A stretch of 64,000 nucleotides of DNA from Perna viridis (lineage: Eukaryota), in contig CM074519.1 in NCBI GenBank assembly GCA_037379345.1, positions 35,552,103-35,616,102 of the forward strand, given 5' to 3'. Shown here piece by piece: positions 1-64,000 of this stretch (its first letter is position 1; every line of letters starts with the position of its first letter). Below the pieces are notes generated by a model. The model was not told the origin of the DNA and did no database searches. It worked only from the letters and a program-made list of their open reading frames with translations. The translations under genes were made by a program, and so were the position numbers.

Positions 1-349
1 AGAACATTTTATATTTTTGAACCATTGATAGATAAACTTACTTGTTTATACAGAGGAATGGGTTGTTATCGATAAAAACAACGGATATGGTTAAAAGCAA
101 CAAATGCACTAGCGTACAACCTAAATACAAAATAGTAAAAACTTTCCGAGATCATCAAAAGGTCTTCATCAAATGTAAACTGAAAGGCCAAGTCAACCAA
201 AGTAATAAAGTACAAAGTAACAGAACTGTGACAATTCTTCAAAATTAAACCATTTAAGTATTTTTTTTTTTTTATGTGTACTGGTTCATTTATATTCGCA
301 TTAGAAATCAGACTATTAACTGTCCTCTATCGATGTTTGATGAGGCACG

Positions 350-582
350 CCAGTACTATGTAGTTGCCAGGGATTGTACTACAGAACTATGTACTAGCCA
401 GGGATTTTATTATAAAACTATGTACCTTCCAGGGATTCTACTCCAATACTATGCACTATCCAGGAATTTTACTCCAGTTCAATGTACTAGCCATGGATTT
501 TACCATGTACTACCCAGGGATTTAACTATAATCTATCTATAGTCTAGGGATTTTACTATAGTATCACGTAGTAGCTAGGGAT
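350..582. repeat. 31-bp minisatellite, left half (interrupted by LTR element)
   Basis: Degenerate tandem units of consensus ~GGATTTTACTATAGTATCATGTACTAGCCAG; the array resumes at 5581. Confidence 0.8.
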
Positions 583-932
583 TATGATAGGACAGTACTT
601 AGACATTATTGATTAAATTGTTATTGTTGAGAAAGGGAGAAATGTATAATGACTTTAAGAATTAATATTGTCTATGTTAACTATAAATTGAATTATATGC
701 ATGTACGGGTAAACTGAACACATAGAATGTTTATGTCCAGATTCACATTGATTGATGGATGTGTCTTATATAATTGAATGGTATATACTCTTGAACATGT
801 TGTATATTCGGAGAGCTCGCTTTTACTCTTGAACATGTTGTATATTCGGAGAGCTCGCTTTTACTCTTGTAATAAACGTTACAGTCAGTTTTACTTGTAT
901 TGGCATTATAGTCCGTACCAGACTCTACCACA
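583..932 (+). repeat. 5' LTR (350 bp)
   Basis: TATGATAG...CTACCACA; differs from the 3' LTR by 3 substitutions, a 38-bp tandem duplication and a 3-bp indel; AATAAA near the 3' end. Confidence 0.92.
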
Positions 933-938
933 TATTTT

Positions 939-950
939 TGGTGCCGTGAC
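939..950 (+). promoter_or_regulatory. Primer-binding site complementary to the tRNA-His 3' end
   Basis: TGGTGCCGTGAC 6 nt after the 5' LTR; reverse complement of the eukaryotic tRNA-His 3' end (...GUCACGGCACCA). Confidence 0.8.
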
Positions 951-1008
951 AGTTCGTTCCTGAAAGTAAGTCGCTTTAATGTTATGTTAGATTTTGTTTT
1001 CTGTTAAA

Positions 1009-1437
1009 ATGACTGACCAAAATCCATTTGATGGATTGACTGCACAATTAGCTAGCTTGTCGAATTCAGTAAATGTACAAACAGTTCTTAATCGTATAAA
1101 GCCGTTTCACGGGGATTCAAAAGATTTTAAAGGTTGGGTTAAGGCTCTAGTAAAAACATGCTTTTATCAGTAAGATACCTGCTCATGAAATTAAACAATT
1201 ACCTTTATTGACTTCTAAGGGTTATGTGACACTATTCAACGCAGGCTTACAAATTTTCCAGAAGAAACTTGGGAAGGGTTAAAGAAAGAATTGAATGCTC
1301 GTTTTGGTACTGTTTCTGATGCTCATTTCGCGGGAAAATGCTAAGAAGAATTAGGCAAAAACATGATGAAAATGTTCAATTGTTTTCTGAAAGGTTATTA
1401 AATTTGGCTGAGGAAGCATATGGTGATCTGCCGGGGT
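1009..1437 (+). pseudogene. gag: gag remnant (frameshifted)
   Basis: MTDQNPFDG...IKPFHGDSKDFKGWVKAL; then WEGLKKELNARFG and RQKHDENVQLFSERLLNLA (Gag major-homology-like Q-x3-E-x-V-x2-F-x2-RL) in shifted frames. Confidence 0.75.
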
Positions 1438-1853
1438 AAATTTTAATGTCAATAGTGAATGTATTGTAGTCTTGTTATTGTCTACACACTCTATTATGGT
1501 TGACTCAAACCAAGAATGGACTAAGATTCATGCTTCAAACAAATCATGTACCAAATGTATTGCGGATAGCAAAATAGTGATGTAAGGTTACATTTTTTAT
1601 GTTCCTGATAAGTTGTGAAGTTATGGAACTAGAGAACGTTGGTTCATAGGTCAAATATATTCTGGTCGAATTTTTTTTTCTTCTGATGGTTTCTATAAAA
1701 TCTTATTCTTTCTTTGATATTCCCTAGATGCAAATTACTATTCACAGAACTTCACTTCTATTTTTATTGGTGCATACGTAATTTTATCTTTTGTTATTGT
1801 CAGCTCCACTTGTCGTCGCGTATATATACGAGAAGTGGTCGGTTGTATTTAAT

Positions 1854-2066
1854 TAGTTGAAGCTGTTAGGTATATGGCTTCATGGCAGTTCGCACGCGTT
1901 GTTGTTTTGTTTAGTTGAAGCTGTTATAAATATGGCTTTATGGCAGTTCGCCGTTATTATTTTAATTATAGTTGAAGCCGTTAGATATATGGCTCTATGG
2001 CAGTTTGCCGTTATTGTTTTATTTAGTTGAGGCCGTTAGATATATGGCTGTATGGCAGTTGGCCGT
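1854..2066. repeat. Four ~55-58-bp tandem repeats inside the LTR element
   Basis: TAGTTGAAGCYGTTAGATATATGGCTNTATGGCAGTT-like units starting near 1854, 1912, 1969, 2024. Confidence 0.85.
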
Positions 2067-3401
2067 CATTTGAACGTAGATAACGTTGTTTTTATGTTAC
2101 TAGAGGTAACATTGTTGACCGAGGCAATAAGAAAACACAGAAATGCGTATGTAGTAATGAGGTGCATCGTGAAGTTTTGTGAAAAGTTATTAAGTTGCTC
2201 TGAATTGGTTATCCAGATTTTGATTTGGTCTTTCTTACCATTTAGTTATTTTAGGCATGTTTAGCATGCTTAAAATTTGCCGAGCATACTTTATTTAAAA
2301 TGCATAGGAGTATTTTTGAAGTTGATTTTTTTTTATTATTAATTGTTAGGGATTATTTATTTATTGGCGGCCGTATTTTCGGATTATTGAAACGTGTCAA
2401 AATTAAGCAGGAATCTATTTCAGAGACTGATATAGATACTGATACGGAAGTAAGTACTACAACTTTCTCTGGTGAATATTCTTCTCCTTTTTCTTCGTCA
2501 CATTCTGATAAGTACATTTCAGAATCCTTTTCGTCGAAGGTCGGCTCAACGGGGTCAACCAAGCTTTCAAGCAGTGGAGAAGAGATGTCAGTGGATGCTG
2601 TTACTCCAAAACATATACTTCCATCAAGTAAGAAACGTCGTCATCATAAATCCTCAAAAGGGAATGAGACATTGAAATTGACTTTAGATGTCTTTGCAGT
2701 GCGTTTAATTCATTGTCATATTGATCTTGTAGTTCTGTTGTCAATTTTATTGTGCACAGTTAAAGTTTTTATTAGTTGTCTGTGAAGACTTCAGATGTTC
2801 ACAAAAGTTTTCATTGTAGTCATATCATTCATTTTCATTGTTTTATTTTTTATTCATTTTGAAATCATTAGTTATGGTTCCTTAAAGTTAACTAGAAAAT
2901 GGTGGTTCAGATCGAATTCAGTTGAACTCGTTGGCATTTAGCCAAAGCTTTAGAAATTATCTGTTGTTATAACATTGGGTTCGTGTATCTTTTATGCAGA
3001 TGGCACTTTACTTCAGAGAACCTGAAAATGAACCAGCCATGTTAACATTTCTGGCAGTATTTCTGATTCGCTTACAGAAGAGCCGTTTTGCCAAAGCTGG
3101 CGCCTTGATTATCAGTTTCTGGAACGCTATTCCAGACATTACCCTATCGGGACAATACAGCATGTACATAATAAATATGATTGTGTTCTTTTTTGTTCAT
3201 TCATTTTGGTGTCTAATTGCGCTTATGTTAGTAAACTATTTGTGTTTTAATCCACTTAATTGCTTTCATGAGTGCGCCTTCGTTTATTGTGGTTTTAGTT
3301 GTTGAGTTGTATGTTTTGTATCTCATATGCATATTTCGTTGTTTCATTTTAGTTGTTTTGTTGTATAATTTGACTAGTTTTTGGTCTTATTTATTGTAGA
3401 G

Positions 3402-4667
3402 ATGGTGATGTTCCATCTGGTTGTCTTCTTGCTCTTTGGTTCTTTGGTCGTAATCAGAAAACGATTACACATGTAGTGTCCAAAAGTATATATCTATTTT
3501 AAATATGACGAGAAATGAGGTTTTACAAAATAGGGAACTTCAAAATTCATTGGTCACTAAGTATAGGGGACTCATAGGTCGTCTGCAATACAGAATTTTA
3601 GAGAAACATATTGTAAGTGTAGAAAATTTCAAGATACTTAATTTTCATTGGCGGGGTTTAGTTAAAGGAATTCTTTTCATGATTGAAAAAGATTTATTTT
3701 ATTTAGTTAATTTGAAACTTCAGTTATAAATTAGAAAGTAATGCATTGGCAGTTAATAAGGCTAGAATGCAATATGTGCTATTGACTCCAGATGAATTAA
3801 AACAGTGTTCCAATCCATTAGTCGGGTTTTGCAACATTAAAAGTACAGTCTACCCAGTAAACTTAAGTAAGACCTGCATTATTACTCTTTTCATGAAAAA
3901 CAAAAATATCTTAAATACACGTTGCCAAACACTCATTTATCCTAATTCGATTCTACCTATGGCAGATCACATACGGGAAGGTCTTTGGGTAATAGCCACA
4001 CAAAAAAGATTAAGATTCTCTGTAGTTTGTCGTCATCCTTCCCAATTATCTACCACAAGAATAAATTCACCTATTGGATTAGTAAAGTTACAAACTTCTT
4101 GTTCTGCTAATAGTGATTCTTTAACACTTTTACCATATTACAAGGGTGAAGACCGTTTTCAAAGTTCACAACCATTAAAAAGATTAATTAAATTTACAAT
4201 GTGTCTGAACTCACAATATAGCAACCTTTTCATTTAGCTTTGCCTAATTTTACTATTGATGAGCTTCCTAACACATTGCAACATATGGAAACCATACCAA
4301 TGGCGAATTTAATCAGTCAGTTAAAAGATTTACGAACAATTGATACTAGTTTTCAAATTCCAAATTGGGTATATGCAGGTATCTCATTGTTAATTGCCAT
4401 ATTAATTGGGGTTGGGATATTTTGTTATTGTCGACAAGCTAGTTTTTGCAGACACTCATGGTTGGCCAGAAAAAAAACAGAGGCAAGTCTGACGAACATG
4501 AAGCAGCTGAAAATGGGTATAAACTGGTGCCAACGGTGTCGACAGATGCTGACTCTGGGTTACGTGATAGACGATACTGCGATTTAGACGAAAACAAAGT
4601 AGAGCAAGTGGTCATGAAAACAGTCTCCAAGATATATGCTTCGTTCGAGGCGCAACACAATCGTTAA
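3402..4667 (+). pseudogene. env: env remnant, baculovirus-F / errantivirus-type fusion glycoprotein-like (broken)
   Basis: Hydrophobic leader MVMFHLVVFLLFGSL at 3402; heptad-like NQKTITHVVSKSISILNMTRNEVLQNR; Cys-rich block ELKQC..FCNIK..YPVNLSKTCIITLF..RC..WVIA..C..C; TM WVYAGISLLIAILIGVGIFCYC; split over ORFs 3505-3729, 3746-4237, 4240-4587/4667; lies just before the PPT. Confidence 0.7.
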
Positions 4668-4734
4668 CAACCCTTAGCAGTGATGGCAATTAGACGGGAG
4701 ACGAATATGGCAAACTCACACAAACTGACGATAC

Positions 4735-4992
4735 TATATAATCATGGAACAGAGGAGAGCTGGAGCGCAGTTGACGGTGTTAGTGAATTTGTAGCTGTAT
4801 AACCGAACTTTTACAATTTGTAGCTGTATAATTGAACTTTTACAATTTATAGCTGTATAATCGAACTTTTACATTATATAATCATGGAGCAGAGGAGAGC
4901 TGGAGCGCAGTTGACGGTGTTGGTGACTTTGTAACTGTATAAACAAACGTTTACATTATATAATCATGGAGCAGAGGAGAGCTGGAGCGCGG
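4735..4992. repeat. Repeats in the 3' non-coding region of the LTR element
   Basis: TATATAATCATGGARCAGAGGAGAGCTGGAGCGC x3, interspersed with TTTGTAGCTGTATAA..GAACTTTTACA units. Confidence 0.8.
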
Positions 4993-5256
4993 ATGATTTG
5001 TAAATAAACTCATTGATCTGTTATTATATTATTGAACTTGATGTTCCAGTAACGATAGGATCGGAACTTCATTTATCATCTTCATGCGGTGTCGGACATT
5101 GACATTCATCTTTATATAACTTTTCTCATTTGATGTGTGCCTAGTTTCTGGTGACGGATTTTTCAAAATAAACTTGACTGTACACAATTAGCGAGTACTA
5201 CCACAATGCAAGTACGGTTACCGGCCTGTTTGCTGAATTATCTACGATAATTCTTT

Positions 5257-5271
5257 GAGAAAGGGAGGAAA
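5257..5271 (+). promoter_or_regulatory. Polypurine tract
   Basis: GAGAAAGGGAGGAAA abutting the 3' LTR. Confidence 0.85.
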
Positions 5272-5580
5272 TATGGTAGGACAGTACTTAGACATTATTG
5301 ATTAAATTGTTATTGTTGAGAAAGGGAGGAATGTATAATGACTTTAAGAATTAATATTGTCTATGTTAACTATAAATTGAATTATATGCATGTACGGGTA
5401 AACTGGACACATAGAATGTTTATGTCCAGATTCACATTGATTGATGGATGTGTCTTATATAATTGAATGGTATATACTCTTGAACATGTATATTCGGAGA
5501 GCTCGCTTTTACTCTTGTAATAAACGTTACAGTCAGTTTTACTTGTATTGGCATTATAGTCCGTACCAGACTCTACCACA
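5272..5580 (+). repeat. 3' LTR (309 bp)
   Basis: TATGGTAG...CTACCACA (imperfect terminal inverted repeat), followed by TSD GGAT. Confidence 0.92.
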
Positions 5581-5765
5581 GGATTTAACTACAGTACCGT
5601 GTACTATCTAGGGATTTTACTATAGTATCACGTACTAGCCAGGGATTTAACTACAGTACTATGTACTGTCTAGGGATTATACTATAGTATTATGTACTAG
5701 CCAGGGATTTAACTACTGTATACTGTCTATGGATTTCACTATAGTATCATGTACTAGCCATGGAT
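5581..5765. repeat. 31-bp minisatellite, right half (alternating A/B units)
   Basis: GGATTTAACTACAGTAC..TGTACT.TCTAG alternates with GGATT.TACTATAGTAT..YGTACTAGCCAG. Confidence 0.8.
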
Positions 5766-5778
5766 TGAAACCGGGACA

Positions 5779-7241
5779 ACGTTACGCACGCTATTGCGGC
5801 TGTGTTGAAAAAAAAACACACCAAAACTATAAATAACTTTTGTAAACACTCAAAAATGTGAATATGTGAAAGCTGTATACTGTTGGAATCAGTACAAATT
5901 ATTAGTTCTGAATATTTGTCCTAATTCTTTACAATCAATTAAACTTGTCAAAAACCCGCAAAAACGTCAAAATTTCACCTGTCAAGTGTAACGAACTATA
6001 GACTCAAAAAAGCTAAAATCGTGAATTGCGCTATTGCAGAGGGTACGAAATTCGCCAAATTTTGCATGGAAGAATAACTGTATATATGTTCTTTTTTAGA
6101 TAATTATCGAAATTGCGTTAATTTTAAGCAAAAAATATATTCAATGCAGAAATGAGGGTTGATAAATTGTCAGATTTCTAAAAGTGTTCAGTAATAAAAT
6201 TCTGTTATTAAAGTAAGAACTTATTTACACAATATTCTTTTCCGATTAATATTTCCTATAAATGTACATACTTTCAGCAATTCAACGTCGGCATTTGATA
6301 AAACTTTCAGTACAAAGAAAGAAGTTACGGCTTTTTGAAAATGTCTCAAGAAATGTCAGATGTCAATATTTTACGGGTTCGTTGAGAATGGGGAAATAAA
6401 ACGGAAATATTTTCCGCTTATGATAACAAAAACCAGACACTTATACTCGTCTCTTTAATTACAAGTATCGAACATGCAACTGAAAGAGACAAAAAATCGA
6501 AATCGATCGTATAAAAAAAGACTAAAAGTATCTATATTTGTCTTATTAATAAACGAAAGAATATGAATAAAACAAAAAAGAACTGAATAATTTTTTAGTT
6601 TAGACACAAGGAATTCGACCGGAGCGGAATGACCGAAACGCAACATAGAGTTGACAGAAGTTTAAAATAAGTATAGAAAAGCAGAATGCTTATAGATAGA
6701 ATGAAAGTAGAAAAGGGGGTCATAAACATTTTTTATTTAGGAAAGCGCAAATGAGCAAATGAAATGAAAATCAATGAGCGGCTATATACATTTTGTAAGG
6801 CTGTTGATGAAAACCCGATTTTGTGATGAATAGAAAGCTCTTTCAATCGAAATACTAAGTTGTAGAAGGTCCAAATTCTGCTATTGGTACATGTAACTAA
6901 ATCATACATGTATATCAAAATGCACAATTTAACTTACCTTAGGAGAAACTTGCAGTATCCCCTCTCTAGACAGAGTGCGCATATATGTTGCGGTTGCATT
7001 CGACGCTGCTGTGCTCATGCATGTGCTAATTGAAGTTACTGATATTACTGATAATCAATTTAATTATTTTTTTTCGATTTTCTAAGAAATGTTCAAGATG
7101 TTTCAATTGCTACCAATCAAATAATTATTGTATGTATTGCTATACTGTACACGTGTTTCAGTAAGCAAGCAAGAAACGAAAAGTGTTGCCAAACGTCGAT
7201 TTCCGACGTTACCGCATATGATGCAATAGCGTGCGTAACGT
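5779..7241. mobile_element. Putative non-autonomous DNA transposon bounded by a 19-bp inverted repeat
   Basis: ACGTTACGCACGCTATTGC (5779-5797) and its exact reverse complement (7223-7241); no ORF; no TSD found. Confidence 0.5.
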
Positions 7242-8240
7242 CGATGCTCTCCAAAGTCACAAAACGAAAAATGCTTGTTTCATTTCTTCTTTGTAGCAAA
7301 ATTGCTATAAAAATGTTAAAAGGAAATTTGAAAGACGAAGCAAAAACCAAGAGACGGGACCAACATAAAGAAGCAAACGGAAAATCATGTTCATGACGAA
7401 TAAAACATTTATATGGTTTTCACTGCCATTTTTTTTTTTCTTTCAAGTTTATTTTTATCTAACATATTTTATATAAATCTTCCCTGATATTGTTAAACCT
7501 CGGATACACTTCAGTATAGGTTTTAGTGATGATGACATTTGCGCACTAATTCCAATAAGTAAAAATATATTGAGTAGTTCTACTTTTTCAGTTCATTAGA
7601 GATAATGGGCCAATTATCAACCCCGTGGCTTGTGTTTAGGAACTACACACTATCAATTGATCAAAACCAAAGAAACAGGGATCGCAAGGCTTAAATTTTA
7701 AAAGATTACAATCTATGCTACCTGTTACAAATATTTTGATACAGAAAAGTTTGGCACTTAAAGGCAAACCTTGGCTTGACCTTTTCGCAATAATGACGAG
7801 CATTTAATGCAATCGTCTCGCATATAAATATAATGTATGAAGTTTGTATATAGAATACACTCATGTCTTTTCAAAAATCTATCATAAATGCATACAATGC
7901 TAGTGTTTCATTTGCTTATTTGTTCTATGTAGATTTTAAAAATATGTATGTTTGTACGTGGTGTGACTATAATAAAATATTGAATCTGTAATTATTATTT
8001 TTTTCACTAGTTATCATAAAGTTTAGATGATACTTATTTTTATGCAAGTGACAAATATCTAAAAAAAAAAATGTATATCTCCAGTACACTAGGTTTCCTC
8101 CCTTATTAGACAACATCTCATTGATTTTTTTTCTGAAGGGTGCTGTAAACTGAGGAACTGGAAACAAGAGTTAGTACAATTGTACATGTATATCAAACAT
8201 GATTTTTATAATGCATTTTGTTGCTTAGGGTACTTGGCCT

Positions 8241-9178
8241 ATATGGAAATTTAGATGCGGTAGTCACCGTCTGCCAATCGAGACGGGAAGGTGGCAAGGC
8301 GTCCCTAGAAACGAGAGACTCTGTCAACTTTGCGACTCGAGTGACATCGGTGACAAATTCCATTACATTCTATCTTGCAAATATATTTCTTTAGTTAGAA
8401 TAAAATTACTTCTTGAGTGTTGTTGGAAAAATAATAATATTTTTATTATTGAAAATCTATTTATTACAACAAATGTTATAGATTTGTTTGTTGGGGTTTA
8501 ACGTCTGAGCAGCAATATTTCAGCTATATTCAGACAATGAACATGAAATTGATGATAAAATGAACATGAAATGATGAAGAAATGAAAAGGGGATGGGACA
8601 CAAGGACAATGGGGTCGACAAATTTTGATTGCCACTGAAAATAGGGAGAGGTGGGTAGGGTCGGGCAATTTAGCCTCTTGTGGCGGAGCCCTATGGTTTC
8701 TACTCCGGGAGAATACCACAGTAGGGTTCTTTAACGTGCGAGGAACGTGGCATCTTTCCCAACACGGTGCACCACTATGGTTTGCGGTCAGGTTTTCCGT
8801 ATTATAGCCTGACAACCCCAGCATGTAACACGCCAGGGGTACCCCATTCCACCACCTGGGGCACACATCCCAGTTGCTCTGCGGGCAGAGCGTCCTAGCC
8901 CCCGGCTAGGGTTCTGAGCACTATTAAGTCGCCTTTTACGACAAGCTTAGCGCTGCTGCAGGCCTATTCTTTTAACACCCGGACCTGCACGGGGAACAAA
9001 TGTTATAGAAAAAATAAGCAGATTTGTAAAGATGATAAATATAAATGTCAGTCCTTCGGGTTAATCTTCCAATTTATTACGTATTGTATTTTTCACACAT
9101 GCATATAATTGTTAAACATTATTGTATATATGTTTCTACTATGTAATATGTAGTTGATAAGAATAAAGTTCATCATCA
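8241..9178 (+). mobile_element. 5'-truncated non-LTR retrotransposon 3' end (C-terminal Cys/His knuckle; RTEX/L2-group-like), interrupted by a SINE
   Basis: FRCGSHRLPIETGRWQGVPRNERLCQLCDSSDIGDKFHYILSC from 8241; the frame resumes after the SINE and stops at 9062-9064; AATAAA 9162-9167 followed by a short (CAT)n tail. Confidence 0.75.
8483..8994 (-). mobile_element. SINE-like retroposon with 15-bp TSD
   Basis: TSD AACAAATGTTATAGA at 8468-8482 and 8995-9009; minus strand ends ..TAGCTGAAATATTGCT..CGTTAAAC..(CAAA)n; central GCACGTTAAAGAACCC resembles the Meta-SINE core (from memory, unverified). Confidence 0.8.
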
Positions 9179-11845
9179 GCCTAATTGAAGTGTAATTTTG
9201 AGCTGGAACACAAATAATAAGCGAAATCTTTTGCATTGTCGTAAAGTTTCAGATGAGCTTAGTCCAGACAAGAAATTCAAAGCTGAATCCCGCGGAACTG
9301 CATCCCTTGTGAAATTGCAAATTTTTTATAAGAGTTATGAACTGCTATGTGAAAATACTGTTAAAGTTTAAACGAAATTCATGTATCATATATTATTGAA
9401 AATGTTTGCTCATTCCCTGAAAAGAGTGATTGGAATACTTTAGTAATGAATAGAAGTCTAAATCCAGACAAATAAATAAATTATCAAATTTTGCTACAGT
9501 TATGTGTTAAAAAAACATTCTTAGAGCATTTGAATCCTGGCCTCTCCCTTCTCTAAAAAAAATAAAACTCTATGCCCATGCCTCAGTTTTCTTGCTATCA
9601 TACTTAAGTTAGCGGTGAAATTAGCAAAATTAAAAGTCTGTATGCATTTTTTTATTTGGGTAACTCGAAGAAAACCACCGTACATAGTAAATAAAGACCT
9701 TCTGGTTAGAAACTAAACCTAACGATAAAGACAACCCCAACTAGCCCACCCATTCCCTTTATACCAAACGATTCTTCTTATCCAGTTCATTCAACTGCTT
9801 TGAAATAAGAGGTCGTATTAAAAAAAATATGGAAGAAATGTAACAGGTAAAATATTTATATTGCATGTATTTCCTGGGCTTTTTATAGTTATATTGCGTG
9901 GTGATCAGACAGTCTAAAATAATAAGGTCAAAAAATACAAATAAGCATAAGTGTTAGGTGGAGAAAAAACAGACTGCCAGGCTTATTTTCTGGAGGTAAT
10001 TGATTCTTTGTCTAGATTTAAATATTCATTACATTGTGTACACGAGTGAAATAAATCAACACCTTATATACAAGACAGAGAAAATTCACAAACCATATGG
10101 TAATATTTTCATGTTTTTTAATGAGTCTCCGGCGTGCTAGAGAAAATTTAAATTCTAACTAAAAGGTTTTTGAGATGTCCTTATATAGCCAGGCCAAGAA
10201 TAGAAATACCTTTGTCTTGATAGTAAAAAAAAACATTTATCTTTTCAGTAGACAACCGAAAATGCCGGTGGTTTGTTTTCACCAGAGTTAAAATATTTTC
10301 TTTGAATACATTCCTGGCATCAACAAATCGTAGAAGATTATAAAAATGTATGAATTCCTTTTAAATTAATTAATTATTGTTCTGAGTATTGATAATTAAT
10401 GTTTCAGCACTTTCAAAAGATGCTTCAAATGCTGATGCAATCGATAACATTATCATCATTATTGGTTCATATGTATCCTTCCAACTTCTTGCTAGATTTT
10501 TTACTGCCCAACCATTAAAATGATATGTACCATACTCATTAATTAAGTTAGCATTTACGTAATTTTAATTAGTTGATCTTGTTCCATTCAATACATCGTT
10601 GTTTGTGAGTTCATTATTATTCTGTAGGTATAAGCACATGTCATGCCGCTGGCATCATCACTTACAGCGGTGACATAGACTTTATTAATCACATAGACTG
10701 TACGGGGAAGTGCCGCCATTATTAAAAGGTAGGGCAATAGATGTGTTAAAGAATTTGGGTATTTTCTAAGAAATAAGAAGAAACAGGAATATCGCTGCTA
10801 CATCATTGAAACAGTGCAATGTAAGAAACCATTAATTCTATAAAAATAAATAAATAATAAATAAAAATAAAACTGTCAGACTGTTATTGAATAAGCGAGA
10901 GTAGTTGAATATCGAAACTGTCCGCCATTACACGAGCTACGATAATTTAAAAAAGTTGGTTCATTGAATCTCATTGATACTAAAAACAAATAAGCATGTT
11001 AAGAAGACAACTTGCCATATGATTTACTCGTTTAGCGTAAAAACTACTCGGATTCATATTTCCTACGTGACGGGTTTTCCAAATGTCACAAAAATATCAC
11101 TATAATAGTCACGACTGTACTGAGTATCTTGTCGGTAAGTTTTAAGGAAAATGTAGTTAACAAGACAGGTTTATCAGTGAGTGAGAATGGTACATACCGG
11201 ACTAGACCAGCTGTAACTATTATCAAATCTCCAATGGTTATTATCACTGTAACATGTATGGGAATTTAAGATATGAACAACATCTTTTTAAACAATTGAA
11301 ACTAATTTGCCAACAGATGATTAATTACAGGCTTTTAACTTTAATTACTAGAATTTTAATTGTTTTTTTAAGCCTTTAAAGTAAACAAAAGACTTAAATG
11401 TGGACGTATTTGAGAAAAGGAAATGTAATAAACCCGAAGGCTTTCATTTGTGGATTACTTCTTTCTCACTTTTTCCCATATTTGATGCCAATTATTTGAA
11501 TTATTCTAGCGGCTGTGTTTTCTTTATGATAGAACGCAGACTTTTCATACTTTCTGTAGTATCTTTAATTCTTTTTTACATAAAAAAACTTGATATCTAT
11601 CTTTTCCTGTGATTCAATAACTTATTTTGGAATCCTTGTTAATTGTTTTTTATCTTATAATTACCTTATACACATGTATAATTAGCAATAGAATAGGGTA
11701 GGGATTTCAGACGGTTATGTTGTGCGAACTTTATTGAGAGTGATGTACTTTTCTATAACAACACTTCCACGAACTTCATAAAATATAAATCAAGCATGAC
11801 AGTTTAACCTTGAATTTTTTAAAAATTGTTTTTCTCCTTTTCAGA

Positions 11846-25900: not shown

Positions 25901-28900
25901 GTCAAAACAGCGCAGAAAATATAAACAATAAATAAATTAAATAAAAAACAATTACAATACAAGTAAAATGGAGGAGACAGCAACTTCAAGAAGTCTTAAA
26001 CTTTTTTTGGGGAAGACGCGCCAAGTTCAAAATGAAAACCATCAGATATATAAATAAAATGTACGGAATATAAATGTGTTGCTATTATGAATATCCATTA
26101 TCAGTATTATGTTTGTCAGACATAGAATGTTTCTCAGTAAGGTCTGGAAATCCGAAATAAAACTGTTTGGGGGAATGTATGAGTCGTATGTTTACAATTT
26201 TGGTCCAACAGCCTGTCATGAACAGTGATGAAAACTGCTTAAACCATAAAGACACAGAATCAATGTAATTTTCAGTAATATTAAAATTTTGAAATGGCAC
26301 CCTTTTCTATCATTTGAGAGTGTAAGTACACCTAAAACGAATATTTTAAACTTACGATGTCAATAGTAACATTTTTTTTCAATAATGTTTTTTTTCTACA
26401 GCTTGTAAATTCCTACCTGATGAGTACAATCCATATGGATATCTGACTTTAGAGCACAATGGACTCCGGATCCGAGCTTGTCCAAGTGGCACCGTATTTA
26501 GTGCCCAACAGTGTGGGTGTCGACCGATCAGAATGAAATTTAGTACGTCACGTCGACAAATGAAACGTAAGTATACTTAGAAATATTAGATACACATGTC
26601 GTTGAAATATTACAATTCATTACGATACATATGCTTACAATATTTAAATATAACTATCAGTATATTGGACCGTACGACCCTTGAAATGCTGGTACTTAGG
26701 TAAGCTTGCTGGTACTTAGTTAAGCTTGTATGCATTATAAAAGTAGTTAAACATGACTTTGTTAAACTAATATCGGATATTACATTTCTAATACTTTAAT
26801 ATTTATGAGTGTGTTAATTGAATTTGACGATACATTTGTGCATTAACGATACATCTGAAATGTATGTAATATAGTATTTTAAGGGCTGTTATTAGTTTTT
26901 TTTTGGATTTGTTTTTATCTTGGGTGATTGATTAAAAAAATAAGGAAAAAGTTATGATTGTGTATATATAATGGAAATGTTATAAATGTTATAGTGATGT
27001 ATCAAAATATCCAAACTGCAAAACGCCTAATCAATTAATTAAAAGAACAATTCACAACAACGTTATGAATGAGTAAACCTATATTCTTTTTTTCAGGATG
27101 CTCCCCAGAATTTTCTATAGATTTCAATACAGGCTTTAAAGAGCTGTCGGGATCGAATATGGCATTTGATGTTAGTAAGGTGGTAATTCACGAAGGAGCA
27201 GCTCATTTCGATGGCAACGGCAAAATAACATTATGGGGCTATATGAATCGGGATCTTGGAAAGAAGTTTGTGATTAGATTACGTTTCAAGTCTGATTTAA
27301 TGCCTTCTGAAAATGGTAGCCTTATATCAAACTGTGGTTTGACAGGGGAACCCACTGTTTCGATTGATATAGAAAACGGGAAACTGGTATCGTCAGTAAA
27401 GAGTAAAAGTTTCAGTCAAGTTACAAAAATAAGTGACGACATTGTTGTAAGTAGATAATATTGTTTTTCTAATTAAGTTGCTCTGTTTTGCCACGTGATT
27501 GACCCTTAGAATATGTATGTCAATCAAATGGTTATCAAATATTGTACTAAGAAAAATGTTAATAGATTAGTCTCATGAAAACAAAATACCTTACACGAGA
27601 CATAATATGTTAATCTGTATAAGCTCTAAGTGTATCATTTAAACAAATAGCATTGCATCAGTAATATAATGATATCGAGTGCACTTAGGGTTTGGTAAGT
27701 TACCCTTTGAATGTTATTGTTATGACATGGAAAATACAAAAACTACAAATAAAACGAATAAAATCATTTCATGACGTCGTTATATTATCTGAAAAAATTA
27801 ATATGACTTTAAACTTCTTTAATGTGTTCTCATAACACGAATACAACACAATTGTTATGTCATTGAAATAAACACTCTTGAATAGACACAATATATTAAT
27901 TAAACTCCGTAGCAAGTATAATATTCAACAGTTAGTTGCATATATATCAGCAAAAACAAACCAGAGCGTCAGCAGTATGTTTATGAAATTAACCAATTAT
28001 TTTTTCAGCCGGATAAATGGAATGAAGTAACCTATATCTATGATGGTTCAGCATTTATTGTCAAGACAAATCGAGGTTACAATAGGACACCAATTACAGG
28101 TATATATATTACAATTTTTATTTTAGTTTTATATACAATTTAATTTTCACAAAGGTTTCTCGTGTGTTTTTCTTTCACAATTTTACTATTTACCAGTATT
28201 TTATTTGTCATGCGTTGAATCTTTTGAAACTCGATGCATGTTTTGGTATAAACAATGTGTAACAATTTATTGTATGGAAGTAAATTGCTTTGTCAGTATT
28301 ATTTAATAAATATAATTGAACATTAAATATAAATATTGCTTTCTGTTGTTTCTAATTTTTGTTATCATAAGATTTTCTGTAATTTTCTTGCGTGGTTCAA
28401 TACTGTTGAAAAATGTTGAAGAAACATAATTTAATTTAAGGTTTTGACATGCATAAATGCTATTCTTTATTGTGATTAAAAATTTAGGAGAAATGTCCAT
28501 CAGACAAACACCGCACAAGCAGTCATTTACAAATACGATAAGAGGACGTCGTTTAGCATTCAACATATAGTACAGTAGGACTCCCAATGAATGCCCTGCA
28601 ATAATAAAAAAAACTAGATGTATTTGTTGTCCAATACAAACAAAGGTCAACACAAAAAACTAGCAAGAGGTTAGCAGAAAAGGGAAAATGCATTCATGGA
28701 GCAAGTTCCTGACTTTGGAAATTCAGAAGTGTATGAAAATAGAAATAGAGTACATGTTTTATGATATCTCTGCTTGTGAAGTCCAGTTATAAACCATATA
28801 CAGCCAGTGTTTATAAGAGATTCAAACACCAAAACTAGATAACAAAAATACCAATATCTATAGTATTTGTTCATGCTTGCACCGGGCGCTTATTTTTTGT

Positions 28901-30136
28901 AGGTTTGTTAGAGTCTAGATCGAATGCTTTAGTGATTGGGGGCTGCCCGAAACCGGGTAGGGACTTTAAAGGTCTTATAGATAAGGTATGTTTATATCAG
29001 CAGTTTCACAAAAAATAGGAAATATTATTTTGATTTTTTATTATATAACTTACAACTAATTTTGTACTTCCGAATTTAATTGATTAGAAAATCATAAAAA
29101 ACATATAATCGTTGACGGTAATATGGTTACACAGCATGCTTAATACACTTTTAAGGGAAAGACCACCTTTGCATTAAGACAGGCTCTTAGGATAAATCAT
29201 ATCCACGTAAACAACAATAAATAACCTTTAATGCAAAGTAGGCTTTTATAAAATGCTCAAGGCTAAGCAAGTTTGCAATCTTTCAAATATATGTGGATAG
29301 CCAGCTTGCAGAACTCTCCTATCTGAAGGAAGTTTATAAGCAGACTTTATTGATTTTTACCGATAGCTGCCGATCGGCTCGTGACGTCAATAAGTCGGTT
29401 TGGTATTGACACAAGTACTGCAAATAATATGTAAACAAAAAATATTCCGTAAATATCTCTTCGATCATGTTTTTTTATCACCAAAACATGTTGTCTTGTC
29501 AAGTTTACACGATTGCACGATTGATAAAAGAGAAATATTCTAAAAGTTTTTTGACCGGCAACACGAACATTCTTCGGAAATAGCCATTAGATTTTCCTCA
29601 GACATACTAGTCTTCTGGCTGAAAACCCCGTTGTTCGTCAGTGTTGTCCGGCATTTGCTTACAAGTTGTGCCTCAATCTTTTCTTCTGTTTATTTTGGGT
29701 TGAAATTATAGAAGAAAAGTAACAAATTTGCGATTTCGTCAGACATCGTAATCACTTGCCTATTTACTTTCACTTTACAAACAAACTTCGTGACGTCATA
29801 TCTCAACCTATCATGGTGACGCCCATGGTCGCGGGAAATTCAAATTCCCTAATTATAAATCGCTATAAGTTAAGAAAAGAAATTTAATTGTTTCAATTTA
29901 ATTTTCATGAACATTAAACAGATTAGACACGATATTTATGACTTGCACAATAAAATAGTCTTCTCTTTTAAAAATCTTTTTCCGGAGTACAATATATGTT
30001 GAAGACATACTTTATATTAATTTTATTACAGGTGGATATTTTTAGTGGTTGTATTCCATTCGGTGTACACAAAAAACCTAAACGGACGATAGTGAATAAT
30101 CAAGTTACAAAACATCCAACAGCATCCAACTTTTAA
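17844..30136 (+). CDS. Pif/BMSP-family-like secreted protein A (2101 aa): signal peptide + Q/T/Y-rich disordered region + 3 chitin-binding-like domains + LamG/ConA-like domain; no VWA
   Basis: join(17844-22962,23301-23492,25133-25333,26402-26566,27097-27446,28009-28099,28903-28985,30032-30136) = 6306 nt; all GT-AG; open to TAA; exon sizes and phases match paralogues B and C. Confidence 0.88.
23301..23492 (+). CDS. Gene A exon: chitin-binding domain 1
   Basis: SLCIHSSYIDSIGYASYPGRCDKLVQCY..RDCPYGYFWHQDQVLCRSPSQVPCYE; six Cys; 192 nt; absent from the ORF track. Confidence 0.9.
25133..25333 (+). CDS. Gene A exon: chitin-binding domain 2
   Basis: DPCLNID..GGCRSYYSCEYGVSVPMCCEIGSRYDGTMCVQDHTCYEPC; 201 nt. 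Confidence 0.9.
26402..26566 (+). CDS. Gene A exon: degenerate chitin-binding-like domain 3 + basic linker
   Basis: SCKFLPDEYNPYGYLTLEHNGLRIRACPSGTVFSAQQCGCRPIRMKFSTSRRQMK; 165 nt. Confidence 0.88.
27097..27446 (+). CDS. Gene A exon: LamG/ConA-like part 1
   Basis: CSPEFSIDFNTGFKELSGSN..AHFDGNGKITLW..LISNCG; 350 nt. Confidence 0.88.
28009..28099 (+). CDS. Gene A exon: LamG part 2
   Basis: PDKWNEVTYIYDGSAFIVKTN; 91 nt as in paralogues. Confidence 0.85.
28903..28985 (+). CDS. Gene A exon: LamG part 3
   Basis: GLLESRSNALVIGGCPKPGRDFKGLIDK; 83 nt. Confidence 0.85.
30032..30136 (+). CDS. Gene A last coding exon
   Basis: VDIFSGCIPFGVHKKPKRTIVNNQVTKHPTASNF*; candidate AATAAA 30496-30501. Confidence 0.82.
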   Translation: MDIFSGCIPFGVHKKPKRTIVNNQVTKHPTASNF

Positions 30137-31319
30137 GTTCTAAACAGAAGTGTTTGGATAATAGGTGTTACAAAAAAAGTAAGAAAACCAGTTCAAATTC
30201 TCCCTTTAAAATGAAAGGAATGATGCATTCCAAGTAGAAATGGAGATTTATCATCTGATTTGGAGCTCATTGTTTGAGATAACGTTAGATATATGAATTT
30301 AACATCGGTGAAACATTTCATTGTTCATAATTTTGTACATTGAAGTTATATTCCTATATTTCATCCTAGTATAGTCATAGTTATATATTATATATCTGTT
30401 TTTGTATATACCTATGATGGAGCTCTTCTGTAAAAAAAAACAAATTCATGACATTTTGATTATTTGACCTACAGTGTCAATAATTTTTTAATGTCAATAA
30501 AAAATTTGATAAAATCTTAGATCATTACTATCAGTCAATGGCAATAGCTTTTACAATATTGTAAAATTTCAGAAACGTAAAAATTAAACAAAATCTTTGA
30601 TTATTAATATCAGTCAATGACAAAGGAGTTTGAAATTTGAAAAAAATGTAGTACAGTAGGTATTTGATTTATACTGCTATTTCATGTATATAAATATGTT
30701 TTTTTTTCTACTTGTCATTTTCTATTCGTTGTTATTGTTTTTCTTTGTTGTTTGATATTTACGATAAAATTAAAATTTGTAGAAACATTTTTGTTGCGTT
30801 TTTGTCTTCACCATTTATAAAATACACTTTTTATTTACTTTTAAATTAACAACTGGAACAATAGTACTTATTTGGATTTTTATCAAGCATGGAAAATTCA
30901 GGTACCGGGACCAAAGTAAAATAGATGTGGTAAAGCTACTTAACAAGGCTAGACAAACCAGATAATCTGGATTCCTGGTCAATATCATAAACCGGCCTAG
31001 GCTTGCTAAAATATAGACTCATGTCACTAGTGATGGATATGCACATTATTTGAGCAACTTCCCGCCTATTTGATTAAAAAACAAATATGAAATTATTAAA
31101 TTAACTATTCATATGTATAGAAGTAAGTTAAAAGAAATATTTTTAAAAATCTTTTTTATTTTATATATTGGAACGTATTAAGTAAATAAAATCGAACGAC
31201 AGAAGACGTCACTGGTGAAACTGGGTTTTATTTGAAAGAAACTTGTGGAACGAAAAAAATACCCGGGCATCCAGATTAGATAAATCAGAAAGTTCTATTC
31301 TGTTTTAGCTTATTCAAAA

Positions 31320-32490
31320 GCAATCAAGGAGACCAAAGTTTAAGCGGAAATCAATAGATAATTCTTCAAAGAAAAAGACCAGACAGGGACAATAAACTCA
31401 TAAAATAGAACCAGGGTTATAGCGGTAATCGAAAAAATGTAATCCAGGGACAAAGACCAGACATGGAAATCAGACATACACAACAAAGAACACAAAGTAA
31501 CTAAAATCATACATACAAAGTAACAAAAGCAAATGAGCAACTCGGACTCCACGTAAAACTGGGAGCATGGACCAAGTGCACCGGTAAGGTAAGCGTCCTC
31601 TGCTTTTCTAGAAACACCCGCCGAGTTGCTCACAGAAAGGCAAGTCCGGGGTAGACAAACGAGGAAAGGAAAACTATGACAGATGAATAAATCAGTTTTC
31701 ATGGTACAGATAAACGATCCACGAGTTCATGATGATGACATCAACATAACCCTGTTCCAGAAGCCTATTTGTTAGAGTTCTAGCGCGATACAACAAGTCT
31801 CTGTAGTTTCGGCAAGCTCTGGCATAACGTACATACACAGGTGCTGAAGGGATATTGCCACAGATGAAAGGAAAGTTGACAATACTGAATGAAAAGTCAT
31901 TACGTTTGGTCAATAATTTTCCTTTACCATCGATTTCTAAGTGTAGGTCAAGATATGAGGCTGACTTCACAGTGTCTTTAGTATCCTTTATCTCGAGTTC
32001 TTTGGGGTAGATGCGATGTATCAAATTCACGAAATTGGGATTATTTAAAGATAATACGTCATTTATATAGCGGAAACTGAGATTAAAGGATCTAGCTAAA
32101 CGATGTTCTTTCTTATGGATCAGATCAGCTATAAAATCAGCCTCATAAGAGTGAAGGAATAGGTCAACAAATAACGGAGCACAATTTGTTCCCATTTGAA
32201 TGCTGACCGTCTGTTGAAAAACACGTCCACCACACTGGACAAATATGTTGTCGATTAAAAATTCCAGCATTTTGTAAACATCTTCCTCTGTATATTTGGA
32301 AGATGATTTGGAATTATTTCTTACAAAGTATGAGGAATCTCTTCCAAGAACTATATATTTGTATCTAGGTGTACCATCTTTTTGGAAAAACAACGATGCA
32401 AAATGTTTTTAAGTCGGGATTTTAACTGAGTAGGGGAAAAGAAGTATACAGTGTTGAAAAATCATAGGTTTTAATGCTATCATATTCAGA
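31320..32490 (-). mobile_element. Penelope-like element, longest fragment (degenerate RT)
   Basis: YDFSTLYT, FQQTVSIQMGTNCAP, RYINDVL (YxDD decayed), SASYLDL; frameshifts; partial second copy of the 3' tail at ~31320-31390. Confidence 0.85.
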
Positions 32491-33580
32491 TAATAGTCTA
32501 CATGAAATGATCAAAATTATCACGTACAAGCGTAACAACGTTTCAGTTGCTAACTAGAAAATATGTGATACCCTTGCTTCCCCCCGTGGAATCTCAAAAG
32601 ATATTTAGATGGAGACAAAAATAAAACGTTGCATTCAGCGGTTTGAGAGGAGTTGCGGATTAGAACTTGGGATGGACAGAATGATCACCTTATACACCCG
32701 TTTTCAAGACGGATCTAAATGTGGCATTTAACATATCAAAACCTGCAAAGCATTATTAGTATAATGTTCTTCAAAATATTTCTTACAAAAACGAAAGAGA
32801 TGGGAGGGAATAAACAGACAATGGTAGCATTACATTATATACATACATATCAATGTGTCATAAAATAAATGCACTTTCTTTAAAAAGGCAGATAATGGAT
32901 CAATAAATCACTAACAGACTTTCAAATTTCAAAGGGAAACTGATAATATAAACCTGTACCACTGACAGCATTGATATCTCTATATTAAATTGTCAATTAT
33001 CAATTGTATGAATAAGTAATTAAACAGTATGGTACTTTTAATTGGTACAAGGGTCTTTTTGGGAATTCATATTCATATGCTCGTATCGGCATTTCATATT
33101 CAAAATGTGGTTTGAGAGACAAGCTCAAACATTACAGATTTGCATATATACTATTCACTGGTTTTACTTCTGTCGTAGTGCAATGCGTGTTAAACATTGA
33201 AATTCGGTAGGAAGTTGTTAAATGTCGCATATCCAGCTCAAAAAATTACTTTAAAGAAACGAAAAATCTTGTGAGTTTAAAAATCAACATTCTATCAAGC
33301 TCATCTTGGGCCTAAAGTATTCAAGAAAAAATTGTATATTTGTGACCGAATGTTTGTCGGCTGTAATAAAAAAAATGTTTAAGGGATTACGACTTAACTA
33401 TGTAAATAAACATGAACAACAAAGAATATGCCATAACAAAAAAAGACGTGCATAGTTGAAAAGTATATAAGATACCTTTCAGGAGCGTGGACCTGGTCCA
33501 TCATTATGGAAAATGTATTGTTTGATCTAGAAACAGCCGCTGGTTTAATTATAAGATGTCACGTCCGGGTATGCAATGTT

Positions 33581-33581
<1 letters not shown>

Positions 33582-33622
<41 letters not shown>

Positions 33623-33660
33623 TTTGTTTGGTTGTTTTTTGTTTTTGTTTTTGTTTTTTG
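33582..33660. repeat. Poly-T / (GTTTTT)n simple repeat
   Basis: Long T run followed by GTTT units. Confidence 0.9.
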
Positions 33661-35450
33661 CCTTTTTTAATTAGAAAAAGAAAGTGTGAAAATATATGAT
33701 ATAACCACAGTAGTGCAATGTGGTTAAAAGACTGAATATAAAAACAAACTAAACTTTTTTATTGCGGAAGTTTTCATCAAAAGTGTCCGCGTTGTCGCAA
33801 TCAACATTATAAATCTCCTAGAATAAGTAATCTCAAATACAATTGACCCACTTTTGTGAATACTGTTGTCAATTATATGACTTAATTCAACATTACGCAA
33901 TTGCAATAGAACAGCAGTCGCTGCTTTTTTAATATTTATAGGATTATTGCATACTAAGTCGCATAATTGTTGTTCACGATGTAGAGTATCACGAATTGGA
34001 GCTATAAGCTATTGGCAAAAGCCACCAAGACACGATCATTGTTTTATCATTATCATTTTCTTTATATTTATTCATTCATTTTTTTCAGTTTCGACAATGC
34101 TATCATAAAGAGGGTTCTAATCTGATAATCATATGGAATATTTTAACAAAATTCACTGTGTAAGATATTACCATAAACAAGAACACCAGTTTCCTAATTG
34201 ACCAATTATGAGCGTGTATTCTCGTTTTGACAGTCAAGATTGCAGATTTGTTAATTAATGCATCACAACCTAAAGGGGTAAAAATTTTGTATATTTTCAC
34301 AAGACATTAATGGATATTTGTTTTTAATTTTATTTTATTATTAAATCTCTTAACTTAAGTTGAATAATAAAATGAAAGTAATGTAATTATAGTAGTCGCA
34401 TAACACATAGTAAAGTTTGTATTTGCTTATATGCACTTTTTGTCATGCGTCTGAATGACACACTTGTGTGGCTCGTTGTTTTTTTGTTTTGTTTTTTTGT
34501 TTTTTTGTTTTTTTGTTTTTTTGTTTTTTTTTTTTTTAGCTTTCGAATATTTAACCTGTTTTATTTAACTGATGCATTCCTAAATTTATTTCTTTCATGG
34601 CAAATCATATCATGTAACATGTCGCAATGCACCAACAAATTATTCTGTAATTCTTAAATTAACTTGGTGGTTACATTCGTAAATTAATGCAAAACATTGT
34701 CGTGTTTTAATTGTTTTTATTTTCACTGTAATTAAAATGTCATCATGAACGTGTCAGAGCATGTCATAAAGCGCACGCAGAGGCATTAATTGAATCTTGT
34801 ATTGTGTTTTACAATAAGGTCAGAGGTTCGAGCCTAAAATTTGTCAATAAACGCGTGACGGTTTATTGAAGAGTCCTTTCACTCTGGTCGCTACGCAAGG
34901 GAGGGCAAGAACTGGACCCGAGCATCAATAGCCCAGTAAGTAAACATTTAACATATTTTAAAACTTTTTTTCAGAAAGATGTAAATTTAGAAATGTTAAA
35001 TTTTGATTCTTCCGACATCTTTCACAAGAGTTTAGGTTGTATACTCTTTTTTTAACATATAATATACACAACAAATATTTTATAATAATTTTTATTTTTC
35101 ATGTGTGTGACGTCTTGTTTGTGATTTATAAATGCCATTGAAAATAAGGTGTACACATAACGCAATTATCAGTATTTTTGAGAATTCGAATTAAGTCATA
35201 TCTTTAATCATGCCATATGGATATCAGCTATACCACATATATTTGAACATTAACTTAAGTATGCCAAACAACATTAAATCTTAAATCTAAGCTGATAAAT
35301 GTTATAGCTATATATATGGGTAAAATGAAAATATATTGTTTCATAGGAAAAAAACATTTCGAAAAGTAATCGAAGAAAAGAAACTGAAAATATAAAGAAT
35401 TGTTTTTAATTGATTTGTTGTTATATTTACAGACAACAAGAAAACTGGAC

Positions 35451-38400
35451 ATGAGGACAGAATGCAAAGTGATTCTGGTTTCATTCATAATATCTACTGT
35501 ACACGCCCAAGGATGGGACACTGTTATTACAGAAGATGTAAACCAACCAGTTGAATCATTATCAAACCAAACACAAGGTACTAAGCAAACATACTCGGTA
35601 AGATATGAACCAGTCGACCCAAAACGAGATGACACCATAAACGTGAGAGGAGAGCCTAAGCTCTTCAAATTATCAAAGGATTCACCACAAGCAAAACAAA
35701 CGATTGTCTCGTCTGGAGTAGGACAAAATGATGGACAAGACAGTACGGGAACAACTGGATTGACTGTCGATTCTAATATCTCCCCGTATAATACGTACAT
35801 TGAACCTATTGCTGTACAGGTTTCATCTGATGGATCCATAATGTACAATGATATGCTCCATGCCAGTATTAAAGACACGAAAAAACAAAATTCAATTACG
35901 CAAGAGATAACAAGTACTACTGACAATTATCCCAAAAATGAAACCCGTGAAGACATTACGGCATCAACAGTGACACAGGAAAATAACGATGATCAAACAA
36001 AACAGGAAACATTTCCCATAGGAAACAAAGAAAGTACCAGTGTAGTAATTGCGGACACTGTTCCTGCTGAAAATTCACAACTGCCCAAAGAGGCAATGGG
36101 GGCGACAGATATCGTAAACGCAGATATCGTAAAGACTAACTCTGCTGGAAATGGAGTTATCGTCCAAGACCAAGTAGGTGAAATATCAAAAACAGTTACT
36201 GGAAACCTTCAACCGGTTACAAATTCTGTAGGTATGGAATCCGGGGACATGGTAAATACACATGCGAATGAATCTTTCGTCGTTGAAGAAAATATTGATG
36301 CAAGTAAATCTTTAGACAATAATGTAACAAAAGAAACCATTGAAACTGGAACAAGAATAGAAAATGCAGGAATTATTATACCAGATGCACTCTTAGCTGA
36401 TTTACCGTTGGCATATTCGACTACCAAACTTCATAACGATAAGCTAGTTAGTAATGTTGAAAGCACAAAAATCTTTTCCGATATGGCTTTTGCAAATGAG
36501 CAAAGTAAAATATTGCCCGGCAATGTCATTGATGTACATATTGCAGATGAGTCACTGAATGACACATTAACCGATGAACCGATAAACGTACTAGAAACAA
36601 CACCGGCTACAGAACTTCCTGTTTCAAATCAAATGAAAGACCAAACATTTACTGCTGTAGATTCTGTAGGAAACACAACAGATCTAACAATCAAAGACAC
36701 GATTGAAAAACATACAAAAACGGCAACTGACGCAACTACTGTTGATTCGATTGTCCAAGACACTAGTAGCGGTCATGACCAAACTAAGGCTGCAGTTAAA
36801 AAAGCTGCCGGTCAGGACAACAATCAGGGTTCTGTTGAACAAGAACAAATGCAGACTATTTCAGATACAAATGCCATACAGAAGCAACCACAGTCTGGTA
36901 TTGAGACAGTTGAGGCCGTAGAAACACCTGTAGTGAAAGAACAAACGCAGTTGGATTCTGCCGCTTTAAATGATAAGTCGCAAGATATCGTGAATACAGA
37001 ACAAACACGGGCTGTCGTGGACACGATTGCTGTTAATGATCACAGTGAAGCTGTCGTTAATACCGTAGTCAAACAGGTACAAGCAAAACCTACAGTTGGC
37101 TCAATTGAAAGAGAAGAAAAGACACAGGCTGTCGTAGATTCAGTTGTAGGACAAAAACAAACACAAAATGACGTAGATTCAGTTTTAGGTCAGAAACAGA
37201 CACAAGCTGTCGTCGATTCAGTTGTGGGACAAGAAGAGACACAAAATGCCGTTGAATCAGTTGTAGGTCAGCAAGAGACACAAGCTGTCGTCGATTCAGT
37301 TGTGGGACAAGAACAGACACAAAATGCCGTTGAATCAGTTGTAGGTCAGCAAGAGACACAAGGTGTCGTAGATTCAGTGAATAGGCAAGAACAGAAACAA
37401 GCTGTCGTCGATTCAATTAATAGGCAAGAACAGACACACACTGTCGTCGATTCAGTTGTTGGACAAGAACAGACACAAAATGCCGTTGAATCAGTTGTAG
37501 GTCAGGAAGAGACACAAGCTGTCGTAGATTCAGTGAATAGGCAAGAACAGACACAAGCTGTCGTCGATTCAGTTAATAGGCAAGAACAGACACAAGCTGT
37601 CGTCGATTCAGTTGTTGGACAAGAAAATTCACAAGCTGTTGTAGATTCAGGTGTAGTTCAGGAACAGACACAAACTGTCGTCGATTCAGTAGTTGGACAA
37701 AAACAGACACAAGCTGTTGTCAATTCAGTTGATGGACAAGAACATACACAAACTGTTGTAGATTCAGCTGTAGGAAAAGAACAGACACAAACTGTCGTCG
37801 ATTCAGTAGCTGGACAAGAAAAGACACAAAATGCCGTTGATTCAGTTGTAGATCAGGAACATACACAAGCTGTCGTCGATTCAGTTGTTGCAAGAGTACA
37901 TTCACAAGCTGTTGTGGATTCTGGTGTAGGACAAGAACAAACACATACTGTCGTCGATTCAGTTGTTGGACAAGAACAGACACAAGCTATCGTCGATTCA
38001 GTTGTTGATGGTCAAGAACAAACCCAAGCTGTCGTAGATTTAAGTTTAGGGCAAGAACAGAAACAAGCTGTTGTTGGACAGGGACAGACACAAGGTGTCG
38101 TAGATTCCGTTATTGGACAAAACAACGCACAAGTTATCATTGATTCAGTTGCTGGACAGAAACAGACAAAAGACGTTGTCGATCCAGGTGCTGAACAAGA
38201 TCAGACACAAGCTGTCGTGGATATAGTTACTGAAAAAGAACAACTAAACTCCTCCACAGTAATTGAAAAAGATCAAGGACAGCAAAACTCAGGGAAAACC
38301 ATTAATGATGAAGTTAATACACCTGGTGCTGTTGGCATCGTTATTCCAAATTTTCTTTTTACAGACACAATTATCTCCAGTCAGCAGGACACATCTGTGA

Positions 38401-41031
38401 CAAATACTTCAGCAACAGACGAAGGTGCCAGCGAAACAATTCAAAAAGGGCATGTAAAAGCTAACAAAAACAATTCTTTAACTGGACAAGATAGTGTTCA
38501 GACAAGTCCTGATTTGACAGTCGGTAGAAAGACAGCACTAAATAGTCAAGATAATCCTACCGGACACCTTGTTACACCAATAAAAGATACCGTTGTTTTA
38601 GAAGACACTCAACATAAAACTACAGATTCAGTTGTTACAAAAGAAGAACAACCTACAGTTGTGCTCGGTAATGAAATCGCACCACAAAATAAACAGGCCA
38701 CAGAAGAACAAAATGTTATTCAACCAGTCGAGGAAATTTCAAATCATTACACAAATGAAGGCAAAATTAAAGAAGAAAAATCACAAAATGTTATTACTGA
38801 AGTAGCACAGGAAACGGTTAAAGAAAAGCCTGAGATTACCGTCGTAAAAGGCGAAACACAAATCGTTACTGACACAGTTAGTGGCAAAGAAACTACAGAA
38901 GCAGTAATTGCCAGAAGTGAACAACGAACAGACATTCCGAATATTGGCGTGCCGGTCTTTTTTGATATAGGAATGGTTGAACAAATACAAGGGAATGGAA
39001 AAGGCATAAGCACTGGTACCACACAAACCAACGAAATCAAGTCAGATGTTAGATTCGATGAAACAACTGTTACAGACCAAGTGAAATCAAGTACTGATAC
39101 AACAGCAAATACAGACGCTTTGGTACAGAGTGAAACCGTACAGGTAGTTCCCACGCAGTCTCCCAAAACAGCACAAACATATGCAAAACCACTCATTTCC
39201 GCAGAATCAGGATTCGATACACGAATTGAAAATGACAAACAAACAGGTGTCGATATGAGTTTGACTCAAGCAAAACCCGATGCACATGTTGTTGATGCAG
39301 CTCAATATGAAGTTAAAAAAGATAAACAAGTTATAATCGACACCCAAACAGGGATAGAAACGCTTAAAAATGATGAAGCTCAACCAAAAACTGATCCCCG
39401 TGTTCAAACAGAAATCTCTCAGGGTGGAGATGCAATTCAAACATTAGTTGATATGCACGTCGTTAAACCAGTTCAAACCGTTGATGATACGCTTGTTGGA
39501 GATGCATCTTTAACCGTTGTTGATAAACCAGTTGTTGGTCCACTTAATACAGAAGAAAATACACAAGTTATAGATGCAGCAAAAACAGTAGTTGGTACGC
39601 ATGTTGGAGATGCAGGTCAAACATTTGTTGATTCACAAATTGTTGAACCAATTCAAACAGTGGCTGATACTCAGGTTGGTGATTCAGTTCAAGCGGTAAT
39701 TGATACCACAAATATCCATTCAGCTGAACCAGCAGTTGATAAGCAGCTTACCGATGCATCTCAAACAGGAATAGATACCACAATTTTAGATGCAGCTCAA
39801 ACAGGAGTTGATACTCAAGTTGGAGATGCAGATCAAACATTTGTTGACACACAAGTTGTTGAACAAGTTCAAACAGTAGCTGACACTCAGGTTGGGGATG
39901 CAGTTCAAGCAATAGTTGACACCACAACTGTCCGTGCAACTGATCAGCAAGTTGATAAGCAGCTCACTGATGCAGCTCAAACAGGAATTGATACCAAAGT
40001 TTTAGATACAGCTCAATCGGTAGGAGATACACAAGTCAGAAATGCAACTCAAACGGTCATTGATATGAACGTTTTTGATCAAACTAAATCAGGAGCTGGA
40101 CAAGTCTCCAAATTAGTTGATACGCAAATTGGCGATGCGGACAAATTAGTATTTGATAAGCATATTTTAGAAGAAGCACAAAAAATAGTCGACATTCAAA
40201 CGGGAGTTAACTCACAGTTCGTTAATGAAGCATTAGCTGCATTTAATTCGCAATATATAAAAGAGGCTTCTCAAAATGAATCAGACACAGCAATTCCTCC
40301 TGAAGAATCATTACCTGATCCAGTACGAATTGCATCTGAAATCGTACCCGAACAAGTACAAACTGTACAAGAAAAAGTGCCTGATCCAGTACAAACTGTG
40401 CCAGAATTTGTTATTGGTCCAGTTCAAACTGCTCAAGAAACAGTACTTGATCCGGTACAAATTGTACCGGAAGTCGTTCCCGACCAAACACAAAAAGTTA
40501 CAGCAATAGCCCTTGACCCCAACCAAGACTTGATCCATGGTTCATTTGTGCCACAGGCTGATAATACGCATATTAAAGCTGAAATGGTAGTAGAGGGGGC
40601 AGTTCTAGACAACGCCGTCCCTGGAGAATCTGTTACATATACCGATCCAAAACCGGTTGTTACGGGAGACAAACAACATGTTTCTGTGATAGATTCAAAG
40701 AATCTACCAGAAAAAGAGAGTGCAAATCCTTTAAAACCACAAACGACCCATTTACTCGAAAATGTTTTGACTGGAAAACCGATCAATGATAAACAGATAG
40801 TATCTACTATTCAACAACCCAAACAAGTTGCTGATACTGCTGGAAATGATGTAACAACGGGTGATCTGAAGGCAGAGTTCCAAGATCTTGGAATTACACC
40901 ATCTAAGAAAGAAACAGGAAACAATTTACTGAGTCGGGAAGCAGACCATATTGGAAATCTGGATCAGGACCCAATTCAAGATGTTACAGAAACAATTCAG
41001 CAGACAGAAACATCAGGCCTTGCATTGGAAT
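35451..41031 (+). CDS. Gene B giant exon: signal peptide + ~1840-aa acidic repeat region
   Basis: Acceptor ends at 35432; MRTECKVILVSFIISTVHA|QGW; ends TTGGAAT|GTAAGT (phase 1). Confidence 0.9.
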
Positions 41032-44000
41032 GTAAGTCATTACACTGAACATAGGTAATGATTAAGTAAATAACAAACTCTATTGAATGTTAGAACTGAA
41101 ACTGATAAAGTAAAAAGGACACTGTTGTTGGTCTAAACATAAATAAAGTCACGTCAACACACCAGAGATAGCAAGTATGTTGCATTGTTTAAGGGTTCAG
41201 GTACATTTTTAAATGGAAAACAATGCATATTTGTCATTGTTTGTTTAACTTAAGAAATGAAGTTATCACACAAATTAAAATATCTTAACGATTATATTCA
41301 AAATTATACGAATATTTTGTTCTTACATACTAAGTATAGTATGCATCAGTACAGGTCTTCATTGTATGAGAGTACACTCTGACAATATACTATTTGTTTA
41401 CAAAGTACATGTTCAATAATTGCAGCTTTGTGTGAGCATAGTTCGTTCATCGATAGTATTGGTTATGCAGAATATCCTGGTCGCTGTGACAAATTAGTTC
41501 AGTGTTATAACTATAGAGGGCGTGATATTGCTGTTCTGAGAGACTGTCCCTACGGGTATTTCTGGCATCAAGAACAAGTCTTATGTCGGCCACCAGCTGA
41601 AGTTCCTTGTTATGATGGTAGTTGAAGTTTTTTTTATTTTAAATTTTACACATTTTTTTGTAATCCTTTCCTCATGTTCTTTTCAATTTTAGACAGAACT
41701 ACTTATCATTACACGCCTAGGAATAGCTAAAAACACAATCACATACATGAGCTTATAATTAAAATAGAGAACAAAGTTACATTACATTCATTTTATTATG
41801 ATTTATTTAGATCCTTGTCTCGACATTGACATTGTCCAATACAACAGATCTGGTGGGTGTCGATCGTATTACGCATGCGAATACGGAATTTCTATCCCAC
41901 AATGCTGCGATAAGGGTTTCCGGTTTAATGGAAGACGATGCATTCCAGATGCCACATGCTATGACCCATGTTCAACCCCCTTCGACATAGAGCAACAAAT
42001 GAGATACCAACGTAAGTATATTCTACGCATAGTGGTTTTGAGCAACCAGTATAAGTACTACTTGCATGTTTGTCGAAATTTATTTTTATTCGCATAAACC
42101 CTGAATCTTCAAGAAAAAGTGTCGACTCAATTATGTACTGAGTTGTTTACTCTCAATATACACAATATTCCTGACATGTAATAAACCATACTGAGGATAC
42201 CTTCCTAATTTTTGTTTTAATTAATTTATTATGATCGATATATCCGTGCTTTTTTTGTCACTTTCGTTTGGAAGGAAATAGCTTCGAATGGTGCTAATTC
42301 ACTTAATGTTCGGTTAAGTCTACCATTGTAAAGATACTCTTTGGTATCATACAGCTTGTAAGTTCCTACCCGATGAGTATAACCCATATGGTTACATCAC
42401 CATGGAACACAATGGACTCCGCATCAGAGCATGTCCCAGTGGAACTGTCTTTAATGCCCGAGATTGTGGTTGTCGTTCGATTGGAAAAGGATCACCGAAG
42501 TACCGACAGAGCCGACGACGAATGAGACGTAAGATAATTAAATAAATTGAAGTTACTATCCATATGAAGTAAACAGTCATAAAAGGTTGATACAAAGAGT
42601 AATCAAGGAAATCACGATTCTAGCGGAAATCAAAAAAATGTAATTCAGGGACAAAGACCAGACATGGGAAACACACACAATAAAGTACATAAGATAACCA
42701 AAACAATACATACAAAGTAATAATAGAAAATGAGAAAGTGGGACTCCACTAAGAACTGGGAACATGGACCAGGTGCACTGATAGAGTAAGCGTCCTCTGA
42801 TTTTTCTAGAAACACCCACCGAGTTGTTCACAAAAAGTTAAGTTCAAGGGTAGACGAACAAGGAAAGGAAAACTAATACTCGTTGAACAAAAGCAGTTTT
42901 CATGGTGCAGATGGATATACTGTAACGATGCACGAGTTTATGATGACGACCATAAAACTTCTGTAGTGATGACTTCAATCTTGTCTTAACATAACCCTCT
43001 TCCAGAAGCCTTATTGTAAGAAGTCTAGCGCGATACAAAAAGAATGTGTAATTACTTTGTAATTCTTTTATATTCAAACATTTTTATTCAAATTTTAGTT
43101 ATATCTTAAACATGAAGGAACATATTTTCCATCCACATAATTGATATCCCAAAAAACAGTAATGTCTTTTTTCAAGTTTCTATTTGTTCAATTACCCTTA
43201 TTCATTGATATTTTTTCTATTAGAATGTAAACCGCAGTTTGCAATGGACTTCGACCAAGGCTTTAAAGAAGATTCAGGATCAAATATGGCATTTGACGTC
43301 AACAATGTCGTCATAACAAACAGAGCTGCACAGTTTGACGGGAAGGGTAAAATCACACTTTGGGGATTTATGAACAGAGAACTTGGTACCAGATTTGCTA
43401 TAAGATTACGATTTAAGCCAGACCCTACCTCAACTGACAGAGGCAGTCTGATATCCAACTGTGGGATGACAGGTTCCCCTACAGTATCAATAGACCTACA
43501 AAAGCATATGTTGGTATCATCTGCCAAAAGTAAAAGTTTCACCGAGCCAACAAAAATCAAAGATCATTTTGACGTAAGTATTCCAATATTTTGCATGTGC
43601 TTTGTATTCAATGTAATGATGACCTTTAATATAAAGAGAAAGTACATTTTTTTTAAAATGAAGAAATGACGTACATAAAAAATTATTGCCATGTTATCTG
43701 GAAGCCCTTGTATCGTATCATCATCTGAGTTTAAAACATAAAAAATGAAAAATAGTGTTACACTTTTGTACGCTTGTCAATCTGATATGCTAACGAATTA
43801 TTCATTTTCTTTATTCCAGCCATATTCTTGGAATGACATAACTTATGTTTACGACGGTAGAAATTTTATGGTTCTAACGAATGGATATAAACAAAGAAAA
43901 CCACTTGGAGGTAATGTTATATGATTAATTTTAAAAGAGAAATTATTTACATAATCGTGTTTTCTATGTCTAATACTCTGTCCATGTACAAATCAAGCGG

Positions 44001-44999
44001 GTCCTATGATATAGGTAGCAAATGGTAAAAAAAATATCCAACTGAATTGTTTGTTCCAATGTATATATCATATGTATGTCAAATAGTTTAAAGTTTGTTT
44101 TAAATCGACAAAGTATGGCTCAGATATTAAATTAAAAATCCCCTAACAATCCCTAACAATCGTGCAACCAAATTTTGCTCAAATGAAAAAAATATTTTCC
44201 CTTTCTCAATGAATTTCAATGTTTTCTATGTAATTTATCTCTCTTTAATCGTTAAAGTTTATGAAATACCAACTTCCATGATATAAAATGGGTGAATTTT
44301 TTTTGTTATAAAAAATTGTCATGTGCCACCCACTGCCTGGTTTTTGCATGGGCTTCCTCTTAATATCTTTGGGACAGCTTTTGCACTTTTAAAGTGAGGC
44401 ATGGTCTTTTATATAAGAATTCTACTGTTTTGCATTTTTATATTCATTTATTTTTAATAAAATTGTTGAACTACTTCCCTAACTTCTAAGTAAGCTTTTA
44501 GTCTCACATTTGTACAGGTTTACTAGAGACCAGGTCTAACGCCATAGTCATTGGTGGATGTCCCAGACCCGGAAAGGGATACAAAGGTTTGATTGATAGT
44601 GTAAGTATTTTTTTTAATTTGGTTCGATTGAACCACATATAAATACTCTGATGGAAAAAATTGTCATCATGCAAAAAAGCAATGACCGAATAGAACTACA
44701 TTATTCCAAGCAAAATCTGTAATTTTAAAACAATAGAAAAGTAACATTTATTATAGTGTATCGTGTACTTAATAAACATTGCACAGAAAATATACGAAAC
44801 AATACAAAAATACAGAACACATAAATATATACATAATCAACACTTCGTTATCACAAAACAAACTGATTCGCCCAACACTTTGTGATCGTTCGCTTCAAGC
44901 AAGTGTTTCTGATAAATTTCCATTTTTTTTTAATTTTAGGTTGAAATATATAGTGGCTGTATTCCAAGAGACATTTTGAAAAAACGGAACCGTCGGTGA
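35451..44999 (+). CDS. Pif/BMSP-family-like secreted protein B (2243 aa): signal peptide + acidic V/Q/T/D-rich tandem-repeat region + 3 chitin-binding-like domains + LamG/ConA-like domain; no VWA
   Basis: join(35451-41031,41426-41617,41811-42011,42355-42528,43224-43573,43820-43910,44518-44600,44940-44999) = 6732 nt; all GT-AG; open to TGA. Confidence 0.88.
37113..38232 (+). repeat. Coding 39-nt (13-aa) tandem repeat, ~29 units, consensus QEQTQAVVDSVVG
   Basis: Read directly from the translation. Confidence 0.92.
41426..41617 (+). CDS. Gene B exon: chitin-binding domain 1
   Basis: SLCEHSSFIDSIGYAEYPGRCDKLVQCY..CPYGYFWHQEQVLC..VPCYD; 192 nt. Confidence 0.9.
41811..42011 (+). CDS. Gene B exon: chitin-binding domain 2
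   Basis: DPCLDID..GCRSYYACEYGISIPQCCDKGFRFNGRRCIPDATCYDPC; 201 nt. Confidence 0.9.
42355..42528 (+). CDS. Gene B exon: chitin-binding-like domain 3 + basic linker
   Basis: PCKFLPDEYNPYGYITMEHNGLRIRACPSGTVFNARDCGCRSIGKGSPKYRQSRRRMR; 174 nt. Confidence 0.88.
42596..43037 (-). mobile_element. Penelope-like 3' fragment in gene B intron
   Basis: YRARLLTIRLLEEGYVKTRLKSSLQKFYGRHH plus the shared tail. Confidence 0.8.
43224..43573 (+). CDS. Gene B exon: LamG part 1
   Basis: CKPQFAMDFDQGFKEDSGSN..AQFDGKGKITLW..LISNCG; 350 nt. Confidence 0.88.
43820..43910 (+). CDS. Gene B exon: LamG part 2
   Basis: PYSWNDITYVYDGRNFMVLTNG; 91 nt. Confidence 0.85.
44518..44600 (+). CDS. Gene B exon: LamG part 3
   Basis: GLLETRSNAIVIGGCPRPGKGYKGLIDS; 83 nt. 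Confidence 0.85.
44940..44999 (+). CDS. Gene B last coding exon
   Basis: VEIYSGCIPRDILKKRNRR*. Confidence 0.82.
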   Translation, partial: VEIYSGCIPRDILKKRNRR

Positions 45000-47900
45000 A
45001 ATCCTCTCTCATACCTTATTGGCATGATACAACTCAATATGCGCAGGTCGCATGTTTAAACGTCATATCCTGTTGAACCATTTACCCATTAGTTAGTTTT
45101 CGTGTCGGTTTCGGGACTGGTTCCGATATGTAGAGAATTGTCTGCGATAATCTAGAATGTAGTGCTATATGTTTGAATTGAAATTTATTACAGGTAAATC
45201 ATCGATTCGTCTGTGGTCACAAACATAGTGTCATTCTACAAAATATCACTTTTGTCACCATTGTTTTGTATGATTGCTTTTTTTATATTTATTTGTTTAC
45301 TGTTTCCTTCTTATTTTATTCTATTGTATTGTTTATGTATAAATAATATTATAAGCATTGCACCAAGAATATGCAAATTCTCTGCCTGAGTTTCTCATTT
45401 CCAGATAGCATTATTTGCTTTGAGAGTACAAAGCCCGGATGTCATGAAGTGATTCAATTACGTTTTAGGACGGCTTTTATGCGTCATAATATGTACTTAA
45501 CGTTGCATCTATGACGTGTGTAAAGGCAAAAATTACACAAATAGTGTTTCGACTTTTCTAATTAAATAACGCGTAATGTTGAAACATGACAGAGTATTTT
45601 ATGTATGTTGAGTTATTGTTATTTCTATTTTGTTGAAATGTTTATTCATTAATCATGTAAATCATTTTATGCAAATATACCATATTACATGCCATATAAC
45701 AGTAGTTTTTGTCTTCAAAACGCTTCAACAGGTCACGATCATGTATCTTCTGGTTCTTGTAATTAAAATTCTGACTACAATCTCTTAATGAGCACGACAA
45801 TACAAAAACTAATATTTTAGTGGTGTGTAATTAAATTGAAAGTGTGTCTATAAATTTGTACCCTTGTCAGAGTAATAAATAAAAGACAAATTTATCACGA
45901 CATCAGACACAGTAACGTGTCATTTTAACACGTTATGATATGTGCATATACCATATATGATTGGTGTCGCTTCTATAAATAACCTTTTCGACAACATGAT
46001 GGAGGCAGTGTAAATTAGAGCAACCGAATTGTAAGTAGCTGTCCACAAGATAATAATACATAAGAGATTTAGTAGTCCTTTTTATGTGTAGTGAAGAATG
46101 AATCAAAGTATAGAAATATATCAATAGTTAATTTCTAACTCAGAAAAAGTCATTGGAATACACTGAAATCTGATTTCACCAAATCACTGTCTTATACATA
46201 TCCACCTTATGTCATACGAAATATGCCTAAAAATTAACTTCAATTGACACGAAACATTATCTTATTCCAATGTACAATTAATTGTCTACTATCTCTAATA
46301 TTTCGTATGTTGACAAGTTCTACAAAAATCAGTTTTACTCTTTTTCTTTTTAATTTCTAATTTATTCTTTCTTCATGTATCGCTATATTAATTTTGTAAT
46401 ACTTGACTTAAAAGAAAGGAATAGTGCATTATGAGGCAGTTTTTGAACTGGAATTATTTCATGATTCCAATTTTATATTTGTCAATCTTCCAAAGTAAAC
46501 GCATTTGTGTGAACAACAAATAATCTTAACAATCTAAATAATAAACTCCAATAATTCAATGAAAATAATTTTGTCAAAATATCGAAAAGAATAAAGTGAT
46601 TTCGAACAATAGCACATTGACTTAAGAGTTCTGTTTTACATGCAAGTGCTGACATTTTTCCATTTTTCATTGATAGCTATAACTAATGTTTAAACATATA
46701 CACAGATATGGGAGTAAATAAGAAAGTGAGAAACCTCTTCAACTCAAATCATCATTGTATAGAGCCGGTGTACATTCCGTAGAACTGGATTATTAGAAAA
46801 GTAATTTTGATATTTTTACGAGTACTCCCATTGTTGACGTCACAAAAGTGTCCACAAATAAAACACAAGTTTAAAACCATGCTTTCGCGGTTGAAAAATT
46901 TACTCTTGAAAGAGTTCTTTCCATATACATTTTCGGCAAATGCTACCTTCAAACCGACATTTCAGTTAATGCACAACCATTTTTTCAAAAAAAACTAATA
47001 GGACAATGATTCCAAAAAGTCACAATTTTAGAAGTTCTGTAGTCGTCACTATGAATGGCTGTGGGCCTCATGCTATTCGTTTTTCGTGTCTTTTTAAGTT
47101 ATTTTATGTTATTCGATTTTTTCTTCGTATGTTGTGTTTTCGGTGTTCCCCTGGATGTCTTGTCCAAGGAATCTTCTCGTTTGTAGTTTTATTATTGCTA
47201 CTCTTTACTTTTGTTTCTCTGCGCGTGTTAAGTTTTGGTTAATTCATGTTTTTTGTCGTATTAGTATGTGTCTACTTTCCATCTCTAGTTTATATTCTTT
47301 TAATTTTCACACGAATCTTGGTTCCTTTGTTATTAATCTTATTAGGACATGAGGGTGAAATTTGCATTTGTTACACATTTATTTTTTTTATTATTGTAAC
47401 AAATATTACTAAAATACATTAATATATATTTTTATTTTATCAGAAAAATCATTGTTAATCTTATTAAGGATTGTTCATACATTAAATAAAAATATGAAAT
47501 TATTTGACACATAACTATGTATAACGGGTCAGGTGCGTAATCAAAAAAGTATCTTTAATAAATGTTCACACAGATTATGCATCTAACGATGAAAGTCCTT
47601 TGTTTGAAAACATTTCAGTAAATACACTTTACAAAAAATAAATAAAATATTAGTTTATCTTAATAATTCGCAGTGGGGTTCAATAGATGATCCGAGTAAG
47701 AAAATACACAAAGTTCCATTTTGAAGTCAGACATTTTAAGGACTAGGTGCGAGCAGGGCCATATTTGGAAGTTAAAAGTAAATGACTGAAATATTATATG
47801 CACTGTTATATTGGTGATTTTTTTTAATGTTCAAAATTTCATCAACCTTTCGTTTCATGGAAGCAGAAAAACTGCAAAAACAACAAATTTGGGGAAATTG

Positions 47901-49204
47901 CAAATGCTCCATGCTACTTTTATTATTTAGATCTTCGCTAAAGTGACTCCGAGATATCTTGGCTGGTGTTTACTTCTATCAAAGTTGCATTTAGAAATCA
48001 CAAGTAATAATTTTACTCATGATGTCGGAGACACTCAAAAATGAAAAAAAAAAGTTCCACAAAGTGAAATTTTCGGTATGTATTTGAAAGCAAATTCGCA
48101 GAATGACCAAATTTAGGGCACCATATTTTCAATCATTCAAATATGATATTCTAATAAATGTGGTTGAACATGCTAAATCATTAGTTTAACATTCTAAAAA
48201 ACATAAAAATACTTCACATCAAATATTGGGCTTAACATGGACCTTATCGTACTTTGATATGAAGGCAAAATCTAGGAAATCTCGTTTTAAAGTTTTCTTT
48301 TCATTAGCCTTTTGGATGTTTTACTTTGTTTAATAAAATAATAAATGCGGAAGTCAGGAAAGGCTATTTTAACAGAATAATGAATGAACACTTACATTTC
48401 AAAATGTCTAACTACTATTGAGACTTGAAGAACAAACATAAAAGAAGTTATGAACAATATAGACGACAAGTAGAATACAGAGCTTGCAATATAAATTTAT
48501 CAAGAGGGGATGCTCCTTATAATATCAAGTACCGGTATATGATAATGCCATTTTGTAATGGTAGTTCAGTTTCATTTTATTTTTGGTTCATTTTTGTTCT
48601 TAAGCCGTGATATGTTCAGCCATGTTACACCAAATAAAGAGTGAAGGGTAAAGTACAATTTAATGATAAAGAATGAAGCAAAATAGACATTAGGATAAAT
48701 ACTATCAGCTTAATTATGGCAAAAATTTTGAATTTCAATAATACAAACATAGAAAATTGAGAAAATCAAAAGCATGTTAAACAGTTTTTAACAACGTTCA
48801 TCAACTTGTTATCCGTACATATCAACGTATTTCTTGTTAAGTTTTTGGTTCAAGGGAATTAACTATGATATTAATATTGCAATTTACGTCCAGGTAGAAA
48901 TTTTATATTAAAAAGTAAATAATGCTAAAGAAACTCTGTTTCTATTTTGCGTGTACCATTAATCTGTCTATTGAGTTTCGATCTCCTCGCCCTACTTTGT
49001 TTTACTCGTATTTTGGTCAATGTAAATTGAAAGACATTCGATAGCAGAGAAGTATTTTGTAAACTATCTTCCGAACAAAAAGTAACAATAAGAAGACAAA
49101 TTTACACAGAATGAAATAGTACATTATAGAGAATTTTTGCAACAGACAAAGAAATTATGATGAAATATTTTCAAAACCTGCTAAACCTCGTTATACATTT
49201 CATT

Positions 49205-49350
49205 AAGAGTAATCAGGGAAGCAATATTCTAGAGGATATAAAAAAATGTAATCCGGGGACAAATACCAGACTAGGAAAACAGGCAAAACCAACAAAGAAC
49301 GTAAAAAACCAAAATAATGCGTACAAAGCAACAAAGGTAAATGAGCAAGG
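49205..49350 (-). mobile_element. Short diverged Penelope-like 3' tail
   Basis: AAGAGTAATCAGGGA..AATGTAATCCGGGGACAAATACCAGAC..AAATGAGCAA matches the tail of the other copies. Confidence 0.6.
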
Positions 49351-50296
49351 TACGTTAGGGTTATTTTAACCTTTCTTAAAATTATGGAATTAAAGGTTGA
49401 ATAAAGAATTTTTTTCATCAAACATTGTATCAATATATATTAGATTTATTTTTATTTTTTATTAATATTATTTTTTTTTTTTTTTTCGTTTCGGTCTAGT
49501 TTTATGTTTAAGTACAATCGTATTTGGTTTAGGATGACTATAATTGATTGACGTAATGCCGACGTTTTATACGACGATTCGTAACCCAATGCCACTTCCA
49601 CTTAACTGATGGCACCATCCAGATCTTCCGTGACACCTTTATCAATCATTTTTCCTTCGGTTTATCTGCAAAGGTTTAAAACCACTCTTTGTTCAAATAC
49701 TTAAGATGGTATTTTCTGTCTCCAAACAAAAAAAAACAATTGGGAAACTTATAAAATAAAATTGCATATTTAAGAAGTTTCTATATGTCTTTTTTGATAT
49801 ATGTCCAGATTTTCCGCATTAGTTTCGAAATATTTTTTTTTGAATTTGCTCTTTTGTTTGTTTGTATTTTTGTTTGTAGTATTTTGTAACGTTCTTTTTT
49901 TTCTGTGTGTTTTGATGTTTCACTGAAAATGCGCTATGGTCAATCCTTTTACACGCTACTGAAACACCAATAATGAAAATAAAATCCTTATAATTACATT
50001 TAACATGTTTCTCATATTGTATTCCTTCAGTACAAAGCGTCTGTAATGACGAAACCCGTTTCGGTTGTTTATATTCTATTTTAAGAAATGCAATACATTG
50101 CGGACGTTCCCTATATGATAAGCTAGAAATGGGATGCATCGACTCATAAATGTGCTTATTATGTCATAGAACGTTTCAAATTCCGAACTGAACAAACTGC
50201 AGTCATTTCCAGGAGTAAATATTCAGACATAATTCAATATCTAGATTATTTCAAAACAATACGACAGGTTTTTAATCTCTTTAATTACATTCGGTC

Positions 50297-51073
50297 TTTA
50301 TACGACCAAAAACATTGCGGCCGCAGTGTTATTGCACAGTCGTCATCGCCGTCTCCGTCTAGAGACACTTCGTTTCTGTGCGATAACTTTAGTCGTGGTT
50401 GACCGATTTATCTAAACTTTTGATATGATCTGATATGATATTACCACTAACGGAAGGTTTCAGTGTAATTTGGACTTTGTAGTCCCCACCGTTTTAGAAG
50501 AAGGGGCAAAAAAGTGTAAAAATATGTTTTATTCAAACCCATATGGATTGTTTGCTTTTTCTGATTTTAATTATTCGTTTTTACTTTGTTCCTTATTCAA
50601 TTATGGTAAAAAATGTATCAGCAGATTTTATGTGTTTTAGGCCAAAGTTGGGCAACGCCCAATAAATCAACATTTTTATTTTTGGTCTGATTTCGAAAAT
50701 TCTTTGTTTTTTATTGGATTCCTCATTAAAATCCCTTCCTACGTTTTACAATCAAATTTCATGTATCCCTTACAGTTTCCGATTTATAAGGGGTCAAAAG
50801 GGTCACGTCTCAAAAAATACTTTTTTGTACTTTTAGTCTGATTTTGAAAAAAAAATTTAATCAAAATTTTGTGCTACATGTATATAGTGTCCAAACCATT
50901 TGATGAGTCCATATCAAATTGTAAGTCCTTCCGCTTAAGTGTGTCAAAAACTAATATTGAGCCTAGAGTTGCCCGAACAGGTCATGGTTTGACCACAGCA
51001 GCCGTATCATGTCGCGCTCGATGAAGCTTTGTGTGTGTGTGTGTGCGTGTGTGTGTGCGTGCGTGCGTGCGTG
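50297..51073. mobile_element. Possible Helentron-associated (HINE/pearl-like) non-autonomous element ending near a (GT)n/(GCGT)n microsatellite
   Basis: Starts TTTATACGACC..GCGGCCG..GTCGTC..GATAACTTTAGT, a layout recalled for bivalve HINE-like repeats; microsatellite 51030-51073. Confidence 0.35.
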
Positions 51074-51991
51074 TTTTCCAAATTGATGAAATCCAAAGTA
51101 TAAGTTAACACAATAGTTTCTGAATGTGCGGTAACTTGAAACATATGGTTTAGTGTTAAAATTCTAGCAAGTATGGAAGTATACAATTTTGACTTTTAGG
51201 CATTAAATTGAGACATCAGATTTGACGTTGCGTATATATATCAATGTAACAAAAAGGAGAAAGTGCCAAAACGCTCTTGAAATAACCATCACAAATTCAG
51301 AATAACTGAGACTTATTTTGACCAGTCATTACATAAAACAAAAAACTGTCATGGCAATTATCCGGTTACACGACGTATGCTCATCAGCAAAACCATTTTT
51401 CCCACAGTCTTGTATATTTTGGTGCATAAATATGCTTAAATGTTTTTTTTTTCTGTTTCACTTAGTTAAATGTCGATATGAATGTTGACATATACAACAA
51501 CTAATATGTACCGAAGTTACCATGGGAAACTAAAAATGCATTTTTGCATTACTTGTTCTATATTAAAGTTTTAATTAAATGACAGGTCTCTTTACAGAAT
51601 TAATATGATTCGCAATAAGGAACTATTTTTCCTTTACTTTTTTAATCAGTTTTTTTTTCCAAAACAAATGCTATAATGGTTATGTAACCAAAGAGAGATA
51701 TATACAATCGACTACAGTTCTTTAGACACGTTATAAAATAATCATTTTTAAATACAAACATCTATTTATTTTCAATCAGATATAGAAAATGTTTTGTATT
51801 TTGTCTATCAAATGCAGCTATACCAAATAAATAAGATCGCAGTATATGTATGTGTTTGGTACAATTTCATAAACAATCACCAAACACCTTCAATTTTATT
51901 TTCCCTTGCCGCTATTGCATACTCTGTAGACTTTTAAATGACAAGATTATTATTTTAGTTTGATGAAGACAAAACTATTATATAATATTAA

Positions 51992-52160
51992 GGAGGTAGA
52001 CCTAGGGTAAGGAACTCTTGAAATCAGTGATATGTTTGTATCAATTCGATTTCACCAAAGCCTGTCAAGCTTTTCTTTGACAGAGAATGAAATCAGTCCA
52101 AGTTACTTTGATGTTCCAATGATTTGTAAGAATTGTGTCCCTTACCCGAGGTCTACCTCC
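51992..52160. mobile_element. 169-bp MITE with 21-bp TIRs and TTAA TSD (Kolobok-like)
   Basis: TTAA|GGAGGTAGACCTAGGGTAAGG ... CCTTACCCGAGGTCTACCTCC|TTAA, 1 mismatch. Confidence 0.85.
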
Positions 52161-52984
52161 TTAAGTGTCAACAAATAATCATTTTAAGAAGTGTTTTAAG
52201 AAATGTCCAGTATCGCTGTATAATATTGTTTATAATACAGTGAAACATGTCTAAACCGTGAACCAGTCTTAACCATACACTTTTGAAAGTCTCTTCATAT
52301 CAGTATTAATGTATATTGAACCTTGGAAAACCAAATACCTGATAAAAACAAACAAACTGTAATTCTAAATGGTGTTTGGTTTATAAACTATTAGGTTAAA
52401 CTGTATCTGAAATCCGACTGGAAACAGCGCTTTGTTATCAAACTTATTTTTATTCATTTTGAACTAAGCAAGTGTCAAGGTTTCAGAGGTATCGTATATT
52501 TTAGGTTCTTCACTTTTTAAAAGTCACCATTGTACCTTTTTTACTTTTTAAACTCTGGCAGATTTACGATACAAACACATATATTAACAATTTTTTTCAC
52601 TTATATTTCTTTATTGTAATAAATACAAAATATCAATACTATGTAATGCAAATTCGGATGGCATTTCCTGATTCGTAATTCAATAATTGTAAATTTCAAA
52701 ATTAGGTGAGTCTACAATTAAAAAGCAAAAGATGAAGGTTTGTATTAGAAGTGACACTGACTACATAGTATACGCTATTATACCATCTATATCAATATTG
52801 TATTAAAGATATCTATATCAATATTGTATTAAAGATATACCCGTCATATTTATATCTTTAGAACCCATGATCATACAAACGCAGCATAGAAACAGAAAGC
52901 TGGTGTTTGGGATTGATATCAGAACCATAATACCGTTATAAAAATATATTGCACAGATTGTCAAGGCGACATATGTTGTCATGA

Positions 52985-53023
52985 CTACGTTATACCATGT
53001 GGAACACAAAGATATAACTTAAC
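52985..53023 (-). CDS. Gene C last coding exon
   Basis: VKLYLCVPHGIT*; acceptor TTTCTATATTTCAG. Confidence 0.8.
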   Translation of the reverse strand, partial: VKLYLCVPHGIT

Positions 53024-56000
53024 CTGAAATATAGAAAAGAAACATTCATACTCCAAATGGTCTTATAACAACAAAAGTCACCATATGTTAATGCATTGTT
53101 TTTAATATTACATAAGATATCGTGATAATGTAATGACGTTCCATATAACAATGTGCTCTGCTTTTTTAAAAGCTTGCTTTGCTGCAAACCTCATTTACTT
53201 ACATTGAATTTTGGTTTGATCTGTATATAAGGCACTCTATTCGTATATTCAACGTTTCTTTTCACACGAAATGCTGCTTTTCTTATTATAAATATCTTTT
53301 TATGTGATATAAGTTTACCAAATAACAAAAAAATCCTAAATGATTATTTGAAATGTAACATATCTTATGAAAGCAGAACAAAATATCATCAAGGGCCATT
53401 GATCCAATTAAAATATATAACTTTGTTGTCACTAAAATGACTTTGTAAATTAATGTATACATACGTCATCCATCATTCCTATATACCCTCCAAAATAATC
53501 ACATGCCCCTAATATCAACGCACTCGGTCGTTCTTCTATCGTACCTGTATAATCAGTGTGTTATTTAAGTAGCTATTCATGGCGGGTATAGTGTTGTTCT
53601 TATTCAAACATGGGTGTGGTCTTTGTATTCAATTGTTTTGTATCTGACATTAGCGAGGTATGAAATATGAATATAAAATTTGACCCGTTTGTATATGAGC
53701 ACAATATCTAACATGATTTTTTCTTTTCTAAAATCACAAAAAATATACAGTTTGACGTGTGTATGATGTCATATCAAAATAGTCCATTTGCTTCTTAAGA
53801 TAAATCTAGAGTATCAATCTTTGATTATTTATTTTATTTTAGATAACGTGGGATTTGAAAAAAAATATTACAAAAATATATACTCGTAGACGTATCTAAG
53901 TGTTCGTTCATATGCGAAGTTCTATTTTCGAAACTTCGGAGGTCGTTCCAATATGATAATATTAATTGAGATGTTTCAAGTCGAGATGAATGAAGACACG
54001 ATACTAGCAACATTTCATGAATTTCAAGACGCACATTACTCGTTATTTCATAATTCCTAGTTGTCATATGCATATGTGTGTGTTTACAACTCTTCACATT
54101 TTTAGGTACAATGGTTGCGAACATGACCACATAGAAGTCTGGTAAGGGCATAAAAAAAATTGACACTCTATTCGTAATACAAATTCATCTTCCTTTTGCT
54201 ATCACGGAAGAGTTACATCTACTTGGTTAACATTCAAGCACGTTGTTTTGTTTGATCTTGTTCTGTGATTTGTTTTTATCTAGAATTTTGAGTTGAAATA
54301 ACTATGATTTATTTCAATACGGACGTGCACTTAGTTTGCAATTAGTTTTTTATCCAATAAATTGTATGCATTTTTTTTTAATTATTCAATTTTACCTGTA
54401 AGTGGAACAGTTGTTTTCTTTCCATCTATATTACCGATTAGATGTCTGCCATCATAGACAAAACTTAATGTTTTCCATGATGTACTCTAAAAGGATAGTT
54501 ACAAAAATATATTCAAATACATTTACAAAGTCTATTTAGGAAAAAAAGACTATTGTTATAGGAAATAAACAAGTTGAAATAGATCACAACTAATTCCCAT
54601 TCCAATGATTGATTAATTTATTTTAGTTTTATGTCCTACTGAAGATATTTCATGAATATTAGGACGAGAATGTTTAACTAATCGCTGTTTTGTAATAGTC
54701 AAACAAGCTAAGGGTGATTTTATTATGTTAGCTCAAAAAAGGCCTCAGCTCGCAGGTAAGCATATCATTTCAATAGAGCACATTCTTCCATAACCAAGCC
54801 TCCCTGTCGCTTCTCTTGAAGCAGTGAATACCTTTTATGTATTTGGTGCGACTCATCTGAAGATCAAGGCGAGCAAGAGACCGCCGTGTCTTCAATCATA
54901 GTACGCAGTATGCTATGGTTGAAATTTCGAGGCTTCTATAGAGAAAATAAGGTTAGTATCGTAAAGTTTCTATATCCAATATTCCTGTGTGTTCCATCAT
55001 TTATAGAGAAAAATATATTAATATGATTTAATTACGAATTTAGCTGAACACATATAGTAGGGTATAATAAAAACATAAAATTATTACAAGAGTAATCAAG
55101 ACTCTCGCGGATTTAAAAAGAATGTAATCCAGGGACAAAAATCAGACATGGAAATCAGGCAAATACATCAAAGAAAATTAAGTAGTTCAAATAATACATA
55201 CAAAGTAATAAAAGTAAATGAGCGACTCTGACGCCACTAAAAACTGGGAGCATGGACAATGTGCACCGGTAGGGTAAACGTCCTCTGCTTTTCTAGAAAC
55301 ACCCTTCGACTTGCTCATAAAAAGTAAAATCCTAGGTAGACGAAAGAGAAAAGGAAAACTATGACACGTTGAACAAATCAGTTTTCATGGTGCAGATGGA
55401 AACACCAAAAACGATCCATGAGTTCATGTTCTGTAGTAATGACGTCAATCTTGTAGCAATATAACCCTGTTCCAGAAGCCTAATTGTAAATAGTCTAGCG
55501 TGATACAAAATTTTTGCGCAGTTACGGCAAGCTCTGGCATAACGTTTGAGTTGTTATATGAAAACTCCTTATGCAGGTGCTGAAGGGATGTTGCCATACA
55601 TGAAAGGAAAGTTCACAATAATGAATGAAAAGTCATCACGTTTGTTGTAAAGTTTGGTCAACAGTTTTCCCTTACCATAACGTATACTGTATGACATTAT
55701 TCCAGAACGCTAACATCGTACAAATTACTTACATTATATTTCATGACTGACATTTGCTCTCCTCCTTTATCGGTTGTAGCTAAAAACATGGCGCCCTTAT
55801 TTGGTGATATTGCAATGTCTATTGACGGACGCATAACTTCTGGATTAAAACAGTTTGACAATAAATGCATAGGTTCAGCTGATTGAACGTGGGGATTTTC
55901 CTTATACTTCATTGTTACTGCAAACTGTGACCCGTATGATACACCAGAAAATCGCCACAATCTAATCTTCCCGCTTCCGTCGAATCGCGCAGCTCCATTT

Positions 56001-59000
56001 TCTATGTGAACATTTTCTGGTGTAACTGCTAAATTGTTTCCAGATTTGTCACTAAATCCATCATTAAAGTCAAGTATTAGTTCTGGTCTGCAGGCTGTTT
56101 AATGGACATGAAACAAATACTTCATTGAAATGCAAATTGCAGAAATAGATATAACATTCGAAACAAGTTCCTAGTTGTTTTCGCATAGACCCCCTTTTCA
56201 CCAAAAAGGTACAAAAACAGAAGTTGTTGTTCTCTTATACTTCTGAAATTTCTAATATCATATTTGTGATAGAGTATTCAATGAAAAAAAGACGGGAAGC
56301 CTAAAAAAATCAAATAAATTTCCAACGTTTCTAAGTACTGATGAAATACCACAAAACAATTACAATAGCATTCTACTCACAATTTTTTCGCACTTCTTCA
56401 CTCCTGTCGCATGTACAGAGACCCGGATTATACTGTGACCCACGTGGACAGGATCGTGTCATCATTCCAAGACCTGGGATCTCCTCAAAGTAAAACCGTT
56501 CGTTTGTTTCAAATGGAGTCATTCTACAACTAGCTAGAATAAAAATCGTATTCGAAACATTTAAACTTAAGGTTTAATAACACGATTTCAATCTTTTCAA
56601 ATGTTCATAACTGTATAAGTTATGAAAAGGTACCTATATCACGCAACAACTTCGATAAAACACTAAGGAACAGAATCTAGAACCTATCGAACAATGTCGT
56701 ATTTTGTTAAAATAGAATTCTCAGGTTTCGAGAAGTCATACTAACAGGGTGACCTTTATGTTTTGAAGACAAAATAAATAGTAAAGTATATTCGTAGGGG
56801 CAACAATGAAATCGTTGGATATTAAATATGAAATACTTTATGACTTGTTTAATAACATGCTCGGGTGTAAAGAAGTATCATAATCAATTACTGGTGAGAA
56901 AAAGATATATGTACTTTATGATAAAAAATATATCGAATGCCAGTACTGTACTAATATTCGTATTAAAACTCATTACGTAGATTAAATACATTCCAAAGTG
57001 CTAACATCATTGAACAATTTCTCGATATGAAGTCTTGTCACGAACAAGATCCCGTTGTAACACCCAAACCACTTCATACAGGAATTGTAAATATCTAAAT
57101 TGACACTGGTCAAGTCAGTATTCGCTAAAACAATAACAAAGAGTGTGTGGTAAGTGACTAATGTCATTTGGGCGACTTTGACGTACTTTAACTAAAACAT
57201 AAATGTACTTATTAACTTTATGGGTAATAGAAATATGAAATGATTTCATTGACTGCCTTTTCATAGATTAAAAGTTCATTCACATATGGTCTGTGTAACA
57301 ATTGTTTTTTTTTTTTTTTTTTTTTTTTTTTTGGGGGGGGGGGTTTAAGTGCTATAAGGACACAGGTATTTTAATAAAGTGACAAAAAATGTTTATTCCT
57401 TAAAATGTTAGTGTATAAAATAGTCATTAAAAAGTTGTTATGCCATCCTATATATGTACATAAGACACTACAATGATTAATAATAACGCGAACAAGATCC
57501 ACAAATGAAAGCGTAGATATCTTCTTGTCTCTAGTCGAAATTTACAGGTAAGCAAACCTTTAAACATCATAATGACATAAACCACAATTAATTATGACCC
57601 TCGGTTGATCACATTTTTCATCATAAAAAATATGACCCATCATGGAACAAAAGTTTGCTTTTTGTCATTTAAAGGTGACCCACCATTCAAAATGGCTCAC
57701 ATTGACCACAAAAGAATATTATTTAATTTTGCAAAGGCATGGGATTCAAAAATATACAAAAAGAGAAAAACAAGGTTCCAGTGAACTTTTACTTTGAGTG
57801 TGTAAAAAAGAGATAAACATTATTTGTTTATAGATATAACCAATCTAGAATTTAAAGAATGCATTTGTTTGGCTTCAGACACACATGTCTCGCGTCATGA
57901 CACATCATTTTTTGTGTGGGATGATAATCCACCACATCACATTTATAGGTAAATAAGCAGCATATGAAAAAAGAGCCTATTGAAACACTGGCGTCATCCA
58001 TGAACAGTTTGGTATTAACATTGGGATAAATGATACAGAAACATAACTATATCTGGCGATACTTATTTCTGCACTGTATCGAGTTTGTTCTTTAGTTTTT
58101 TGTAAACAAAACTGTCAAAATTTACAAACAAAATTGTATAATATGCTTTTGTATAATTTAAACGTTTTATGTACTTACTTTAATCTGAAAATTATGGCGT
58201 CATGCAAAGTGTCGCCTTTTGACGTTATAAACCAATATGGTTTAAGTCTTTGCCTATGAGGGACAGCGCTATTTGTCTTCAAATAACATATGACTTGATA
58301 ATACACCGCTTTGTTATATCGCTGGTGCATGTACTAATGGTAATGTACGAGACGTTCTATATTACGCGCTGTGTATCTGTGTTAAAAGTTCGAACAATCA
58401 CTTCCTTACTGCTTACGTCATTTCTGACAGAACTATTGTGAGCTATTCATGTTTCTGAACATCTACATATACTAGGACGTAGATAATGCTTAATTCATAT
58501 CAACTTTTAAATACATTTTTGTTTTATCAAATTACCAAAGGGTGATGTAAATGTCAGCTCTCCAGAATCTTCACACCAGTCATGACAACCAGGGTCTGGC
58601 ACACATTCCTGTTTTTCTTCATTGAATGCAAATCCGTCGGGACAACACTTGGCTTGCGACAGACCATTACGACAAGACCAGTGCGCACGACAGTTCCCCT
58701 TATGATCATATGATCGAACCGTGAAATCGAAGCAGGGATCTAAAAATAATCAAATATCCATCGTATGAACTCGTAAGACTAGAACACAATTTACAATATT
58801 TTGTAACTCTGCGTTAGTTTATTGAAATCGTATTTTCATCAATGTAGATACAAAACTGGTCTCTCTCTTTGTATTTACTTACTAGTAGAAGTATTAGCGA
58901 CAACTCCAGATATTACACATATCACCTGTGTACGTACAATTGTTTCGGCATTAACTGGGTACTCCAAAATGTGACCTAATTATGAGGGTCGACTTCTAGC

Positions 59001-62000
59001 AATAAGTTTCATTATGAAATTTACTAGTTACTTGTCGACAGAATTTTAAATGGCTTAATTTCATAATAATTTGCAAGTTTGTTATTTGTATATTGTGTGT
59101 TTAATTATATCCATTGAATAAACTTACCTCTCCAACAAGACATAGATCCAGATGGCCTACACAGTAGAAGTCTCTGGTCCCAAAACATTCTAAATGGGCA
59201 CCTGGCCCTCTCAACCTTAATCTGTCCACCCTCGTAGAAACACTGTATAAATTCATTACAGCTTTTTGGGTCTGCGTTGTATCCTACACCATCCACGTAC
59301 TGACTGCCATAGCATAGATCTGTTATTAAAAAAAGAAAACAAAATGAATCAAACAATCTAAAATGCAAGTTAGCGTCATACCTATTAGTTATCGGGTAAA
59401 AAGGGAGAGAATAAGTACAAAGGAAGAAAAGAATAACTGAAGCTTTTCAGTCGTTTCAAGTAGCTGTCTTTCTAAGAATCATGCAAAATCTGAAAAATGT
59501 GATACACCCTAAAAAAAGGCTACATATTTTTATTTTTGTAATTAATTTGTTTTATGGGTCTATACTATGACATGTGTAATTATTCATTCAAATTTGCCTG
59601 CTCTTAGGAGATAATCAACATTAAAAATCCAGTAGATTCCACTGTATTTGAGCGTCATTTACAGAGTTATCTCCCTTAATTTTGAAATTTACAGTGCATT
59701 CTATACAATTTTTATCTCCAAAGAGCACCGGTTATATGAAAAACCACATGTTAATTTCTGTTTACTATGACATTTCAAACAAAATATTAAAAATAAAAAT
59801 ATGTAGGCTTTTCACCCATGAATCACATTTTGCATGATCCTTAGCTGGAGTTCTACTTAATATTTAAGAAATAGATAGAAGGCAACGTATAGAGGATATA
59901 CAGTAGTGGCGGTATATGATGGTAGTTAAAATGTTCAAAGGAACTAAAGAATGAATAAAGATGTTTTCCATTGAAGGAAGATGAAATGATCCTAAATAAA
60001 CGGATGTACAACCATGTCGGTAACCAGTACCAGATCAAAAGTACTGTTGAAAGAGATTGGTTATGACAAACTATTCTTATTTTTTTTCTAATTATATAAT
60101 ATTCCATACACCTATGAAATGCTATGAAAGTTTATTGCATGTTTGATAACCTTTAAATGTTATATTTTAATGTCACAAACATAAGGTAGTATTTTAGATC
60201 TTCAAATGATATGCTTAAATTTATAAGACAGGAAACTTTTTTTCTGACAGGTTTACAGGATATCCGACATATGTCTAAAACAGGCTTCTTTAAAGCTTTA
60301 GTAATATTGAGGTATAGTGTGACATTTACATTTTTAGGAGCCACATCCCATTTGATACTTTCCGCAGTTAAAACTACATTAGAAAGACACTTTCTGAAAA
60401 CAGATCTTGGTTAACTAACACCCCCAAGGTGTTGTTACTTAAATTAATTTTAATGACAATTTTTTTTGGAAGAAAAATGGAGAATGTGCATAAAGTTCAT
60501 ATTTCATTTCACTTCAAGAGAAAAATATAACACCAACAAAGATTCTTGAGTAATGATGATGTTGTTGATCTGAATATAAAATACACGTATGATCTTGTGA
60601 GCGTCAATTTTCTCATAGCTCTGCTGTAAGACAAGCCAGCAATGTCTTATTTATATTACATGGAGATCACTCTCGAACATTAAACGGTTTAATTGATATC
60701 AAATGCTGATACAACATATACTTATATTCTTTAATAAGTTATTTGTTACTTTAACATTAAATTACATAATTAATAAGTTAAACAATGGGATATATTTTAC
60801 AGACCCGATGTTTGGAAAGTAATCTCTGTCATGTACTCTTCAGAACTTTAACCAAAATCAAAATGTTGTCATTGGAATAAAATCTTAGTTTTGACAAAAA
60901 AAAGCTCTGGCCACAAAACCAACAAAGTATCTTAACAAAATAGTAATCTTTTTTTGATAATGTAACTTTAAATAAATTGCATATATTTTATGGCGTCATT
61001 ATCTGAAAATAAACTTCGTCTCGATATTTGTTTTCGTTTTGTGGCACTATAGTATAGATATATTCCAAACAGCCATGGTGACTGTAAGATCACGTGACTT
61101 ACCAGCATGATGTCCGCCAGCATGGTTTGATCTATCTGCAAGGTATTCTTATTAAACCCCTCTTTACACTCTTTTATTTTAATACATTCTTTTTGATAAT
61201 AGGAATAAGTTGAAAATATTTAAACCGTGAATATCAAATCCCCACTTGCCAGACAGTCTAAACATTCAAGCTGATCAAACAATACATTTTCTTTCTATCA
61301 TTGAAAAAATAGAAGATTTCATGAGAATATTTTATAATCTTGTTTTTCAGTCATTTGCTTGTAACTTCTCGATATACCTTTTTCTCATTTTATTCTCGGA
61401 TACATTGCAAAAATGTTTTGAAATTTACTAAGCCTTATATTATTATTTAAGAATACAGATGTCTTATTTGTTGACAAAGAAAGGGGTAGAACTGAAATAA
61501 AACTAAACTTACGCTCTTCTTCAATTCTGTCTTTTCCTTGGGCGGGTCCAACAGCAAATGGTTGTGGTTCAGATACGACAGGTGCCCGAGGAGTCGTTGT
61601 AGTTGTTGTCGTTGTAGTTGTCGACGTAGTTGTAAGAAATCTTGGTATTGGCCGTCTTGGATAAACTGGTTGTGTCCTTCTGTTATCTACTGGTCCATTA
61701 ATACTAAATAAGGTTACAGGTGATATTAGAGGATTTCGATACTCACTTGCCCATGCACTTGTCGTCGTTTGTGTCTCAGTCTGAGGTTTTGTGTAAACCT
61801 GGTAAGATGGTGTTGACGGTGCGTAAGTTTTCCAAGCTGCTGGTGTCGATTTCTGGACAGGTATGTTAACCCATGGAGCTTTGATTGGATCTGATTGTTT
61901 ATACCACTTCTGTTCGTTGAAAGATGGTTGTTGATATGTCGGGTCTTGTACTTCGTAATTTGGATTGGTATTCTGGGTCCACCATGGATCGCCACCAACA

Positions 62001-63444
62001 AACTTTTCAATTTTTGTTCCAACAATATCTTTTCCATTAAGCAAATTTGCTTCAACAGATATTTTTAAAAGTTTGTTTGTATCTCTGTCTTCTTCCCTAT
62101 GTCTGTATAGTCTATTATCAACACTGACTCTTGTTGGATTCTGTCTTTGCGGCCCATTATTACTGTCAATGGTTCTATCTGTCTGCCATTGTCTTGACGA
62201 ATCTTGATTATTGTCAATTGTGTCTTGTGTTTGCCAACCTGCAGACGGTTCTTTTTTGCCATTTTCTGCTTGCAATAAACTTGAAGAAGGCGATTTCATG
62301 TCGGTTGCTTCCCTTGTGGGCCATTGTCTAGAGGGGGTCAATTCATCGTTGACCCTGTCTGCAGTAGGCCCTCGCCTCTTTGGTTGTATATGTGGTTGTG
62401 TTGGTTTGCGTGTAGTTGTCGTAGTTTTCATTGTTGTTGATTTAGTTGTTGTTATAGTTGTTGCTATAGTTGTTTTTGTTGGCAATGCATTGAATTTAGG
62501 ACTAATTTCAGAAGCAGGCATACCAACATGATCGGCACTGGCTGGTATTTTAGCTGTAGATGCTATTATAAGACAAAATGTGATTTATAAACACTTACAA
62601 GTAGAGAAGATCGATATTTTAACAAGCGGATTTATTTTGCATCAGTTAATCGGGATACAACACATGCACATTTTTCAGTTATTTTTTTCTAATAAGGTAT
62701 AGGAAATCATTACTAGCTAATAGATTTTTGTTATATTAAATAAAAAATGCTTGCAGTGTTCATCCATTTTTAAACCATATTAAGATTTCAAGAAAAAGCG
62801 GCACAAAATCATATATTTGGATAGCAATGTATATTGTTTCATTATATCAAATAATACAGTGTAATTCATGATATTTTTTTTTAATTTTTCACCTGAAGTT
62901 GTTAGTTTCCTTACTGACTGTACAAGCTTATCCACAGCAAGGTCGATTGGCTCAATATAAAAATACTCATTTGGTTTGAAAGCCATCGATCTCAGCTGTT
63001 TCTCATCAACGAGTCTCCCAACTCCAACGCAGAATAGGTGTATTCCAACTGACCTCAGTGCCTCACTTTCGCCCCTACTAGCATCAGGATATTTGGATCG
63101 TCCATCAGTTACAATGACACCAATCTGCGCCGTTTTTTGGCGTCCACTTGAATAAAACATCCGTTCTAATTTGTTGATTCCCAAGTCTATTCTACTACCA
63201 TCCTGTGGCTGTTGTAACGTATGTAAGGTTTTAATTAAACTATTTTTGTTTGTGGATTGTGCTAAATCAACTGTATCACCTATGTCCGAACTAACAACAA
63301 TGACACCCACACGAACCCTCTCCGGGCCAATGTCTACCTGTGTGATGAAGCGTTCGACAAGAGTTTTTTGTTCTACGAATTCCCCGTCTGAGATGCTATC
63401 AGAACCATCCAACAAAAATACTATGTCTGCCTGGTCAATATAAT
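52985..63444 (-). CDS. Pif: Pif/BMSP-like protein C (5'-incomplete, ~918 aa visible): VWA + Thr/Pro linker + His micro-exon + 3 chitin-binding-like domains + LamG
   Basis: Minus-strand exons 63444-62893, 62562-61513, 61135-61103, 59319-59128, 58739-58536, 56533-56381, 56094-55733, 54486-54396, 53544-53465, 53023-52985; all GT-AG; in frame to TAG. VWA-ChtBD-LamG is the Pif/BMSP architecture; symbol denotes family, orthology not established. Confidence 0.85.
53465..53544 (-). CDS. Gene C exon: LamG part 3
   Basis: GTIEERPSALILGACDYFGGYIGMMDD; 80 nt. Confidence 0.85.
54396..54486 (-). CDS. Gene C exon: LamG part 2
   Basis: STSWKTLSFVYDGRHLIGNIDG; 91 nt. Confidence 0.85.
55088..55678 (-). mobile_element. 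Penelope-like 3' fragment in gene C intron
   Basis: GKGKLLTKLYNKRDDFSF..NIPSAPA..RYARACRN plus the shared tail. Confidence 0.8.
55733..56094 (-). CDS. Gene C exon: LamG part 1
   Basis: SCRPELILDFNDGFSDKSGNN..ARFDGSGKIRLWRFS..LLSNCF; 362 nt. Confidence 0.88.
56381..56533 (-). CDS. Gene C exon: chitin-binding-like domain 3
   Basis: ASCRMTPFETNERFYFEEIPGLGMMTRSCPRGSQYNPGLCTCDRSEEVRKN; 153 nt. Confidence 0.85.
58536..58739 (-). CDS. Gene C exon: chitin-binding domain 2
   Basis: DPCFDFTVRSYDHKGNCRAHWSCRNGLSQAKCCPDGFAFNEEKQECVPDPGCHDWC; 204 nt. Confidence 0.9.
59128..59319 (-). CDS. Gene C exon: chitin-binding domain 1
   Basis: DLCYGSQYVDGVGYNADPKSCNEFIQCF..RCPFRMFWDQRLLLC..SCWR; 192 nt. Confidence 0.9.
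61103..61135 (-). CDS. Gene C 33-nt micro-exon (HRSNHAGGHHA)
   Basis: CCTTGCAG|33 nt|GTAAGT, phase 1-1. Confidence 0.65.
61513..62562 (-). CDS. Gene C exon: Thr/Pro/Gln-rich mucin-like linker (350 codons)
   Basis: Poly-Thr tracts at both ends; ends GAG C|GTAAGT; an alternative in-frame acceptor is possible at 62553. Confidence 0.85.
62893..63444 (-). CDS. Gene C exon: von Willebrand factor A domain
   Basis: ADIVFLLDGSDSI (MIDAS DxSxS)..VRVGVI..IVTDGRS..LFCVGVG; 552 nt, phase 1-1. Confidence 0.93.
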
Positions 63445-64000
63445 CTAAATGAACATTTTTTTGACAATTCAATTCGTGATTAATATATTTTTGCAGTAAT
63501 GTGGATTTTAGCAATGCAATTTGAATGATATGACATGAGTTGAGTTTGTTTTACTTCTCTTGTTTATATCTAAAAATTACGTCTTTATATTTCTTCATTT
63601 CTTCGTCAATAAAAAGGAATATAAGTGGAACAAATGTCCGTTTTATCATTAACATGATAAATTAGACAAAATGTCATTACTGGTGAATGTAGATCAATCA
63701 TACGAAATCAATTAACGCGAATACCATTATAATAAATGAATTGTGGAACAAAATATTGAGCAATTTGATTAAATTTCTGATATGACATGACAAGGAAATG
63801 TTAACCGTATCATACATTACAATAATGATTCGGCAATGGAATATATGTTCAAAATTAGTACCCATGACCGATTTTATTTTAATTCTGTGTTATTATTCTT
63901 TTCTATATATTATAAACAGGTATACTTGTCCCATCTAAATTATAAATAAAATATCAGCAAATGAGTAGGAATATTAGTGTGTTTGTTTGATCATTTAAAC

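Follow-up and report, generated by a model that had tools for sequence, protein, structure and literature searches.

A young, defective Ty3/gypsy element with an F-type env remnant in the bivalve Perna viridis, likely mobilised by pol-bearing relatives

How does a retroelement without a reverse transcriptase (RT) or integrase of its own give rise to a young and still polymorphic insertion? The question is raised by a 4,998-bp LTR element at positions 583-5580 of a 64,000-nucleotide stretch of Perna viridis DNA, hereafter the window. Our reading, to which we give a probability of roughly 0.85, is that it belongs, as a non-autonomous copy, to a family of mollusc Ty3/gypsy elements whose env is F-type, that it has kept its LTRs, primer site and purine tract and has no RT or integrase, and that it was likely mobilised by the Gag and Pol of pol-bearing relatives. 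Its features are as follows.

579-582, plus strand: target-site duplication, left copy (4 bp, in a 31-bp minisatellite); an empty allele has a single copy
583-932, plus strand: 5' LTR, 350 bp, with an internal 38-nt tandem duplication at 786-861
939-950, plus strand: primer-binding site, fully complementary to the tRNA-His(GUG) 12-mer tabulated for mollusc errantiviruses
1009-1442, plus strand: N-terminal part of gag, truncated at 1442, with frame breaks near 1151, 1225 and 1334
1443-2360, plus strand: replacement segment of about 920 nt, apparently non-coding, with four 57-nt repeats at 1839-2070
2365-2716, plus strand: pol C-terminal remnant, with a short stretch from behind the integrase core and then a low-complexity tail
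2973-3154, plus strand: what is left of an extra reading frame, short and diverged (tblastn E 1.9e-5 and 0.025)
3402-4667, plus strand: F-type env remnant with a predicted signal peptide and a predicted transmembrane segment near 4366-4431
4668-5256, plus strand: 3' untranslated region containing repeats of 29 nt and 140 nt
5257-5271, plus strand: polypurine tract adjoining the 3' LTR
5272-5580, plus strand: 3' LTR, 309 bp
5581-5584, plus strand: target-site duplication, right copy

The two LTRs align with 306 matches and 3 substitutions over 309 sites, each substitution being an A in the 5' LTR and a G in the 3' LTR, plus one 41-nt gap spanning the 38-nt tandem duplication present in the 5' LTR. 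The divergence is 0.97%, with a Poisson 95% range of 0.2-2.8%. An earlier sequence-only reading of the window had described the LTRs as nearly identical, which the alignment confirms, and had left the gap unstated. The intact target duplication, primer site and purine tract that it reported were all located: GGAT flanks the element on both sides within the minisatellite, the primer site starts 6 nt past the 5' LTR end and the purine tract abuts the 3' LTR. The cis signals of the family (LTRs with a target duplication, tRNA primer site, purine tract) are present in this copy. The primer would be tRNA-His, an assignment drawn entirely from the published 12-mer, since a pattern search for the 3' end of the host tRNA-His gave no match.

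Uninterrupted gag, pol and env frames are absent from the window copy, which is a defective derivative and not an intact errantivirus. As the earlier reading had noted, gag and env are both broken, the longest open stretches being 60 aa in the truncated gag and 173 aa in env. Sister copies carry a gag that matches Retrotrans_gag (weakly) and zf-CCHC, and in them the position of the replacement segment is taken by the 3' half of gag and by pol; the segment itself is confined to copies without RT or integrase. Searches of positions 1-6000 gave no match to protease, RT or RNase H (best E 1.0) and no integrase core. The element had been called pol-less, which holds for the enzymes (RT, RNase H, integrase core) but not for the pol C-terminal tail, which is retained as 9 aa at 2365-2391 and 111 aa at 2384-2716 with 84% identity to a sister copy.

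Only one of the nine window pieces scanned against Pfam passed a curated cut-off: the env piece at 3716-4234, which matches Baculo_F (E 6.9e-6). The env of a sister copy has 78 homologues, all of the named ones from molluscs, and an alignment-based structure model of it (pLDDT 73.5) has the F proteins of RSV and hMPV as its best PDB matches (E 2e-6), as well as baculovirus F and chuvirus glycoproteins in BFVD. Folding from the single sequence reached a pLDDT of only 35 and was unusable, and a sequence-profile search of the PDB with the env alignment had no match at E < 0.001, the weaker ones being coiled-coil and transmembrane noise. By itself a sister env frame of 613 aa had no Pfam match, whereas the env of another copy did. 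The family env and a Mytilus homologue both have a basic cleavage motif with a hydrophobic stretch after it, and the family env combines a predicted furin site, fusion peptide and transmembrane segment with the Baculo_F match and the RSV/hMPV F fold. By these sequence and model criteria the window env is F-type, as had been proposed. It has lost about 420 nt near 3438, a first deletion that takes away what is predicted to encode the F2 subunit, furin site and fusion peptide, and about 300 nt near 3725 in a second; both deletions are common to other copies, and the window env has several small breaks besides. We also considered a domesticated cellular gene and rejected it: the env piece has 59 matches in the genome, and its frame is broken and lies within an LTR element.

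The shared breakpoints lead to the family. In sister copies such as L001 and L018, gag, pol and env lie in that order between LTRs. The existence of pol-bearing relatives in this genome was borne out by L001, whose frames contain protease, RT, RNase H and integrase in Ty3/gypsy order by Pfam and which is 92-97% identical to the window element wherever both retain sequence. Among 37 family-related sequences classified, in 17 the replacement segment is present and both RT and integrase are absent, 17 others are pol-bearing and 3 have neither segment nor pol. The junction between gag and the replacement lies at the identical base in the window and in seven other copies that keep both sides (one is shifted by 1 base), and the junction between the replacement and the pol tail is common to the window and 11 other copies. 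Separate 4-bp target duplications flank seven of the nine copies whose two LTRs could be strictly delimited. All three lesions, the pol replacement and both env deletions, occur together in nine copies at separate loci. The same breakpoints thus recur in separate insertions that keep the cis signals, as in a non-autonomous subfamily. Because the three lesions share their breakpoints across separate insertions, repeated copying of a defective template is supported.

Cross-tabulating pol against env in the 23 copies classifiable for both traits gave all six combinations. Pol-bearing copies have the env 5' region in full (3), with the first deletion (4) or with both (3), so that the fusion region is lost in 7 of 10; among pol-less copies the corresponding counts are 2 (one a duplicated event), 2 and 9. 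These combinations point to recombination among family copies. Region trees alone are no proof of it because they are poorly resolved, with strong support for 1 and 3 of 20 branches.

In six public runs, a contig was taken to bridge a junction when at least 31 letters lay on each side. One run of the six contains the empty site: an 888-nt contig of X3 joins window positions 1-583 to 5581-5816 with a 5-letter overlap. The insertion is therefore polymorphic, the site being empty in at least one public run, and can serve as a simple marker. Among the pieces listed for X1, X15 and X8 none bridges either junction. A left-junction contig of X16 reaches 27 letters into the LTR and an empty-site contig of X19 has 25 letters of left flank; both fall below the 31-letter rule and are hints only. 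An assembly error was rejected, as reads of other runs contain the window junction and gag sequence. The empty allele and the low LTR divergence, at 0.97% the lowest of nine strictly delimited pairs (the others span 1.6-11.9%), uphold the proposal of a young insertion.

It had further been proposed that an already decayed template was copied. This stands for the pol replacement and the two large env deletions but not for the small frameshifts, seven of which are private or nearly so, breaks being common to 0-3 of the 20-24 covering copies. Most of them likely arose at or after this insertion. Some may predate it, because seven private breaks in about 1.7 kb are many for 0.5% per LTR, and because the env end branch is long (0.015, three times the 0.005 of gag).

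Since RT and integrase are absent, we infer mobilisation by helper proteins. The pol-less RNA would have been packaged, reverse-transcribed and integrated using the Gag and Pol of pol-bearing relatives, with the enzymes presumably supplied in trans. Template switching between co-packaged RNAs may be the source of the mosaics and of the six pol-by-env combinations, and env-deleted lineages would have been copied independently of env, inside the cell. Since Gag and Pol suffice for the copying of such elements, the helper need not be enveloped. The first suggestion, that the element implies an autonomous enveloped relative, is not supported: 7 of the 10 classifiable pol-bearing copies have lost the fusion region, and the frames around family RT matches reach 719 aa at most in the 120 of 1,229 candidates scored, none of which is a helper with an unbroken pol. 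In the family copies fetched, the longest open pol stretch is 687 aa, against about 1,400 codons for a whole pol. Because no unbroken family pol was found, the helper would have been lost, have decayed or be absent from the assembly.

Alternatively, some intact and enveloped relative from the family, present in this genome, could have very recently copied a fully decayed element, small frameshifts included. The polymorphic site and the LTR divergence, lowest of the nine pairs, would fit, as would a pol-bearing copy that retains the whole env 5' region and whose partial LTR pair differs at a similarly low 2 of 278 sites. We nonetheless consider this unlikely, given how few copies share the small breaks, that no copy scored or fetched has an unbroken pol, and that env-deleted outnumber env-complete pol-bearing copies by 7 to 3. 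The proteins might also have come from a distant, still intact env-bearing Ty3/gypsy family in the genome. VL30 rides on unrelated retroviruses and offers a precedent for such parasitism across families. Reading frames for pol (1,308-1,356 aa) and env (816 aa) are indeed open at several loci. One such locus, chosen for closer study, is flanked by a 4-bp target duplication and has LTRs that are 99.9% identical to each other and begin much as those of our element do. Its identity to our family is only 34% in protease-RT and 22% in env, no part of the window element has a DNA-level match there, the primer-site sequence differs, and the mosaics tie the pol-less copies to pol-bearing copies of their own family, all of which make such a donor very improbable.

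The mosaics themselves could reflect ectopic recombination or gene conversion after insertion, in which case the likeness of the LTRs would record conversion and not youth. Rearranged copies do exist, with inverted LTR ends and with an inverted duplicate pair (L005/L006), and LTR tandem-repeat number can differ between the two LTRs of one copy. But the empty allele shows youth whatever the LTR similarity, and one-off conversions do not readily give the same three lesions in nine copies at separate loci, so we hold this explanation to be rather improbable. Mobilisation by the Gag and Pol of pol-bearing relatives remains our preferred reading.

The bivalve character of the genome, suggested from the letters alone, is supported by an UNC-93-like exon neighbouring the element, whose closest named matches are in Mytilus (66%) and then oysters. 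Steamer of Mya arenaria, a bivalve Ty3/gypsy-type LTR element, is known as a gag-pol element and is not known to carry env. The surprise initially expressed at an F-type env gypsy element in a bivalve is misplaced, as such elements, some of them His-primed, are already published: Chary & Hayashi (eLife 2026, PMC13524379) tabulate 46 elements from molluscs, every one ENV_F and 10 of them His-primed, including the tRNA-His-primed 'ancient errantiviruses' Csin_4, Ffra_1, Hhip_3, Mqua_3 and Tcro_3. Enveloped Ty3/gypsy elements in bivalves are thus known and not a new kind of system. Our family, which we liken to theirs through tabulated features only, is likely of the same kind: it shares the gag-pol-env order, F-type env, bivalve host, multiple copies and the identical His_GUG 12-mer primer site a few bases from the LTR. 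Unlike the elements of that survey, which retained intact copies only, the window copy is pol-less and env-deleted and the family consists of defective mosaics. A literature search, with many journals outside its coverage, found no defective, recombining errantivirus derivatives in molluscs, and the value of the present family lies in documenting such derivatives, still polymorphic, which the survey leaves out.

They have parallels in Drosophila rover and in cattle D-type ERVs. According to Senti et al. (EMBO J 2025, PMC12992720), env-complete and env-inactivated rover variants coexist with nested env lesions, recombination between them is ascribed to co-packaging, and the env-less variants are active retroelements. 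Coexisting env variants, nested env lesions and probable recombination between variants recur in our family, which differs in the additional pol-less lineage layered on top, in its bivalve host and in being known from sequence. In cattle ERVK[2-1-LTR], defective, trans-complemented D-type copies dominate new insertions and are proposed to drive the demise of the family, according to Tang et al. (Nat Commun 2024, PMC10924933). Numerous defective copies and a polymorphic insertion are common to both; the cattle elements, however, are members of a true retrovirus clade whose helpers have been demonstrated, whereas our family is Ty3/gypsy and the assembly yielded no helper for it.

A further lead is the extra frame, which copies whose env 5' region is complete carry between pol and env. 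It has no Pfam match, and the searched passages of PMC13524379 make no mention of it. Pairwise dN/dS between copies is mostly near 1 (range 0.28-1.43, from small counts and with internally shifted stretches in the env comparisons); for the extra frame it is 0.8-1.1, again from small counts, and with such counts and values it is neutral on function. We entertain, as a doubtful scenario, a declining enveloped family in which recombination spread env loss through pol-bearing and pol-less lineages alike, a pol-less lineage with the 920-nt segment has been inserting so recently that it is still polymorphic, no unbroken helper remains in the assembly, and the env-complete ancestor had an accessory orphan gene encoding about 265 aa; such a gene between pol and env, if real, would make that ancestor a 'complex' mollusc errantivirus. 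One homology search with the extra frame returned nothing and another a single match, 67% over 66 aa, which is possibly Perna viridis' own copy.

The 4,998-bp element at positions 583-5580 of the window belongs to a kind already published; this copy is non-autonomous, and its insertion is young and polymorphic. The observation made in the sequence-only reading was confirmed, and its interpretation is partly supported. The two LTRs are:

583-932, 5' LTR
5272-5580, 3' LTR

As had been claimed (three substitutions over about 309 bp), the pair is nearly identical: 306 of 309 aligned sites match and the other three are A/G substitutions, while a single 41-nt gap falls on a tandem duplication of 38 nt. 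The divergence of 0.97% (Poisson 95% range 0.2-2.8%), which is not converted to years for lack of a calibrated rate, is the lowest among the nine family copies with strictly delimited LTRs; two partial LTR pairs of the family are equally low (1/197 and 2/278). The target duplication, primer site and purine tract had been described as intact, and they are: GGAT lies on either side of the element, inside a 31-bp minisatellite, the primer site lies 6 nt past the 5' LTR, and the purine tract, 15 nt long, adjoins the 3' LTR. Seven of the nine strictly delimited copies have a 4-bp target duplication.

Insertion polymorphism, proposed as a check, was found when reads were compared from 6 of the 20 listed runs. 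An 888-nt contig from run X3 joins window 1-583 directly to 5581-5816 with a 5-letter overlap; this is the unoccupied locus, where the target occurs once, and the insertion is therefore not fixed. A contig from run X19, of a different study, begins at 5581 and is preceded there by 25 letters identical to 554-578, which hints that the same site is empty in that run too. In run X16, a contig spanning 261-610 with zero differences hints at a filled site, and this run is possibly the assembly's own source. The minisatellite interrupted by the insertion (320-582 and 5581-5766) has a slightly different repeat arrangement in X3.

The identification of the env as F-type held up. In a Pfam scan, 3716-4234 matched Baculo_F (E 6.9e-6), the only one of nine window pieces over the cut-off, and this piece has 59 matches in the genome. 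A sister copy, L005, has a 613-aa open env frame with 78 homologues, many containing PF12259; those that are named are molluscan (Mytilus, Haliotis, Argopecten, Lottia and Mercenaria). Its structural model, folded with 53 homologues (pLDDT 73.5), matched the F proteins of RSV and hMPV in the PDB (best E 2e-6, with TM-scores of only ~0.3 by query length); its BFVD matches were chuvirus glycoproteins and baculovirus F. Sister copies whose env 5' region is complete have a signal-peptide-like start. They share with a Mytilus homologue a basic cleavage motif and a hydrophobic stretch, which we name furin site and fusion peptide following the F-type env description in PMC13524379. In the window copy, a ~420-nt deletion near 3438 removes this whole 5' region, and a second deletion takes ~300 nt near 3725. 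Membrane fusion by the window env would not be expected.

The element had also been called pol-less. It does lack the protease, RT, RNase H and integrase core, but retains a pol tail at 2365-2716 as its sole pol remainder. A sister, L001, carries all four domains in Ty3/gypsy order. In the window, an unrelated ~920-nt segment (1443-2360) takes the place that the gag 3' half and pol occupy in pol-bearing copies. Its first part occurs at 16 genomic places, each of them within a fetched copy that lacks both RT and integrase. Three shorter relatives (L037, L038 and L039; ~3.5 kb), with diverged and longer LTRs and no detectable coding matches, carry the same segment; they are possibly an older non-coding offshoot and its source.

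An LTR search of the genome gave 258 candidates, 40 of which were scored. Sixty-two stretches were fetched, and 36 of these plus the window were classified, leaving aside unrelated inserts, lone LTRs, fragments, the window flank and a last batch of 12. Pol is present in 17 of the 37, the replacement segment in 17 and neither in 3. Both pol and env could be scored in 23:

Copies by pol and env state (n = 23)
With pol: env 5' region complete, 3; first deletion only, 4; both deletions, 3
Without pol: env 5' region complete, 2; first deletion only, 2; both deletions, 9

The fusion region is absent in 18 of the 23. The two pol-less, env-complete copies are an inverted duplicate pair, counted as one event: L005 and L006 (G000:C6, ~10 kb apart) are near-identical and in opposite orientation, each with its 3' LTR inverted, which reflects either rearrangement at this locus or an error of assembly. 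Breakpoints agree from copy to copy and, together with these counts, indicate that the three large lesions have been copied many times. All six combinations are present, which a single tree without recombination cannot yield; they thus point to recombination, to which the region trees are too weak to add any support. Template switching in co-packaged RNA is the favoured route to these mosaics, ahead of chromosomal conversion.

The reading that an already-decayed element was copied therefore stands for the large pol and env lesions, but not for most of the small frameshifts. Of the window copy's seven small breaks, three lie in gag and four in env. They are length-matched in only 0-3 of 20-24 covering copies, and the gag end branch (0.005; closest gag relative 1.4% different) agrees with half of the LTR divergence, so most likely date from the window insertion or its immediate donor. 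Their high number and the longer env end branch (0.015) suggest that part of them may be older.

An autonomous enveloped relative had been taken as implied. The most likely helper is a pol-bearing copy of the same family, since decayed or missing from the assembly, but it need not have had env, and none of the fetched family copies has an unbroken pol. Among 120 RT candidates scored of 1,229, the family's open frames reach at most 719 aa, whereas frames of 1,300-1,460 aa are numerous in other gypsy families. In a distant env-bearing Ty3/gypsy family, several loci (on contigs C1, C7, C12, C15 and others) have pol and Baculo_F env frames that are long and open, and the one copy inspected has almost identical LTRs. 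This family shares only 34% protease-RT identity with the window family, uses a different primer site and has no DNA match to the window element.

In copies that keep the whole env 5' region, pol and env are separated by a further open frame of some 257-272 aa:

L016:3208-4023, minus strand, extra frame
L005:3990-4760, minus strand, extra frame
Window 2973-3154, diverged remnant of the extra frame

This frame has 17 genomic matches at about nine loci and no Pfam family. One homologue search gave no match and a second a single short one, with no convincing outside homologue. Pairwise dN/dS, from few changes, is near 1 and says little about function. The frame may be an accessory gene.

Env-bearing Ty3/gypsy elements have been reported animal-wide (Chary and Hayashi, PMC13524379); the available part of that survey tabulates 46 elements from molluscs (36 from bivalves and 10 from gastropods), each with ENV_F, and 10 of them primed by tRNA-His(GUG). 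The window primer site (939-950) is the exact complement of the tRNA-His(GUG) 12-mer tabulated there. Unlike the non-autonomous window copy, the elements of that survey are all intact, as no others were retained in it. Our literature search found no paper on non-autonomous mollusc errantiviruses. Steamer, another bivalve element of Ty3/gypsy type, is not known to carry env. Related behaviour is described, in the parts available, for Drosophila rover, with env variants side by side and recombination (PMC12992720), and for cattle ERVK D-type, where defective copies dominate new insertions (PMC10924933).

At 11789-63550 the window holds a gene cluster with long low-complexity exons. It includes:

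25111-25524, cysteine-rich chitin-binding-like exon
43163 and 55697, laminin-G-like exons
62780-63550, VWA exon (Pfam VWA match)

The cluster resembles genes for shell-matrix proteins. A 238-aa frame at 31692-32408 (minus strand), without a Pfam match, resembles a fragment of a Penelope-type reverse transcriptase. Near the element lies an UNC-93-like exon, closest among named proteins to Mytilus, which makes the host a bivalve and probably a mussel. The gene is:

L050:5671-9693 (a stretch fetched from the same genome), same strand as the element, UNC-93-like gene ending ~0.8 kb upstream of it
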